From: a virus
Virus record (IMG/VR): IMGVR_UViG_3300040758_000047
Coordinates: 1 to 64,000 of that record
Reading direction: 5' to 3' (one strand)
Length of the DNA stretch: 64,000 bases
Part shown: positions 1-64,000 of the stretch, one piece after another
Position numbering within the stretch: position 1 is the stretch's first letter
Layout of the letters: each line of letters starts with the position of its first letter
Position numbers and translations under genes: made by a program
Notes under the pieces: generated by a model
What the model was told of the DNA's origin: nothing
Seen by the model: only the letters and a program-made list of their open reading frames with translations
Database searches by the model: none

Positions 1-49
1 TCGTAAGCAACCGCGCGGCTGAAGCCGGCGGCTTTGTAACTAAGCCATG

Positions 50-1135
50 CTAAACAGCAGCACAACTCGCTACGTTCGGCCCGCTTACAGTGGCCCTGCC
101 AGCTATTACCCTGGCAGCGTTGGTATCCGCGTGCGCCGCGAAACCGCATGTAGCGCAACGGAATGTCGATTGGTTGGGGCGGTTGCCCTTGTCGGTGTGC
201 CCGCAAAGGGAACACTCCCGGCTGCTGTTCCTGGGATTCACGGCGACCAGGCAAACACCCGCCCGTTTCGCCTTGTACTCCAGGAACGCCCGCAACTGAG
301 CGAAGGCCCAACTGTGCAGAACTCCCCGTTGCCGCCGTGTAGCCCTTATCCGTTCGCGTATCCCCGTCAATTCCTCGACGGCGATCCCGCGCCCGGTGCG
401 TTCTGCGGCGGCAACGATCTGCTTAGAAATAACATGGTTGACGTGCTTGGCAAAGCGGCGTTCTTTGCCGGACAGTTTCTGCAACCGCCGCTTGGCCGAG
501 CGGGTCCGCCTGGCTTGCAGTTTGGCGCGAAGCCTGCGCTGGCGGTGCCGAACCGATTTGATCTCGCTCCCGCTGTACAGGTTGCCATCCGAATCGGCGG
601 CGATCTGCGCTACCCCGAGATCGACACCCAAGAAACCATCGGGCTGCGCCATCTTCGGATTCGGAGCCGAGCAGTTTGCCAAGACGTACCACTTGCCGCG
701 GACGTGGGCCAAATCGGTCTCGCCTTTACGATTTGCCAGCATGGTCCGTTGATGCTCGCCGCAGACGAAAGGGATTTTCAAGCGGCCATCGAGAGACCAT
801 ATCGAGATAGTAGAGGCCTCCAGGTCGTAGGACAGGATGCGCTGGTCGTAAGCCGCCGAACCCATGGCGCGAAACGTGCGCTTCGCCTTGCGGTCCAACT
901 TGTAGGCGTCGGCTACTTTGGAAATACAGCGAACCGCCGCTTGTGCGGAGACACCGAAGAGATTCCGGGCCTCCCGATAGCAGAGTCGGTGAAGGTCGAA
1001 CTGCCGGAACGTCTTCGATTCCCACGCCACACCGCTTATGTAGTTGCAGGCGGCATTGCAGGCGGCCAACGTGCGGCTCAGCACCGCGCCCTGCTCGGCA
1101 GTAGGTTCGAGTTTGAGTTGGGCCGTCAGGTTCAC
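50..1135 (-). CDS. tnpB: RNA-guided endonuclease TnpB
   Basis: RuvC motifs GVDLG, IAVEEL and ADTNAA; CxxC..CxxC zinc ribbon; N-terminal HTH. Confidence 0.95.
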   Translation of the reverse strand: MNLTAQLKLEPTAEQGAVLSRTLAACNAACNYISGVAWESKTFRQFDLHRLCYREARNLFGVSAQAAVRCISKVADAYKLDRKAKRTFRAMGSAAYDQRILSYDLEASTISIWSLDGRLKIPFVCGEHQRTMLANRKGETDLAHVRGKWYVLANCSAPNPKMAQPDGFLGVDLGVAQIAADSDGNLYSGSEIKSVRHRQRRLRAKLQARRTRSAKRRLQKLSGKERRFAKHVNHVISKQIVAAAERTGRGIAVEELTGIRERIRATRRQRGVLHSWAFAQLRAFLEYKAKRAGVCLVAVNPRNSSRECSLCGHTDKGNRPNQSTFRCATCGFAAHADTNAARVIAGRATVSGPNVASCAAV

Positions 1136-1537
1136 TCAGGATTCCTTCTGCCGCTCGATGTATTTCTGAATGGTCGCGGTGGACACAGCGCCCGCGCTGC
1201 CTACGTAATAGCTCCTGCTCCACATCGAAGGCAGCCGCGACTTCAGGGCCGGGAACTTCTCCCGCAATTCGTGCGACGTGTAGCCCTTGATCTGGTTGGC
1301 GATGTGCTGAGGTGCGTGCGTCGGGGGAGCCTTCAGGAACAGGTGAACATGGTCAGGCCTCACCTCAAGAGCGACGATCTCACAGTAGAGTTCCGCCGCC
1401 TTTGCCACAATCAGCGACCGGAGGGCGACTTCAACCTCGCCCACGAGAACTTTACGCCGATATTTTGGGCACCAAACGAAGTGATACGTCAGCGTCGAAA
1501 CACTGCCCCGAAGATGCCGGTAACGTTCAACGCTCAC
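1136..1537 (-). CDS. tnpA: IS200-type Y1 (HUH) transposase TnpA
   Basis: YHFVWCPKYRR, DHVHLF (HUH) and WSRSYY..IQKYIERQ; GTG start at 1537, 7 nt after TATAAT. Confidence 0.95.
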   Translation of the reverse strand: MSVERYRHLRGSVSTLTYHFVWCPKYRRKVLVGEVEVALRSLIVAKAAELYCEIVALEVRPDHVHLFLKAPPTHAPQHIANQIKGYTSHELREKFPALKSRLPSMWSRSYYVGSAGAVSTATIQKYIERQKES

Positions 1538-1544
1538 AGTTCCT

Positions 1545-1573
1545 ATTATACTCTGCCATTCGATAGCTGTCAA
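1545..1573 (-). promoter_or_regulatory. sigma70-type promoter of tnpA (leaderless)
   Basis: TTGACA-17 nt-TATAAT on the minus strand. Confidence 0.75.
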
Positions 1574-1665
1574 CCAAAACAAAGCGAGAAGCAGGCGACC
1601 AATGCGGTCGCCGCGCTATCCCTCCGCATGGCTGAAGCCAGCGGTTTCTCGCGCAAAGGAGTTTC

Positions 1666-2019
1666 ATGAAAACCCAGCGTAGGCTGAAGCCACGGCGCGG
1701 GCCTCCAGGGATACCAGAGCAGGAGTGGAGGAACCCAGCGTACTTGGCGTTTCTTCGTCGTGAAGGACTTTGCATAGCGTGTCTTAAGACCGGGAAAAGA
1801 CGTGCGGGACTGGGTTCCTGCGACCCTGCTCACGGTTCCGTAAACGGCATGGGGTCAAAAGGGCCCGACAAAGAGGCCGTCCCTCTGTGTCGCATCCACC
1901 ACGACGAAATGCACCGTATCAATTGGCCCCTGTTCCAGAATTTCTACGAGTTCAACCGTTACGATGTTGCGGCATACTGGTGGGAGAGGTTTAAGTCATG
2001 GCAGGAGACTTCGACGTAA
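1666..2019 (+). CDS. DUF968/HNHc-like putative nuclease
   Basis: YLAFLR..CIAC..DPAH..GMGSK..VPLCRIHH; AAGGAG RBS. Confidence 0.7.
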   Translation: MKTQRRLKPRRGPPGIPEQEWRNPAYLAFLRREGLCIACLKTGKRRAGLGSCDPAHGSVNGMGSKGPDKEAVPLCRIHHDEMHRINWPLFQNFYEFNRYDVAAYWWERFKSWQETST

Positions 2020-2219
2020 GCCGGGATGAGGAAAGGTTGCGTTTTGACCTGAACGCCTATGTTATCGGGAAAGAGGTCATCGGCCTTGCCGCTCGCCATG
2101 ACCGGGTAGAGCTTTACCTGAGCGACAACCGGATGGTTGCGTTTGAGGTTTGCGGACCTGATATTGTGATTGCAATCGCGGTCCCTAGACCGTTGATTGA
2201 GACAGGGAGGGTGCAGTGA
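1998..2219 (+). CDS. hypothetical protein
   Basis: ORF overlapping both neighbours in a plus-strand run. Confidence 0.45.
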   Translation: MAGDFDVSRDEERLRFDLNAYVIGKEVIGLAARHDRVELYLSDNRMVAFEVCGPDIVIAIAVPRPLIETGRVQ

Positions 2220-2599
2220 GCGACGAGTCCCACGTTGTACCGATTAACCTAGCGTCCAAATCAGCCCACAATAAAGAAACCCGGCCTCTGTATAACGAAG
2301 AAGGTGAGCAGATTGGGATGGCCACCTTGGAATGCGAGATAACCTACTCGCGGGTCATCCAAGCGGGGGAAGACACCTACCTCATGGTGGACGAAAAGAA
2401 CTGGGATGTAGCGCGCGGACGGTTTCCCTGGAAGATGACCGCGCGCACCCTCCCTGTGACGGCTCGCAAGTTAGGAATGGCTATGGTGGCCAAAACGGAT
2501 TACGCTGGCTATGTTCTGATTGAGATCGGCGAGCATATGTTCGTGGTTCCTGAACGGCACACGGAGGCGCTATGCAGGATGTACCCACAGAACCCATAA
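2216..2599 (+). CDS. hypothetical protein
   Basis: GGGAGG RBS; GTGA overlap with the upstream stop. Confidence 0.6.
   Translation: MSDESHVVPINLASKSAHNKETRPLYNEEGEQIGMATLECEITYSRVIQAGEDTYLMVDEKNWDVARGRFPWKMTARTLPVTARKLGMAMVAKTDYAGYVLIEIGEHMFVVPERHTEALCRMYPQNP
2227..2240. promoter_or_regulatory. parS-like palindromic site
   Basis: GTCCCACGTTGTAC. Confidence 0.7.
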
Positions 2600-2967
2600 C
2601 AATTAGATTCTTGGGGTTCGCATCGAAAAAGAACTTCTGGCGTCCCGGCAAAAACGGTAGAGGAATCTACCTCGACAAGAAGACTCGCGCCTTAGTCGAG
2701 CGTATGGAGCTTCAGGTGCCCGCTGAAGTTAGAGACTTGCGATTGGAAAGCCCTGACATGATCTGGACCTTCCGGTATACCAACGGTCACGCTGACCGCG
2801 ATGGGATCATGGTCACAGTACTCGATATCCTACAGAAATATGGTGTGCTGGTCAACGATTCGATCACAAGGTGTAATGGTCTGTGGACGGTTCACCCGGC
2901 TGAACGTGGGGAGTACGATGAAGTTGAGGTGACACTGATACCGAGAGAGCCCCGTGTCCCACATTGA
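2572..2967 (+). CDS. RusA-like Holliday junction resolvase
   Basis: SKKN motif and DRDG..VLDILQKYGVLVNDS acidic motifs typical of the RusA family. Confidence 0.65.
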   Translation: MQDVPTEPITIRFLGFASKKNFWRPGKNGRGIYLDKKTRALVERMELQVPAEVRDLRLESPDMIWTFRYTNGHADRDGIMVTVLDILQKYGVLVNDSITRCNGLWTVHPAERGEYDEVEVTLIPREPRVPH

Positions 2968-3253
2968 GCACATCCGAGACAAGTTAGCTAATCTGGAGGT
3001 CCGCCAACTACTGCGGGACGCCTCACGCCGACAGGCTAGCATCTTAAGGAAAGCCTACCGTTTCCGCAAGCTGGGAAGATTCGACCACCTCTTACATTTA
3101 CAATGTGGGATGACCTTGTGCTACGACAGGGCAGGAAAGTTGTGTTGGGCAAGCGCACCCAGAATCACTCAGGATAACAATCAGCAGTGCGAGATGGAGT
3201 TCATCTCCGACTCCGACCCCGCTTTGCCTTCCGTTTCTTCACCACAGAGTTAG
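2954..3253 (+). CDS. hypothetical protein
   Basis: ORF overlapping the upstream gene. Confidence 0.45.
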   Translation: MSHIEHIRDKLANLEVRQLLRDASRRQASILRKAYRFRKLGRFDHLLHLQCGMTLCYDRAGKLCWASAPRITQDNNQQCEMEFISDSDPALPSVSSPQS

Positions 3254-3386
3254 CCGCTCTTATGGCGGCACCCTCTGAGTACCCGCGTTCCAACATGCTG
3301 TTCGAAACGTGGCTCCATTGTCTCTGGGCCTTTCGGCTTTTCGCTTTTTTCGTGTGGCGCTTGGCATCACTTGGTTTCCAGGGCAT
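3201..3386 (-). CDS. small basic phage protein
   Basis: AGGAGG RBS; K/R-rich 61 aa; last gene of the late operon. Confidence 0.75.
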   Translation of the reverse strand: MPWKPSDAKRHTKKAKSRKAQRQWSHVSNSMLERGYSEGAAIRAANSVVKKRKAKRGRSRR

Positions 3387-3395
3387 AATATCCTC

Positions 3396-5321
3396 CTAAT
3401 TGTGACCTGTTAGGGGCGGATTTTGGATTACGGTGCCGTTCAAAAACTTGGTCCACTTCCGAATTCCGGCCTTATTGCGCCCGAGTGGTTCTACTTCAAT
3501 GCTCTTGATCTTGCCGCCGTATCGAGAAAGCATTTTAGAGACATTCGCTGGGGCTTGGTCTGAATCGTATTCGAGGGCACTGATCGTTTTCCCGCTGGCG
3601 TCTTTGGCTGTCAGTCGTATGCCCTCAAGGTTTACTTCGGTGGCCTTCTCGAATATAGATCGCACGGCTTGATGTAGTTCCTGTTGTTCTGACGTCTCGG
3701 GAGCGCTGGAGCCCTTCTGCGCCCCCTCAGTTTTCGGAGGGGCGGTCGCCGATTCGGGCGGAAGATTGGCTAGCGCTCCCGAATCCTTTTCACGTCCTTT
3801 TGGAGTCCCACGTTGTACTTCAGGTGGTGGGGAAGGCTTTTCTCCTGCCTTTAATTTCGCTTCCAGTTCCGCGATCCGCTTATTGTTAGCCGCAATCTTG
3901 TCCTCGGGGGATTCCTTTGCGACAACGGGTTCAGGAGGAAGGGAGGGCTTCCCTGCGGGTTCCCCCGTTTTTGGCATTTCCACCACATTCTGCTTGTGTG
4001 GAGGATTTTCCAGCACACCCATTTTCTCGGGACTCGGGACTGGCAAGACAGGCTCTTTCCCTTGGCTTGCCATGGCCTCCCTACGCACTCCAGAAACCTG
4101 AGAACGGCCTATGGATTCCGGGGTGGGCTCAGGTGGCGGGGCCGCAGTCGAAGCAGTGGCGGGCTTCTGTGGGCCAGCAGCGGGGGTTTCCTGGGAAACC
4201 GGGGTAGGAATAGACTTCGGGGATGGCTTGGCGGGTGGTTTGGTCTCCTGTACTCGCTCAGGTGGCTTCGCTAAAGGCTTTCCCGCTGCTGGGGTCTTGG
4301 CTTGTCGAGCTTCAAACTTCTTCAGGGCGTCATCAAGAAGTCGTTGCTTTTCCGCTTCGGTGGCGTTGGCGACTTTGTCCCAGGCGGTTTGGGCGGGTGA
4401 CAGCTTGGGAGATTCAGTCTTGGCCTCTGGAGGGGGTGGGGCGGGCGGACCAACAGGACCTTCTGGCCCCTTCGGAGTTTCCACGGTGGGCTTCGCTTCG
4501 ACTGGAGGCTTACCGGCCTTACCGCCTTTGGTCGCTGCTGCAATTAGGGCTATGTCACCTAAAGCGCGAGCGGCCTGCTTTCCGACTTCACGGTAATTAC
4601 CAGATTGGAGCGCATCTGCCGCCTCTGGAAAAGACTGAATAAAGTCATAACTCTGTGCGCCGATAAAGCCAGTTTTTATCATTTTACCTAGAACGTTTAT
4701 GGCTTTGGCCGCTCGCGGAAAATTGGCGAGTTTGGATTCCGGTAGCAGTATCGACCCAATAAGAAAGGCTGCGTTGAGCGGAGATGTCATACTGAGTCCG
4801 GTGTCGGCCAGTCCTTCACCTAACCCCGCCGAGAACTCCTGAACATTCTTAGGCGCTCCAGCTACTTTAGGGATTTCCTGGGCAGCCCAAGCGGCACCTT
4901 TCTCAACAGCAGGCTTGACGACTCCCTGTACTACCTCAGACGGCAGAAACGCCAGCCCTGGGAGTACGGAACCGCCGGTCAACTGGTTCTTGATTGCCGT
5001 GCCTACCTCGGACAAGGAGGGAAAATGTGCTTTGCCGGATGGTTCAGGCGGACTCTCAGGCTTACCGTTGGCGGATTTCGGGGCACCGTCTGACGGCTCA
5101 AGGCCCTTGATACTGTACAGGTTGTTAAACCCAGGAACGTGCCCTTGCATGTACTGGGCCCATTGTTGTGGGGTTATTTTACCCGGAGTCTCCTTAAGCA
5201 TCTGCTTGGTGGCCTGCCGGTAGACGTCGTACTTCGGGTCACCCGATGTCACAGCCTGTTTCATCTTAGTCGCGAACTCTTCTGCGGTGACTTCGCGAGG
5301 TTTCTGGGGCTGAGGGGTCAT
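3396..5321 (-). CDS. putative internal virion/ejection protein, Pro/Glu/Lys-rich
   Basis: 641 aa; position after nozzle and GNAT genes; low-complexity C-terminal half. Confidence 0.55.
   Translation of the reverse strand: MTPQPQKPREVTAEEFATKMKQAVTSGDPKYDVYRQATKQMLKETPGKITPQQWAQYMQGHVPGFNNLYSIKGLEPSDGAPKSANGKPESPPEPSGKAHFPSLSEVGTAIKNQLTGGSVLPGLAFLPSEVVQGVVKPAVEKGAAWAAQEIPKVAGAPKNVQEFSAGLGEGLADTGLSMTSPLNAAFLIGSILLPESKLANFPRAAKAINVLGKMIKTGFIGAQSYDFIQSFPEAADALQSGNYREVGKQAARALGDIALIAAATKGGKAGKPPVEAKPTVETPKGPEGPVGPPAPPPPEAKTESPKLSPAQTAWDKVANATEAEKQRLLDDALKKFEARQAKTPAAGKPLAKPPERVQETKPPAKPSPKSIPTPVSQETPAAGPQKPATASTAAPPPEPTPESIGRSQVSGVRREAMASQGKEPVLPVPSPEKMGVLENPPHKQNVVEMPKTGEPAGKPSLPPEPVVAKESPEDKIAANNKRIAELEAKLKAGEKPSPPPEVQRGTPKGREKDSGALANLPPESATAPPKTEGAQKGSSAPETSEQQELHQAVRSIFEKATEVNLEGIRLTAKDASGKTISALEYDSDQAPANVSKMLSRYGGKIKSIEVEPLGRNKAGIRKWTKFLNGTVIQNPPLTGHN
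3805..3818. promoter_or_regulatory. parS-like palindromic site
   Basis: GTCCCACGTTGTAC. Confidence 0.7.
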
Positions 5322-8300
5322 TTCTTCACCACATTCCCAAAGGCATCGTATTCAACTTGAGAGCCAGCAACTTGCCTCTGCTTTTTTCGTTTATCCGAAC
5401 GGTATCCCCGAATCACCGAGCGCGGATCAACCTTATTTATCGCAGCCGCTGCCAACACTTCCGAGGCCATATCCCAGTTATTTAGGTCGGCAGCGTTGCC
5501 GTATTCCTTAATGGCGGTAGTCAGACTCATCCCCCTACGTGTCGGGAAGCCGAATAACTGGGAACTGGCCGTGGGGGCCGCAATGGTTTCAGGGAACAAC
5601 TTGTGGGCTCCCTTCTGGATTACTCCACGAGCAACCAAAGGGATTCCCAATGCCTCCGCGCTCGCATAGAGACGCTGTGTGGCCTGTTCTCCGCCGCTTG
5701 CTCGTGGGTTGATTTCTTCGAAACCGCTGCCCGGTTCGTGATAACCAAGTTGTACGATACTCCAGCGAAGCGGCAGGGATAACTTGTTACCCAGTGTCTC
5801 AATTGGCGACATCAGCCAACCCATTGGCTCACGAAACCCCTTGCCTAATTCGAGATAACGCTGCGAGCCATCTGGATTATAACCGACAGATACATTAAAG
5901 GCATTTGTGGTGAGACTGTCGAGGTATTGATCTCCTACACGAGCGGGGGGGCCTGGGTTGTCCCAAGAAAAATGTGCTCCTTTTTTACCGCTGCGATCTT
6001 CCGTTTTAAAATATCCACTTAAGGCGTAGTTGAGTGCTTGCGTCGTCAGAAACCAGGATAATGCCGCTCCCGTCACGTATTTGCTTGTAATTCGAGAAGC
6101 CGCTTCGTTCTCGAACCCACTGGTTAGCACGCGAAGCCTCGATACTGACCAGCCAGGAGCAAGCATAAGGAAGTTCAACGCCTGTCTCGCCCGTGGACTA
6201 ATGAGCATTTTCTCCCAACTGACGGCCCCGTAGGCGTTATTTACATGATTGGCAACGGTGCGCCCCAGGTCGTCGATTCGTTCTGGTGTTGCATCCTTGC
6301 CTAACTTTGGGAGTTCATCGGCCATGATGGTTTCATAAGCATCCAGCATCGTTCCTTGGTGATAGTAGTCCCAAAGAGCGCTATCCCATGAGGACATCAA
6401 CGATGCCATCGTTCTGACAGGACCACCGGAGACCTTGGCAAAAATGTTATTACTGGCCGTCATGTCTCTCAGCCGGTCAATCAGCCATCCCTCACGTTCT
6501 TCGCTGTTCAGGTTAAGGCCACGCCCTAATGCCTCGCGCACAATTGAAGGGTCCATGCGCATCACTGGGGGGCGATCACCTGATCGACCAATGGCTTCGT
6601 AGACGCCAGACTTCACCCCACTAAAGAAGTGCGGATTAAATAAAAAGGTTTGCCGCAAGGCATCTCCAGCACGAACTCCTTTTGGCGTCTTGCCGATCCC
6701 CGGCAGCGGCTTACGGAGAGCGTAGATCGCCCGACCCTGTTCACTCAGCGTGTTGTAGTGGAACATCGAGAAAGTGAATATCGCTCGCTTTCCGAGGGCT
6801 CGCATCGTGTCCAGGGCTCCGAACAGGGTCGTCTTACCGGATTCTCCTATTGTCGGTAGGCCGTGACCGAATACAGAGTTTACTGCCATGTCGAAGTCTG
6901 GGTGGACATAAACGGGACGGCGCTCAAAGTACGGCATGTGTTCTTTGGTGGTAGTGCCAGCGTAAGTCACGCGGTAAAGAGCCTCGGCATCCGTTGCCCG
7001 CTTCCATCCATTTAGGCCAAGGTCCTTTGCTTCCGTTTCAGTGACAATTGTTCCCATGCTACGGAGCCAATTCGCCATCCTAACGTTCGCAATCACCTGA
7101 GTTGCGGTATCCGCACGAAGTTTTAAGACATCTGCGACGTCGGTATATTTAGGTTTTAACCCGTACTCCTCGATTCCTGTTTTGTACCCTGGAATCTTAC
7201 GCTCCTTAAGATAGGGGTCGTGCATCAGCGTGCGAGACACCCCGGCGCGAAATGCGGGGTCGCGTCCCTTAAAGTCCCACATCTGGGTCAGATACGCCTC
7301 GGATTCCTGGAGAGACACTGAGTCTCCCCACGCGGCGCGCAGTAAATCGTCCTGCTCTTTAGTCCACTTACGAAGTTCTGGCAACCATTGCCGCGCTTCC
7401 TTTGAAAGGCCGACTTCATCTGCTGTTGCATCGCCCTGTATGACGTATCCTAACTTTCGAATATCCCTATCGGCAACTGGAACCTCTGCTTTAAAATCGT
7501 AGAGGAAGCTGTTGATGTCAAAGTTTCTTATGGCTTTAAAGGCTGCTCTGTCAGCGACAATGTCAGCCGATATTTGCAAAAGCTTAGGTTTCGGCACGTC
7601 GAATACATCCGCTATGTCCCTGGCACCTTGGTGTTCGTAAAGTTTTTGGAGTCCCTTTGACGGCGCTTCAGCTTTGGCTTTTTCGAGCATCGGAATCTTA
7701 GCTTCGTCGGGAGCCTGAGCGATCTGCTTCCGCAGGGCCGATCTTTCCTCTAAGGGAACGAGGCGATACCCAGCGGTCCTAGCGACTAGGGTTTTAGCCC
7801 CCGCCTTAGCCGCTCCTAGCGACGTGACAATATCAGCAATCGCATCGGCCCAATCCTCAGGCGAGCCACTCTTGAAAGCCTTGGTTGATTTAGGGGCGGC
7901 CTGCATCAACCCCCCGAAACCAATTCCGAGGTCTACAATACCAGCTACCGGCGCAGTAGCAGGGAATAAATGCGCTGCCGTCAGGGCCAAGCCCACCGGA
8001 GAGGTGACGAAATCCACAACCTCAGGAGGGGCCTTGCCGAGTTCGACAGCAAAGCGAGACATCCAGTCAGCACCCTTGGATCTCTGGATGGAACGAGGGA
8101 GTATGGTTTTTGCCAGCTTGTCGTAGGCTTCTGTGACCGTTGTTCCTTTCCCAAAGTACTTTAATAGAGATGTCGTCGCTATGTTCCCCTTTGGGGCGTT
8201 GGGTTGCGGTGCGGCTTCTTGTTTGGGTGCCGATTCGAAGATATCCGGCAACGATGGAGTAACTGTCTTGTTTTCGGCAGACGAACGAGGAGGAGGGCTC

Positions 8301-8353
8301 GGCGGAAGGCTCGGTGGTTTCTGCTCGAAAATGTCAGGGAGTTGGTCTGCCAC
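5318..8353 (-). CDS. large internal virion/ejection protein
   Basis: 1011 aa, helical-looking, hydrophobic Gly/Ala segments; podovirus ejection-gene position. Confidence 0.6.
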   Translation of the reverse strand: MADQLPDIFEQKPPSLPPSPPPRSSAENKTVTPSLPDIFESAPKQEAAPQPNAPKGNIATTSLLKYFGKGTTVTEAYDKLAKTILPRSIQRSKGADWMSRFAVELGKAPPEVVDFVTSPVGLALTAAHLFPATAPVAGIVDLGIGFGGLMQAAPKSTKAFKSGSPEDWADAIADIVTSLGAAKAGAKTLVARTAGYRLVPLEERSALRKQIAQAPDEAKIPMLEKAKAEAPSKGLQKLYEHQGARDIADVFDVPKPKLLQISADIVADRAAFKAIRNFDINSFLYDFKAEVPVADRDIRKLGYVIQGDATADEVGLSKEARQWLPELRKWTKEQDDLLRAAWGDSVSLQESEAYLTQMWDFKGRDPAFRAGVSRTLMHDPYLKERKIPGYKTGIEEYGLKPKYTDVADVLKLRADTATQVIANVRMANWLRSMGTIVTETEAKDLGLNGWKRATDAEALYRVTYAGTTTKEHMPYFERRPVYVHPDFDMAVNSVFGHGLPTIGESGKTTLFGALDTMRALGKRAIFTFSMFHYNTLSEQGRAIYALRKPLPGIGKTPKGVRAGDALRQTFLFNPHFFSGVKSGVYEAIGRSGDRPPVMRMDPSIVREALGRGLNLNSEEREGWLIDRLRDMTASNNIFAKVSGGPVRTMASLMSSWDSALWDYYHQGTMLDAYETIMADELPKLGKDATPERIDDLGRTVANHVNNAYGAVSWEKMLISPRARQALNFLMLAPGWSVSRLRVLTSGFENEAASRITSKYVTGAALSWFLTTQALNYALSGYFKTEDRSGKKGAHFSWDNPGPPARVGDQYLDSLTTNAFNVSVGYNPDGSQRYLELGKGFREPMGWLMSPIETLGNKLSLPLRWSIVQLGYHEPGSGFEEINPRASGGEQATQRLYASAEALGIPLVARGVIQKGAHKLFPETIAAPTASSQLFGFPTRRGMSLTTAIKEYGNAADLNNWDMASEVLAAAAINKVDPRSVIRGYRSDKRKKQRQVAGSQVEYDAFGNVVKK

Positions 8354-8356
8354 CTT

Positions 8357-9964
8357 TTATCCCCCAGGCAGACGATCTACGTCTTCGCTAGTGAACCCGC
8401 TTGACGAATCCCCCTTGGCCCGTTGTTTCTTGTGCTGGTTGTAGAGGACGTCAAGCATATGATCGCGATCTGTTTCAGCTTGTTTCAGTTGCTTTTGCTC
8501 GGCTTCGTTATTGAGTTTGTCAGCCGCCGCCCGATCACTTGGGGGAGCCATGGAAAGGGAAATCCTGGTAGCTTCGCTGTCGTGTCGAGAGTTGATTCTT
8601 TCTACCTCGTTCGCATATCGCCCGTAAATCGACTGCTCACGGTTAAAAAAATTCTCGTCCTGGCGTAAGTCGGCAATCTCTGACGATGCGCTTCGTTCAT
8701 ACGCCTCTCCAGGAGTCAAGATGTATTGTTTAGTATTCGGGTCGTACATCTGATATTTATTTTCACCCTTTGCGCCCTTAACGACTCCGATCTTTTCTAG
8801 TGGATTACGAGGTGGATGATACACCCCGGTTTCCTTGAGCCAACCTTGCATGTCAGCAGGAAGCGGCAGTTTGGTCATTGGGTCAACCATCGTATCCAGT
8901 CGTGGGTCATATTCCGCTGCCACTTGTTGCGTTGGGTCCTGTGGGTTAGACAGGTTCACACGTTCACGTTTTCCGTACATCTCGTCAATAGCTACGTCCC
9001 GCAGCGACCGTGGGCTCCCTGGTACTTGCCCGGTTGTAACAGGCTCAGGAGGCTGCTGGGGACGGGAGGCTCCGCCCTGATACATCGGGCTGAAATTAGC
9101 GTTGGCGACCGGCTGTCGCCGCGCTACGAGGGACGGGGGGCCTGCGGGATGACTCCCTCTCCGAGCCGCCTCTTGTTCGTCAATAATCTTTTGCTCCAAA
9201 CGCTTCATTGGGTCGGCCGGAAGCGGTGGATACTGCGCCAACTGCCTGGATTCCCATTCGGCAGCTTGTTTTTGATCGCCGCCAAAGATCTGAACGACCT
9301 TATCATGCAATCCCTTAGTAGCCCCATAGGCTTCTTCTAGGTTGGAGACTCCTTTGGTTGCGTCTTGGTACTGCTGCGTAATTGTCGAGAGCGCCTTAGT
9401 CTTCGAGAACTCCGGTTTCACGCTGCCATCGGGATTGTAATAGGTGGCCTGAAGTATGTCTCCTGTTTTTCCAGGATCGGGTCCGCCTTTGGGCATCTTG
9501 CCGCCCGTCAGACCTTCCGCTAAGTCGTGCAAGGCATGAATTACCAGCCCATGCTGGTTCTTCTGCGTGTCATCCTTCCCCTTCCCCGCGCTCTTGTCTT
9601 TCCCTGATCCCTTTGGGAGTACTTCCTTGATGGCGTACCCTTGCTCTTGAAAGAACTGCTGCCGGATCTTATTTTTGGCCTCTTCGCTCAACTCAGGGTC
9701 CTTGAGCATCATATTGACCTGGCTCACGAATCCCTGTTGCCGCTTGAATTTCTCATCTTCTTGTTGGGCGTATTTGGCCTTGCGGCCTTTCGTTACGCCT
9801 TCAAGGAATTTCTCGATTCCGTAAGCGATGCCCGCAGCCTTACCGGGATAGGCTTGTGGTGCCTGAATTGGCTGTTGAGGTTGCGGTTGTAGCCAGTTTG
9901 AGAACGGCCCAGCGTAAAAATTCGGATCAGGAGGAGAGAAAACAGACTGGTTGTTGTCAGCCAT
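8357..9964 (-). CDS. putative ejection protein
   Basis: 535 aa, Q/P-rich with coiled-coil character; synteny. Confidence 0.55.
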   Translation of the reverse strand: MADNNQSVFSPPDPNFYAGPFSNWLQPQPQQPIQAPQAYPGKAAGIAYGIEKFLEGVTKGRKAKYAQQEDEKFKRQQGFVSQVNMMLKDPELSEEAKNKIRQQFFQEQGYAIKEVLPKGSGKDKSAGKGKDDTQKNQHGLVIHALHDLAEGLTGGKMPKGGPDPGKTGDILQATYYNPDGSVKPEFSKTKALSTITQQYQDATKGVSNLEEAYGATKGLHDKVVQIFGGDQKQAAEWESRQLAQYPPLPADPMKRLEQKIIDEQEAARRGSHPAGPPSLVARRQPVANANFSPMYQGGASRPQQPPEPVTTGQVPGSPRSLRDVAIDEMYGKRERVNLSNPQDPTQQVAAEYDPRLDTMVDPMTKLPLPADMQGWLKETGVYHPPRNPLEKIGVVKGAKGENKYQMYDPNTKQYILTPGEAYERSASSEIADLRQDENFFNREQSIYGRYANEVERINSRHDSEATRISLSMAPPSDRAAADKLNNEAEQKQLKQAETDRDHMLDVLYNQHKKQRAKGDSSSGFTSEDVDRLPGG

Positions 9965-10058
9965 AAAGGGCCTCTTCGGTGCTACAATACAAGTTGGGCC
10001 ACGGGAACGCTGTTGACGTTCTCATGGCCCTGAACACCCGATCCACTGGAGGGATCAG

Positions 10059-10562
10059 ATGCCCAAGACCAAGTGTAAACCACTTCCTGAAATCCCCCAA
10101 CGCTACATCGATAAATTCCGCTCGCTCATCGAAGTCGGGGGACCAGATGAATGCTGGCCCTACAGGGGCAAAAAGAACAACAAGGGATACGGGCAGGTCG
10201 TTATCTATAGAAACGACATCGAGCGCAAATTGCTGGCGAACCGCATCGCATATTTCCTTCACTATGGCGAAGATCCGTACCCGTTTCTGGTGTGCCATAC
10301 TTGCGACAACCCACCATGCTGTAATGGAAAACATCTGTTTAAAGGAACGCACCACACCAACCACGAAGACATGGCCAACAAAGGCAGAGGAACTCGCGGC
10401 GAATGGGATGCAATGGCTAAGCTCACCGCTCCTAGGGTGTTGAAAATCAGGGAACTCTGGGCGAGCGGGAGATGGAGTCAGCCGACTATTGGGAGAATGT
10501 TCGGCGTTACTCGATCGACTATTGGCCAAATCGTCAGACGTGAACACTGGAAGCATATTTAA
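10059..10562 (+). CDS. free-standing HNH homing endonuclease with C-terminal HTH
   Basis: ECWPY.G..KGYG..ANRIAY..VCHTCDNPPCCNGKHLFKGT..N..DM; antisense insertion between late genes. Confidence 0.9.
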   Translation: MPKTKCKPLPEIPQRYIDKFRSLIEVGGPDECWPYRGKKNNKGYGQVVIYRNDIERKLLANRIAYFLHYGEDPYPFLVCHTCDNPPCCNGKHLFKGTHHTNHEDMANKGRGTRGEWDAMAKLTAPRVLKIRELWASGRWSQPTIGRMFGVTRSTIGQIVRREHWKHI

Positions 10563-10565
10563 CCC

Positions 10566-11186
10566 TCAGAACTTAAAGTTTGGGTTCGAGAACGCTCCCC
10601 CGGCTGCGGTTCCCAGACCGCCCAACCCTTCACCAATAACCCCAAGCTTCGCGGCCTGCTGCTGCTCCTGCACATTCATAACGGCCTGTTCGCTCTGCGA
10701 AGCCCCGCTGTAGCCACTCAACGCTGCGCCTAATTGTTGAAGTCCGAATGCCCCTACGCCAGACCCGATGTTTGCCAGAGTGGTTGGGGCCTGGTTAATC
10801 ATCCCGGCTTCGGTATTCGCCGTCGTCGTTGCCCGTTGAGTCTGGAGATTTGCCAACGCCGCATCCCTTGCCGGTCCTGGCGGGATGTTATTCATGATTT
10901 GTTCTTGCGAAGCGTTAAACCCGCTGGTGATAGTGGAAATAGTGGGCATCGCCGCCGCTAGAGCCGCTGAACGATCACCTGAGGCTAAAGCCGTCTGCTG
11001 AGCGATGAGCGGCTGTTGAAGTTCTAGGGCTTCGGTCTGATTGGCCATGGCTTGCGGGGTTTCCGCTGTGGCGACGGCTGTCTCCTGGTTGGCTGTGTTG
11101 GTCACCGGCTGCGTGGAAGGCCCACCGCGGGTGATTAGGCTGAGACGGGAGACGTACCCGAATCGCCTCCATTGCGAATTGGTCAT
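10566..11186 (-). CDS. putative DNA pilot/ejection protein
   Basis: A/Q/G-rich 206 aa with a Gly-rich C-terminus; synteny. Confidence 0.55.
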   Translation of the reverse strand: MTNSQWRRFGYVSRLSLITRGGPSTQPVTNTANQETAVATAETPQAMANQTEALELQQPLIAQQTALASGDRSAALAAAMPTISTITSGFNASQEQIMNNIPPGPARDAALANLQTQRATTTANTEAGMINQAPTTLANIGSGVGAFGLQQLGAALSGYSGASQSEQAVMNVQEQQQAAKLGVIGEGLGGLGTAAGGAFSNPNFKF

Positions 11187-11189
11187 GCT

Positions 11190-11762
11190 TTAACCCCCAG
11201 TCCCACGTTGTACTCGCCAGTCCTCCCTAGTCAGGTAGGACATGACGGCGTCGGCAGGAACTCCATGGTACGATGCGAACTTTGGCAGAGGGGGTAAAAA
11301 AGTGAAGCCGAGCCGTCTCCCAAAAATCAGGGTGGCCCGGTTGTCAGCGAGGCTCAAGCCGTACAGGATATCAAGGTTTTCCGTTTCAAACGAATACTCA
11401 AGGGTCTTCTCGATCAACCGCAAAGGAATCCGGTGGTGCATGTATTCCCTGAATATTACGAACCCGCAATCGGCTTTCCGTCCTCCAGAACCTCCCCGGA
11501 TGCTCCAGAGCCACGCGAGACCGGCCAAGCGTGCTTCATGGGCATCGTTGCGGATAAAACAGCCGAGATAGCGGTTGTCCTTGGCTTCAAGCCACCCGAT
11601 GAACTCTTTGAGAGTGGGGACGTGGCTGAAGAAGACTGTCTCCAGAAGGTTATCGGCCTCCATCTGAATATAGGCTCTGGCCATCAAACTCTGAGAAATG
11701 TCGCTGGCTACGAACACCTCTGGGTGCGCTTTTATCTGGAGTACGCTGGTAGCGGTAGCCAT
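11190..11762 (-). CDS. GNAT-family acetyltransferase-like protein
   Basis: CGFVIFREY..DNRATLIFGRRLGF GNAT motif; usual podovirus position; ATG at 11762 preferred. Confidence 0.75.
   Translation of the reverse strand: MATATSVLQIKAHPEVFVASDISQSLMARAYIQMEADNLLETVFFSHVPTLKEFIGWLEAKDNRYLGCFIRNDAHEARLAGLAWLWSIRGGSGGRKADCGFVIFREYMHHRIPLRLIEKTLEYSFETENLDILYGLSLADNRATLIFGRRLGFTFLPPLPKFASYHGVPADAVMSYLTREDWRVQRGTGG
11200..11213. promoter_or_regulatory. parS-like palindromic site
   Basis: GTCCCACGTTGTAC. Confidence 0.7.
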
Positions 11763-11800
11763 CACTTTCAACTTTAGTCTTATGTCGTTAAAAACACAAT

Positions 11801-12904
11801 CTAAGCCCTCAACCAAAACGAACAGGTGAAGTACGCCGGTAACCCACCGTTTGCCACAGTTGGCGGATTGATGAGCGCCTGTGAAACCGTCACGTTATGG
11901 GTGTGCGTCTTCAGCGTGACCTGATTTCCGGTCCCTGTACTCACGGCAACGTCCGCGCCGCTTTCGCTGATAGTGCTGGCGCTTGCCGGTACTTCCAGTG
12001 TTGGGCTCGTAGCGGGGTTAACTGTTTCGCCGTAACCTCCGCCGAAGATGGCCGCTACGGTTCCGTTATAGTTGGGCGGAGTAACGCTAGTCGTTCCCCC
12101 AGTTGCCGTGGTGCAAGTATGTGCAGCCCCATCGCACGGGTACCATACCCCGCCTGGGGGAGCCGCCGCCGCCATCACGATGAACTGGGAACCGGGATCT
12201 CCCGGCGCATTACCCCAAGCAGTGCCGCTCCAAAGCCATTCGTGCATGTAAGTCTGATCGCTGAAACGAAATCCCGCATCGCTGCTCGACAAGTCTGTGG
12301 GCATATTCGCGTAGGAAGACGTAAACACACCGCTTTGGTAAACCCACACATTTGTCCCCGAGATTTTTTGGACGACGTAGGTTACTTGCCGGTCGCTGAA
12401 TGTGGAATTGCTTTCGAAGAATTGTGTCCCGGCCGGATACTTGGATGCCGGATAATGGGCTAGGCGGTTGGCATGGGTGTCGATCAACGTAAAAGGACCA
12501 CTTGTTGAGATACCCGCTCCCGATGAAGGGGTCACATCCTGCCATGCCGATCCGCTCCATCGGTATAACTTGACCGGGGTCGTGCTGGTCAATAGCAAGA
12601 CTCCCGCATCACTCGATATCAGATTTCCACTCCCCGAAGTCGTGCCGTAGATGATCCCCGCGACATAGGCCCACTGAGATGCACCGCTTATCATCTGCGA
12701 TTGGTAGGCTACATTCTGATCGGTAGCCACGAAGATGCTTTTCGGGTATTTGGCTGCCGGGTAATTGACCCGGTTGGCGTAAATGTCCGAATACACTACC
12801 CCGTCATCGGTGACTATCTGTTCACAGATTCTTTGAATGAGTGTATTGAAGCGGGTGCAGGCTCCAGTGAAGTCGGATTGAGTACAACCGAAGGGGACGT
12901 TCAT
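11801..12904 (-). CDS. tail-associated/fibre protein
   Basis: Beta-rich internal repeats and a collar-like PPGGVWYPCDG motif. Confidence 0.55.
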   Translation of the reverse strand: MNVPFGCTQSDFTGACTRFNTLIQRICEQIVTDDGVVYSDIYANRVNYPAAKYPKSIFVATDQNVAYQSQMISGASQWAYVAGIIYGTTSGSGNLISSDAGVLLLTSTTPVKLYRWSGSAWQDVTPSSGAGISTSGPFTLIDTHANRLAHYPASKYPAGTQFFESNSTFSDRQVTYVVQKISGTNVWVYQSGVFTSSYANMPTDLSSSDAGFRFSDQTYMHEWLWSGTAWGNAPGDPGSQFIVMAAAAPPGGVWYPCDGAAHTCTTATGGTTSVTPPNYNGTVAAIFGGGYGETVNPATSPTLEVPASASTISESGADVAVSTGTGNQVTLKTHTHNVTVSQALINPPTVANGGLPAYFTCSFWLRA

Positions 12905-15900
12905 CAGCCGCCGCCTTCCCCGAGAGTCATCATTTCGCTGAAGGTGATTTGTTTGTAAACCGCGTGCCGGTCAGATCCCAAGTATAGAAGTTCCAAGCCG
13001 CTCCCTTCCGCAAAAAACATAAACGGCGATGAGGAGTCCAACTGGACCCGGTAAGTCTTAGACTTGTTCAACCCGCTCCCCCATACGCTAGGGAGAAGGA
13101 ATCTCTCCTCTGAACGGGTAGCGTGGGCAGGAAGTGTTACTTCAAACGTGCCAGTGTCAGAAATAAGCGTCAGCGTCACCGGCGCCGGACACAGGTACTT
13201 CCACCATCCCTGCTTGACCAATTTCCAAAACTTCCAGCCACATGTCTGCTCGTAGCTATCCCAGTGGGTGACGGCGGCTGGCTCTTTGACGTGATCGAGA
13301 CTCCAGTCCCAGAGTTTGAAGGCCCCATTCGGGATAATCACTAATCGCCACTGCGTCCCACTCAGATTCGATGGGCAGGCTACCACAACCCTACGGTTGT
13401 CATAGGTGGTGTTCACTGGGAAGGTGGCGACTGTCCCAGCTTCGCCAGTTTGTAGATTGACTCCGGCTAAAGTTCCTTCTGTGTCTACGGTTAGAATTAG
13501 ATTTCTCGCCAACTTTAAGAACGGCCACCCGAACGAGTTCCACGGCGTACACAGTATGCTGTCAGGAGGATCTGGGGAGTTCTCCTGGTTGAATGGTGCC
13601 CAACGGGAAACTCCCCAATTATAGACTTGGGATAGTCCTCCACTACCAGCCGTAACAAGCAGTCTCCACATCTTTCCGAAGACGTCCACCGGAAGCGCGT
13701 AATTGACCTTTCGACTTGTAACTACACCAGTGTGGGAGAAGGAGAAGACCGAGCCATTCTCGTTTTCAAGAACGATATTCGCGGCGATCCCTCCCGTGTT
13801 CGCATCCAACCAAACCCAAGTAGGGTTCTTGTCATCCGGGGTTTCAGCGTCACGCCACGGTAACCACAATATCTGGGTCGGAGGGGCTTGAGATGTTCCC
13901 TCTGTAAACGGCGTCCATCTTGCTAGTCCCCAATCGAACACCTGTGCTTTACCCTTCGTTCCCGGCGTTAGAATAAGCCGCCACATCTTACCGAACGTGT
14001 CTGCTGGTATCGGGTAAGAGTTCTTGCGGTTGTCCACCGTTCCCGTATGCGTAAATGGGAACACATCTCCAGTCTCGTTTACCAACTGACATGCACAAGC
14101 GATGTTAGCCGTGTCCATATCAACCCAGACCCAAGTCGGGTTTTCCTCGACTGGTCCCTGTGCTGGCTTCCATGGGGTTGAGTAGATGATGTCCGCAGGA
14201 TAGTCCGTCTTGTCGAAGGTGTACTTCCACTGCTTGAAACCGATTGGCAGAGGGGTTGTGATTGGATACAGACGGATCAATTTGGCAATCGTATCCACAG
14301 CGATGGGGAAGGTACACTTGCTTCTGTCGCCAGTCAGCGTAAACTGTCCCACGTTGGACACCAGCGTTCCACCACCGATTCCATTGATGATGTCGAGTTG
14401 CAGGACTACGTTAGTGCCCGTAGCGGCAAGCGACAGATCCCATTCGACCGTCACTGTCCTCAAATACTTGTCGTAACCATGCCCGAGATCATCCCAATCT
14501 CCAGAGTGAACCACGTCGGCCTTGTCCGCCTTCTGGAAAGAGAACCGATGGCTGAACAATTGAAACATCCCGCCGTCAGTGGCAATCGAGGTTTGAGTGG
14601 TGTCCACAAATAACCGCCACTTTTTACCGATCAGTCCAGGGGGTATGGTGATGTTTCTGCGCCGGTCTTTTTCTGTAGTGGTTACAGTGAAGGTCCAGGG
14701 ATTTCCACCAATCATCACATTCGCTCCGTCTGCCTGGACGTTAACGGTGACCGGCCAGTTATTCGTATTCACTTCCAGGTCAATCTGGTTGGCGTATTTG
14801 TCGTACTCGTATCCGTCGTCCTCCCAAGGGGTATAGGACACAATGTCGGGCGGGTAATCCTCCTTTTCAAAGTCCACATTCAAGATGCGGAAGAAGAACG
14901 TGGAGGCCGTATTGAGAGTGAACCCACCCTCAGGACCCCCAAGAGCAATGGGCCGCAGGCGAACTTCCTTGACAATGGTTCCATCGGCTATCGGGAACGT
15001 CTTCAATGTCCGACCAGCTCCGCTGATGTCGGCAGTGAGGAGGGTAAACGACTGGACAGCTTCTCCGTACAGGAAAGAATCGCGTCCCGTGAGGACGTCC
15101 ATGACGATGGTTTGGTCAATTCCCCGAATAACGTCAAACTCCACCGTCATTTGGTAAAGCCGCTTGTCGTACTTATAGCCAAGGTTCATCCAATCAGTAG
15201 CCCCGCTGGTCGTCTGGATGCCAACGTCGTAATACTTCATGACCAGCGAATAGAAGGTCATTCTGGCCGGATAAGCTTGACCATAGATTCGATACGAAAA
15301 GGCCCTCGCTTCCTGACCATAAACCGTGGGTGGAGTTCCAGCAACCATGCCGGGGAGAAGCGAAATTAACTTTCTTCCAACAGTGCTGCCCGATTGGTAG
15401 TCGCTGAGGGGAAGAGTCACCGTGATCGTATTCACTGCCACATCGGAATAGTTCAACAGGATGTCGATACTTAGAGTCGCGGTTGCAGTATTCCCGGTGA
15501 CATCGAGATCAAGCAAGGCTTCCTGTAGTACCTTCTGTGATTCAGGAGAGCCGAAATCAAACCACGGCAGAGAGACCGAGAATGCGATGGGGCCTCCCTG
15601 CGTCGTTGGATCGGTCGTAAATGAGTCGCTAGTGAAGTTATAGTACGCGACGGTGGGCGGAAATCCAGGAACAACAGTGACTGGCACGATGGTTTCCTGG
15701 TCGTGCATCACGAACGATACGTTATCCAGCCCGGTCACTGACTCGATCATCATGCCAGTATCGGGTTCCGTGTAAGCGACAAAATCCAGATTGAATCCAA
15801 CACTTACAAACTCCTTCCACCTATCCCCAAACCTTGGCTCACAGATCAAGCGCAAATAAGACCCCCCAACCGCTGGGTACAGGAGATGGACCTCTCCTCG

Positions 15901-17952
15901 GACATATTCCATCAAACATTGGGACCAGCGTGAGGTATCTATTGGAAAGAACTGATTTTCAGTCTGACCCATCGACACCAGGCCGACTGGACCGCCGCCG
16001 TGGAAGATATTATCAATCGCCTCCGATCTCTTTCTGAGGTTACCTCCATCCCATGAATACACTCCGTCAACCGCCAGAAACCAAATTTCGGTATCCGTCT
16101 GGCACCATGCCCTGCGCCCGACTACACCCCTATTGGTAACCTGAACTGGCTGCACCAGAGATCCGTCGAGAATCAGCGTCTCGAAGAGCGAGTAAAGATT
16201 AAGCGAAACAATCTGGCCGCGAAACACGCAGAGATCTTTAATAGGATTGGACGGTGTTCCAGCCGCCACCACAGCTACAGATCCATCGGCGGGAGTGACC
16301 GCAACGGCTTCTGGCTGATCGCCTTTGGTCCGGTAAATGTAGTGCGGATTATTGGGATCTCCAGCGATGACCAAGAACTGTTGGTACGGAATCACCGTGA
16401 AGCATGGTTGGTTACAGATAGTGTCGATCTCGAAAGCGCCTTGCGGATACGCCGAATGAGTATGCTGAAAAAATGCGATGAACTGATTCGCTCCTGTTAT
16501 CTTTTGGATGATAACGTCCTCAGGATTGTCGTAGTACAAGTGCATCAGGGTTCCGGCTGTCACCCCAACTAAACTCCCATAGCCCGTAGCTAAGGTGACT
16601 GTCACCCAACCAGGGTTAGGTCCTGTGGTTAGTTGCGCCGTGGTAATCGCTGCGGAGAAATTTCCCGTGATCGGTTGAGGGGGGCCGCTTGGGACTGGCG
16701 GATCGTTGTCCGTAACCAATAGCCGATTCGGCTCCAAGTCCACATCGGCGACATTATCGATAAACGCTACCTGTGTGGGCGGCGACGTTATGGGCGGGTT
16801 CGCCAAGGACCCAACAAGCCTCCAAGCGTCGTAAAGTAACCCGCCGCGCCGGTAGATGTTAATGGTCCCAATTTGCGGGTCGCTGCTACCGTAGACCAAA
16901 ACTTTGACGGCCTGGAACAGAACGGACGCCGGTTGGCCAGAATAAGACAGCCCGTCCCCACCGAATCCAGCTTGAGTGGCCGCGCTGTCCGTCAGCATTG
17001 TCTGGGAGGGGTTGCCTTCGTTATTGGTGTCTGAGGCCACGAACGTGTAACGGTAATCATAAGGAGTCGAACTGCTCGGGCTGTTGGGTGTGCCGCCGTT
17101 CAAATTACCCGTTCCACCGATCGTGAACACTACAGTGCTTTGACCAGGATTCCCTACTAGTCCGCCGCCACCCTGAAATTGGATTGTAGGTTGTGAGGTA
17201 TAGCCCGTGCCTCCGCTTATCATCGTGAAAGACGTTAGACTTCCGGCAGAATCTCCAGGTTGGATGATTGAAGTGAATGTCCCGTTGGCTCCAGTTCCTC
17301 CACCACCAGTGGTTGTCCAAGTTCCGTATGGGACGAAGCAATCGTCATGCCCTGCCGTGAAGACCAATGAGATTAGGCGGCCTTGTGAGCTTGATGCGTT
17401 GTACGCCGCGACCAGAGGCACTCCCGCCGCTGGCAAGATGCCCCAGTTATGCAGGACGTTACCATTTGGGAGCGTAGTCGAATACGGGGATGCTCCGTTA
17501 TCCTTGAGCATCTGAAGTTCACTGGCGATGAAGGCCCAACTTCCACCCACGTTACCAGCCGCGTAGGCGGCCATTCGGAAAGACTTGCTCGTAAAGTTCG
17601 ATAAGGTATTGATGTTCGGAGCGACTTCAGTGAAGGTGTTGTAATCTAAGGTCCTATATAGACCTGTTACCCCAATCAATGATGTCGCTCCAATGTACCT
17701 AGGATTGGTCGAAGGGACTAGCGGATTCTCCCCAGGGGTATTAACCAGTTTTTGAATGCCGTAAGCGAAGCTGGGTCCAGAGAGTGTACCGCCGATTGAT
17801 CTCCTGCCGGACCTTGTGGAAAGCGAGCCCTCCTGCTTGACTTCGCAGTTAGACATGGATCGGTACTGACTGTCCTTGAGAAGGTTCGCGGCCTCCTTTG
17901 TTATGAGACCATTGGAACCGAATTGAAACTTCACCGACTTTGGATCAGCCAT
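12904..17952 (-). CDS. tail nozzle / head-closure-like structural protein with repeated C-terminal domains
   Basis: 1682 aa; N-terminal GL..N...GSLSTRSG, propeller-like middle (WFLAVDGVYSWDG), repeated W-D-G..K modules. Confidence 0.65.
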   Translation of the reverse strand: MADPKSVKFQFGSNGLITKEAANLLKDSQYRSMSNCEVKQEGSLSTRSGRRSIGGTLSGPSFAYGIQKLVNTPGENPLVPSTNPRYIGATSLIGVTGLYRTLDYNTFTEVAPNINTLSNFTSKSFRMAAYAAGNVGGSWAFIASELQMLKDNGASPYSTTLPNGNVLHNWGILPAAGVPLVAAYNASSSQGRLISLVFTAGHDDCFVPYGTWTTTGGGGTGANGTFTSIIQPGDSAGSLTSFTMISGGTGYTSQPTIQFQGGGGLVGNPGQSTVVFTIGGTGNLNGGTPNSPSSSTPYDYRYTFVASDTNNEGNPSQTMLTDSAATQAGFGGDGLSYSGQPASVLFQAVKVLVYGSSDPQIGTINIYRRGGLLYDAWRLVGSLANPPITSPPTQVAFIDNVADVDLEPNRLLVTDNDPPVPSGPPQPITGNFSAAITTAQLTTGPNPGWVTVTLATGYGSLVGVTAGTLMHLYYDNPEDVIIQKITGANQFIAFFQHTHSAYPQGAFEIDTICNQPCFTVIPYQQFLVIAGDPNNPHYIYRTKGDQPEAVAVTPADGSVAVVAAGTPSNPIKDLCVFRGQIVSLNLYSLFETLILDGSLVQPVQVTNRGVVGRRAWCQTDTEIWFLAVDGVYSWDGGNLRKRSEAIDNIFHGGGPVGLVSMGQTENQFFPIDTSRWSQCLMEYVRGEVHLLYPAVGGSYLRLICEPRFGDRWKEFVSVGFNLDFVAYTEPDTGMMIESVTGLDNVSFVMHDQETIVPVTVVPGFPPTVAYYNFTSDSFTTDPTTQGGPIAFSVSLPWFDFGSPESQKVLQEALLDLDVTGNTATATLSIDILLNYSDVAVNTITVTLPLSDYQSGSTVGRKLISLLPGMVAGTPPTVYGQEARAFSYRIYGQAYPARMTFYSLVMKYYDVGIQTTSGATDWMNLGYKYDKRLYQMTVEFDVIRGIDQTIVMDVLTGRDSFLYGEAVQSFTLLTADISGAGRTLKTFPIADGTIVKEVRLRPIALGGPEGGFTLNTASTFFFRILNVDFEKEDYPPDIVSYTPWEDDGYEYDKYANQIDLEVNTNNWPVTVNVQADGANVMIGGNPWTFTVTTTEKDRRRNITIPPGLIGKKWRLFVDTTQTSIATDGGMFQLFSHRFSFQKADKADVVHSGDWDDLGHGYDKYLRTVTVEWDLSLAATGTNVVLQLDIINGIGGGTLVSNVGQFTLTGDRSKCTFPIAVDTIAKLIRLYPITTPLPIGFKQWKYTFDKTDYPADIIYSTPWKPAQGPVEENPTWVWVDMDTANIACACQLVNETGDVFPFTHTGTVDNRKNSYPIPADTFGKMWRLILTPGTKGKAQVFDWGLARWTPFTEGTSQAPPTQILWLPWRDAETPDDKNPTWVWLDANTGGIAANIVLENENGSVFSFSHTGVVTSRKVNYALPVDVFGKMWRLLVTAGSGGLSQVYNWGVSRWAPFNQENSPDPPDSILCTPWNSFGWPFLKLARNLILTVDTEGTLAGVNLQTGEAGTVATFPVNTTYDNRRVVVACPSNLSGTQWRLVIIPNGAFKLWDWSLDHVKEPAAVTHWDSYEQTCGWKFWKLVKQGWWKYLCPAPVTLTLISDTGTFEVTLPAHATRSEERFLLPSVWGSGLNKSKTYRVQLDSSSPFMFFAEGSGLELLYLGSDRHAVYKQITFSEMMTLGEGGG
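14346..14359. promoter_or_regulatory. parS-like palindromic site
   Basis: GTCCCACGTTGGAC. Confidence 0.7.
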
Positions 17953-17973
17953 GTTATTACATCGACCACACCG

Positions 17974-19917
17974 TCACTGAATCCAACTGCCCATCACCAG
18001 CGGAGGGAGAGCGCCCGGCATCGTGCCATCGCTCGCGGCGTTCGCCTGGTTGATGTTAAGCGGCTGGTACCAGCTCGCCATCGTCGCGTAAATGATGTGC
18101 GGATCGCACTTCGACGGGGGGGCTACGCTGGTGATCCCCGCTGTCGCCGCTAGCGGAACATTGAACAGCGCCATGCAATTGGCTAGGTCCGCCATCGTTC
18201 CCGGCCCTCCGATCAGCGCATCGTAGTCCACCAAGCCCCGGTAAGGACCCACTCCTGCATAGCCGGTGCTCGATCCACTCGGCATATTCGACCACACCGG
18301 GCTCACGCTGGAGATATCTCCATAGGTCGCGCTCGGATGGGCTGCCGTGCCGTTGTCCCAGTGGTTGCCTTGAGCCGCCGAAGGCCAATAATTATTCGTG
18401 TTCCCCGCCGTCCAGTTGTTGCATGCCGCACCGCCCCACGTGCAGGCGGTTGCATTGTAGGTATTGCTCGTGTCCGGCTCGATACCGTAAGTCCACCCGA
18501 AGACTAGGTTGTCTTTGGCAATCACGTTGACATCGGCGTTGCCGGTAGATTCGCCGGGGGAGAGCCCTTGACTTTCGCCTGCCGCGTCGGGCAGCGATGC
18601 GATGACCGTGTTGTGAGACTCGGTGGTCCCGTTTGTGCCGCCGTTGCCGATGGAGTGAAAACAGATGTTTGTGTTGACGGGCTCGCTGCCGATTACCAGA
18701 CCCACGTTGCGCGTCACGCAGACGTTGTGGGCGAAGATGAAATTCGTCGTGTTCGCCGAGCCATTGTACTGAAGCACTCCGCCGCAGCCCTGGCACGCGT
18801 TGACGCTCCGCACGTTCGGCGTGATGCCGATGTTGTATTGGTAGATTGCAGTGCCCGTTCCGCCCGCCTGTCCCGTGCCGTCGTAAATCTCGTACTGATC
18901 GGTGTGGATGTTGGTCGTGTTCGATGGAACCAGCACGATTGAGTCGGGAGTGTTCGAATTGGAATAGTACGTGGTAGCCACGTCGCCGACCACGTTGTAT
19001 TGGGTCAAGATCGGGCTCAGCAGATTGCCGCCCCAGGAACCGGCTCCAAGCAACGGACCTTCATGGGCGCTCGAAGAAAACCACCCGTTCCCGCTGAGCG
19101 TCAGAGAAAACGCCTCATTCGGACTGGTCGCACCCTGATAGAACGTCATGGCGCTTTGCGGATTCATTGCCACGTTGTTCTCGACCAGAATGGGCTTTTC
19201 ACTGTAGTTCGTGTAGTCGCAGATCAAGGCGGTGGTCGAGTTGCATCCCGTATCGGCCGAAAAGCCGATCCAGAGGTTGTTCTCAATAAGGGTCGAACCC
19301 CCATTCCCCCAGACGCTATGGGCTTGGATCGCGTCCCAGCCGCCGCCGGAGAACACCGCGTCGATCAGCTGAAAGCCCGGGGTGCTGCCGCTGTTCCCGA
19401 AACCGACGTTGATACATTGAATGCTCGCGGCGGAAGAGCCGCAGGGCGACGCAACGATCACGTTTTGCAGATTCCAGACCGCATCGCCGTAAGATCCGCA
19501 ACTGCTATCGGCGTGAAATGCGATGGGAGACGTACCGTTCACCGAGTTGACCGTGACGTAGTTGGACGGGCTTGCAGCGCTGAAATCGAGCGTTCCGCTC
19601 TGGCAGACATCGAAGCCGAACATACTGGTGCCCCAGACCGTTCCGGTGCTTGCAAAGAGATAGTTCCGAATCCCGGCACCGTCGAGCTTCAGATCTCCTT
19701 GAACCTTGATCAGCCCCCCCACCGTCCATGTGGGAATGTTGTTAGTCACCGTATCGCCAGCAGCGATTACGACGGCATAGCCCGTCCCGTTGGGCACAAC
19801 TCCCCCAGCCCACGTTGACGTGCTGTTGGCCGGGCCGCCGCCACTGCCGTTCGACGTAACGGTGGTGACGGCGAAACTGAGCGAGCAGAAAGCGAAAATG
19901 GCAAGGATGGTCTTCAT
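17974..19917 (-). CDS. beta-helix/spike-like protein with signal peptide
   Basis: ATG at 19917 overlaps the upstream TGA (ATGA); MKTILAIFAFCSLSFA signal; TWAGGVVP..VVIAAGDTVT; Asn-ladder repeats. Confidence 0.7.
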   Translation of the reverse strand: MKTILAIFAFCSLSFAVTTVTSNGSGGGPANSTSTWAGGVVPNGTGYAVVIAAGDTVTNNIPTWTVGGLIKVQGDLKLDGAGIRNYLFASTGTVWGTSMFGFDVCQSGTLDFSAASPSNYVTVNSVNGTSPIAFHADSSCGSYGDAVWNLQNVIVASPCGSSAASIQCINVGFGNSGSTPGFQLIDAVFSGGGWDAIQAHSVWGNGGSTLIENNLWIGFSADTGCNSTTALICDYTNYSEKPILVENNVAMNPQSAMTFYQGATSPNEAFSLTLSGNGWFSSSAHEGPLLGAGSWGGNLLSPILTQYNVVGDVATTYYSNSNTPDSIVLVPSNTTNIHTDQYEIYDGTGQAGGTGTAIYQYNIGITPNVRSVNACQGCGGVLQYNGSANTTNFIFAHNVCVTRNVGLVIGSEPVNTNICFHSIGNGGTNGTTESHNTVIASLPDAAGESQGLSPGESTGNADVNVIAKDNLVFGWTYGIEPDTSNTYNATACTWGGAACNNWTAGNTNNYWPSAAQGNHWDNGTAAHPSATYGDISSVSPVWSNMPSGSSTGYAGVGPYRGLVDYDALIGGPGTMADLANCMALFNVPLAATAGITSVAPPSKCDPHIIYATMASWYQPLNINQANAASDGTMPGALPPLVMGSWIQ

Positions 19918-22900
19918 GGGTGTACGATGGTGAGCCGCGCGCTCAGCAGCGACGCGGTAGCCGAAGAACCGAGCGTATCGGAACCGTTGCGGTAGATCCT
20001 GCCGAATAGCATCGGCCCTGGCGTGCCTGCAACGCAAGCGCTGGGCAGCGTGAGGGTCTGCGGCCCAATGGCGTTCGAATAGCTCGCCGTAGTCTGCGCG
20101 GTGCTGGTGTACGACCGCGCCGAATCCCAAGCGGGATCGAGGCTCGCGCCTGTCGCGGGAACACAGGCCAATTGCAGATACCACGTGGCCGCACCGCTGG
20201 TCGCCGTGGTCAACCACTCCAGATCGAAGGTCACTGAGGTCCAGGAGTTTGAAAGCTGCGTCTGAAAGACCACCGCTGCCTGCGTTCCAGTCGCCGCGCC
20301 AAGGAAATCTACCTGGCCGAAAATGTTGTTGGTGAGTCCTGCGTGGGGGTTGAATTGCACCTGGTTCGTCCCGGCCGCGAAAGAGAAATTGCAGCCCGCC
20401 ACTCCCAGTTGCGAGAGACACTTGAACTCGCGCAGATCTGTCGTAGTGCTGACGGGGATCTCCGCACTCACGTTTGAGCCGCTCACTTGGAACGTGGCGT
20501 TTTGATAACCGGATGCCGCCGCTGGAGTCGTGCCGTTGAAGTTCGGCGACGTTACAGCGGAGCCATTCACGTTAACACTTCCGCCTCCTCCGCCTCCACC
20601 ACTTCCGCCTCCGCATACAGCCGCTCCAGCTACCCACGTGACATCCGAGCCGGTGCCCGAGGTGGAACATGCCCCAATCGTACAGTTCGAACAGTACATC
20701 TTCGAGCCGTTGCCGATCTGCCCGTTGGCGGTCAATTGGCTGATCTGCGAGTAGGTCTGCGGCTGGTAGGAGTGGACAAAGATTTTCCCTGGATTCCCCT
20801 CGCTGTTCATGTTCCAGGCAAGTGCTCCGTTCGTGATGGTGCTCGTAAGGTTGTCGAACTCGCCGATGGTGCCGATGCCGTACTCGAAGATCTTATAGCC
20901 GGTCGGCGTGGATTGGTCATCGAGAATCGTAAGATTGCGGACGTGGAACTCGGTTGTAACACCGAGAGCGAGCGCATAGTTTGGGCCGCCGTAGAATGAA
21001 CCTGCCCCAGCACCCCACTTTCTGGCCACGTCTCGCAGCGTCAGGCCGTTGACACTTACCAGGCCGCTCGATGTTTCCGACAGCCCAATGTCGTCCAGAT
21101 TCTCAAAGTAACTATTGGACACTTCGAGGCGGTTCACGTAGGCATTCACCCCATAGGACGGACCACCGGAAATCGTCACGTTGCTCAGTTGGAGGGTGGA
21201 GGTGTTCCCAATTGCAGCCCAGTCCACAATTCCTCCCATCATCGACTGCGGATTCGTGGAAAGAATTTGCACGTTCGTCATCTGAACGAACGGGTTACTT
21301 CCAAGATAAAAATTCGCGGTGCATCCCAACCACCGGCATTGAGGTCCTGCCATCCCACCGCCCCGGATAATAATATTAGAATAAGAAATGCTGGAGTTGG
21401 TCGGATTGTACGGCGCCTGACGCACCGGATCGTCCACCATGCCCTCTAGTAGTCCATTGCTCCATGCCACGTTACTAAGTTGGGTCGTGTCGATATTTTC
21501 ACCGTTCTTGACGGTGAAATTGCTGACCGTCGCGCCGCGCTCCTGATCTATCCCGCCAGGAGCGTTGTGGATTGAGATCGATTCATCACTTGAGTTGGTC
21601 ACCTGGAGATCCGAGGCGACTAGATCGACATCACCATTGGAGAGTAGACAACCCGCTACATTCAAACATTGCACACCCTGAATCAACGGGTGATCGTTGA
21701 ATTGACTAATCAGGACGTTCCCAGTGCCACCCGTGCTGCGAAAGTTCGTGACGGTCGGGTAATAGGCATCCTGGATCTGGAAGGCCAACGGAGCCTCAGA
21801 TGTGACCACCGCGCGCGTCGTCCAAACCCATAATCCATCCACCGTCCAGTTGGTAAACTTGGCCCGCGTGCCGCCTTCGAAGTAAAATCCATCGGCGTTT
21901 TGTTGATTGTCGAGCACGAAACGAGCTCCGCCAGACATCGCCCACTCCTGAGAGAATCCGGTACAGGTTGCAATGTGGAATGGAGCCGATGCTGGTGTGT
22001 AAATATGATAATCGCCATCTGGCATATAAATGCTGGTGCCTAGCGAACAAGCGGCGGCAACTGCGGCTGAATTGTCTGGAGCATATTGATAGGTCGCTCC
22101 CGCCGGGAAATCGGGTGAGAAGGACGGACTCACCGTAAGCGTCGTGTTGTTCGTCACGCTCTGGACTACGCTTCGCTGCGGGTGGTGCTGGTAGGTCCAG
22201 CCCGCACCGATCAGCACAGCGGTGTCGGCGCAGGTCCCGTTGGACACTCCCGAGGTCGCAAAGGTGAACGTCTTCGGGTAATCGCCAGTACCCACGCCGG
22301 TGATCGTGTGTGCGCCATTCATGTCGGCGCACGTCCCGGTCGAGCCGTTCACGTAGTAGACCGAATCGCCGACCGTGAACCCAGGCCATTGAAGTGACGT
22401 ACAGGTGGCCACGTTGGAAGTGATCGAGCAACTGAGGTGAGGGGTCGGCGTCACACCGCTGAGAGTGATCGAGTCGGACGCGTAAAACCCATTTGCCACG
22501 CCGCTGGTGGTGATTTCAAAGTTATAGCTTGATGTGGGATCGTTCGTGAAAAACGCTGGCTCGTTGGTGATCGAGTAGGTCCCGTTCAAGGAGCTATTGC
22601 CGGTGCCAGCGATGGTGACGTTGGCTCCGCTCGCCAGTCCATGCGGACTGTTGCAAGTGACGTACCCGACGTTCGCCGCAACCACTATGTTGCAGGCGTA
22701 CTGACCCGCGCCGACTTGCGGGTACATCGTGTGCTGCGTGGTGACGTGATAGGTGTCCACCACCTGGTAGATGGTCCAGCATTGGCCGGGGGCATTGTTG
22801 AGGGTGCCCCCGTAGATCGTCGAGCAGATAACGTCGCCTTTGCTCAACCCGGTGGTGGTCGCGCCGCCGAAGAAAGTGACAATTGAGCCGATGGACTGGA

Positions 22901-23954
22901 TGCCCAATTCGTCCGGGCCGCTGGGCTGGCTGGTGATGTAGCCCGTTCCCGAGTGAACGGTGTCGTAAACGATGATCGGCTGATTAGCCGAAAACAACGT
23001 CGTGAAGGAGGTCCCTGTTCCGGTGACGGTAGCACCGCTTGTTGCCACCGTCCCGAGTCCGGCGAGCGCCGCTTGTCCGCCGACAATTGCCGAGGTGAAA
23101 CTCGTAGGAGAGCTGGAGGTTTTGCCGCCCTGTCCGGGGCACCCCGAGGTGGTGTCGTTTCCGCTGGCGTCCAAACATAGCGGGGTGCCTGCCGACCCCG
23201 ACACTGTTCCCGCCATTTGAACTTTATTCGTATACGTTCCCTGCGAGTTACCATTGAGCAAATTGGCAAGTCCGCTCGCCGCAGTGGTACCACCCGTGCC
23301 GCCCTGGCCTACGAGTAACGGAAAACTAAGGACGAAGCACCCCGAGGTGGTGTCGTTTCCGCTGGCGTCCAAACATAGCGGGGTGCCTGCCGACCCCGAC
23401 ACTGTTCCCGCCATTTGAACTTTATTCGTATACGTTCCCTGCGAGTTACCGCTCAAGAGATTTGCGAGTCCTGTGGCGGCGGTAGTCCCCCCGGTTCCTC
23501 CCTGAGCAAGGGTTAACGGAAAACTAAATGCCCCTACTCCGGTTGAAAAGAAGGGGGTTCGCAGGGCCGTGTAAGTCACCACGGCATTGCCAGTGATTGC
23601 AATCTGGATGTACTTGTGGTTCCCGTTTCCGTAGGCGATAGGCGGGCTGCTCGATTGAGTTATCTGTGAGGCCGTCCCATAACTCGTCCATGGACCCGAA
23701 CAGGATACATCGGAGTAATTGAGGGCAACGGTCCAAGTGCCAGACCCGGAGACAACGCCAACAGAGTGGTAATAGTTGGAGCGTGAAATTGCCGACACAT
23801 TGGACACCACACCAGGGCATCCAGGGATTTCTCCCGCCCAGCTAGAACTGATTCCGTAGATGACCGTTTGCAGGACAGCCTGTTGCACGGACTGTGCGAA
23901 CAGAAGTCCCACGTGGGACGCCGCGAGGAGGGATATCAGGGCAAGTTTGCGCAT
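19914..23954 (-). CDS. tailspike/fibre-like protein with a pectin-lyase-like beta-helix and signal peptide
   Basis: AGGAG RBS; MRKLALISLLAA..LFAQ; DNSAAVAAA..IYMPDGDY beta-helix cap; GGTGGTTAA fibre repeats. Confidence 0.72.
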   Translation of the reverse strand: MRKLALISLLAASHVGLLFAQSVQQAVLQTVIYGISSSWAGEIPGCPGVVSNVSAISRSNYYHSVGVVSGSGTWTVALNYSDVSCSGPWTSYGTASQITQSSSPPIAYGNGNHKYIQIAITGNAVVTYTALRTPFFSTGVGAFSFPLTLAQGGTGGTTAATGLANLLSGNSQGTYTNKVQMAGTVSGSAGTPLCLDASGNDTTSGCFVLSFPLLVGQGGTGGTTAASGLANLLNGNSQGTYTNKVQMAGTVSGSAGTPLCLDASGNDTTSGCPGQGGKTSSSPTSFTSAIVGGQAALAGLGTVATSGATVTGTGTSFTTLFSANQPIIVYDTVHSGTGYITSQPSGPDELGIQSIGSIVTFFGGATTTGLSKGDVICSTIYGGTLNNAPGQCWTIYQVVDTYHVTTQHTMYPQVGAGQYACNIVVAANVGYVTCNSPHGLASGANVTIAGTGNSSLNGTYSITNEPAFFTNDPTSSYNFEITTSGVANGFYASDSITLSGVTPTPHLSCSITSNVATCTSLQWPGFTVGDSVYYVNGSTGTCADMNGAHTITGVGTGDYPKTFTFATSGVSNGTCADTAVLIGAGWTYQHHPQRSVVQSVTNNTTLTVSPSFSPDFPAGATYQYAPDNSAAVAAACSLGTSIYMPDGDYHIYTPASAPFHIATCTGFSQEWAMSGGARFVLDNQQNADGFYFEGGTRAKFTNWTVDGLWVWTTRAVVTSEAPLAFQIQDAYYPTVTNFRSTGGTGNVLISQFNDHPLIQGVQCLNVAGCLLSNGDVDLVASDLQVTNSSDESISIHNAPGGIDQERGATVSNFTVKNGENIDTTQLSNVAWSNGLLEGMVDDPVRQAPYNPTNSSISYSNIIIRGGGMAGPQCRWLGCTANFYLGSNPFVQMTNVQILSTNPQSMMGGIVDWAAIGNTSTLQLSNVTISGGPSYGVNAYVNRLEVSNSYFENLDDIGLSETSSGLVSVNGLTLRDVARKWGAGAGSFYGGPNYALALGVTTEFHVRNLTILDDQSTPTGYKIFEYGIGTIGEFDNLTSTITNGALAWNMNSEGNPGKIFVHSYQPQTYSQISQLTANGQIGNGSKMYCSNCTIGACSTSGTGSDVTWVAGAAVCGGGSGGGGGGGSVNVNGSAVTSPNFNGTTPAAASGYQNATFQVSGSNVSAEIPVSTTTDLREFKCLSQLGVAGCNFSFAAGTNQVQFNPHAGLTNNIFGQVDFLGAATGTQAAVVFQTQLSNSWTSVTFDLEWLTTATSGAATWYLQLACVPATGASLDPAWDSARSYTSTAQTTASYSNAIGPQTLTLPSACVAGTPGPMLFGRIYRNGSDTLGSSATASLLSARLTIVHP
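23139..23450. repeat. 114-bp identical direct repeat (23139-23252 and 23337-23450), 198-nt period
   Basis: Direct comparison; encodes GNSQGTYTNKVQMAGTVSGSAGTPLCLDASGNDTTSGC twice. Confidence 0.92.
23906..23919. promoter_or_regulatory. parS-like palindromic site (perfect)
   Basis: GTCCCACGTGGGAC. Confidence 0.75.
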
Positions 23955-24004
23955 CGGCACTCCTGTCTCACGGCGAGAGGGAAGCGCCTGAAATCAGTAT
24001 ACTT

Positions 24005-24748
24005 CTATCCTTTATCCTCTGGTAGGGGGATTTCGCCCGTGATGGCTTGGAGTGCCGAGATCGTTTCCCGATACTGCGCATGGGAGAATGCCGCTGCCTG
24101 CGCATTCTTCAGTTCATTATCCCCGCTATAGACCCGCTCGTGGATGCCCCAAAGAAGCCCTACGAGGGCTATGTCGTCCGGCAGCAGGGGAATTGTATCG
24201 TTCACCGTCGCCATCTGCGTGTTGGTCTTTCTGGTGCCCACAATGGTCAATCCCCGGTGCTGATCGGGAGTCCACACCACGCTATTTCCATCCGTGATGC
24301 TGAACGAGTCGTATTGCCCATGTGGAGGGTCTGGCTCATTCGGGCCTGGGATGTAAACAGAGTCGTAGTTTGGAGCCGGAGCCAAGCCGATAGTCTTCGG
24401 AGGCAGGTTGTCGGTGTAGTACCCAATGGGTATATCCAACTCGCGCCGCCATCCTCTTCTCGTGTTGTTCATGTCGGAAACGGTAACTTTCGGCAGCCAC
24501 CGACCCGCAAGAAAGACCTGCTCGATCGCCATAATGTCGTCAGGGACGGTGTAGGTCGGGACGCCCGCGAACACCGACATGGTCCACACGCGCTTGATAC
24601 AGCCGGTTTGTTTGAGGAAATCGAGGAGGGTCAGATTGGCAAGATCCAAGAATTGAGCTGGCGTAATGCAACCAAGAACAAGACCGTTTGGTGGATCTTC
24701 TAAATAGTCGTAGCAAAGTCGATTATAGATGTCGGTCAGCGTTGCCAT
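24005..24748 (-). CDS. head-tail adaptor-like protein
   Basis: YTVPDD..P.GYY..IGLAPAP pattern of podovirus adaptors. Confidence 0.6.
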   Translation of the reverse strand: MATLTDIYNRLCYDYLEDPPNGLVLGCITPAQFLDLANLTLLDFLKQTGCIKRVWTMSVFAGVPTYTVPDDIMAIEQVFLAGRWLPKVTVSDMNNTRRGWRRELDIPIGYYTDNLPPKTIGLAPAPNYDSVYIPGPNEPDPPHGQYDSFSITDGNSVVWTPDQHRGLTIVGTRKTNTQMATVNDTIPLLPDDIALVGLLWGIHERVYSGDNELKNAQAAAFSHAQYRETISALQAITGEIPLPEDKG

Positions 24749-24990
24749 CAGGACTCACCTGGTTCGATCTCTCGGCTTTCCTCGATCCGTTCGATCAAGT
24801 CGTCGGCCTCTTCCTCAGAACAGTCCGTCGTCTTCCCCCAGCCGTCATAGAACCCTTCGTCAGTGAACCAGTGCTCCAATCCTGTTGCATCCGTGAGATG
24901 ATTCAGAACCTTCCCCAAGGACGCGCTGACGGGAGGCACTAAGGTTAGGATTTCAATCATTCCGCTTTCCCACTGAACACGCAGCTTCAT
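24748..24990 (-). CDS. hypothetical protein
   Basis: Short acidic ORF coupled to the next gene. Confidence 0.5.
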   Translation of the reverse strand: MKLRVQWESGMIEILTLVPPVSASLGKVLNHLTDATGLEHWFTDEGFYDGWGKTTDCSEEEADDLIERIEESREIEPGES

Positions 24991-25021
24991 GCTGCTTCGC
25001 TCCATACTGGAAGTGCTTGCT

Positions 25022-25687
25022 TCACAACGAACCTTTCCCCTCAGCGGGCTCAAGTTCCTTGGCCAGGAAATAGCGAGGGAATACCACAGACTCATACAGG
25101 AGCATCGCTTTTATACCCCGCACGAATTCTTGGTACACAAGGCTGGCCGCATTGAACGGCGCTCCCACCTCCTTCAACATGATTCTTCCGCGCACATATT
25201 TGACTAGTACTTCCGCCAGTTCGTCATTCAGATCCACCACGTCTCCAGCGTTCACCAGCGGCGTTATGGGGGCCACTCCCTGGACTTCCAGCAGCCCGCC
25301 TCCATTCGCGTCCAAGGGGTGAATCCCGAAGACAGTCAATCCCAAAGGGAACCAGCGGGCTACCTGACCTTCCCATTGGTTTGAATCCACGGCCCAGTTC
25401 CGAAATCTCTGCGCGAGTTTGGCGAGGCTGTATTTTTCCAATTCCTGCTCTTCGTAGTAAACCTTCGTCGGGATCAAGATACCAGAAGGGATCGAGTAGA
25501 GCAGTTGGTTGGCAACGGTGAATCCGGGGACTGGTATGGTGTTCTGGTTCCAGCCGACCAAAAGGTTAGTGCGTCTAAGGACCTCGTTTAAGATTGACGT
25601 GACCTGCGCAGGCACATAGAGGCCAGTGTTATTGTCCAACCCGTCCCATACGAGTTGCTGAAGCGTACTGAGGGTGAACGTGGGCAC
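25022..25687 (-). CDS. head-tail adaptor-like protein (paralogue)
   Basis: TLSTL..LYSIPS..FGIHP pattern resembling 24005-24748. Confidence 0.6.
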   Translation of the reverse strand: MPTFTLSTLQQLVWDGLDNNTGLYVPAQVTSILNEVLRRTNLLVGWNQNTIPVPGFTVANQLLYSIPSGILIPTKVYYEEQELEKYSLAKLAQRFRNWAVDSNQWEGQVARWFPLGLTVFGIHPLDANGGGLLEVQGVAPITPLVNAGDVVDLNDELAEVLVKYVRGRIMLKEVGAPFNAASLVYQEFVRGIKAMLLYESVVFPRYFLAKELEPAEGKGSL

Positions 25688-25912
25688 CTAATTCCTCACC
25701 CCTTCGTAAAGTCCGGGAACATGGTCCGGTTCTGAGTACTCTCGGAGGTCCGCAGAGTGGTGGATCACTGCTGGCGGATTCAGTTCCTCATCTACGAACG
25801 GCAGGCATTGGCAATGTCTTGAGCGAGCATGAACCATCCAGTCATCGACGGGAACAATGTGGTTTTCGTTTTCCACAACCCACACTTCCCAACCTGAATT
25901 TGACTGGCTCAC
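25688..25912 (-). CDS. hypothetical protein (His/Cys motif)
   Basis: HIVP.DD..H...C.C.P..HHS.D.RE. Confidence 0.6.
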   Translation of the reverse strand: MSQSNSGWEVWVVENENHIVPVDDWMVHARSRHCQCLPFVDEELNPPAVIHHSADLREYSEPDHVPGLYEGVRN

Positions 25913-25918
25913 GTAGGC

Positions 25919-26137
25919 TCACCGCCTTGTTGCGCCGCGCTTCCTTTTCCGGTGCTGCGCCGCCCGCTTGAAGTTCTCGGCCATAACAGCCTTACGCTTT
26001 GCTAGCCCACCCTTGCGTTTCGCTGCCGCGATCTTGGAACGAGTCGCCTTACCAAAGCTCCCAACGGTTCCGCGTTTCTCCATGGATTCGCGGGCTGCCT
26101 GCATCCACTTGCCGCGCTTCTTGCTCTTGCGTGCCAT
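25919..26137 (-). CDS. small basic protein
   Basis: GGGAGG RBS; very K/R-rich. Confidence 0.7.
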   Translation of the reverse strand: MARKSKKRGKWMQAARESMEKRGTVGSFGKATRSKIAAAKRKGGLAKRKAVMAENFKRAAQHRKRKRGATRR

Positions 26138-26170
26138 GCTTCCTCCCTGATCTCACGGCAGTTCAGAGAG

Positions 26171-26449
26171 TCAATCACAGACCGAATCGCCGCTCCTAAA
26201 GGTCCCTCCGCCGCGAGTCTTTCGTTTTGCCATGACGCCGATAGCCTTCCAGTCATGTTTGCGTTGCTTGATTTCGGCGTCGGTAGGCGGAGTCCAATGG
26301 CCAAGTTGAGCAGGGCCGTTGAATATCACCTTGTCTCGGTCCTCGATCCGTTGCTTGGCTTGCATCGCCGCCTGGTCTGGTCCTTTCAGATTCTTGCCGT
26401 AAAGCGGCGTCAGATGGCTGATGTGCCGTTCGAAATTTGCTTGTCCCAT
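26171..26449 (-). CDS. hypothetical protein
   Basis: GAGG RBS; in operon. Confidence 0.6.
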   Translation of the reverse strand: MGQANFERHISHLTPLYGKNLKGPDQAAMQAKQRIEDRDKVIFNGPAQLGHWTPPTDAEIKQRKHDWKAIGVMAKRKTRGGGTFRSGDSVCD

Positions 26450-26454
26450 AATGG

Positions 26455-26718
26455 TTATCCTCTTTCCGATGTCCCCAGCGCACGCAAGACGTAAACGGCT
26501 TCGTCGGCCATGTAGTGCTTAGCCATAAATGCTGCCAGTCGATTGGCTATCGTCCCGATGCTTTCCGAAGCGACTCCATTTACATAGGGGATTCTCTTTA
26601 TCCCTCGGCGATTAGGCATAGCCACCAATTGGGACATGGCCCGACTGTCGGTACGGATGTAGCGGTACTTTTCGTTCTCGGCAACCGTTTCCGATTTACA
26701 CTCCGCGCTTCGTCCCAC
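26455..26718 (-). CDS. hypothetical protein
   Basis: AGGAGG RBS; GTG start lies inside a palindromic site. Confidence 0.6.
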   Translation of the reverse strand: MGRSAECKSETVAENEKYRYIRTDSRAMSQLVAMPNRRGIKRIPYVNGVASESIGTIANRLAAFMAKHYMADEAVYVLRALGTSERG

Positions 26719-26725
26719 GTTGAAC
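26712..26725. promoter_or_regulatory. parS-like palindromic site over a start codon
   Basis: GTCCCACGTTGAAC. Confidence 0.7.
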
Positions 26726-26763
26726 CTCCTAACTTGATTGTACCGAAACGCACGACACGGCTC

Positions 26764-27942
26764 CTAGTACGCACCCGGTTGATAGGCTGCATGATTGACA
26801 TACCAGTTCCACGTCGGAGCGAATTGATTCATCTGTAATCTGTAATCCTGAAGGTCAGTAAGATAACGACCCTGATCGCTCTGGATCGCATTTTCCATCA
26901 GGCGCTCGAATTCTTTTTCCCAATACATCGCTCCCTGCGGATCATTAAAAGGGTCCTTTGATCTGTCGTTGGGGATGACACGAGTCCGAAGACAATCAGC
27001 CACGGCTCCGGCGATAAAGATTTGCGGGTTAAGAAACGGAGGGAGCATGTCATTTGGCTGTTTTAGAGTAGGCCACCCGTCTTCGTACACAACCCCGATA
27101 CCGTATGCGCCGGTTTGTATCGGCCAGATGGCCCACTGCATACAACCACCTGGGTCTGGAGGCATACTTATCAGTTCCTCCGGGTTTCCGCCCTGCTGTA
27201 GTTGAGGATCTTGGAATGCTAGCCAGTCGCTAGTCTTCCCTATCCCGACCACGTTCCCCGCGATCGCATCGTAAGCGTACAACATTCGTCTGGCCGTTGA
27301 ACTCGGGATCGTTGATCCGGCAGGTATAGGCTTAGCGTAAAGCATGAAAATGTAGTACGTGATCCCCGTCTGTGGAACCCCACCATACGGCATGTCCGTT
27401 TGAAGCGTTGTACTTGAAGTCACTGCTTGAACGGTCGGCACGTATGTTCCAGTGTTCAACTGAAGCCCCGCCAAACTCGATGCCTGCAACGTCACGCCAG
27501 TTGCGTGAGGATATTGGCAATACGCCGTGAATTTATTTCCCCTGATGCTCTGGACACTAATTACTTCGGTGCTCGCGGGAGTTCCCTGATCCAGCAGGAG
27601 ATACATGCCCTGGTTAATCCCGGTAAGCGAACCTGGTTGAATTTCCACGTACCCCGGTGAGTCGGTGATCGGAGTCGCCAAGACCGTATTCACAGCGTCG
27701 TTTACTGGCCAGTTCGTCCCAACCCCCACAACTTGATTAGAGCCTGAGGTGAGAGTCAGAGTCCCTCCGTCGTTATACTGGGCGGGGACCACCATGATCC
27801 CCATACGCATCAGGTCCGACCAGTTATGCGCATCAACTACATTGGAGATTCTGCGATTGATGAGATTCTTGACTAGCGTTTCTGGACGGGGACAGATTTC
27901 CCTGACTTGGCCCTGCGCATCCCATAGCGAGATTCCCGACAT
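26764..27942 (-). CDS. adaptor/tail-tubular-A-like structural protein with inserted beta domain
   Basis: LINR..W pattern at the N-terminus, IWP..and helical C-terminus; inserted GSNQVVGVGTNW module. Confidence 0.55.
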   Translation of the reverse strand: MSGISLWDAQGQVREICPRPETLVKNLINRRISNVVDAHNWSDLMRMGIMVVPAQYNDGGTLTLTSGSNQVVGVGTNWPVNDAVNTVLATPITDSPGYVEIQPGSLTGINQGMYLLLDQGTPASTEVISVQSIRGNKFTAYCQYPHATGVTLQASSLAGLQLNTGTYVPTVQAVTSSTTLQTDMPYGGVPQTGITYYIFMLYAKPIPAGSTIPSSTARRMLYAYDAIAGNVVGIGKTSDWLAFQDPQLQQGGNPEELISMPPDPGGCMQWAIWPIQTGAYGIGVVYEDGWPTLKQPNDMLPPFLNPQIFIAGAVADCLRTRVIPNDRSKDPFNDPQGAMYWEKEFERLMENAIQSDQGRYLTDLQDYRLQMNQFAPTWNWYVNHAAYQPGAY

Positions 27943-27945
27943 CGG

Positions 27946-28230
27946 TTACTTCCTTGGGGGCCAAAACCACTTCCCCGGTTCGGGGGATTCGGAATACTGA
28001 ACTGAAGTTTTCCAAACCAGCCCAAGAGGTTGCGGGGTGGCGCTCGCGTAGCTGTAGAACCCGTTGTTGGACCAGTCGGGGAAGACGCTCAGGTTGACCG
28101 TTCCTGTGTCTTGGACCACGGATACCACCATGGCCGCGACTACTTCTCCGGCATGATGTTTCTGGTCCGGCCTGAGGTCCTGTTCTTGAATGCAATAGTA
28201 AACGATCCGTCCGATGACCAGCCCGTCCAT
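27946..28230 (-). CDS. conserved small phage protein
   Basis: GRIVYY..AAMV..VNLSVF..G.W.WPP pattern; AGGAG RBS. Confidence 0.7.
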   Translation of the reverse strand: MDGLVIGRIVYYCIQEQDLRPDQKHHAGEVVAAMVVSVVQDTGTVNLSVFPDWSNNGFYSYASATPQPLGLVWKTSVQYSESPEPGKWFWPPRK

Positions 28231-28279
28231 TGAATACTCCTAAGCGAAGCGTATCACTAATTTACAGGGAAATGAAGGG

Positions 28280-28293
28280 GCCCAACGTGGGAC
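28280..28293. promoter_or_regulatory. parS-like palindromic site
   Basis: GCCCAACGTGGGAC. Confidence 0.7.
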
Positions 28294-28516
28294 TATAAGC
28301 CTTTGTCGAACATCGCTGGGTTTACTTTCCTGTCTCCAGAAGGCTTATGCCATGGTCCATCAGGTGAGCGGTCCTTTAATCTCCGCCATGCTCCACACAC
28401 GTAACACCACATCGCTAAACCTCCAAGGATAATCCAGCAGTTCCTTTCGTGACGACAATACTGCCTTCTCCTGCAAGCCATATTATCCCCTGCCAAACGC
28501 GCGTACCCCTTGAAGA

Positions 28517-28798
28517 CTACTCCACGAAGCCGTAGAGTGGTTCAATTTTGACGTTCAAGGCGTTCTGAAACGTCCCAGTCGCTTTGCCACCTGCTCCGTA
28601 GATAGCGCTCTGGTAACCTCCCGCCGTCACAGCGACGGCGGAACTTGGATCTTGCGCTGCAAGACACGCCGCGATCAGCGCCGCCGCCGCCTGTCTGACT
28701 GTTTCTTCTGGCTCGACACACGGGTTCTTGGCGAACTGCGTGGCGAGTTTGGCAGCTACCGGAATTGGTCTGCCAACACTGCTTACTCCCCAAGACAT
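28517..28798 (-). CDS. hypothetical protein
   Basis: AAGGAG RBS before MSWGVS. Confidence 0.65.
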   Translation of the reverse strand: MSWGVSSVGRPIPVAAKLATQFAKNPCVEPEETVRQAAAALIAACLAAQDPSSAVAVTAGGYQSAIYGAGGKATGTFQNALNVKIEPLYGFVE

Positions 28799-28817
28799 AT
28801 TGTTTCTCCTTTGTTTT

Positions 28818-29183
28818 TTAGATGCTCCTGCCGATGCCCGGGATAACCCCACTGAACTCCGGCAAGACCTTTCCGTCTCCTTCCATCATTGCCCACAAAT
28901 GCAAACAGTGCGCATGGATGTTGACGTAATTCTCCTCTGGCGGGAAGACCGCGTAAGCATAGAGGTCACTGCCTATAAAAGCGTTCTTGATCTTCACGGT
29001 GTCATCGTGGTTTGGTGTCCAAGACTTGCGAGAATAAGACACATGTAGCCATTGGCGACCATCCTCTTTCTCTTCGCAGTCCACCAGGACCCGTAACCCG
29101 CCATCTTTCTCGCGAACGGCATAGCCGTCTCCCCACTTCTGGATGACCTCCCATCCTTTTGGGCACTCGAATTTCCAGTCCAA
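28818..29183 (-). CDS. conserved phage protein (W.HVS.S...P...YVNIH..CLHLW family)
   Basis: Characteristic motif; TTG start at 29183 overlaps a palindromic site. Confidence 0.65.
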   Translation of the reverse strand: MDWKFECPKGWEVIQKWGDGYAVREKDGGLRVLVDCEEKEDGRQWLHVSYSRKSWTPNHDDTVKIKNAFIGSDLYAYAVFPPEENYVNIHAHCLHLWAMMEGDGKVLPEFSGVIPGIGRSI

Positions 29184-29191
29184 CGTGGGAC
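29178..29191. promoter_or_regulatory. parS-like palindromic site over a start codon
   Basis: GTCCAACGTGGGAC. Confidence 0.7.
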
Positions 29192-29194
29192 CCC

Positions 29195-29896
29195 CTATCT
29201 CTTTCCGATCACCATCTCCCCACCTGTGGGGATCGGCATCGTCTGCACGGCGCTTCGATCGTAGTCTGCATTCGTGACCTTGTGGGTTCGCAAATGGTAA
29301 CTCTCGATTAGGGGAGAGATGTAGGTCTTGATCCCCAACCTCCGCAGGCGTATAAAGAGCGAGAAGTCCTCGGACCATTGGCCGATGATGTCGAACGGCT
29401 GTTCCCCTAATTCGTTCTGAATCCGGTCGAATACCCGGCGTTTTACCAACAGGCATCCGGCCCCCACACACGATACTTGCTGGAGCATGGCGTTCCAGTC
29501 CAGTTCCGCGATGGTCACGAAGCCTTGGGTTTCTTCGTTCCAATGAAAGGCCACTGGGAGGTGAGGGTAGACCTTGTACCTATAGAGGGCCGAAAGCACT
29601 TCCACATCGCACTTCTTCATCAACTGAATCATACGAACCGCGATGTCGGGGTCAAAAGCATGATCGGTATCCAACATCAGCAGCCAGTCTCCCATCATCC
29701 CCTTCACAAGCTGATTTCTCGCGGAGGAATGGTAAGAAGTGCTCGGGGCCATCAAGTGAACATACTCACCGGGCTTACAAAGGAACTCGGAGTCGAACTG
29801 TATCATTTGGGCAAGGGACCAGCAGAACTCCCACGGCACCGAGGGAACGGATCCCATGATCCCAAGGGTCCCAATCGGCTTATTCATCAGCAGCAT
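29195..29896 (-). CDS. GT-A fold glycosyltransferase
   Basis: ARNQLV, LLMLDTD (DxD), GAGCLLVKRRVF and SEDFS. Confidence 0.85.
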   Translation of the reverse strand: MLLMNKPIGTLGIMGSVPSVPWEFCWSLAQMIQFDSEFLCKPGEYVHLMAPSTSYHSSARNQLVKGMMGDWLLMLDTDHAFDPDIAVRMIQLMKKCDVEVLSALYRYKVYPHLPVAFHWNEETQGFVTIAELDWNAMLQQVSCVGAGCLLVKRRVFDRIQNELGEQPFDIIGQWSEDFSLFIRLRRLGIKTYISPLIESYHLRTHKVTNADYDRSAVQTMPIPTGGEMVIGKR

Positions 29897-29899
29897 GGT

Positions 29900-30568
29900 T
29901 CACTCCAGTGGCGGCAGGTCTTCGTGCTCAAATCGTTCAATCTGTTGTTTGGACCACTCCGGGTCATACAGATGACGGAAGGGGTGCTCCCAAAACGCAT
30001 CATGGTTTAAAGCCACGGCGGGGTTGTCGATCAGATTCCAGAATTTCCACCCCCGCTTGCTCGCCCGAAACGCGACGCTTTGATTGTCGCAAGCCCATTT
30101 CTGGTCCATGCGCTCATCGAACCCGCCGATGTCCTTCAATGCCTTCAGTGGTGCCGCTGCCCAATCGGCCTCCCAGTTCATCCAATGCGGTTCACCGCGA
30201 TTTTCAGATCTCCACTCTTTGACTAAGGGTGTCTTGTAGAACATCTTCCCGTTCATCTCCCAATACCCAGGAGCCTTCGGGACAGGGGCGGTGAAGAAGT
30301 ACCCCGACATGGATCTGAATGCCTCAACAAACTTCTGAAGTCCGTCGCGCTCAAACCAGAGCCAGTCCTCAGCTACCACCACCAGTTTCCCGCGCGCCCT
30401 ACGGAGCATCGAGTTGAATGCGGCGTTGAGCCGATGCTCTTTTCCGCTGTCGATCTCCACCAGCCATTCAAAATCTTGGCACGTCTGATCCTTCAGGGAT
30501 TGCTCGATGGGCCGAAGGGCCTGAAGCCCCCTAATTGTGGGGCTGAGAACACTGACCAGAGGCGTCAT
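29900..30568 (-). CDS. GT2-family glycosyltransferase
   Basis: PLVSVLSPT, QTCQDFEWLV, ARGK and IGGFDE. Confidence 0.85.
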   Translation of the reverse strand: MTPLVSVLSPTIRGLQALRPIEQSLKDQTCQDFEWLVEIDSGKEHRLNAAFNSMLRRARGKLVVVAEDWLWFERDGLQKFVEAFRSMSGYFFTAPVPKAPGYWEMNGKMFYKTPLVKEWRSENRGEPHWMNWEADWAAAPLKALKDIGGFDERMDQKWACDNQSVAFRASKRGWKFWNLIDNPAVALNHDAFWEHPFRHLYDPEWSKQQIERFEHEDLPPLE

Positions 30569-31029
30569 TAGAAATTACCGTCCGCAACTTGAAAGACCCG
30601 TAGGCCACGAGCGCGGTACATGTCCACTACTTGCTTACGATCCTCAAAGACTCCACCGATTTCAACTCCTCCTGGCCTGTCTTTAATGAGTTGGTCGAGC
30701 AACTCCGATTTCACAACGGAATCTTCTCGGTGGTCCCCTTGCTTGCGCATGTACAGGCCGCTAAACTGGACATCGTGCTTCACAAGCCATGAAGTAGTCG
30801 CGGCCTCCACTTCGTCGCTTCGCCCCGATATGAGGACTATTCCGTATCCGGCATCCCATAGAATCCTGGCGACTCGGATCACTTCATCTATTGGCTTATC
30901 GTTGGGACAAGCCGCGAAGAAAGCGCGCCAATCTGCCGCGTTTGGTGTGTGGTCTGGCTTGCGAGTGATTAGGTGAAGGCGATGCGATAAATCCGCGAGG
31001 GTACCGTCAATGTCAAATATATAAATCAT
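30568..31029 (-). CDS. HAD phosphatase (polynucleotide 3'-phosphatase-like)
   Basis: FDIDGTLAD, SGR, FEDR..VVDM..G motifs as in the T4 PNK phosphatase domain. Confidence 0.88.
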   Translation of the reverse strand: MIYIFDIDGTLADLSHRLHLITRKPDHTPNAADWRAFFAACPNDKPIDEVIRVARILWDAGYGIVLISGRSDEVEAATTSWLVKHDVQFSGLYMRKQGDHREDSVVKSELLDQLIKDRPGGVEIGGVFEDRKQVVDMYRARGLRVFQVADGNF

Positions 31030-33233
31030 CTCAGCCATCCTCCGGGAGGCTTGGCGTGATCCCACTTCTTCTTGAAGATCTCCATGTTCCGGTCGTACCT
31101 TCGACGAAACTCTTCTTGGTCATAATACGAGCGGAAGGTTTGGCCTTGAAGGTGTTGGGCTCTAACGGGTTTAACGGCGATTGTAAACCCGGCGATTCTG
31201 GCTCGCGCCAGAAAATCGTCATCGAGAAATCCGTATCCTCCGTTGAACTCCTCGTCATAAACGTATCCGCCGACAGCCTCGTAGACGTTTCTCGGGATGC
31301 ACCACAGCGAGGTTTCCAGCTTCATCTGGCCAGTCAATACGAAGGTCTCAGGTGCCCACGAAGTAACCGTTTCTGGGACTGCCATTGTCTCCAGCCAATC
31401 GGGATCTTCGATCATAACGTCATTGCACACGATGAAAATAAACTGCCCTTGCGCTTTTTCGAAGGCTAAATTGATGGCGGTGGCCTCTCCTTTCTGATCG
31501 GCAACGATGATCTCGATCCCTTCGGGGGAGTTCTGTTTGATTAACCCAAGGCTTCGGGCCGACATCTCCCTGACTTTACCTTCTGGATCGTAATCCACAA
31601 ACACTACAGAGTACTTCGGTCTGTCGTCCACTGCTACCACCCCTTCCCCACATACTGGGTCAAATCCATACTCGATTGGGTATCGGACAATTGCCTTCAA
31701 ATGCGCTTCCCTCAGCCACGAGTCGATCACTTCAGGAGGACAGTGATGGTGCTCACCATATCCCGATGGTGCTATGGAGTCGTCTGGATTCGGATGCCGC
31801 GTGTCATTCGGAACAGTGAAGACAATCCTGCCACCGGGTTTCAGCAGTTCCTTGAACTTCAAGAGTTGCTTGGGAACCGCGTCCGTGGGAAAGTGCTCCA
31901 GAATCTCTGTCGCGGCCACAACATCGAACGAATGCCGCTGAAACGGTCGGGGGAGGTCGCGGGCGTCTGAAATGATGTCCGCTGCGTTGGGTTTACAAAG
32001 GTGCTTGTCGAACTCGTACTTGTCAAGATTAACGGCACCGATCTTCCGCATTTCTCCGCCATCGTCGCAACACCCTACATTCAGAATCTTCCCCTGACCC
32101 TTAGAGTGCTTGAGCGCAAAGATGAACTGTGCGCCGGTGTTTTTGTGATCCTCGACACCATACATCCATGTCTCGATGAAGTCGATGTACCGCTCCCAGT
32201 TGAAGGTAGATCTTGCCCACGGCATCATGTCGGCGCGGATCTGCTCTTGCAGTCCCACGTTGGACGCCAGCTTGTAAATCTCCCCAACATACCGGGCCTG
32301 CGTTAACGGATCTTCTGGATCACCAAAGATCCAGATTCCATGAAGGCAATAGTCTCCCGCTGCCCATGTTGGGGAAATGATCGGGATGGCACCCAGCGCC
32401 ATTTCTTCGATACCAGAAATAAACCCCGTTTCCGTAAACAGCGTCGGGTGAGCCGACATCCCACAGGACAATTTCTCCTGGTATAGCCGCTTCTGCCCGA
32501 TCCTGCCCAGATGAGTGACCCCCGGTTGTTTCATCTCCCGCATGGCCTCATCGTAAATCAGCTTCCACTGATTGGTCGGCGGGTTCGAGGCGATGATCTT
32601 CTCCATGTTGTCGAACCCGTAGGCAATGACCAATTCAAGGTCATGCACCCACTGACGCGCTTTACGGAAGATCTTCAACAGGGGGAGGAGTCCGCGATCA
32701 GGAGAACTGGCAAAGATGATCTTCCTTGGATTTCTCGTGGGCACGCCTTCGGCCTCGATCTCCCGTATCAAGTCGTTTCGGATGCCATTGAACCCCTGGC
32801 ACACCTTCTTGGCGTATTTGGGGTACTCTTTCATCGTGAAACTGGCATGAGTCGGGCAGAGAGCGATAAAGCGGTCTAATTTCTCCCACCGTTCCTCGGT
32901 AAGGTGGGGGTAGAACACATCTTGGCTAACCAATGACAAGACCTGTCCGGGATGCTCAAGGGGGAAATTATCGAGGACCTCTGGGCACCGAGACACGAAC
33001 CACCATCCAGGCCGGGTGTAATCGGCCTCAGAAAGGGGTAGCCAGCGCGTCCCTAGCCACTCAGGGGGCGTATCCTGCCGCAGGGGGGCGTAGACCACCA
33101 CCTCGTGCCCGCGCCTCGCCAAGCGCCTAGAAACCTCCACAACGGCGGTCTCCGAACCGCCTATTCCGGGGTCCTCAGGGTTGCGCATATCCCAAGGCTC
33201 GAAAGTGACGGGGCTGATGATCGTTACCTGCAT
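31026..33233 (-). CDS. multidomain glycosyltransferase: GT-B + SAM methyltransferase + GT2
   Basis: GIGGSET, SSPDRGL, ETGFISGIE; ILNVGC and EILEH..LKPGG; C-terminal DEEF..GF.DDDF. Confidence 0.85.
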   Translation of the reverse strand: MQVTIISPVTFEPWDMRNPEDPGIGGSETAVVEVSRRLARRGHEVVVYAPLRQDTPPEWLGTRWLPLSEADYTRPGWWFVSRCPEVLDNFPLEHPGQVLSLVSQDVFYPHLTEERWEKLDRFIALCPTHASFTMKEYPKYAKKVCQGFNGIRNDLIREIEAEGVPTRNPRKIIFASSPDRGLLPLLKIFRKARQWVHDLELVIAYGFDNMEKIIASNPPTNQWKLIYDEAMREMKQPGVTHLGRIGQKRLYQEKLSCGMSAHPTLFTETGFISGIEEMALGAIPIISPTWAAGDYCLHGIWIFGDPEDPLTQARYVGEIYKLASNVGLQEQIRADMMPWARSTFNWERYIDFIETWMYGVEDHKNTGAQFIFALKHSKGQGKILNVGCCDDGGEMRKIGAVNLDKYEFDKHLCKPNAADIISDARDLPRPFQRHSFDVVAATEILEHFPTDAVPKQLLKFKELLKPGGRIVFTVPNDTRHPNPDDSIAPSGYGEHHHCPPEVIDSWLREAHLKAIVRYPIEYGFDPVCGEGVVAVDDRPKYSVVFVDYDPEGKVREMSARSLGLIKQNSPEGIEIIVADQKGEATAINLAFEKAQGQFIFIVCNDVMIEDPDWLETMAVPETVTSWAPETFVLTGQMKLETSLWCIPRNVYEAVGGYVYDEEFNGGYGFLDDDFLARARIAGFTIAVKPVRAQHLQGQTFRSYYDQEEFRRRYDRNMEIFKKKWDHAKPPGGWLR
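32252..32265. promoter_or_regulatory. parS-like palindromic site
   Basis: GTCCCACGTTGGAC. Confidence 0.7.
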
Positions 33234-33521
33234 CTAAAGGTACTCCGCAGCGGTCGGCTGCACGGTTATCATTTTGACGGGCTGGAGTTTCTGGTGGAAA
33301 GTCATCTGCTGAAGCCAGAGGTTGCCGGAAAATAGAACATCGAAACGTTCTTTCCATGTGAACCTCCACCGGGTGGTCACTACCCCATCTGGCCTAGAAC
33401 TGATGATCGACGGAAGGGGCAAGTACTCAGGTTGGTCCTTGGCGATGACTGTCTCGTTGTACATCTTGGCGTCTGCCATCGACGGGTGACGCAACAAAAC
33501 TGGTGAACACGGGTATGGCAT
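33234..33521 (-). CDS. conserved hypothetical phage protein
   Basis: AKDQPEYLPLP..W..TWKER..LF.G.LW; AGGAGG RBS. Confidence 0.65.
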   Translation of the reverse strand: MPYPCSPVLLRHPSMADAKMYNETVIAKDQPEYLPLPSIISSRPDGVVTTRWRFTWKERFDVLFSGNLWLQQMTFHQKLQPVKMITVQPTAAEYL

Positions 33522-33563
33522 CTAATTTCCTCCTGTGTGCCCCGAGAATAAGCACTCGTGGGA

Positions 33564-33902
33564 CTACTTCTCCATTTGATTCGGCGTAGTGAGAGGTTTC
33601 ACAACCCCCTTGGGAGCTTCGGGTGGCCTGACCAACTCCAACTTGTCGGTCAGCGTGCAGTTCTCGCATTTAGCCGCTTTCCGTGCAGCGGTCGCCGCTT
33701 GATCGAAGGCCGATTGCGCCACTTCGTGTTGCTTGTACAGGCCGTTGAACTGAATCTGGATTTGCGCCATCTGGTTCTCGATGGTCAATAAAGTGATCTT
33801 GGCGTCCTGAAGCTTCACTTTTTCCGCATCGGGAATCTTGGGCTGTTCTTGGGATTGAGCAAAAGCGAGGGAAGCCAGCAGAGAGAGAAGGACCGTTTTC
33901 AT
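33564..33902 (-). CDS. exported coiled-coil protein
   Basis: Signal MKTVLLSLLASLAFA-Q; coiled coil; CxxC. Confidence 0.7.
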   Translation of the reverse strand: MKTVLLSLLASLAFAQSQEQPKIPDAEKVKLQDAKITLLTIENQMAQIQIQFNGLYKQHEVAQSAFDQAATAARKAAKCENCTLTDKLELVRPPEAPKGVVKPLTTPNQMEK

Positions 33903-33909
33903 GACTCTG

Positions 33910-33938
33910 AGTATAGGGATTTACGTTGGTAGAGTCAA
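33910..33938 (-). promoter_or_regulatory. sigma70-type leaderless promoter
   Basis: TTGACT-17-TATACT, 7 nt before ATG 33902. Confidence 0.65.
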
Positions 33939-34204
33939 GAGACTTTCTCCGGCATATCCCAGATCAAGCGTGTACTGCGGCAACCAGTAGCAGGCGCTTC
34001 CCGGCTCAATCACTCGATAACCTTATGGCGGATCGCGGTGGCCACCGCCGGATGCGCCGGGTGAGCAGTACGTGCTGCTGCGAATCGGTGACCAATTATT
34101 CCGCGTGTGCGTCAGCGTAACTGCCGAGGAAATTGAGGGGGACGCCCGCCTTCTTGCAATCCGCCAACCCGCCCCCGGACCCGACAGAAAAGCCTAGTTC
34201 TGTC

Positions 34205-35806
34205 TTAGTGAAACGCCGTAATCAGCATACCTAGCGATTGACTCGGATTGACAACAAAATTGAAGCTTAGTTGTGTCTGCGCTGTGTCAAAGAAGTGGAG
34301 GCCGACATCGCCATTTGTGAGTCCACTCGAATCACCGCCGCAAACCCCGGCAGTCGTGACGGAACAAGCGTTGATGGCGGTTGGGCACGGGAAATCGTCC
34401 ACTACACCGGTCGGACCTGAGACAGACAGAACAGGCCCCGTTCCCATTGTGCCAGTACCAATCAATAAATCATTGGTTTCGCCTGGAGTTATCAGTGGCA
34501 CCCCGGATATCGAGGCACCCGTGGATGGAGTGCTGCCCGCTGTCGTGTCCTTAAAGACAGATGAGGATGTGATTTGAGTACTGCCAGAGCCAGCCGTTGC
34601 TGCCGTGTCGAGAGAGGTAGCTGTGGTGCAGTAATAAGTCAGAAGGTCGTTGCCTCCGCCAGCGCTGACGGCACTAATCGTATAGGTATTGGGGTTTGAG
34701 ATCGTGACGCTGTGGTACCAGACCGTCCCACTTCCACCACCATTTGACACGCTGGAAAAATTATTACTGAGACTATCCGAGACACTTGTCACGTAAGAAG
34801 CATCGTCGGTGACAACCACCATGGTTGTATTTGTGGGACACGGAATGTTTTGCACATATGTAGCCGCCACATTAGACATATTCTGCGAGGATGCGAGCAC
34901 CTGTGCCCCAGATCCAGTCGGGGCCGACCCTCCCGAACCGGGCTTGAACGCAGCAGCCATGATAGTGAATGAATCATGGGTTGTTTGAGAGATTGTGACC
35001 GCGGGAGTAAAGCTCGTCGCCGTGGCTATGCAATACATCTCCAGATGACCGGCAAATGTATTCTCATCCAATAGAGTGCAGCCGGAGGGTATCGTGATCG
35101 CGCCCCAGGCGTTGCCCTGCTGTATCGTGTTGTTTTCGCTCTCATCATCCACTTCGATATAGACAAGATCGCCCACCACCACGGTGATCCCTGTGCCGGA
35201 AATGTTCGGAGCCGTGTTATTGGTTGGAACTACAGCAGTCTTGCAGGAACTAGTTCGCAGGGCACCCGTCGTAGCAATATTATAGAAACTTCCAAGGCCG
35301 AAATAAAAATCTCCTGTTTTATGCCCCCACGTCACGGTTACTTGTGTTGGGGTGGTGGTTGCAGGGGGGACAAAATTCATCGCGTAGTAGATGTTATGAT
35401 CTGCTCCATTTGGAATCGCAATCCCAGCGTCCTTGCAACCTGAACCGACCGTGAAAGTTGAGTTCCACGTATTCCCGCTTCCGCTGTTGCCATTGTCCGT
35501 CAGAGTTGGCGTGCAGGGTGACGCGCACGTTTGGACATATCCATTGCCGGTAGTGGGATTGTTGGGCCATTCCCCCGAGACGATTACGAGGGAGCCGGTG
35601 GTCACGCCGTTGGGCCAAGCGGTCGGGTCTAGCGTAAAAATAGGAGCGTTCATACCAGTGGTTGTTGAACGCGTGATTACATTCTTGCCGAAAAATTGGG
35701 TCAACGACGGAGTACCACCTGAAGCATGGGAGCCCATCGTCCCTGGACCCGGCATTGGAATCTGATGCCAGGACAGCGAGAGGAGAACAAGAGAAAGTAA
35801 AATCAT
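34205..35806 (-). CDS. S/T/G-rich beta-sandwich repeat protein with hydrophobic N-terminus
   Basis: MILLSLVLLSLSW; two repeated modules with GDLV/NDLLI motifs. Confidence 0.65.
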   Translation of the reverse strand: MILLSLVLLSLSWHQIPMPGPGTMGSHASGGTPSLTQFFGKNVITRSTTTGMNAPIFTLDPTAWPNGVTTGSLVIVSGEWPNNPTTGNGYVQTCASPCTPTLTDNGNSGSGNTWNSTFTVGSGCKDAGIAIPNGADHNIYYAMNFVPPATTTPTQVTVTWGHKTGDFYFGLGSFYNIATTGALRTSSCKTAVVPTNNTAPNISGTGITVVVGDLVYIEVDDESENNTIQQGNAWGAITIPSGCTLLDENTFAGHLEMYCIATATSFTPAVTISQTTHDSFTIMAAAFKPGSGGSAPTGSGAQVLASSQNMSNVAATYVQNIPCPTNTTMVVVTDDASYVTSVSDSLSNNFSSVSNGGGSGTVWYHSVTISNPNTYTISAVSAGGGNDLLTYYCTTATSLDTAATAGSGSTQITSSSVFKDTTAGSTPSTGASISGVPLITPGETNDLLIGTGTMGTGPVLSVSGPTGVVDDFPCPTAINACSVTTAGVCGGDSSGLTNGDVGLHFFDTAQTQLSFNFVVNPSQSLGMLITAFH

Positions 35807-38800
35807 CGCTCCACCCTCCAGTTTACCTCAGCCCCGCTTGCCACGGTTAAAGATCCAGTGGACCAGTTGCAGACTTGGAAGTTCACGTTGTTTGTCGTTG
35901 GATAAGCAGTGATTGCTAAGCCACCCGTAGTAGCTGGAGTGAATCCGGTGACCGCTCCCCACGCCGCATTCGGGGTGAACGAGATAACATCAGTTGAGGC
36001 CACTCCAGATGCCGAGATGGTCAAAGTAGCACAACTTGTGCTAGTAATCGCCCCTAGACTATTCAATGATCCAGTCGAGGATGATGCAGTCGTACCCGTG
36101 GCAATAGTTTGGGGAATGTTGTACGCAGTACCACCTGCAAGGGCGAGGGTAGCGGCTCCAGATACTCCTGCCGTTCCCGAGCCACTCTTGGCACCGCCCG
36201 CTCCAGTGACCAACGCGATATTCCCTCCCGCGCCACCAGAATCATTACCCGCCCCGCCTGCCCCGCCAGTGCCCGAGGTGATAGTGATTGTCCCACCAGC
36301 ACCTCCCACTGTGGAGGTGGTGCCCGAGCCGGTCGCTGCACCTCCTGTACCGCCTGCGATGGCCGGAGAACTACCAACGCCTCCAGTGTTGGTCCCAGTT
36401 GACGAGGTAGCACCGCCCGCCACGCCACTGATATTGAAGAGGGTTGTGGCTGTCGTACCGTTGCCGCCTGCGCTGGCTGGAGCTGTTCCTGCTAGTGTCA
36501 ACCCAGAACTGGAAGTAATAGGATACGTGAAGGTAGCGTCGGCGGTGGGGTTGGCCAAGCCAGATGTTGACTTATCGAGCGTGATTGCAGGTAGATCACC
36601 GGAGGCAATGGTTCCCCATACTGGCGCTGCACTGACCGTCCCGTTGCCCGTCTGGACTAGGAAGTTTTTAGTACTGGTGGTGTTGCCCGCCAGACGGGTG
36701 GGCGCTGGAGTAGAGTTCTCATAAATCAAATCTCCGAGGGTGTTCATCGGGTTAGTGAGAATGTTCGACCATGAGGTTGTGCCTGATCCATTGGTGGTGA
36801 GGGAGTACCCATTTGTGCCCCCGGTGGGCGGCAGGGTGAAAGTGTAGTTGGCTGTTGCCGCGCTAGCTAGGATTGTGTGGAAGGCGGCACTGGGGTTAGC
36901 CAGTTGGAGAGTGCCGCCCACGCTGTTGTCCACGCCCAGAGTTACAGCCGCCGTCCAGGAGGATGCGGAGGTGCTGGAAGCGTTGGGAACAGTTCCCGCC
37001 GCAGCGGAGGTGGCGTTCGTGCCACCCTGAGCGATGGTCACATTCGCTTCACTACCAACCGCGTAAGTCGAACCGGCAAAGGTCGCTATTCCAGCACTAG
37101 GTTGGCTAGTAGCATACACCAATCCACTAGCAACGATTGGACCTATTACAGTAATACTGCTAGCAGGAGCGGCAAAGTTTAGCGTAGTAGTGTTAGTCGT
37201 GCCCAACACTAACTGGTTTGTAGCAGCCGTAATAGTCTGAGCAGCAGTAAACGTATTAGCTCCCAGCGTGGCAAGAGTACTTGTAACGTTAGGAGCAGTA
37301 ACAGTCACTGCTCCAGAACTAGTGGGGAACGACAAAGTGGTCAGATTAGAACCAGCACCAAATATCAACTGGTTAGACGTAGGGGAGAAAGTCTGTGCGG
37401 TACTCCAGGTATTTGCTTGCCCGATACCAGGAATAGTTTGAGAAGTCGTTGGCATGGTAAAGGTTGCTGTACCACCCAACGCAAACGTAGCGGTATAGGC
37501 TCCTGTCTCTGTTATACCGCCGCCACTTGCGATAGACAATCCAGTAACCGTAGTAGCCGCAATCGCTCCAGTACCAATCACTGCCAACGCACCAGCGGAA
37601 CTCATTTGTACCCCGTTACCGTTGCTGTCGAACCGGACGGGGTGTGCCGCTGATCCAGACGCCGTACTAACTCGAAAGATATTACCAGTACCTGTGTTAC
37701 TGGCCGTATCCGTCAACTCAAATAAATCTATAGCAGATCCAGTCGTAGAATTGTAGGTAAGAGTGGTAGTGTCGGCCGCCATTGTAAGCGATAGATTGCC
37801 AGTTGGATTTCCAATAGAACTCCAGCCTGGACTACCTCCCGATGGACAGGTCTGGAAAGATGGGGTAGTAGTCCCATAGCTAGTTGCACCAGACATCAAA
37901 CATTGTCCATTACCTGTGGGAGTTACCCATGTTGGATTTGTTGCACCAGACATCAACGCACTATACGCGGTCGTTGCTAACCCGGCAAGTGCTGTTGGGG
38001 ATGATCCATATACAAGATATCCTGCGGTCATTGACGTTGGGTAGGCAATGGTTGAGAAGATTGGATTCGCCGCTCCCTGTCCAATGAGAGGCATATTAGA
38101 TGCCCCCTGTGCCGTGGACACCGGGGATGACCCAGAAGCTCCGGCAAGCACCACCCCGTATTGCGTGAGGAGACTTCCGCAAGATATAGCTGTCGAGGTC
38201 GATCCGTAAAGAATGCCGCCCTGCGTACAGGAGCTTGGGTGAGAAACCGTAGAGTACGCCGGAGTTGCAGATGCCCCTTGGCCGACCAACGGCATATTTA
38301 GCGCTCCTGCTGCAAGCCTTGCCGCCGCTCCCGACGAACCACCAACAAATAAGTCCCCGGTCGTCGTTAAGGGGTAATTCGTGAGTGATGCGATGGCTGG
38401 AACGTAGGAAGCCGTAAGCGCTGTCCCATTCCATACTCCAGAGCTAATCGTACCAACCGATGTCAAGCTTGATCCAGTGCCACAAATCCCAGTCTGCGGG
38501 TTTAATAGTTCCCAGTAAGTTCCATCATAAGTGGCAATGGCGACAGCGGTTGTCAATATATCGTTGGCAACCAAAGCGCTCTGCCCGCACTTGGTAATCG
38601 TCGGAGAGCTAAGGCCGTTGACCGTTAAGGTGGGAGCGGCGGCGGTATTAGCTGCCGTAGCCTTCCACATCACCGTTAATCCAGCGACCATTAATGTAGC
38701 TGGCGGAGCCAACGTCACGGTTTGCGCCTGAGCGGTCCCGCCACCCGCAGCGTACTCTGTTGAATCCAAGTCAGCCCAGCTTTTATATGAACCAACCGCT

Positions 38801-39876
38801 GAAGATCCGCCACTCGCCAACATCTGGTTAGCCGTGCCCGCCGTGCCTGATTGCACTGCCCCAGTCGAAGTCGTGCCTCCGAACAGAGGCGCATAGGCCG
38901 TCAGGGATGTCGCTCCCGTACCTCCACCAGCGACAAGAGCCGTACCAAAAGAAGGGGTCGTTGAAGACCCGCCAGAGACTAAAGGAACTCCGCTGGTTCC
39001 GCTGGTAGCAATCCAAGTAGGGTTCGTCGCTCCAGCCCCAAGAACCCCATAGGCCGTAGTGGCTAAGTTGGCGAGTGCTGTAGCGCTCGACCCATAAACG
39101 AGTCCCCCTGCGGTCATTGCAGTTGGATACGCGATCGAAGAAAAGACCGGATTCGCCGCGCCTTGGCCTATTAGCGGCATGTTAGATGCCCCCTGTGCAC
39201 TAGCTGTGGGAGATGACCCAGCACCACCACCAAATAACACCCCGTATTGAGTTAATGCCGCTGAACTAGCCCAGGAAGATGCACTGCTGAAATAAGGGAT
39301 ACCTCCGTTGTTGCCTGCTACAGTCAACGCAGGAGTGGTCGTTGCTGAACCAACCGAGATCAATCCGCCCGTAAAGCTTACACTAGTGACGGTCCCGTTT
39401 ATTGCCGAGGTCGTTAATAGATCCCCGTTCACATCATGAAATTGCCAGCCCGCTGCCGTGCTCATAATCGCCGAGGTGTTCGCAGCCATCGTCATTGGCG
39501 CTAGAATCTCGTATGCGGCGGTTGTGCCATTTACGTAGAGCGTGACAGATGACACTGAAGAACCACTCGCATTTACCAACTCGATTGAAGTTATATAGGT
39601 GTTCACGGTGGATGTGCCCGTATAAAGAGCGCTCCCGGTAGATGTCGGCAGTTGGCCTTGGGCTAACACGCCGGGAGTTGTTATGTATGGGGCCGACGTG
39701 CTCACAGTGGTGCCAAAGATGGTGTAGGTGACCGCACTTGCGGTCCCCGCAGATCCATAGATTGTGCCGCTAGGTGCCAGCGTGAATAGTTCATTGTATG
39801 GCACGCCGACCGTCGAGATTGGCTGTTGCGCCAACGCTGGCAAGCACAATACGAGGATAGGCAGGAACTTCCTCAT
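35803..39876 (-). CDS. long S/T/G/A-rich fibre-like protein with signal peptide
   Basis: MRKFLPILVLCLPALA-QQ; fibre motifs GTVTSV, GGTGATSLT, TNPMNTLGDLIY; internal repeats. Confidence 0.72.
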   Translation of the reverse strand: MRKFLPILVLCLPALAQQPISTVGVPYNELFTLAPSGTIYGSAGTASAVTYTIFGTTVSTSAPYITTPGVLAQGQLPTSTGSALYTGTSTVNTYITSIELVNASGSSVSSVTLYVNGTTAAYEILAPMTMAANTSAIMSTAAGWQFHDVNGDLLTTSAINGTVTSVSFTGGLISVGSATTTPALTVAGNNGGIPYFSSASSWASSAALTQYGVLFGGGAGSSPTASAQGASNMPLIGQGAANPVFSSIAYPTAMTAGGLVYGSSATALANLATTAYGVLGAGATNPTWIATSGTSGVPLVSGGSSTTPSFGTALVAGGGTGATSLTAYAPLFGGTTSTGAVQSGTAGTANQMLASGGSSAVGSYKSWADLDSTEYAAGGGTAQAQTVTLAPPATLMVAGLTVMWKATAANTAAAPTLTVNGLSSPTITKCGQSALVANDILTTAVAIATYDGTYWELLNPQTGICGTGSSLTSVGTISSGVWNGTALTASYVPAIASLTNYPLTTTGDLFVGGSSGAAARLAAGALNMPLVGQGASATPAYSTVSHPSSCTQGGILYGSTSTAISCGSLLTQYGVVLAGASGSSPVSTAQGASNMPLIGQGAANPIFSTIAYPTSMTAGYLVYGSSPTALAGLATTAYSALMSGATNPTWVTPTGNGQCLMSGATSYGTTTPSFQTCPSGGSPGWSSIGNPTGNLSLTMAADTTTLTYNSTTGSAIDLFELTDTASNTGTGNIFRVSTASGSAAHPVRFDSNGNGVQMSSAGALAVIGTGAIAATTVTGLSIASGGGITETGAYTATFALGGTATFTMPTTSQTIPGIGQANTWSTAQTFSPTSNQLIFGAGSNLTTLSFPTSSGAVTVTAPNVTSTLATLGANTFTAAQTITAATNQLVLGTTNTTTLNFAAPASSITVIGPIVASGLVYATSQPSAGIATFAGSTYAVGSEANVTIAQGGTNATSAAAGTVPNASSTSASSWTAAVTLGVDNSVGGTLQLANPSAAFHTILASAATANYTFTLPPTGGTNGYSLTTNGSGTTSWSNILTNPMNTLGDLIYENSTPAPTRLAGNTTSTKNFLVQTGNGTVSAAPVWGTIASGDLPAITLDKSTSGLANPTADATFTYPITSSSGLTLAGTAPASAGGNGTTATTLFNISGVAGGATSSTGTNTGGVGSSPAIAGGTGGAATGSGTTSTVGGAGGTITITSGTGGAGGAGNDSGGAGGNIALVTGAGGAKSGSGTAGVSGAATLALAGGTAYNIPQTIATGTTASSSTGSLNSLGAITSTSCATLTISASGVASTDVISFTPNAAWGAVTGFTPATTGGLAITAYPTTNNVNFQVCNWSTGSLTVASGAEVNWRVER

Positions 39877-39877
39877 A

Positions 39878-40492
39878 TTACTGGTAGTACGCCGTCAAAG
39901 ACATTGTAGTGCAACCAGTTGTGGTTGACCCAGCATCCGCAGTAGCCGCCGCAAAGCCAATGCCGCTAGTAAAATTCTCCAGCGCAAGCTGTCCAGGCGC
40001 AATGGTAAGCCCAAGTCCAGCCTGTACCATATAGGAATCCACTACTCCCGTTCCAATGCTCGGCACGCCAGAGTTGTTATAAAACTGAAGGAAACACGTC
40101 ACGGTGCCATAGTTGCTTGCGGAAAATCCGTAGAGGTTCCCGGCACTGCCCTTAATGTTTAAGGCCGTTCCCGTGTAGGTATGGTGATACATAGTGAAAG
40201 CATACGTGGCCGAGGTGCTGGGAGTAGTCGGTGAAACCGACAGGGCATTCGTCACGTAGGCATTCACCCCGATGACATTACCTGACGGGGCCGACCCATA
40301 AGCGGTAGGAGTGGCTGTAATTGAAGAGCCTCCTTCTTGTGATAAATTGACGCTCACGGGAATCATACTGGAGATGCCTTGCACGGTGATTACTCCAGGC
40401 GCAGCAGTGCCCGCCGTCCCAGATCCAGTTACGGGTTGCTGCGCCAAGGAGACACCGGCACAGAGAGTGAGTGCCGCGAATAATTTTCTCAT
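39878..40492 (-). CDS. exported decoration-like protein
   Basis: Signal MRKLFAALTLCAGVSLA-QQ; IKGSAGNLYG..FLQFYN jelly-roll-like motif. Confidence 0.65.
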   Translation of the reverse strand: MRKLFAALTLCAGVSLAQQPVTGSGTAGTAAPGVITVQGISSMIPVSVNLSQEGGSSITATPTAYGSAPSGNVIGVNAYVTNALSVSPTTPSTSATYAFTMYHHTYTGTALNIKGSAGNLYGFSASNYGTVTCFLQFYNNSGVPSIGTGVVDSYMVQAGLGLTIAPGQLALENFTSGIGFAAATADAGSTTTGCTTMSLTAYYQ

Positions 40493-40803
40493 TTCTGTTT
40501 CCTTTCAATCCATTCGAAGTCGTCGTTAATGTCCCAGTGCTTTTCATCGGCGCGGCAGAGTTCACGTACTTGTTTTCGCCAAACCTCAATCTTTTCGTTA
40601 AGCTCCTTCAGTTCTTTTTCGGCTTCCTTTTGGTCTATCTGGGCTTGGAGGATTTGATTCCTGTCCGTCATGACACGCTGGAGGGCTACGTAAGCCTTCC
40701 TAGTAAGTTGTAGCACTTCCACTTTTTGCGCGTCCGTCACGGGGGCTGGCTTCTCATCGGAGAATGCCACCAGCGAGGCGAGCAGGAGGATAAGCGTTCT
40801 CAT
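40489..40803 (-). CDS. exported coiled-coil protein
   Basis: Signal MRTLILLLASLVAFS; coiled coil; resembles 33564-33902 in architecture. Confidence 0.65.
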   Translation of the reverse strand: MRTLILLLASLVAFSDEKPAPVTDAQKVEVLQLTRKAYVALQRVMTDRNQILQAQIDQKEAEKELKELNEKIEVWRKQVRELCRADEKHWDINDDFEWIERKQK

Positions 40804-40931
40804 AGGCTATCTAGATGCCTCTTGTGGATACGGCGGCGGTCGGCGTAATTACGTATCGCCCGAGTCCACCGGCCAATCGGCTCTAACGCAATCAAGATCG
40901 CGCAAGCCATAATGACATCTACCTGCCACAT

Positions 40932-41288
40932 TTACGTAAACTCCGTTACCGAGAGAAGGCCACCGATGGCACTACTGACCGCAGCAATCGATCCCTTCCA
41001 GCACGCATCCTGGTAGATTCGGCTACTACCGTCTCCAACGGTTCCGCCAGCAGGGAGTGATATATGAAATGCGCTCGATGTAGGATTTGCCCCTAGCCCG
41101 ATGTAGATCACGGTTGTCCCTAAGTTCTGGAGCATGAAACTCAGTCGGGCTGGGTTGGCTGGTAGGACTGTCGCGGCCCCAAGTCCAACCGTGGTTTGAC
41201 TCGGGGCGCTGGCTGTCGTAGAAATAGGCCCTTGCGTTATCGAAATCCCGTTGAGGGGGTTGACGCGAGGTGCCGGACAATAACCCAT
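40932..41288 (-). CDS. small virion decoration-like protein
   Basis: ANPAR..QNLGTT.IYIG pattern. Confidence 0.6.
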   Translation of the reverse strand: MGYCPAPRVNPLNGISITQGPISTTASAPSQTTVGLGAATVLPANPARLSFMLQNLGTTVIYIGLGANPTSSAFHISLPAGGTVGDGSSRIYQDACWKGSIAAVSSAIGGLLSVTEFT

Positions 41289-41305
41289 ACTGCCCTTCCT
41301 AAGCC

Positions 41306-41319
41306 GTCCAACGTTGGAC
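41306..41319. promoter_or_regulatory. parS-like palindromic site (perfect variant)
   Basis: GTCCAACGTTGGAC, intergenic. Confidence 0.7.
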
Positions 41320-41363
41320 TAATTTAATGGTATTGCCTTGCACAATCACGGTCAAGCAATACC

Positions 41364-41411
41364 AAAAATAACGCCGCGCCCATCGGATCATTGACCCGAC
41401 AGACGCGGCGC
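41364..41411 (-). terminator. intrinsic terminator after the capsid operon
   Basis: Long GC hairpin (CGCCGCG..CGCGGCG) followed by TTATTTTT on the minus strand. Confidence 0.75.
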
Positions 41412-41434
41412 TTTCCCTCTGCCGTGAGAGCCTG

Positions 41435-41893
41435 TTAGATGTATTCAAGCGTGACCGTGACGCCGCCTACCGGAGGCAACGCACCGGGAATTGACCAGCG
41501 CCAGCCGAGGCCGTCACCGACCGCCAATACAGTCAATACGGTCGAGTTGAACAGCGTGCCCTGCTGATAAACGTCCACCGCCGAGAAGTGAGATATGGTG
41601 GAAGCCAACACGTTCGCCGAAGACCCGAGTGGCGTTGAGCCAACCGCGTGAACCAGCATACCGGCGGTCGAACCCAGAACGCTGTGGCGCTCCGTCACCG
41701 CCACCACTTGACACGGCGCATCGGCGGTAAAGATGTGATTGGTGATTGAGGTCTGGTAGGACGATCCAGCCGGGGAGCTTCCCGTCAATTGCCCCTGCCA
41801 TGCGATTGTGTACGAGACCTGCGACGGAGTGACTGGGTTGTATGCTCCAGCCGGGTTGAACTGCGATCCGCTTTGATAAACGTTGGTAATCAT
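41435..41893 (-). CDS. putative capsid decoration protein
   Basis: GAGG RBS; beta-rich; follows the capsid gene. Confidence 0.55.
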   Translation of the reverse strand: MITNVYQSGSQFNPAGAYNPVTPSQVSYTIAWQGQLTGSSPAGSSYQTSITNHIFTADAPCQVVAVTERHSVLGSTAGMLVHAVGSTPLGSSANVLASTISHFSAVDVYQQGTLFNSTVLTVLAVGDGLGWRWSIPGALPPVGGVTVTLEYI

Positions 41894-41912
41894 AATCCTC
41901 TCTTGACCTCCA

Positions 41913-42461
41913 TTAACTGCTCGTCGGGGCCGGGCTTGAGCTAGTACTGGTGCTGGCATCTTCCACTTGCCACTGCGTTCCGTCCGACAGCAGCGTGACT
42001 GCCGATTCGTCCGAGTGGAAGGTGATCGTGGTGTGGGCGTTCCCGAGATTCTGCCCCGACTGGCAGACCACAGTTCCGTTGCCAGCACCCACTCTAGCGA
42101 TCGTGATGGACTTGCCGACGAAAACCGTGGCATCGCACAGCGTTACTGCAAACGCGCTGGTTCCAGTCATGACGACATAATCGTCGGTGGCTCCGTTGAC
42201 GGTGTACGCCGCCGAAACCGAGGTAGGCTTGGACACCCACGCAGCTATCTTCTGCCAAGCCCCGCCAGGGTAGGTCGTGCTGGGAGCGCTCACCAACTTG
42301 TAAATAAGCGGCTGGCCAGCGGAGGCGGACGTGATCCAGATCAGGTCCCCGAGTTTGAGGTTCATCCCGGTCACGTCCGACGAAGCCGTAGGCAGCGTAT
42401 TGGCGTAGAACATCTGCTGTTCGCTGGGAAGATAAGCCGGAGTCGCAATGAAAGACGGCAT
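41913..42461 (-). CDS. putative capsid decoration/fibre protein
   Basis: AGGAGG RBS; YTV..TD..SVTLLSDGTQW motif. Confidence 0.6.
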   Translation of the reverse strand: MPSFIATPAYLPSEQQMFYANTLPTASSDVTGMNLKLGDLIWITSASAGQPLIYKLVSAPSTTYPGGAWQKIAAWVSKPTSVSAAYTVNGATDDYVVMTGTSAFAVTLCDATVFVGKSITIARVGAGNGTVVCQSGQNLGNAHTTITFHSDESAVTLLSDGTQWQVEDASTSTSSSPAPTSS

Positions 42462-42470
42462 GAATCCTCC

Positions 42471-42995
42471 TTAGAGCACGCTCGAATTGAGCACGATGTT
42501 GTTGGCAACGTACTGTGACGGAGTCGTCACACGGAACATGGCGACGTCGATATTCAACACGCCAGCCGTGCAGTGAGCCAAGGTGTCACCTGTTGGCGTA
42601 AAGGTCACCTGGGGGGTGACCGCCGACAACTGACCCATCGGCTGTGCGAACGTCTCCTGGATGGTCGTGTCGGCCACCGCCTGGAACACATTGAACGGCT
42701 GAGTGAAGAAGTTGGTTGTCCCGCCCGACTTCCCTACACTGACCGTCATCCCAGTGAGCGAACCGCCGGTGAACGATGTCGAGTGCTTGACCCGCATGTA
42801 GAGCAGAAAACTGCCCTGCGGGAACGTCATCGCAGTGCTCGTGTTATACGGCGGCCCGCTCAGCGTGTTGTAGAGATTGAACGTGTACGCCACGCCGGAG
42901 CTGGTGCTCGTAGTCTGGAGGTCCAGATAGGTGAACTGGAAACTCCAAAACTGGATTGTGCCGCCGAGATTGCCTGCTAATCCTTGTTGTGTCAT
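42471..42995 (-). CDS. putative capsid cement/decoration protein
   Basis: Immediately after the capsid gene; beta-rich. Confidence 0.6.
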   Translation of the reverse strand: MTQQGLAGNLGGTIQFWSFQFTYLDLQTTSTSSGVAYTFNLYNTLSGPPYNTSTAMTFPQGSFLLYMRVKHSTSFTGGSLTGMTVSVGKSGGTTNFFTQPFNVFQAVADTTIQETFAQPMGQLSAVTPQVTFTPTGDTLAHCTAGVLNIDVAMFRVTTPSQYVANNIVLNSSVL

Positions 42996-43046
42996 TTACA
43001 TGATCCTCACTTCTTTTTCCTCTGCCACGCAACTCATTGAAAACAC

Positions 43047-44516
43047 TCAGAAAAGCGTCGAGGCGAGTTTGAAACAGGTCCGGGGGCTTGGCACCATTAG
43101 ATTTGAGCCGCTAAGGAACTGGCCGCTCACATCGATCGAGTTGTTCACGCCCTTGAATCCGGTAAACCCGAATTGAAACAGGTCTACCTGGGAGAAGTAC
43201 CACTCCACGTAGGCCGTGTTCAATCCGAACATCTTGCCGATCGGCGAGCTACCCGAAGGAAGATACCGCGAAATGACCACATCGGCGGCATTGAACCTGA
43301 AGTTCTGGAATCCCACGTTGGCCAGATCGTTGTCTTTATTCTCATACCGCATTGCAGGCTGCGTGCCCTGCCAGATCAAGTTCCAGCCGTTCTGTGTGAC
43401 CACTATCAGGTCCGGGTGATCCGAGCCCCAACAGGCGTTTCCATAGGCCGTGTTGAGTTGTGCCAAGGTGAACGTGGTCACCGTGGCCTGATAGGCATTC
43501 AGCCCGCCAACGGTGCCAGTCGTCAAACCATTGATATCGGTTCGGTTCTGGCCGCCGACTTGGGAGTAATTTGTTCCGTCGTCGATCCACTCATCAAATC
43601 CGTTCAGGTATTTAGCCCGCGCACCCTGCCCGTTCTGGTACATATTGACGGCCAGGATCTTCGCCATCTTCAATGAGGCGTTGAGGAACTTCATCTCTAC
43701 CTGATTGAAAATCGCCTCTTGGCCATCGTCGTTCATCGCGTCCCATCCGTATAGCGTGATGTTTACCCACGCTACCTTCAGGTCCACCGTGATCGCCGCG
43801 TCGGTCGTAACGAAGTTGATGTCCATCGTTTCGCCCTTGCCCATAAAATCGCCGAGGAGTTCCCCAACAATCACGGGCCTCCTTACGCGGCTGTTGCCCG
43901 CGAATCGTTCTGCTCTCTGCTGACTGAGCCTAGTAAATGCAGGATCTGCACCGTAGATGATCGTTCGTGTTGCGACCGGGTTCGCTATTCCCGGCCTTCT
44001 CACACTTTCATGTGAGACCAGACCATATCATCACCCCGAAGGGTGCCGCGCGCTTCCGAGCACTTGCCCGTACTCCCCGAAGGGATGGCCGTTGAACGTT
44101 CCCATTTCTGGGCTTCGCTGCTGATTACCCCGAAGGGCTTCCCAGCAATTCACGCGGTTTTCGAGGCGGCTTTCACCGCCAAGGGACTATCAGTTAATCC
44201 GTTGTCTTCTCTACGATGTAATCGTACACATCCTTGATGTTGCGACCGGGTTCGCTATTCCCGGCCTTCTGCAAGTTTCCCAGCAGAGCAGATCATCTCA
44301 TCGGCCCGCTTCGGGTCGCCTCGCGCTTCGGGCCGCTTGGCCCTACTCCCTCTCGGGATGATCGTTGAACCTTCCGACTCTCGTCGGCTTGGCTGCTGAT
44401 TGCCTTGCCCGCCAATTCGGGTTTAGGTGTCCCAGCAATTCACGAGGTTTGCATAACCGATCTCTCGGCTAAGGCCCTATGTCTAAGGCGTCCAGCTCCG
44501 TTAGCTGCAAGGCCAT
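43047..44516 (-). CDS. major capsid protein, spliced: join(44516-44486, 44231-44197, 43961-43047), 326 aa
   Basis: AGGAGG RBS then ATG 44516; removing two introns gives in-frame MALQLTELDAYVYDYIVEKTTDIIYGADPAFTRL...; located after scaffold; PDLIVVT and GFQNFRFN motifs. Confidence 0.88.
43962..44196 (-). ncRNA. group I intron 2 (235 nt, ORF-less, IA-like)
   Basis: P AAUUGCUGGGAA, Q AAUCAGCAG, R GUUCAACGGCCA, S GAUAUGGUCU; P1 exon GGAU/GUCC with U-G; P3 CCGCGUG/CGCGCGG; P7.1/7.2; terminal G; P10 UGAU/AUCA. Confidence 0.9.
43968..44270. repeat. 33-bp identical direct repeat (43968-44000 and 44238-44270) at the intron 3' ends
   Basis: TGTTGCGACCGGGTTCGCTATTCCCGGCCTTCT occurs twice. Confidence 0.93.
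44232..44485 (-). ncRNA. group I intron 1 (254 nt, ORF-less, IA-like)
   Basis: P AAUUGCUGGGA, Q AAUCAGCAG, R GUUCAACGAUCA, S GAGAUGAUCU; P1 exon GCCU/GGGC; P3 CCUCGUG/CGCGAGG; terminal G; P10 ACAU/AUGU. Confidence 0.9.
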
Positions 44517-44536
44517 TCTACGTACCTCCTATTTCA

Positions 44537-44565
44537 TTGACATTGAGTAGGGGTTGGCGTACACT
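44537..44565 (+). promoter_or_regulatory. leaderless promoter of the endonuclease gene
   Basis: TTGACA-17-TACACT, 6 nt before ATG 44572. Confidence 0.7.
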
Positions 44566-44571
44566 AAACGT

Positions 44572-45279
44572 ATGGAACAACCCCAGCAAACAAAGATCAG
44601 ACTGAGTACTCGCGTGTACAAGGCCTGTCCTCACTGCGGAGAACAACATTCCGCCAGAGAAATATGGCCGCACCGAAAACGGTGCGAGCTTAACCCTAAG
44701 AACCTGCCGAAGACGATAAAAGAGGCCCCAAAGAAAGGTCCGGGAATGCCTGTGTCTTGCAACTACTGCGGACACAAGACCGTGCAGTTGCTTCTTCAGA
44801 GACATTTCGCAACCTGCCCGAATATCACGATCCTCGAAGGACAGAAGGTCTGTACTATCTGCCAATCCATCCTGTCGATAGATGACTTTTCGGCTCATTG
44901 CAGATCTCCGGGCGGAAGAAGCAACATCTGCAAGAAGTGCGCCTGCGCGAGATCTACGACTTGGTATCACACGCCGAAGAATCACATGTCCCGTAGAGAA
45001 CGTATGGAATACAAACTCTACGGCCTCAGTCCAGAAGGACGAAAGTCCCTTGAGACTGCGCAGAACGGTCTGTGCGCCATTTGCGGTAAGCCGCCCAGCG
45101 GAGGACCGAAGAACGAGAGGCTGGCCGTCGATCACAATCACAATTTCCCCGGCACTCACCGAGCACTCCTTTGCGAGAAGTGCAATACAGGCCTCGGTGG
45201 GTTTTTGGACGACCCGGCCTTGCTCGTCAAGGCAATCGCTTACCTTGCGAGTCACCGAAAGATCGCCGCTGTTTCCTAG
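44572..45279 (+). CDS. endonuclease VII-motif (His-Me finger) free-standing homing endonuclease
   Basis: YGL..Q.GLCAICG..LAVDHNH..RALLCEKCNTGLG..DD..AIAYL; N-terminal zinc fingers. Confidence 0.9.
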   Translation: MEQPQQTKIRLSTRVYKACPHCGEQHSAREIWPHRKRCELNPKNLPKTIKEAPKKGPGMPVSCNYCGHKTVQLLLQRHFATCPNITILEGQKVCTICQSILSIDDFSAHCRSPGGRSNICKKCACARSTTWYHTPKNHMSRRERMEYKLYGLSPEGRKSLETAQNGLCAICGKPPSGGPKNERLAVDHNHNFPGTHRALLCEKCNTGLGGFLDDPALLVKAIAYLASHRKIAAVS

Positions 45280-45302
45280 CCTCATCTTGCCTTTCGGGAG
45301 CG

Positions 45303-46226
45303 CTATACTGCGCTCCCGCTCATTTCCTTCTCTAACTTCTTCTGGACGTACTGCTGCGAGATGATCCCTTTACCTAAAGGCGCTTCAATGGCGTCGCCTT
45401 CCTTGGGCTTCAACCGTTCCAGTTGGCGCCGCTGCAAAGGTCCCAGCTTCCTTCCGCCACCGCCGCCGTCCACAATCGTCGGACTGTGCCCGCTCAACGC
45501 CGCTGCTTGCTTGCGGCCCTCCGCAATGCCTTCTTCGCGAGCCGCCTTCTTCTCCGCTTCACGGGTCGCCGTATCGCGTGCTGCGAACTTATCCTTGTAG
45601 AAGTCGTTGTAGGCTTCGTCTGGGTCGATGTTCGCCATCGATGTTTTCTTAGCTTCGGCCAACTTCTTCATGTGCTCGAAGACGGCGGGCGCATCCAAGG
45701 CCTCTCCGAAGGTCTTCTCGTGCGCCCCGAATTTCGGCGTCAATTTCTGGTAGACCTCCTGGAAGCGATTGCCCCAACCGTTGATAGTCGAGTTCAGTTC
45801 GGGGCGGATTTCCTTGTCCCGAAATTCCGTCAGCTTCGAGGTCAGCGTGTTCACATCCACCACGCCCTTCGCGGTCAGCGATTCATCGATCAACTTCTTT
45901 ACGTCTTCGGCGGTCATATCAAGTTCTCCACGCGCCCGCAACTTCTCCACCTCTGCGGTGGCTTCGGCTAGTGATGTCCGAACGCGGCTGTGTTCTTGTT
46001 CCCACATAGGCCAATCTGTTTCCTTGAAGTGCCGCCATTTCTCCAACTCCTCGACTACCGGAGGCAGAGTTTCGTATTGAAGTGCTTTGACCCTGGGAAG
46101 TAATGGTTCCACTTGCTCCCCAAGTTCGGCATATCGTTTCACGGCAGGATACTTCTCGGAGATGGCCTTGAGACTGTTGCGTTCGCCGTCATCGGCGATC
46201 GCGGCTAATAGGTTCTCAAAGGGCAT
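45303..46226 (-). CDS. capsid scaffolding protein
   Basis: Charged, helical 307 aa between portal and capsid genes. Confidence 0.65.
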   Translation of the reverse strand: MPFENLLAAIADDGERNSLKAISEKYPAVKRYAELGEQVEPLLPRVKALQYETLPPVVEELEKWRHFKETDWPMWEQEHSRVRTSLAEATAEVEKLRARGELDMTAEDVKKLIDESLTAKGVVDVNTLTSKLTEFRDKEIRPELNSTINGWGNRFQEVYQKLTPKFGAHEKTFGEALDAPAVFEHMKKLAEAKKTSMANIDPDEAYNDFYKDKFAARDTATREAEKKAAREEGIAEGRKQAAALSGHSPTIVDGGGGGRKLGPLQRRQLERLKPKEGDAIEAPLGKGIISQQYVQKKLEKEMSGSAV

Positions 46227-46238
46227 CTTTATTCTCTC

Positions 46239-46607
46239 TTACATCACCGGACTGGGAGGTCCGGCTGATGGGTTAGACGGCGGTTGCGGCGGCACTACCG
46301 GGCTACCCTTGGCCATTCCGCTCCGCTGTGCTTTCTTCTGGATCTCTTCGGCGAGTTTCATGCCCGCTTCGGCGATCGGTTTGAACAGTGGAACCAATGA
46401 GGGGTCGAAGGATTCCAATAGGGTTTTCGTCTCACCCACCCACTGGTCGAGCTTTTGAATCTGCCCCATCACCTGTTGCACGACCTGCATCCCATCCTGG
46501 GGCTGATTGACGCCTTGCGCTGAGAATACCGATTGCTGCTGCTCTGGAGGGGCCTGCTGTTGCTGGATAATGTCAGGAGGCAGCGGAGGTGTGGTGCCCG
46601 TGGCCAT
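46239..46607 (-). CDS. hypothetical P/Q-rich head-module protein
   Basis: Translationally coupled ORF. Confidence 0.65.
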   Translation of the reverse strand: MATGTTPPLPPDIIQQQQAPPEQQQSVFSAQGVNQPQDGMQVVQQVMGQIQKLDQWVGETKTLLESFDPSLVPLFKPIAEAGMKLAEEIQKKAQRSGMAKGSPVVPPQPPSNPSAGPPSPVM

Positions 46608-46916
46608 TTACGCCTTCTTGGTCCGATTCTTCCCTTCGAACGAGTGCTGCATAGTTGTCTCGCTCATCCCGTCCTTGTCGTATGGGCTGCTTGCCTTCCT
46701 CGACAAATTGACAAGCGTGGCCCCGTCGTGCGAGTGCTCGCCATGACTCTGCCTATCGCCGAAGGCGGCGACTGGATTCGGTTTACGGCTGAGGGAAACC
46801 TGGGTTGCCGTGATATGGGCGTTCGGTTTGGGACCGCCTCGATCCGGCATATCTTTCGGGCCTTGGGCTAACTTCTCCTTGCTCGAAGTTGCGTGAAAGT
46901 TTTGAGGGTATTTCAT
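46608..46916 (-). CDS. hypothetical basic protein
   Basis: GGAG RBS. Confidence 0.6.
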   Translation of the reverse strand: MKYPQNFHATSSKEKLAQGPKDMPDRGGPKPNAHITATQVSLSRKPNPVAAFGDRQSHGEHSHDGATLVNLSRKASSPYDKDGMSETTMQHSFEGKNRTKKA

Positions 46917-46919
46917 AGA

Positions 46920-46982
46920 CTATCTCCGGTACACGCGCTTGTTACGGCGCGATGCCTTCTTCCTGCCCTTCTTTCTGGCCAT
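46920..46982 (-). CDS. basic micro-protein MARKKGRKKASRRNKRVYRR
   Basis: 20-aa ORF ending 4 nt before the next start. Confidence 0.55.
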   Translation of the reverse strand: MARKKGRKKASRRNKRVYRR

Positions 46983-47074
46983 AAATTTTTTCCGTGGTCA
47001 TGCTGGAATAAAGGGTGGCCTATTTTCTTGACTTAGGCACGCCACCGGGCCACCCCAGCGGGAGGCGTGTTGGG

Positions 47075-47119
47075 TTACTTGCGACCGTGCTTGCGGCCTT
47101 TCTTTCCCCGACGTGCCAT
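47075..47119 (-). CDS. basic micro-protein MARRGKKGRKHGRK
   Basis: 14-aa ORF with strong GGGAGG RBS. Confidence 0.6.
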   Translation of the reverse strand: MARRGKKGRKHGRK

Positions 47120-47248
47120 GGTGGGCCTCCCTTCGTAAAAGTCCTCAAACGGAACCTGAGGCTGTAATAAACGTACTACAAGTCAATGAAAGGGGATGCT
47201 TCCCAACGTGTCTAGACAGTTGCTCACTTTCTGGCTATTCTTGGATCA

Positions 47249-47488
47249 GTGGCTACCCCTAAAGACTTGAAACTATGGACTTCCGAGATTCCTCACTTCC
47301 CATTCGTAGACCCTAATCTTGAGTACATCGGAACTAGCAAACTGAGGCTTCTAAATGCTAAGGCGCTGCGCCAACTAAGACGACCAATAGTTGTTCAGGA
47401 CCAGATCACCAACAAGCCATTGGTAGTGATCGTCAAGTACGAGCACTACCTCCAGGTTCAAAGGATTCTCTTGGAGGGATACGAGTGA
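47249..47488 (+). CDS. Phd/YefM-like antitoxin or regulator (solo)
   Basis: IGTSKLR..PIVV..KPLVVIVKYEHY pattern; own promoter TAGACA-17-TATTCT at 47213-47241. Confidence 0.55.
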   Translation: MATPKDLKLWTSEIPHFPFVDPNLEYIGTSKLRLLNAKALRQLRRPIVVQDQITNKPLVVIVKYEHYLQVQRILLEGYE

Positions 47489-47496
47489 TGGCGGTA

Positions 47497-47510
47497 GTCC
47501 CACGTGGGAC
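47497..47510. promoter_or_regulatory. parS-like palindromic site (perfect)
   Basis: (A)GTCCCACGTGGGAC(T). Confidence 0.75.
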
Positions 47511-47658
47511 TCAACTCAGCGATAGTTCGAGCATCGTGCCACCGCGCTCTCCGTTCGGATGCTTCCACTGACCAAGATCGCGTACCACAACCATGTACCC
47601 CCAACCCCCTCTTTGTACGTGAAGGTAGAGAGACATCAAGGTGAACGGGGTCCAGGCG

Positions 47659-49527
47659 CTATACGGGTGAGCCCTGTCGCTGACTTCTCGTTTGACGCGG
47701 CGTTCTTCCTGCACCCTTCGGCCCTCCACCAATACCCGCCTCGTGTTCTTTCTGCATTTCCTGTATGACAAGGTCTGCGTTCTCCGGGAATTCCGCTTGC
47801 CGATAAAGACCGTGAAGTGACAGAGCGCCCATCTTGAAATACGTGGCCGCCCTCACCTCCTTCTGCATTCTACTCGTTCCGTGAGTCGATCCAGGAGCGA
47901 TCTTCATACTGAATGCCCGCCAGAAATCCTCCTTCGGTGCCGAGGAAGGAACCATGGTCCCAGCGTCGTAATCGAAGTCTTCCGGCGTCATCCCGTCTGC
48001 CCCCAGCACTCTCATACGTCCGCTTAAAGTGGCGTACTGGAAGACGTTCGATACCATCTGTGACCCAGCTTCTTCTAATGCGATCTCAAGGTAGCGGCTT
48101 TCCAATTGGAATGGACCGCTCAACGTCTCCCTCATCTGTTCGATGGCTTCACCTCCCGGCACTTGCTTTTTCTTGGCGATGCCGGAGATGTCCAATGATC
48201 CAGAACGTTTCTTGATCGTCTCGACGAGATACCGGAGAAACTCTCCGATGTACGGAGGCAGATTCGGCGGGTCCATGTAGCGGAAGTCACCGGGTTGGGC
48301 GATTGGGTTCATCAGAATTTTTTGCGCCGGTTTAGCGGGTTGGAAGGCATCCCACACCACTTCGGCCATCGCACCACGCTTGCCCACTACGTTCAGGTTC
48401 AACGCTCTCTTTACGGCTTCCTCTACTCCGGCACCGATGCTATTCGTGGCTTGGCACTGTGGGATCAATCTTCGGTACTTCGAGATTCCACCGGGGCTCC
48501 ACACGCAGGGATTCAACTGAAGCATCGTGAAAGGATACAGTCCGTGCCAGAAGGGGCTTGGACCGTCGTACATGATCCGATCCCCGGCGAAAATCACCAG
48601 CCTCTTACGCGGGAATAATCTTGCTCCTGGGGGCACAAGATAGTGGTAATTGTACTGACTGGGATGAAGGTCCTGATTCTGAACGAACACTTCATTGCCA
48701 GATTCATTGATCGACCAATCGTCGAAATAGACCTCCTTCAACTCGATCACTGGGAACGGTACGTAGGTCCCTTCGGATTCTCGAACTGGACCGCCGCGCT
48801 GCGACATCTTGTGCTTCATGGCGGGACTCATCGCATTCCACGTGTACTCAGGCACGCTAGAAGGTCGAACGTACTTGTCCTGAGAAAGTGACCGGCTCAG
48901 GTTGACCGTGTACTTTTCCAGCCCTTGGCATTTCTCTTTGCCGAACTTGGCGTAGAAGTACGGGAGTGGTTTGTAGTTCTGATAGATGACCGCTGCCGAT
49001 TCCTGTATCTTTCCGTTACAGAGAACCGGAATCACCTGATCGGCCCCGTGCGCTGAAAACTGGAATTGGTTTTCTCCGGCTACGTGCTTCAGGAATCCTG
49101 TCCCAAATAGCGCATGGTCCAGCCACTCCACCACAATCGCATCCAGGTTCATGTTGAACCACAGCGACCGGATGTACTTGTGAACCGTCTCGGCTTGCTT
49201 TTTGTACGCCTCGACCGATGACGTGATGTCGATAGTAGGGCGGATCTGACTCAATGACGACAGGGCTTCTAAACGCATATCACCCATGTAATCGTCATAG
49301 TACTTTGACCTGTAGTCTGGACGTGTCGAGGGATACCAGTTGCCGTCCAAGTAGTCCAGGATTCTTTCGATCTCTTGCAGGTCCCGCCAAGAGCGCATTT
49401 CCTCCATCCCCTGGCGGAGAAGGGCGTCGCGCCAACCTAGAAGTTTTCTAGAGTATTGGTCAGGGAAATCGCGCGAGCCAGAATTGCGTTCGACGGATGC
49501 GCGAGGAACGATCGCTAACGAAGCCAT
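47659..49527 (-). CDS. portal protein
   Basis: 622 aa between TerL and scaffold; ALFGTGFLK, SPFWHGLYPF, Q..TN..and SG..DISG portal motifs. Confidence 0.85.
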   Translation of the reverse strand: MASLAIVPRASVERNSGSRDFPDQYSRKLLGWRDALLRQGMEEMRSWRDLQEIERILDYLDGNWYPSTRPDYRSKYYDDYMGDMRLEALSSLSQIRPTIDITSSVEAYKKQAETVHKYIRSLWFNMNLDAIVVEWLDHALFGTGFLKHVAGENQFQFSAHGADQVIPVLCNGKIQESAAVIYQNYKPLPYFYAKFGKEKCQGLEKYTVNLSRSLSQDKYVRPSSVPEYTWNAMSPAMKHKMSQRGGPVRESEGTYVPFPVIELKEVYFDDWSINESGNEVFVQNQDLHPSQYNYHYLVPPGARLFPRKRLVIFAGDRIMYDGPSPFWHGLYPFTMLQLNPCVWSPGGISKYRRLIPQCQATNSIGAGVEEAVKRALNLNVVGKRGAMAEVVWDAFQPAKPAQKILMNPIAQPGDFRYMDPPNLPPYIGEFLRYLVETIKKRSGSLDISGIAKKKQVPGGEAIEQMRETLSGPFQLESRYLEIALEEAGSQMVSNVFQYATLSGRMRVLGADGMTPEDFDYDAGTMVPSSAPKEDFWRAFSMKIAPGSTHGTSRMQKEVRAATYFKMGALSLHGLYRQAEFPENADLVIQEMQKEHEAGIGGGPKGAGRTPRQTRSQRQGSPV

Positions 49528-49561
49528 AGGTGCCTCAAATCGTCCTCACGGCAGGGGAGAT

Positions 49562-49663
49562 TCAGCGCCGCGCCTTTAGTTTGCGTTCGGCGCGATGAGG
49601 GGCATTTGGCTGGCGAGGGCTGTTGCCTCCCTTCACCTTCCGGCCTTTGTGGCCTCGTTTCAT
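49562..49663 (-). CDS. basic micro-protein MKRGHKGRKVKGG...RKLKARR (33 aa)
   Basis: AGGAGG RBS; directly upstream of portal. Confidence 0.6.
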   Translation of the reverse strand: MKRGHKGRKVKGGNSPRQPNAPHRAERKLKARR

Positions 49664-49740
49664 AGAGGAGCCTCCTGCGCTTATCCTAAGCTATTTCTTT
49701 GGATTCGGCAACGTTACCTACACTGTTCAGCCTACATCAA

Positions 49741-49754
49741 GTCCCACGTTGGGC
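49741..49754. promoter_or_regulatory. parS-like palindromic site
   Basis: GTCCCACGTTGGGC, upstream of portal. Confidence 0.7.
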
Positions 49755-49801
49755 CCATGTTCGCTTAAGGAGCATTCCATAATCTACCACCAAATGGCTA
49801 A

Positions 49802-50353
49802 TCACGGTTTGCGCCACGTCAAACCGGCGTGCGAGCGGCGGATGGCGCGGGCCAGCGCGGAGATCACTTTCTCGCTGAATTCCGACAGTAGGGAGCTTTC
49901 CTTGGGCCGGGTGGGAGCTTTCTCGCTCTGCGAACGTTGCAATTCTTCGCGGATGGTGGCAAGGCGCAGGCCGCGCTCATGCAGGATTCCGGCGGCGAAA
50001 CACTTCTCCTCGCGCAGCAGGCCGAGCAGCAGGTGCTCGGTGCCGATGTGCTTGTGGTTGAGGCGCTCGACTTCCTCGGCCCCGTAAGCGAGCACGCGCT
50101 TGCATTCGTGGCTGAGTGGCAGCTCGACGGAAGTGGAGACCTTTTCCCGGGGCGCGGTATGCCCCTCGATCTGTTTGCGGATCGATTCCACCGCGCTGTC
50201 CGAGCGCAGAAAGCGGTTCGCCAGCGCCTTGTCCTCGCGCAGCAGGCCCAGCAGCAGATGCTCCGTCTCGATATAGGGACTGCCGAACTTCCTGGACTCA
50301 TAGCGGGCGACGAAGATCACCCGCCTCGCTTTTTCCGTGTATCGCTCAAACAT
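49802..50353 (-). CDS. stand-alone ClpC N-terminal (double Clp-N repeat) protein, truncated clpC derivative
   Basis: MFERYTEKARRVIF, two TEHLLLGLLRE repeats, no Walker A; GC-richer than its neighbours. Confidence 0.9.
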   Translation of the reverse strand: MFERYTEKARRVIFVARYESRKFGSPYIETEHLLLGLLREDKALANRFLRSDSAVESIRKQIEGHTAPREKVSTSVELPLSHECKRVLAYGAEEVERLNHKHIGTEHLLLGLLREEKCFAAGILHERGLRLATIREELQRSQSEKAPTRPKESSLLSEFSEKVISALARAIRRSHAGLTWRKP

Positions 50354-50391
50354 AGGATTTGCGAAGCCCCCGGTAGATCGTTTCACTGTCG

Positions 50392-51255
50392 TCAGGATAC
50401 ATCATTATCGACGTTTGGTTCTGGCTTTGCGGGGATGTCCTCTTCGAGAAAATCTTCAGCAAAGGTGATCTTTGGAATTTTGTATGGTCGCAATTTATTT
50501 TCGAAATACTTAAAGCCTTTATCGCTGATGCTGTACTTTTGGGCACCGCCAACAATAATGTCAACGCTAGTTCCGGTTCCAACATCACGACTCCGCTCCG
50601 CCGCAAACTTGGCGCGTAGTAGTTCATAAATGCAGGCCCCAAGCGTTATAGTGTCGGGATCGTACATCTCATTCTGACAAAGAAACGCCTGAGCAATGTC
50701 TGACCCAGTGCCGATTGTTGAATAGTCGTTTTCCCAATGTACTTCGCCGGAAAGATCAACACGAACGATCTGTCCGTATTGTTCCGCATCGAATAACGCA
50801 ATCAACAACTCTGCGCCAAGGTTCAAATGGCGTATCTCGTGCCACACATCGTCGTAGTGAGATTCTCGGAGCCATTCCCGCCCGTGTTTAGAGAATTCCT
50901 CAAAGTCCATGTTAAGGGTCATACTAACGAAGTGATTTACTAATTTACGCTTCACATTGCGGCACGCCGCTCTCAATCCCTCAAGTAAGGCGTCGATATG
51001 CAAATCGGTATCTGCCGGATTAGACTCTCGCATGTATCCACGTATCGCTGGATCACAAGCGTTAAGTAATTGATCGGCGCGTGTCGGTTGTCCAGAAATC
51101 AAGATCGAGCAGTGCGATTCTCCTTCTTCGATTTCTCGTAGCTTGTCTGCATCGTCCGAAGTTATTAGCGTGCCTTTGTTAACCTGCCAGTCACGGCACA
51201 AAACTAGCGTTGACTTTGCTTGGTAGGTGCAGGTTGCGGCAATACACAGCGTCAT
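50392..51255 (-). CDS. proteasome-beta/HslV-like Ntn hydrolase
   Basis: M-T-L-C-I-A start (Thr1), LCRD, DK, IGTGS and D.GTG motifs; GGAGG RBS before ATG 51255. Confidence 0.7.
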   Translation of the reverse strand: MTLCIAATCTYQAKSTLVLCRDWQVNKGTLITSDDADKLREIEEGESHCSILISGQPTRADQLLNACDPAIRGYMRESNPADTDLHIDALLEGLRAACRNVKRKLVNHFVSMTLNMDFEEFSKHGREWLRESHYDDVWHEIRHLNLGAELLIALFDAEQYGQIVRVDLSGEVHWENDYSTIGTGSDIAQAFLCQNEMYDPDTITLGACIYELLRAKFAAERSRDVGTGTSVDIIVGGAQKYSISDKGFKYFENKLRPYKIPKITFAEDFLEEDIPAKPEPNVDNDVS

Positions 51256-51323
51256 GGCCTCAGGCTCCTCTGTGTATTGATCCTCACAGATTTCCTGTGG
51301 GTGTGTCGAGTATATTTGTGCCG

Positions 51324-51782
51324 TCACGACGCCTCTTTGGCTTCGGCAACCTGTTGTTTCTTTTCGGCTTCCTTGAGGTCACGTAATGTGGCGGTAGCTT
51401 TCTGCAATTTCCTCCCATCTTCGGAGGCTTCACAATTGCTTGGGAGTTCGGATGGGAGGGCCACACCATTGCTGCGGCACCACTCTTTTTGCTGTTGGAA
51501 GGTTTCTATGTAGCGGGGCTTAGGTTTGCCGTCCGGGGTATTCCTGTCCCAGACCCAGTGGTGAAGGTCCTGGCGGTCGCCATCGTCTAGGGATCTGTCC
51601 ACGTATTTCCGTCCCATATCTCCCATGAAGGGACTGGCGAACGAACTGGGTATCTTCTCCGTTCTTTCCCCGCACTCTTCGCAGGGCTCAGTCGGATCGT
51701 CCCAGTGTTTATAGAAGTGCTCCACAATCAGACCACGGTTGCCGCAGGTCTTGGAGACGCACACTGACTCAAAAACTGGCAC
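51324..51782 (-). CDS. FmdB-like zinc-ribbon protein
   Basis: MP.FE..C...C..E......C..CG; commonly found near phage portal genes. Confidence 0.65.
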   Translation of the reverse strand: MPVFESVCVSKTCGNRGLIVEHFYKHWDDPTEPCEECGERTEKIPSSFASPFMGDMGRKYVDRSLDDGDRQDLHHWVWDRNTPDGKPKPRYIETFQQQKEWCRSNGVALPSELPSNCEASEDGRKLQKATATLRDLKEAEKKQQVAEAKEAS

Positions 51783-51785
51783 AAT

Positions 51786-52280
51786 CTACTCCTGTCCCAC
51801 GTGGGACTCCTGAACTGGCCGTAAGGCCATCTCCAAGCTTTCTATTGCCGCCTTAGTTGCTGCGGCTACCTCGCACAGATCAGCAAGGCTTTCTCGTGGT
51901 ATATTAATTGATCGGAACTCAGCCAAACGGATGGCTGGATATATCTGACCAGTAAACGGTCCTTCGTGACCTCTCTTGAAGCCAGTGAACCCGTATTTAA
52001 CAGTCCTGCCAAGGGTTCTATTGGCGATCATGCGCCTTACCAATTCATTAGCCGCTGGGATCAGGATAGAGTCTTCTTGTTTCCGACGAGCAGCCTCATT
52101 TTTATCAATGAGGTAGAACTCAACGTCTATGGTCTTGCAGGAGGCTACCGCCTCAATATCCGCTCCTTCAAGGTTTTCAGTCGCACAGTCTGATCCGTAC
52201 AACGTTATGTGGCCTTCGTTCCTGCGAAGAAATTCAAGTGCGAGTAACCTGTATTTGTCCTTGTCGAGTTCGAACATCAC
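51786..52280 (-). CDS. hypothetical protein
   Basis: Coupled ORF. Confidence 0.6.
   Translation of the reverse strand: MMFELDKDKYRLLALEFLRRNEGHITLYGSDCATENLEGADIEAVASCKTIDVEFYLIDKNEAARRKQEDSILIPAANELVRRMIANRTLGRTVKYGFTGFKRGHEGPFTGQIYPAIRLAEFRSINIPRESLADLCEVAAATKAAIESLEMALRPVQESHVGQE
51794..51807. promoter_or_regulatory. parS-like palindromic site (perfect)
   Basis: GTCCCACGTGGGAC. Confidence 0.75.
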
Positions 52281-52852
52281 ACCGCCTCCGTATGGCTCTC
52301 TGCGATGTCCTGGAACAGCCCGCCGCCCAGAGACTCCTGAATCAGTTTGACCAGATCGGTGCCTGTCTCGAACTTACCGCCCAGAAGTGTTTCTAGGGCC
52401 TGCTTGTCTTTGGGCATCATGCGGACCAAGTGAGGATAGCCGGAGTTTCCCATATTGTATTGCATCGGGTCTCCGTCTATGAAGATGTCCCAGATGTCCT
52501 GGATCAGCTCTTTCACGGTTCGCCCTTGAGATGTTGCGGCCTCCTGGTAATAGTCTTCGTATACCGGGTCCACGGAGCACCGGAACGTCAACTTGCCCTC
52601 TTCGCGGCCCGCCGCCTCCGCCAATAGCGGCAAGAGTTCTTCGCCGGAAGTCGGTTCTAAGCCGGTGGACTCCGTGATGCGCGCCATCTCGTTCGGGGTG
52701 AGCATCAGCCCGCCGCCTGAAACGTCCTTTAAGAGTGTCTGGATGATCTGGGTGAGCTTCTGAACTTCGTTCTCATCCCCCTCGACCATGGTCATTAGGG
52801 GTCCGATGTCGTTCTCGGATAGCTCAAGTTGAATGTTGTACTTAACGCTCAC
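52277..52852 (-). CDS. hypothetical acidic protein
   Basis: AAGGAG RBS. Confidence 0.65.
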   Translation of the reverse strand: MSVKYNIQLELSENDIGPLMTMVEGDENEVQKLTQIIQTLLKDVSGGGLMLTPNEMARITESTGLEPTSGEELLPLLAEAAGREEGKLTFRCSVDPVYEDYYQEAATSQGRTVKELIQDIWDIFIDGDPMQYNMGNSGYPHLVRMMPKDKQALETLLGGKFETGTDLVKLIQESLGGGLFQDIAESHTEAV

Positions 52853-52894
52853 GGCTTTCTCCTTGGGTTTTATAGTACTCCCGTTTCCCCTTGA

Positions 52895-55141
52895 CTACAA
52901 GTCCTCAATCCTCGGTTCATAAGGCTGGCCTTCCGGCTTCTTCCCCATCAACGTCATCAGTCCTTCAAAACCCAACGAGTTGGGCAGTTGGATTTCCAGC
53001 GAAATAGCCTTCAGTTGGATCGAGCCGCATTGCGGACAACGGTATTCTCGTTCCGGGTTATCGCAGACCCACGGCCATTTGCCTTCCGAGTCCACCGTCT
53101 CCCCGTACCGGCAAGTCTGACAGTAACACCGATACCGCGCGGGCTTCTGGACTTCCACTACGCCTGGAACGCGAACGCGGCCTCCTTCGTCACAGTCCAT
53201 TTCATGGGCGCAGTAAAGAGAGATGAGACCGGCAAGGAGTTCGTCGTCGTGAAACGTTTCCTCAGCCCCGAAGGTCCGCGAGTCAGCCTCTTCTTTCCGG
53301 TAAGTGGTCATTTCCTCTGCAAAGTTTGCTGACCTAATTACCCAAGTGTGAGACAAGAGCCAGTCCACTCCCGTCTGATGAAGGTACGCCTTCGTATTCA
53401 CTTTGGTGTACCAATGCCATTTCCCGGACAAAGGGTGCAGGGAGTCCAGATGTTTCCACCGGAAGACATTTGGGTACTGATAAAAAATCAGCACATCGTC
53501 ACCAACAGTCTGATAGACGTTGTACTCGATGCACATCAAGGCGTCGTTGTACCACCTTCCAATGACGTTACAGTAGAAGGCCAATTCCTTGGGCTTGGTG
53601 TGGTTATCCCTCCAGACCGCCACTTGCTCATCGGGCTGGCCAAACTTACCGATCTTGTTGACGAAGATCACACTGTAGTCTTGGCCGATTCCTTCGCTCG
53701 GGTCCACTCCAACTGAGTACTCAACGCCCAGTAGCGGCTCCTCCCAGACCCAAAAAGGGGTCTCGTCTTGGCGATGATCGACATTGCACCCCTTGATGTA
53801 ACACCGGCCATCTTCTCCGCCCGCCCCGTGGATTTCGCCGGTTTCCCGATAAATCTTTCCCTTCCTGACTGGATTCCGATCTACGGTCGAATTCACCCAC
53901 TCGCGGCAGGCATCGTTGAACATCACGAAACCACTTACCTGCCAAGCGTCCTCGGCGGTGACGGCCATTTCCTGAAGCCACTGTTTCTTGGCCTTCTCCC
54001 CCTGTTCTTCAGCTTGCTCGCGGTTGTCCTGATGCCAATAGCATTGCTCGTCCGTCAGCACCATCGGTTGCAAGGTTCCCGTGTCACAGTCGGGGCACTT
54101 TGCTCCACTGACCGATTCTCCGAATAACGCGGCTTTGCGCCACTTCCGACAATTCGCGCACGTCAGCCATTCCTTCTTGGCCCGCTCCCGCATCAGTCTC
54201 TCTGGTTCTTGAATGCACCAACCGTTCGGAGGAGCCAGAACTCTGGTTGTCTCGAAGAAGCTCGGAAGAAACAGTGGATACCAACGTGGCCATTTGCCTT
54301 GATCCATACGCCGCTCACACGCTCTCCAGATTCGATGCGCAGCGGTTCCGGCTCCTTCACCCGTCCCTTCGATGAATCCGAAGACTTGCGGTTTATCAGC
54401 CATCGAGTTGCCTAAATCGGCGTTGACAATGCGCTCTAAGTCGTCCTCAAGGTAGCCACAAAACTCTGAGACGTGGGCCGCGTCTACAGCGATCCCTTGT
54501 CCTACTCCAGAGTATTGGTTCGACCATTGCACCATTACACGAGAGTTCATGCCAGGATGTCTTAAACGGAGTAGCGGGTCCTCATTCTCGAAGAATAAGC
54601 CCGTCTCTTCTTTACGGCTGGACTGCATCGGCTTCAACCACCACGGCATGTTGTCGTAGATGTACAGCATATAGCCGAATAAGTAAGAAGAGTGCGCCCG
54701 ATCAACCGAGACTACGATGGCTCTCGTATTTGGAAAGAACATCGCCCGCCAAGCGATCATCGCTTCAATCAAAGTCGAGCAGCCCAATTGGCGAGCTTTC
54801 AAAATCAAAATCTTCTGTGCTCTGCCCTTGGCCTTCAGTTCGTAGTACTTATCGAGAATGATGAACTGGCTTTCCCAGAGTGATAGGAGTTGTCGCTTCA
54901 GTTCCTTCGTAGTGATCCAGAAGTAATTTCTCGCGGCGTAGCTGAAATCGTTTCGGCAGGCACGGGCTTGTTCGACGATGGCCGCTTTGAGCTTCTTCCC
55001 GTCAGCCAACCCCTCAATCAGTTCAAATCTTTCGATAGAGGGGATCAGGTCCCAGTCTTCTTCCCTAATCTTCAGTTTTAAGGGGAGGTCCCGATCCAAG
55101 TACTCGATCATGGCGGATACGCCAGGGTCGCGTCGCCACAT
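52895..55141 (-). CDS. terL: terminase large subunit
   Basis: Walker A ILKARQLGCST, Walker B AHVSEF, nuclease VGVDPSEG..DYS, IEYN and HDD. Confidence 0.95.
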   Translation of the reverse strand: MWRRDPGVSAMIEYLDRDLPLKLKIREEDWDLIPSIERFELIEGLADGKKLKAAIVEQARACRNDFSYAARNYFWITTKELKRQLLSLWESQFIILDKYYELKAKGRAQKILILKARQLGCSTLIEAMIAWRAMFFPNTRAIVVSVDRAHSSYLFGYMLYIYDNMPWWLKPMQSSRKEETGLFFENEDPLLRLRHPGMNSRVMVQWSNQYSGVGQGIAVDAAHVSEFCGYLEDDLERIVNADLGNSMADKPQVFGFIEGTGEGAGTAAHRIWRACERRMDQGKWPRWYPLFLPSFFETTRVLAPPNGWCIQEPERLMRERAKKEWLTCANCRKWRKAALFGESVSGAKCPDCDTGTLQPMVLTDEQCYWHQDNREQAEEQGEKAKKQWLQEMAVTAEDAWQVSGFVMFNDACREWVNSTVDRNPVRKGKIYRETGEIHGAGGEDGRCYIKGCNVDHRQDETPFWVWEEPLLGVEYSVGVDPSEGIGQDYSVIFVNKIGKFGQPDEQVAVWRDNHTKPKELAFYCNVIGRWYNDALMCIEYNVYQTVGDDVLIFYQYPNVFRWKHLDSLHPLSGKWHWYTKVNTKAYLHQTGVDWLLSHTWVIRSANFAEEMTTYRKEEADSRTFGAEETFHDDELLAGLISLYCAHEMDCDEGGRVRVPGVVEVQKPARYRCYCQTCRYGETVDSEGKWPWVCDNPEREYRCPQCGSIQLKAISLEIQLPNSLGFEGLMTLMGKKPEGQPYEPRIEDL

Positions 55142-55143
55142 GA

Positions 55144-55647
55144 CTATTCCTCGACCGGCTTGGTCTTCTCGTACTCCACGGGGGTGGCAACCAGATCCAC
55201 CACTCTGCGAGCTGGTCCTAACTGGCGGGTTTCCTGTTCGTCAGCCAACATGCGGAAGATAGCGTCCGGTGTAGCCAGCCCCTTGGAACCTGAGGCGCTG
55301 ATATTGGCTGTCTGATTATTGTTGTTCTGTTGGACGTTGACAACCGTGCCCGCCTTGCCACCTTCTACTAAGCCGTACATCTGGGCCACAAGTCTCATCG
55401 CCGCCACATCTCCCGCTTCTACGCTAATCTCCAAGTTATGGAATAACTTAAATAGGTGCTTGATGGCGTGAAAGGCCTGGATTTTCCCTTGAATGGAACG
55501 GCTGGAGAGGTTCTTGGCGGTGACCTTGATGCCAGCGAATTTCTCGGGAATAACCAGTGGGGGAGCGGGGTTCAACGTGGGACTGCTGGCAACCTGCTTG
55601 ATCTGGGTTGCGATGGGGGTCACTTTCGGCTTCTTTTTGTCCGCCAC
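55144..55647 (-). CDS. putative terminase small subunit
   Basis: Directly upstream of terL; GDVAAMRL helix and VNVQQNN tail; promoter TTGACT-16-TATATT at 55654-55681. Confidence 0.55.
   Translation of the reverse strand: MADKKKPKVTPIATQIKQVASSPTLNPAPPLVIPEKFAGIKVTAKNLSSRSIQGKIQAFHAIKHLFKLFHNLEISVEAGDVAAMRLVAQMYGLVEGGKAGTVVNVQQNNNNQTANISASGSKGLATPDAIFRMLADEQETRQLGPARRVVDLVATPVEYEKTKPVEE
55570..55583. promoter_or_regulatory. parS-like palindromic site
   Basis: GTTCAACGTGGGAC. Confidence 0.7.
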
Positions 55648-55688
55648 GACCCCAATATAGCAGACTTACTTTAAGAGTCAATCTGAAC

Positions 55689-55731
55689 AAAAAAATCGGC
55701 TGTGGCCGCAACGGAGGATGCAGCCACAGCC
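55689..55731 (-). terminator. intrinsic terminator
   Basis: GGCTGTGGCTGCA..TGCGGCCACAGCC hairpin followed by a T7 tract on the minus strand. Confidence 0.8.
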
Positions 55732-55754
55732 AGATCCAGACGCGGATTGAAAGT

Positions 55755-56096
55755 TTAGGTGGCCGATGTTGGTAATTCCGCTACGGCTGCGTCGGCGGCG
55801 GTCTTTGCGGTTGCCGCCTGCGTGACCAGATTCGTCAGGATCGTCTGCGTCGCGGGACTCAATACGTCCCCTTGGTTGGCGATCGACTGCTGAAGCTGTG
55901 TAATGGTGGCCTCCAGGCCGGTGATGCCGGTTGCAAGCGTGGCTACATCCCCTTGCAAGGCTGTGATGGAACCTTGAATTGCCGTCAGTTGCGTTGCGAT
56001 TGCGCTCATTTGTCTCTCCAGAAACGATTGGCCTGCTAGTATAGCAGCGAGTTGAATCCCGATGCCTGCCAGCGGATTTTGAATAGGCCAGTTCAT
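55755..56096 (-). CDS. coiled-coil protein
   Basis: Heptad repeats rich in A/T/Q; start uncertain. Confidence 0.6.
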   Translation of the reverse strand: MNWPIQNPLAGIGIQLAAILAGQSFLERQMSAIATQLTAIQGSITALQGDVATLATGITGLEATITQLQQSIANQGDVLSPATQTILTNLVTQAATAKTAADAAVAELPTSAT

Positions 56097-56191
56097 AGAA
56101 CGATGGTACTACACCTTGGGACTTATACTATATAATTCCCTTCGTTTTCGTCGGTTTCTACTCTCATTTCCTAACCTCTCTGCCTGACCCT

Positions 56192-56476
56192 CTACTGCGT
56201 AATCTCTTTGACTCTAAGGAAGCGGTAATCGTCATACGCTCCTTCCTTAAAATACTTGTCATGGTTATGACCGGCGTTATCTACCGCCGATAGATATTGC
56301 TCTTTCGTGGCAGTCCCAGTGACCTTAAAGGTATGACTGGCGATCGTCACCAAATCATCAATTTCGGGGGCCAGCCCTGCCTTGAATGCTATGATCCCTA
56401 TTCGGGAAAGCTCTTCAGCAATACGATCCGTTGGCTCACGTAACCGGGGATCATAGCATTCAGGGCGCTGTCCCAT
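56192..56476 (-). CDS. hypothetical protein
   Basis: ORF in operon. Confidence 0.55.
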   Translation of the reverse strand: MGQRPECYDPRLREPTDRIAEELSRIGIIAFKAGLAPEIDDLVTIASHTFKVTGTATKEQYLSAVDNAGHNHDKYFKEGAYDDYRFLRVKEITQ

Positions 56477-56487
56477 CTATTTGCCCT

Positions 56488-56859
56488 TCACTCTGGCAAC
56501 GCCTGGACCATTTCGCGCACGTCGCGCATACTAACGCCAGCAGCCAAGAGGTCGCGCGCACTGACGCCAGCAGCCAAGAGGGCGCGCGTACTGACGCCAG
56601 CGGCCAAGAGGTAGCGCGCACTAAAGCCAGCGACCCAGAGGGCGCGCGCACTGACGCCAGCGACCCAGAGGTCGCGCGTACTGACGCCAGCGGCCAAGAG
56701 GTCGCGCGCACTGACGCCAGCAGCCAAGAGGTCGCGCGCGATAACGCCAGCAGCCACGAGGTCGCGCGTACTAACGCCAGCAGCCCACTTTTCTTTGATG
56801 GCTGATATATCAGCTTCCAGTCGATCCAGTTCCTTCAATAACTCAGATTTCGTTTGCAT
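56488..56859 (-). CDS. decapeptide-repeat protein (RDLLAAGVSA)n
   Basis: AGGAG RBS; about 9 repeats. Confidence 0.65.
   Translation of the reverse strand: MQTKSELLKELDRLEADISAIKEKWAAGVSTRDLVAAGVIARDLLAAGVSARDLLAAGVSTRDLWVAGVSARALWVAGFSARYLLAAGVSTRALLAAGVSARDLLAAGVSMRDVREMVQALPE
56521..56786. repeat. 30-bp tandem repeat, about 8.9 units
   Basis: GTCGCGCGCACTGACGCCAGCAGCCAAGAG consensus, head to tail with no spacers. Confidence 0.95.
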
Positions 56860-56925
56860 CGTCTCTCTCTCCTAAACATGTGGCGTCCGTCCATTCGATC
56901 TTGCTGTGGCTGTCCCATCTACTTC

Positions 56926-57894
56926 CTAACCTCCTGGCCTGGGGGGAACCAGCCGTGAATTGGCCACACTCTGATCCCTCAAGGATGACTGCAAAATCGA
57001 ATCCTCATGCTTAGAAGCTCTAGGGTCGGATATGGACCGAAAACCTTTTTGCATCTGCCCTTCTTGCTTTGTAAGCCGGTCGCCCATCGGAAGGTTGTCA
57101 GTGTCGAAATTTCCAATCTCCCTTAATGGAGGGGAATCACCGATCTCCGCCGGAGACATGTACTTCGGGCGGGGCTTGTACATTGCCTTCAATTGCTCCA
57201 GGATTTCATCGAGCGCCGCGCTAATGTCCTGCTTTTCGTCGTAGACGCTGAAGGTCTTGCGAGCTACCAATAGGCCAAGAGATGTAGGCTGTCCTTCAAC
57301 AGCTCCCCCGCCAGCACTATCCGACACGGCATCGTGCTTGTAGGTCAAATGAACCAGTCCCATCCCGGCCTGGTTGAGGACATTCTTGCGCGCCCGTAAA
57401 GTCAACTTTCCTTCCAGCCCCCTCGGCTCGAATTCGATGTAGTCCGGTGAATTATCGTTAATAAGAGCAATCAGATCCGACACGTCCCACTTAGGGTTTT
57501 CCGTTAGGTTTGATGGCCTTTTTCCTGTGACTGCCCGCCTGCGGACGGTTCCCGCCGTGAATACCTTACGCTTTATATCGGCGGGCTTATGCTCGTCGAA
57601 TCCCGGATCTCCCGGCATTAAAATTACGCTCTTGGCCTCTCCGGGGTCCGTAGCAACGTCTTTATGGAGCACCACGGCTCCCAGTGGCGGGGGAGGGTGA
57701 ACGTCCAACGTGGGACTCGGCACGCCCGGTGGAACCGTGGCAATACCGGATTCCTCCGTGTTCATGTCATAGAGCATTTCCACCGTGTCCACCACGTCCT
57801 CGGTGAGTAGAATAGAGTCCTGGGTCTTCTTCAGCCCACGGTCGAGGGTCTTCTGAATGTAGCGGGCGAACTTATCCTTGAGTGCTTGGTCCAT
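56926..57894 (-). CDS. hypothetical protein
   Basis: Long ORF; ATG at 57894 (MDQALK) preferred. Confidence 0.65.
   Translation of the reverse strand: MDQALKDKFARYIQKTLDRGLKKTQDSILLTEDVVDTVEMLYDMNTEESGIATVPPGVPSPTLDVHPPPPLGAVVLHKDVATDPGEAKSVILMPGDPGFDEHKPADIKRKVFTAGTVRRRAVTGKRPSNLTENPKWDVSDLIALINDNSPDYIEFEPRGLEGKLTLRARKNVLNQAGMGLVHLTYKHDAVSDSAGGGAVEGQPTSLGLLVARKTFSVYDEKQDISAALDEILEQLKAMYKPRPKYMSPAEIGDSPPLREIGNFDTDNLPMGDRLTKQEGQMQKGFRSISDPRASKHEDSILQSSLRDQSVANSRLVPPRPGG
57703..57716. promoter_or_regulatory. parS-like palindromic site
   Basis: GTCCAACGTGGGAC. Confidence 0.7.
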
Positions 57895-58070
57895 GCTTCC
57901 TGGCGTCTCTTTCCTTGCAGAGCCTTGAAATTCAGCGCACCCACCTCCCCAGAAATTAGTCCGCCTCACTCCAAGGCTCTGCACGGCCCTCTATCCGCTA
58001 GAGGGTTGCGTTTGTACTCCAACCGGCTGCGGTGTATTGTGTTTTAGACTGTCGGGTGTTTTCTCCTTTC

Positions 58071-58394
58071 TTACTGGTTCAGATTACTCGTCGTCGTTTG
58101 CGACATATTGGACAGGGTTGCAACGTTGTACGACATGGCCCCGACCGGAGCTTTCCCGTAGAAAACGGTGGCTCCACTAGTGGTCGTGGGGAATAGACCG
58201 CCTTGCGTCTCGACGAGATACCGGAGAAACTCTCCGATGTACGGAGGCAGATTCGGCGGGTCCATGTAGCGGAAGTCACCGGGTTGGGCGATTGGGTTCA
58301 TCAGAATTTTTTGCGCCGGTTTAGCGGGGTGTAAAGCATCCCACACCGCTTCGGCCACCACAGCACTCTTGCCCCAGGGGCTATCTTGCTCCAC
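58071..58394 (-). CDS. small ORF carrying an in-frame copy of a portal segment
   Basis: 58206-58328 is identical to portal 48217-48339. Confidence 0.6.
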   Translation of the reverse strand: MEQDSPWGKSAVVAEAVWDALHPAKPAQKILMNPIAQPGDFRYMDPPNLPPYIGEFLRYLVETQGGLFPTTTSGATVFYGKAPVGAMSYNVATLSNMSQTTTSNLNQ

Positions 58395-58411
58395 CGCCTT
58401 CTGGACGGTGG

Positions 58412-58612
58412 CTAGGCGAAAGGGCGGACCAGTACCTCCGCCTTCTGCATATCCACTTTGGGTGCTTCACCACCCATCACGGCAGCAAGGGCGGCGGACT
58501 GTCCATCTCGGGCAATCACAGCCTTGGGGCCAAAGACCAACTTCTCGACGGCCCCTTCTTCGGCTTCTTTCTTGCTCGGCTTCTCGATGATCGCTACTTC
58601 AAACAACGGCAT
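58412..58612 (-). CDS. conserved small phage protein
   Basis: AAGGAG RBS; MPLFEVAII..EVLVRPF. Confidence 0.65.
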   Translation of the reverse strand: MPLFEVAIIEKPSKKEAEEGAVEKLVFGPKAVIARDGQSAALAAVMGGEAPKVDMQKAEVLVRPFA

Positions 58613-58626
58613 TGCACTTCTCCTTT

Positions 58627-59169
58627 TCAGACTTGATCCTTCATTCTTGCGTTTGGCTCGTATACTAAAGTCTTCTTGGCCCGGTCCATGGCTTCTGCCC
58701 AATCTACCCCGTAACGTCGCCGGATTCCTTCCGCCCGTTCGCGGAGTTCCGCCTCCTGATCGGTCATGTCCGTGTAGCCGCTTCCATCTCCACCCAGAAT
58801 CTTAGTCAACCAGTTGGTCTGGCTCCTGGTGAACTTCTCGAAGGAGAGGGACAGGGAATCCAGGGCGGCGAGTTGCTTGGATGCTTGATCTGTCCGCTCG
58901 ACACGCCCGCCAACAAGACCATCACGAACTAAAGCGAGATTGTCGTTGATCGTTGAAAGATGCGTTCGGGTTATGCCCGCCTGCTCCTGGATGGCTGCGT
59001 TCACTTTGCAAATCTGGTCGCGGATCTCGGTGAACTCCAGCGATGGCTGGTACACCGTGGGACTGCGCATGACCCTCACGGTGGAGAGTACCATCTTGTA
59101 GACGGCCACTACCACCGCGATCGCCACGATCCCGTAGCCAATCCACGACATCAAGACTTGCAGCGTCAT
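58627..59169 (-). CDS. membrane-anchored protein
   Basis: N-terminal TM helix WIGYGIVAIAVVVAVY; ATGA overlap. Confidence 0.6.
   Translation of the reverse strand: MTLQVLMSWIGYGIVAIAVVVAVYKMVLSTVRVMRSPTVYQPSLEFTEIRDQICKVNAAIQEQAGITRTHLSTINDNLALVRDGLVGGRVERTDQASKQLAALDSLSLSFEKFTRSQTNWLTKILGGDGSGYTDMTDQEAELRERAEGIRRRYGVDWAEAMDRAKKTLVYEPNARMKDQV
59050..59063. promoter_or_regulatory. parS-like site (one extra mismatch)
   Basis: GTACACCGTGGGAC. Confidence 0.5.
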
Positions 59170-59528
59170 TTCGCAACCTTCTTTTTGTGGCTTTTCCTGA
59201 CCTCGACGAAGTAACCTTGGCTCAATAGAAAGTCCGTGCCCGACTTCACATACTGTTGTACGCGGGCCTTGGAGATATCCAGCGCTTGAGTGTACTTCAT
59301 CCCGATTAAATAAGCCTTGGTTTCCGGCCACTCCGAACCCTGCAAGAACATAATGGCGGCATTGATCGCAACCTTCAATCGAGTCCGTTTACGATGTGAC
59401 CAGTCTTCGGGAGGTTCCGGCGCGCGTTTATAGATACGCGGGTCCGATGCCGTCATACGGCCTTCGCGGATCGCCTTCCTCAGGTCGCGAGGGGTCATTC
59501 CAGGATGTCCTCGGCTCTTTCCAGCCAT
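59166..59528 (-). CDS. putative HTH DNA-binding protein
   Basis: ALDISKARVQQY sigma-4-like HTH; start uncertain. Confidence 0.45.
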   Translation of the reverse strand: MAGKSRGHPGMTPRDLRKAIREGRMTASDPRIYKRAPEPPEDWSHRKRTRLKVAINAAIMFLQGSEWPETKAYLIGMKYTQALDISKARVQQYVKSGTDFLLSQGYFVEVRKSHKKKVAK

Positions 59529-59764
59529 TCGGGAATCGGTTTGCCGTGGTAGATGAACTCCAAGAAACGAACCGCCATTTCATTGCACGACAGTTCGCTT
59601 TGGATGTGGACAACGTCGAACACGCTCTCGATGGAGGCGAACCGCTCGATGGCGATGCCGATCTTGTTTGGTCCTTGGCATCCTACTTCATAGCAGAGCC
59701 CCAAGGTTTTGATGATCTCAAGGGTGAGTTGGAATTTGGTCATTGCTTTGGATGCTCCTTCCAA
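59495..59764 (-). CDS. hypothetical protein
   Basis: ORF in operon. Confidence 0.5.
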   Translation of the reverse strand: MEGASKAMTKFQLTLEIIKTLGLCYEVGCQGPNKIGIAIERFASIESVFDVVHIQSELSCNEMAVRFLEFIYHGKPIPEWLERAEDILE

Positions 59765-59903
59765 TACTTCGCCGTTGCTATAATGGTGTACCCATCTTGG
59801 TCTTCGACATTTTCCCAGCGCCCTGTCGAGATCAAGAACTTCTTCGCCTCATCGTAGGTCATCCCCATTGCTATTTCGAAATCGCTGGGCCTTTGCTCGG
59901 GCT

Positions 59904-60722
59904 TCATCCCAACACCCCTACCTTCCCATCGCCTTCATACTTTAAGATGATCTCGTCTTCACTGATTTCCTTGACCACCACATTTGTTTCCAGTTGTACC
60001 CTGCCCGACTTCCCTACGACTTTAAGAGCGGCAATCATCCCCGGTTTTGCTGACCACTGCCACGCTGCCTTCGGCCCCTCCATCAACTTCACAACTTCGG
60101 CTTCGTCAACCACGTCGTTGGTCAAGTAGTCCTGAATTTGGCGCAAAATCATGGCTTTGGTGGGCCGATCGTCGGGCTCCTCGCGTTCGCGGGCCGTCAC
60201 TCCCCTAGTCGAGGCTTCCCGCTTGGCCTTCCGTTCCGCCACTTTCTTTTTCTTGGCTTGCTTGGTTTCGCCTCTTCGAATCTCGCCGACCAACGATAAG
60301 GAGACGCCAATGTACTTGGCGATCTGGGTGTCTTTCCACTCCCCAATCTTCTCGTCGGTTACCGCCAATTCAACGGCGCGTCTTTTGTCGGCATTGGTCA
60401 GCCGTGCGCCGTGATGGGAGTTTTCCAATAGGGCGTACTTCAGTGCATCGGAGGCGTCCCCATCGTGTATGACGGCGGGGATTTCCAGCTTGTTTTCCTG
60501 CCGGTAGGCTTCGATGCGATGGAAGCCGTCCGCGACACGGTAGGAGTTGTCTCCGTTACGGAAGATATGAATGGGGTCCATATTCCCGTGCTCCTGAATT
60601 AAGGAGCGGTACTGATGGACCAATCTGGCGTCGAGGGTGATGCGAATTTGGACGGAATTAGTTTCGTCAATTTGCTCGATGGGAACCAGCTTAACGGTTT
60701 TCTTGGTGGCAGAGGGTGTCAT
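59904..60722 (-). CDS. ParB/Srx-domain protein with HTH (ParB-like)
   Basis: VPIEQI..QIR..DPI..VADGFHR (GxxR box)..EN..HG..LT.ADKRRAV; HTH DTQIAKYIGVSLSLVGEIRR. Confidence 0.85.
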   Translation of the reverse strand: MTPSATKKTVKLVPIEQIDETNSVQIRITLDARLVHQYRSLIQEHGNMDPIHIFRNGDNSYRVADGFHRIEAYRQENKLEIPAVIHDGDASDALKYALLENSHHGARLTNADKRRAVELAVTDEKIGEWKDTQIAKYIGVSLSLVGEIRRGETKQAKKKKVAERKAKREASTRGVTAREREEPDDRPTKAMILRQIQDYLTNDVVDEAEVVKLMEGPKAAWQWSAKPGMIAALKVVGKSGRVQLETNVVVKEISEDEIILKYEGDGKVGVLG

Positions 60723-60729
60723 TGTCTTT

Positions 60730-60743
60730 GTCCCACGTTGTAC
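60730..60743. promoter_or_regulatory. parS-like site between the promoter and start codon of the ParB-like gene
   Basis: GTCCCACGTTGTAC, 7 nt upstream of ATG 60722. Confidence 0.75.
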
Positions 60744-60789
60744 TCGATCTATAGGGTACGCGGAGTCAAGAGTGAAGTCAAGAGGTGTT

Positions 60790-61002
60790 TTAATACCTTC
60801 TCAAGACGTTTCCCTGGATCATCAGTTCAGCCTCCCGTAACACCACGAACCCATGGATTTGCTGAACTTCTTTTTTGGAGTATCCAGAAAGCAGCATGAT
60901 CTTAGCCGCACGCACCCTGGACTCATAGACGGGGTTCGCAGGCTTCGGTCGGCGGTCCTCCACATCATCTTCAATTTGGTGGATCATATAAATGTCGGAC
61001 AT
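60790..61002 (-). CDS. hypothetical protein
   Basis: Short ORF. Confidence 0.45.
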   Translation of the reverse strand: MSDIYMIHQIEDDVEDRRPKPANPVYESRVRAAKIMLLSGYSKKEVQQIHGFVVLREAELMIQGNVLRRY

Positions 61003-61094
61003 AGGATAAGATCGTTATCCAGAGCCAGAGCCATCGCAATAGCCATGGCCACCGCCATCGCCAGAGCCGTAATCCGGGTCGGAGTTTCACGGCC

Positions 61095-61427
61095 TCAGTC
61101 CTTCAGCGCCTCGCGGAGCTTGTCAAGTTCCACTGTGTAGGTCGGTTCTGTGTATTCCCCGCCGTGAATCTTGTACAGAATCCAGACCGACTGGTAGCGC
61201 TCATCGGCGTGAACCGCATCCAATCTGTTCTTCAAGTCTTCCGCCGCCCGCGCGACGGCGAGCAGGCCTTGCCGCTCTCGTTGGAGTTTCAGGATCTCAT
61301 CCCGCAGTAGGGGATAGCTGCGAAATGCTGCAATGGACCACTTTAAGTCAGCCGATGGCCATTCCTGTGCCACCGCAGCCAGACGCAGTCGGTCCAACTC
61401 CGCGATGATCTCGTTGATGTCAGCCAC
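61095..61427 (-). CDS. hypothetical protein
   Basis: AGGAGG RBS. Confidence 0.6.
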   Translation of the reverse strand: MADINEIIAELDRLRLAAVAQEWPSADLKWSIAAFRSYPLLRDEILKLQRERQGLLAVARAAEDLKNRLDAVHADERYQSVWILYKIHGGEYTEPTYTVELDKLREALKD

Positions 61428-61510
61428 GTTCTACCTCCTGCCTCAGCACTTGCGCCAACGCTGGGACTTATATACATGATATAGATTGAGATTCAGGGAG
61501 TGTTTCAACA

Positions 61511-62617
61511 TCAACTTGTAGCCCGCTGTTCTGAGGGGCATAGCCCCGCAAGGCTCATCCCGAGCCTTTTGATGTTTAGTGCCGCGTTGTGATCCCGCCC
61601 CAAAGTCAACCCGCATGAACAGGAATGCACCCGCTCGCTAAGTTCCTTTCGGATGATGACACCACAGCCGCTGCACTTCTGAGATGTCCCCTTCGGGTTG
61701 ACCGGCACCATCCACTTACCAGCGTATTCTGCTTTGTAAGTTACCTGCCAGATCAACAGCCCCCAGGCTGCATCCATGATTGACTTTGCTAACTTGGATC
61801 GCACCATATTTCGGATCTTCAGATCCTCGTGAGCAATTAAATCGTAGTTCGCTACCAGCCACTTGCTGACGTGGTGGATGTAGTTCAACCGCGCACTTGC
61901 GGCCCGTTGATGAGCGCGGCGCAACGCCTCACGCGCACGGAGGCGGTTATGTGACCCGCGCGTCTTGGTTGCTAACGAGCGATTGGCGGAGGCGATCCGA
62001 TTTTCGTGCTGACGTATCCAACGCGGATTCTCAATCTCGGTTCCGTCACTCAGTGTCGCCAGGGTAGTCAGGCCAACATCAATCCCTACCGGGTGCATTA
62101 CCACGCACTTCTCTGGGGCGGGGCCGATATCACAGACTACGTTAGCCGTCCATCTCTTGCCATCACGCTTTACCGTGCAGTATTTTGCGCGGCCCCAAAT
62201 AGGACGCCCACCACGCGCCCGAATATCCCCCACGTTCGGTATTTTGATCGAACGCTCGCGGACTACGGGCAAACTGAACCCGAAGGAATCGTACCTGAAA
62301 CGTGAACGATAACGCGGGAACCCCGGCTTCTCGCCAGCCTTGCAACGGCGGTAGAACGCCTTGAATGCCCGGTCAACCCGACGCAACGGGTCACGCTGGA
62401 TATCACAGGCGATCCACTGGAATGCCAGGTCTTTGCGGAGTTCCGTCAACTCCTTCTGCTGGTCATAGTACGTGATCGACTTGTGCTGGAGTTTCCATGC
62501 CTCTTTTCGCTCCTGAATACAGGCGTTCGCAGTCTCGCAGTTATCCTCAAGAATCCGATTCAACTCCGCAACCTGCGTAGCGTTTGGACGAAGACGAAAC
62601 TGAAAGGTTCTCAGCAT
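61511..62617 (-). CDS. tnpB: solo TnpB nuclease
   Basis: FQFRLRP HTH, GFPRY, GIDVG, HEDL, CSGC..CSCG and RDHNAA; catalytic D-E-D intact; no adjacent tnpA. Confidence 0.92.
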   Translation of the reverse strand: MLRTFQFRLRPNATQVAELNRILEDNCETANACIQERKEAWKLQHKSITYYDQQKELTELRKDLAFQWIACDIQRDPLRRVDRAFKAFYRRCKAGEKPGFPRYRSRFRYDSFGFSLPVVRERSIKIPNVGDIRARGGRPIWGRAKYCTVKRDGKRWTANVVCDIGPAPEKCVVMHPVGIDVGLTTLATLSDGTEIENPRWIRQHENRIASANRSLATKTRGSHNRLRAREALRRAHQRAASARLNYIHHVSKWLVANYDLIAHEDLKIRNMVRSKLAKSIMDAAWGLLIWQVTYKAEYAGKWMVPVNPKGTSQKCSGCGVIIRKELSERVHSCSCGLTLGRDHNAALNIKRLGMSLAGLCPSEQRATS

Positions 62618-62640
62618 GTTTCAGCGCACAGGGGAGTCAA

Positions 62641-63048
62641 CTATATAATTCCCTTGACTTTCCTGGGGACCACCCGTCTGACCGGCTTGGATGGATCGGA
62701 GATCGGGCCGGAGACCATGCGATTGTCGATCTCGGCATTCCCCAGTTTCGGCAGTTCCCCCGTGACTTTCTCGATCGTCTCCGCGATATGCGCCTGAGCT
62801 TCGGTTACGGCCACCGGAAGGTCCGGTGCCGGGATGTCCCACGGCATCTCCAGATCTTCACCGTCGAATGCCGTCGATTCCACCGGGGTCTCGGCAGGGG
62901 AACTCTCCGCAGACTTGATTGGCCTTCCGGCTCCCCTCTTCCTTTTTCTGGGGACGTCCCACAGAGGCGACCCGCACTCCGCACAACGTTTCGGAGTTTC
63001 CAGGGTAGAGTCGAAGTCCTCTTCGCAACGAATACAGTGGTAGGTCAT
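62641..63048 (-). CDS. zinc-ribbon protein
   Basis: CIRC..PKRCAECGSPLW. Confidence 0.6.
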   Translation of the reverse strand: MTYHCIRCEEDFDSTLETPKRCAECGSPLWDVPRKRKRGAGRPIKSAESSPAETPVESTAFDGEDLEMPWDIPAPDLPVAVTEAQAHIAETIEKVTGELPKLGNAEIDNRMVSGPISDPSKPVRRVVPRKVKGII

Positions 63049-63052
63049 TTAC

Positions 63053-63538
63053 TTATGTACCCTCCCTGATTCGCTTGGCGGCTTCCTTCAAGACGTCCCG
63101 CCACCCAATGCAGGAATCTGGTTTATTCCCGGAGACCATCGTGTCTAGAATCTTTGCGCAGCGCTCGGAGATCACTTCACGACCATCAAGCAAAGTGATC
63201 CTCTTTTCCGTAACCTTCTTAATCATGCGTTTCCTCTTGTTTCCATTGTTCCGCCTCGCCTTCCCGGACGCCCTCTCCACGGTGAGCAACTCGAACTCCT
63301 CGGGGGATATGACCTTATCGATCTCGACAAATTCGATCGGGCCATCCTCATTATTAATCGACGCTACAAATGGCCAATCGTCAGTGAGTGAGTCCGTCCG
63401 AAGTCGATCTCGGAACCAACAGCAGCCGTCTTCTACTGCGATCTCCAAGTTGAGTTTCGCACCTTCCTCTTGGATTAGATTCCAAAAACGCGCCACGCGC
63501 TTAGCGCATTCATCAGTCGCTATTCTGATCGATTTCAT
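63053..63538 (-). CDS. hypothetical protein
   Basis: AGGAGG RBS. Confidence 0.55.
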   Translation of the reverse strand: MKSIRIATDECAKRVARFWNLIQEEGAKLNLEIAVEDGCCWFRDRLRTDSLTDDWPFVASINNEDGPIEFVEIDKVISPEEFELLTVERASGKARRNNGNKRKRMIKKVTEKRITLLDGREVISERCAKILDTMVSGNKPDSCIGWRDVLKEAAKRIREGT

Positions 63539-63995
63539 GATTGGTCCTCCTAGGAGCCTCGATCATCTTGAACTTGGTCTCGGTCAGCCATTGGTACAAC
63601 GTGGTACCGGAAGCGTTGACCACACGGTAGGGCAAATACACCTCAGCGGCGGAAACCATCGAGGTTTGGATCATGGCGTTCTGCGCCTGCACCCACCTCA
63701 ATAATTGCCTCCAGGCAATTCGCTCGGCGTCGCGCATGGCTTTCTCGCGGAAGTCCGCACGGGGCCGCTTGGCTCTGGCTTCGAGCAGCCGGAAGACCGG
63801 CTCGATCCTGACCGGCATGTCGAACAGAACATCCTTCTCGCCGATGCGCATCACCCACCGCAGGCCGGAAACCCTGCCGTCTTTGTAATCCGTGTTGACC
63901 GCCGTTGCCCCGGAACTCACCAGTTCGCCCACAATCTCACTGACTGTCCGCTGAACGGAGACGCCGGTGGTTTCCATGAAAATCGCTTTGCTCAT
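63513..63995 (-). CDS. conserved hypothetical phage protein
   Basis: T..EI..L...GA..RIAWR.L..WV.AQ..LPY pattern. Confidence 0.65.
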   Translation of the reverse strand: MSKAIFMETTGVSVQRTVSEIVGELVSSGATAVNTDYKDGRVSGLRWVMRIGEKDVLFDMPVRIEPVFRLLEARAKRPRADFREKAMRDAERIAWRQLLRWVQAQNAMIQTSMVSAAEVYLPYRVVNASGTTLYQWLTETKFKMIEAPRRTNHEIDQNSD

Positions 63996-64000
63996 TTGGG

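Follow-up and report, generated by a model that had tools for sequence, protein, structure and literature searches.

Collaborative homing has been proposed as an intermediate stage on the way to mobile introns, an idea which rests on very few examples. Zeng, Bonocora and Shub reportedly described it in 2009 for cyanophage S-PM2, with F-CphI as the endonuclease and a psbA intron as its partner. A single phage gene with several group I introns, orf142 of phage Twort, is said to have been described by Landthaler and Shub in 1999; as at the locus presented here, several short ORF-less group I introns are separated by short exons within one gene, whereas the present introns are tied to the free-standing nuclease gene next to them, and many alternative insertion sites occur among relatives. 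Collaborative or trans homing has been described for S-PM2, T3/T7-like phages, T4 mobE and ICP1 (PMC6083498; PMC3984707; bioRxiv 10.1101/2023.03.23.533998). In the T4 mobE/I-TevIII, T3/T7-like and ICP1 terminase systems, a free-standing endonuclease likewise lies beside an intron-containing essential gene (PMC2790892; bioRxiv 10.1101/2023.03.23.533998), and exchange has left mosaic boundaries at the nuclease locus, as it has in the relatives considered below. These systems differ in involving other nuclease families (HNH, T5orf172) and other genes (nrdB, DNA polymerase, terminase), and an antisense open frame appears in none of the descriptions.

The present locus comes from an uncultured soil phage with a complete record of 96,503 bp, and the window, meaning the whole stretch of DNA that was analysed, comprises its first 64,000 nucleotides (IMG/VR record IMGVR_UViG_3300040758_000047). 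PF02945 finds a single gene in the full record and RF00028 just two introns, and these elements are mutually adjacent. An earlier note, made from the letters of the window, had placed the nuclease gene antisense between scaffold and capsid genes, and the gene calls agree, with the nuclease (44572..45279; 235 aa plus stop) on the + strand and the putative scaffolding protein gene (45303..46226), the capsid gene and the portal gene (47659..49527) all on the - strand. The name scaffold held up in part: the gene does lie between portal and capsid, a position kept in relatives and on which the label rests, while it has neither a Pfam nor a PHROG match. The promoter attributed to the nuclease was also found, a consensus scan detecting a sigma70-like site (TTGACA, 17 nt, TACACT; 44537..44565, + strand) with 10 of 12 matches. 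Its hexamers and spacing are identical in the related lineage L006 and similar sites occur in L010, L015, L021 and L053, so that a promoter-like site is kept in relatives although the nucleases there are only 36-67% identical. The likely nuclease start is the ATG at 44572, the alternative TTG at 44554 falling within the promoter-like site; as the promoter ends 6 nt before this ATG, a leaderless or near-leaderless mRNA is implied. Adjacency to the capsid start was correctly described, with a spacing that measures 55 nt (ATG 44572 vs 44516) and not the 56 nt originally given, and the distance to the first intron, claimed as under 100 nt, is 86 nt (nuclease ATG 44572 to intron A edge 44485). A perfect 8-bp hairpin (GGGAGCGC, 6-nt loop, GCGCTCCC), read from the sequence at 45296..45317, spans the stop codon of the scaffold gene, where this gene and the nuclease gene converge.

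The nuclease is organised as three N-terminal zinc-finger-like modules followed by a C-terminal beta-beta-alpha-metal catalytic domain. Pfam family PF02945 (Endonuclease_7) covers residues 154-232 of the 235 (E 4.4e-18; 65 bits, with a cut-off of 23.6), and there are matches in PHROG to endonuclease VII families (E 3e-30). The relationship to F-CphI drawn in the earlier note was borne out, F-CphI residues 10-142 aligning to residues 92-229 over the full F-CphI length (31% identity, E 1e-17), a span that takes in the zinc-ribbon segment preceding the catalytic core. Compared to F-CphI, the window nuclease has about 90 extra N-terminal residues and two more zinc-finger modules. The best match in the PDB by sequence (E 1e-9, residues 91-230) and by fold (Foldseek E 4e-7, using an AlphaFold2 model with a pLDDT of 88.6) is the type II restriction endonuclease Hpy99I (3fc3), a sequence-specific duplex cutter with which the zinc-ribbon and beta-beta-alpha-metal architecture is held in common. 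The window nuclease differs from Hpy99I in its location within a phage structural operon and in its extra N-terminal fingers, and no adjacent methyltransferase was noted. In a 47-sequence alignment, D187, H188, H190, R197 and N205, together with C168/C171/C201/C204, are invariant or nearly so, and the catalytic D, H, H, R and N and both CxxC pairs are invariant among the nine active copies from nine related lineages. These alignments establish that the nuclease belongs to the DHHRN family (EndoVII-motif, F-CphI/Hpy99I-like) with its catalytic and zinc residues intact. It is a new zinc-finger-plus-DHHRN enzyme that probably recognises a long site.

The capsid gene on the opposite strand begins, after an AGGAGG ribosome-binding site, with a 31-nt exon 1 (44486..44516, - strand) encoding MALQLTELDA and the first base of Tyr11, which is followed by intron A (44232..44485, -; 254 nt) inside codon 11 (T/AT), by exon 2 (44197..44231, -), a 35-nt micro-exon encoding (Y)VYDYIVEKTTD, by intron B (43962..44196, -; 235 nt) between codons 22 and 23 and by exon 3 (43047..43961, -; 304 codons plus stop), which matches the PHROG 9953 major head protein (E 7e-17). 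The first two exons were delimited from the sequence and from intronless homologues. Both are group I introns and, as had been claimed, free of ORFs; they score 51.8 bits (A) and 82.2 bits (B), above the RF00028 gathering threshold of 50 bits. Joining the exons reproduces the N-terminus of intronless homologues and restores the reading frame, giving a major capsid protein of 326 aa, and annotated capsid genes of Mx8, Mx9 and others match the window capsid in tblastn searches. Both introns end in G; the guide GGGC of intron A pairs with exon GCCU and the guide GUCC of intron B with exon GGAU, a 4-bp pairing with the intron's own 5' exon that starts with G.U in all 11 introns of the family, across which compensatory changes occur at 41 of 60 predicted pairs. 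Judged from this covariation, the Rfam scores, the P1 pairing and the exon joins, from which splicing is predicted, the introns are real ribozymes. Their 3' ends were set at 44232 and 43962 by the intronless homologues, some 37-38 nt past the Rfam model ends. An identical 33 nt after both model ends was considered as a duplicated exon or as a sign of alternative or skipped splicing; both were rejected, since the intronless homologues show it to be an intron 3' tail, which folds into a hairpin with compensatory changes. Intron A was likewise rejected as a recent duplicate of intron B, the cores being just 66.5% identical, and the roughly 90-100% identity of the tails against that of the cores points to local conversion. 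An orthologous intron (78% identity) is present at the intron B site in L006.

The arrangement departs from that of S-PM2 in several ways. There the partner of the nuclease is a psbA intron and F-CphI lies downstream and co-directional, whereas here the host gene encodes a major capsid protein and the nuclease is upstream and antisense; two tandem introns surround a 35-nt exon in the window, and the intron family occurs at six sites across relatives. Five of these sites fall within capsid codons 9-23, at capsid nt 27-66, a 40-nt stretch adjoining the nuclease gene. The earlier note had proposed co-occurrence of nuclease and introns in related phages as a check, and introns are indeed confined to nuclease-bearing lineages: among lineages with enough upstream DNA, seven carry both elements, two the nuclease without an intron, none an intron without the nuclease and ten neither (one-sided Fisher p ~7e-4, computed by hand from these counts). 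The capsid tree implies at least 4-5 changes of nuclease state and reduces the comparison to just 4-5 phylogenetically independent pairs, in which the intron shifts with the nuclease in 2-3 and in the opposite direction in none, giving an underpowered sign test (p 0.25-0.5). Comparison of the relatives establishes that the nuclease is accessory and variable in copy number, with 0 to 4 copies per relative; ten lineages have no such gene between scaffold and capsid, no copy was found anywhere in the five nuclease-less fragments searched, and the gene is absent from the sequenced fragments of relatives whose capsids are 88% identical. Of the two intronless types that bear it, L015-18 has a nuclease gene that looks intact (L015-type), while L010/L014 have a nuclease with an apparently frameshifted N-terminus and a second, degenerate copy. 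The existence of both types indicates that an intron is not the sole route to self-immunity. A suspected frameshift in the L021 nuclease was rejected, this gene being one uninterrupted 285-codon ORF.

Exchange at this locus can be followed in L049. Relative to nuclease-less genomes of the L004 type, L049 is 100% identical over 123 nt ending 14 nt past the scaffold stop, then holds about 1.07 kb of foreign DNA comprising the nuclease, exon 1, the intron and a converted exon flank with 27 mismatches in the 94 nt next to the intron, and beyond that flank shows only 3 mismatches in 334 nt. The alignment demonstrates that nuclease, intron and exon flank were exchanged as one cassette with sharp mosaic boundaries; the sequences are compatible with both gain and replacement. 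An accessory F-CphI-type nuclease, clustered introns and their joint exchange are what collaborative homing predicts, and the restriction of introns to nuclease-bearing lineages, together with the foreign tract of L049, makes collaborative homing well supported by comparison. The candidate homing unit proposed in the earlier note thereby gained both co-occurrence with ORF-less introns and joint exchange of the cassette. We lean towards the reading in which the nuclease is a free-standing homing endonuclease that forms one mobile cassette with the ORF-less introns in the first 66 nt of the capsid gene.

In such a cassette, the sigma70-type promoter would drive production of the nuclease and, during mixed infection with a cassette-less relative, the zinc-finger modules would bind the recipient DNA, allowing the beta-beta-alpha-metal site to cut the recipient's conserved capsid 5' end or the scaffold-capsid junction. 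Cutting of intronless capsid alleles and protection by the introns, both put forward in the earlier note, are predicted steps, and the target may lie not at the intron sites but between the genes or at the 3' end of the scaffold gene. Through repair of the break on a nuclease-bearing template, the recipient would acquire the nuclease, the intron or introns and some 100-150 nt of the exon beside them. The donor would presumably be immune, its target being interrupted by introns or, in intronless lineages, by sequence polymorphisms, and insertion is proposed to cost little because self-splicing would restore an intact capsid mRNA. What makes the locus valuable is that it offers a natural series, from neither element through the nuclease only to the nuclease with one or two introns, to which are added one intron family at six sites and a recombinant caught in the act, so that the order of events and the logic of the target become directly testable.

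A further property of the nuclease gene concerns the late strand. There, an open frame of 255 codons (44518..45285, - strand), here called the bridge, has its ATG 17 nt after the scaffold stop and its TAG stop 1 nt before the capsid ATG, and passes antisense through the entire nuclease gene. The frame is open in nine of nine lineages, with conserved start and stop positions, and a second locus in a relative is likewise kept open. It is the avoidance of TTA, CTA and TCA by the nuclease that leaves the late-strand frame open from scaffold stop to capsid start. All 11 antisense copies avoid these codons, which number 1 observed against 37 expected and are the three most depleted of the 61, whereas F-CphI has five of them in 143 codons. 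An open antisense frame as a general EndoVII trait was rejected, 80 other EndoVII loci averaging 1.6-6 such codons per 100, and only one of 14 antisense-inserted EndoVII loci elsewhere has none; in the late genes of the window they are never absent over 242 codons. Codon usage was rejected as a cause, other A-ending codons being freely used in the nuclease genes. These counts demonstrate frame-specific stop avoidance in the nuclease genes, a rare clean case of an antisense open frame demonstrably under selection. Ribosomes on the late mRNA may reinitiate 7-18 nt past the scaffold stop, traverse the nuclease gene in reverse and stop where the capsid gene begins. If so, translational coupling would be preserved and polarity prevented in an essential operon, the absence of TTA, CTA and TCA from the nuclease allowing the scaffold-to-capsid reading that would spare the late operon. 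Antisense stop avoidance thus suggests a new way for a backwards-inserted selfish gene to cut its cost in an essential operon. Taken as a single proposition, that the cassette evolved such a translational bridge and that its intron family retargeted its guide to at least six capsid sites is about evenly balanced; the retargeting, if true, would be an unusually clear natural record of group I introns transposing to ectopic sites within a protein-coding gene.

Three other explanations were weighed against the mobile cassette. It is rather unlikely, though by no means far-fetched, that the nuclease is a homing endonuclease with a target outside the intron region and that the introns give no immunity, being co-converted hitch-hikers or spreading by a process like reverse splicing. 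Such a reading would accommodate the nuclease-bearing lineages without introns (L010/14 and L015-18), the nucleases of L021 and L053, which are 71% identical yet stand beside introns at different sites, and an intron family whose guide was retargeted at each of its six sites, which needs no nuclease; T4 mobE with the defunct I-TevIII intron provides a precedent (PMC2790892). Simple hitch-hiking, however, leaves the concentration of independent insertions unexplained, with five of six sites in the 40-nt stretch adjoining the nuclease gene and family introns in none of the ten nuclease-less lineages.

We regard it as very improbable that the enzyme acts in the head module as a structure-specific resolvase of junctions or in debranching, clearing branched DNA before packaging in the manner of T4 endonuclease VII (gp49), a Holliday junction resolvase. 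The Pfam family name, the placement among head genes and a weak T4 match (E 0.01 over 56 residues by sequence) speak for such a role, but Hpy99I and PacI rank above T4 EndoVII as matches, and by fold the T4 match is limited to 86-89 columns. The D-H-x-H...R...CxxCN motif and its zinc site are shared with gp49. The catalytic motif of gp49 lies at the N-terminus, ahead of a helical domain for dimerisation and junction binding, whereas the window nuclease lacks this domain and carries its motif C-terminally, after the zinc-finger modules, a position characteristic of the 'endonuclease clade' (Fang et al., 2018; PMC6083498). A T4-type resolvase would be expected as a single-copy core gene, in contrast to the variable copy number and the absences beside 88% identical capsids described above, and the nuclease gene runs antisense to the late operon from a host-type promoter. 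There is similarly little reason to believe that the bridge is a functional gene with its own protein and the nuclease reading secondary or decaying. The open frame and its conserved ends would fit such a gene, yet the strong family matches and invariant catalytic residues all lie in the nuclease frame, and Pfam gave no match for the bridge product. Divergence at four-fold synonymous sites is 0.51 for the nuclease and 0.49-0.68 for neighbouring genes, which indicates that the bridge protein is not conserved beyond its stop-free state; a conserved bridge protein was therefore rejected, there being no excess synonymous constraint.

Returning to the mobile cassette, some observations bear on the age and origin of its parts. 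At synonymous sites, the window and L006 nucleases have diverged just as far as the genes flanking them, which marks these two copies as old residents and not recent invaders. For the L035 nuclease, no relatives were found among viral contigs, and no match to the window intron family was obtained in 570 kb around other EndoVII genes, in a search whose positive control worked. An EndoVII ORF is present in only 5 of 116 phage loci that share the intron core motif; three of these five ORFs share the strand of the motif, lie no more than about 60 nt from it and look intron-encoded.

The source record of the window is a complete virus genome of 96,503 bp with direct terminal repeats, in which exactly one PF02945 gene occurs. 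The genes around the nuclease all lie on the - strand of the window and include a portal gene (47659-49527, PHROG portal), two small genes, a putative scaffold gene of 307 aa (45303-46226, no family hit) and the major capsid gene, assigned to the PHROG major head protein and with the capsid genes of Mx8 and Mx9 as distant tblastn matches. Between scaffold and capsid there is a single + strand ORF carrying an Endonuclease_7 domain, while Rfam detects two group I introns, both in the capsid gene on the - strand, and no third one anywhere in the window or the rest of the record. The antisense nuclease, the neighboring introns and a promoter of its own had all been proposed in the earlier note; the first two are borne out, and for the third a promoter-like TTGACA-17-TACACT site is present at 44537-44565. 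An alternative TTG start (44554) falls within this site, the likely start being the ATG at 44572. Where the nuclease and scaffold genes converge, a perfect 8-bp GC-rich hairpin (45296-45317) straddles the scaffold stop codon and may act as a terminator of the nuclease transcript or as an RNA processing or stability element.

The Endonuclease_7 domain is located at the C-terminus of the nuclease (aa 154-232, E 4e-18), and the residues defining the DHHRN motif (D, H, H, R and N, plus two CxxC pairs) are invariant. In the DHHRN family, a C-terminal motif is found in the endonuclease clade but not in the resolvase clade (PMC6083498), and the nuclease resembles the former in this respect, unlike the latter. 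The previously drawn parallel to F-CphI, the free-standing endonuclease of cyanophage S-PM2, holds, with the two proteins (F-CphI taken from AJ630128) aligned along the entire length of F-CphI at 31% identity (E 1e-17), whereas the match to T4 EndoVII is limited to the catalytic core. Both by sequence and by the fold of a confidently predicted model (pLDDT 88.6), the closest solved structure is Hpy99I, a sequence-specific restriction enzyme. The N-terminal ~90 residues add two beta-beta-alpha zinc-finger-like modules, the number of which is shuffled among relatives.

Concerning the capsid gene, the ends of the Rfam models are ambiguous, with an identical 33 nt following both, and two sets of splice sites each gave an open frame. 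The structure could be fixed because intronless relatives read through uninterrupted as (V/M)ALQLTELDAYVYD(H/Y)IVDKTTDIIYGADPAF. On the - strand, it consists of exon 1 (44516-44486), intron A (44485-44232, 254 nt), exon 2 (44231-44197, 35 nt), intron B (44196-43962, 235 nt) and exon 3 (43961-43047), exons being placed from the intronless relatives and introns from these together with Rfam, for a predicted spliced product of 326 aa. The 33-nt tails (44238-44270 and 43968-44000) are 100% identical, belong to the 3' ends of the introns and form a hairpin with compensatory changes across the family. The cores are only 66.5% identical, so that the introns are not recent copies of each other; taken together, identical tails and diverged cores suggest gene conversion between introns A and B inside one genome. 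The apparent start codons of the capsid genes of two relatives are ACG (L021:7704) and ATT (L053:1948) rather than ATG or GTG, each preceded by a good GGAGG site.

ORF-less introns of this one family, with 54-78% pairwise identity, occupy six capsid-gene sites: D9|A10 (site C), within Y11 (A), D14|H15 (E), R19|T20 (D), D22|I23 (B) and one near codon 50 (F). The members are those of the window (43962-44485) and of loci L013, L021, L027, L032, L033, L035, L049 and L053. The 4-nt guide sequence of each is complementary to its own 5' exon, and according to RNAalifold 41 of the 60 predicted pairs carry compensatory changes. This distribution suggests repeated ectopic transposition, as by reverse splicing, or else local moves followed by retargeting. 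The intron core motif is shared by 116 phage loci, at three of which an EndoVII ORF directly adjoins the core; nuclease family and intron class therefore partner in other ways too. Further large insertions occur inside the capsid genes of L052 (4098-4814) and L033 (1353-2147), at ~aa 70 and ~aa 258, respectively, with ORFs of 208 or 237 aa bearing LAGLIDADG-like motifs; that of L052, where the upstream EndoVII gene is absent, matches Pfam LAGLIDADG_1 (E 7e-4) and, weakly, an Rfam group I model (25.8 bits).

Capsid-protein scans matched 18 viral contigs, 31 contigs from metagenomes and one from a MAG, the latter labelled Candidatus Sulfotelmatobacter. An antisense EndoVII gene separates scaffold and capsid in nine diverged lineages, the nucleases being 28-71% identical, and is missing from this position in ten others, including the L004-type genomes, where the capsid is 88-89% identical to that of the window and the scaffold stop is only ~45 nt from the capsid start. 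When the count is restricted to lineages whose upstream DNA is long enough, introns are present in seven and absent in two of those with the nuclease, and absent in all ten of those lacking it (one-sided Fisher p ~7e-4, hand-computed from lineage counts). Mapped onto the capsid tree, the nuclease shows at least 4-5 changes of state, and in independent pairs the intron state never shifts in the opposite direction; the pairs are too few to reach significance (p 0.25-0.5). Relatives carry from 0 to 4 copies of the nuclease family. In L010/L014, scaffold and capsid are separated by two EndoVII ORFs in tandem (6877-7890), without an intron; the first seems to have been cut off, through a frameshift, from a zinc-finger mini-ORF upstream of it, the second has lost its D-H-x-H residues, and the nuclease may be decaying there.

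One contig with the nuclease and a site-E intron, L049, has a mosaic structure. Compared with the nuclease-less L004 type, its first 123 nt are 100% identical, up to 14 nt past the scaffold stop, and are followed by ~1.07 kb without an L004 counterpart, comprising nuclease, promoter region, exon 1 and intron. The exon that follows has 27 mismatches in its first 94 informative positions, mostly synonymous, beyond which only 3 are found in 334 nt. Part of the divergent tract (nt 61-120) shares 97% identity with the L006 type, which bears the nuclease, and on its left side the foreign tract begins at the ATG of an open frame antisense to the nuclease (the bridge frame). As judged from these alignments, this is the signature of a break-repair exchange, in which nuclease, intron and flanking exon would move together, by gain or replacement. 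The window and L006 nucleases are long-term residents, since their synonymous divergence equals that of the flanking genes. The frame-preserving 3' splice site of the L049 intron (1066-1080, also in L050 and L051) follows an A (...CTAAGA|CAC), while its L033 ortholog ends in G, as is usual. Use of the G just before this A as the splice point would put the L049 capsid out of frame; the A may reflect an error of assembly, an intron that is defective or an unusual last nucleotide.

Collaborative, or trans, homing has been established for F-CphI/psbA and discussed for T3/T7-like phages, T4 mobE/I-TevIII and the ICP1 terminase. The window case belongs to this kind, with a nuclease of the F-CphI family, and nuclease and introns very probably form a single mobile cassette. 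The collaborative homing unit proposed earlier, in which the enzyme would cut intronless capsid alleles and the introns would protect its own genome, is partly supported, by nuclease-intron co-occurrence in related phages and joint exchange with an exon flank in L049. Differences from the known cases are the host gene, here the major capsid gene, the antisense and upstream nuclease, the two introns around a 35-nt exon, the several retargeted sites of the intron family and the bridge frame.

The bridge frame, which is the codon-aligned antisense frame of the nuclease, is open on the late (-) strand through the entire nuclease gene in 9/9 lineages, and likewise over two further tandem EndoVII copies at another locus of a relative (L058:2345-3421, -); the other two late-strand frames through the nuclease genes contain 3-16 stops. 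Because of the codon alignment, openness requires a nuclease without TTA, CTA and TCA, and these are the three most depleted of the 61 codons in the nine genes pooled (CTA 0 observed, 14.3 expected; TTA 0 and 10.8; TCA 1 and 12.3; altogether 1 vs 37). Synonymous resampling of the window nuclease alone gives P = 2e-4. Besides the stops in the other two frames, several controls argue against a trivial cause of this avoidance: none of 103 242-codon stretches in the window's late genes lacks the three codons, F-CphI has five of them, and the mean at 80 unrelated EndoVII loci is 1.6-6 per 100 codons, even where these are antisense to their neighbors. In the window, the frame extends on the - strand from an ATG at 45285, 17 nt after the scaffold stop, to a TAG at 44520-44518, 1 nt upstream of the capsid ATG. 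Six lineages have their first ATG 7-18 nt past the scaffold stop and the end of the frame between -26 and +50 nt relative to the capsid start. No family match was obtained for the predicted product, whose sequence is conserved only in staying open. The simplest reading is that selection maintains translation of the frame itself, which would maintain the coupling between scaffold and capsid or protect the late transcript against polarity. A literature search did not find a comparable arrangement described. At L010/L014, the late-strand frame is still open across both EndoVII copies. In the related complete genome that contains L058 (G006:C1:59500-65500), a second antisense EndoVII gene pair (2381-3424) lies upstream of genes with SU10-adaptor-like domains and constitutes a second nuclease island in the structural module.
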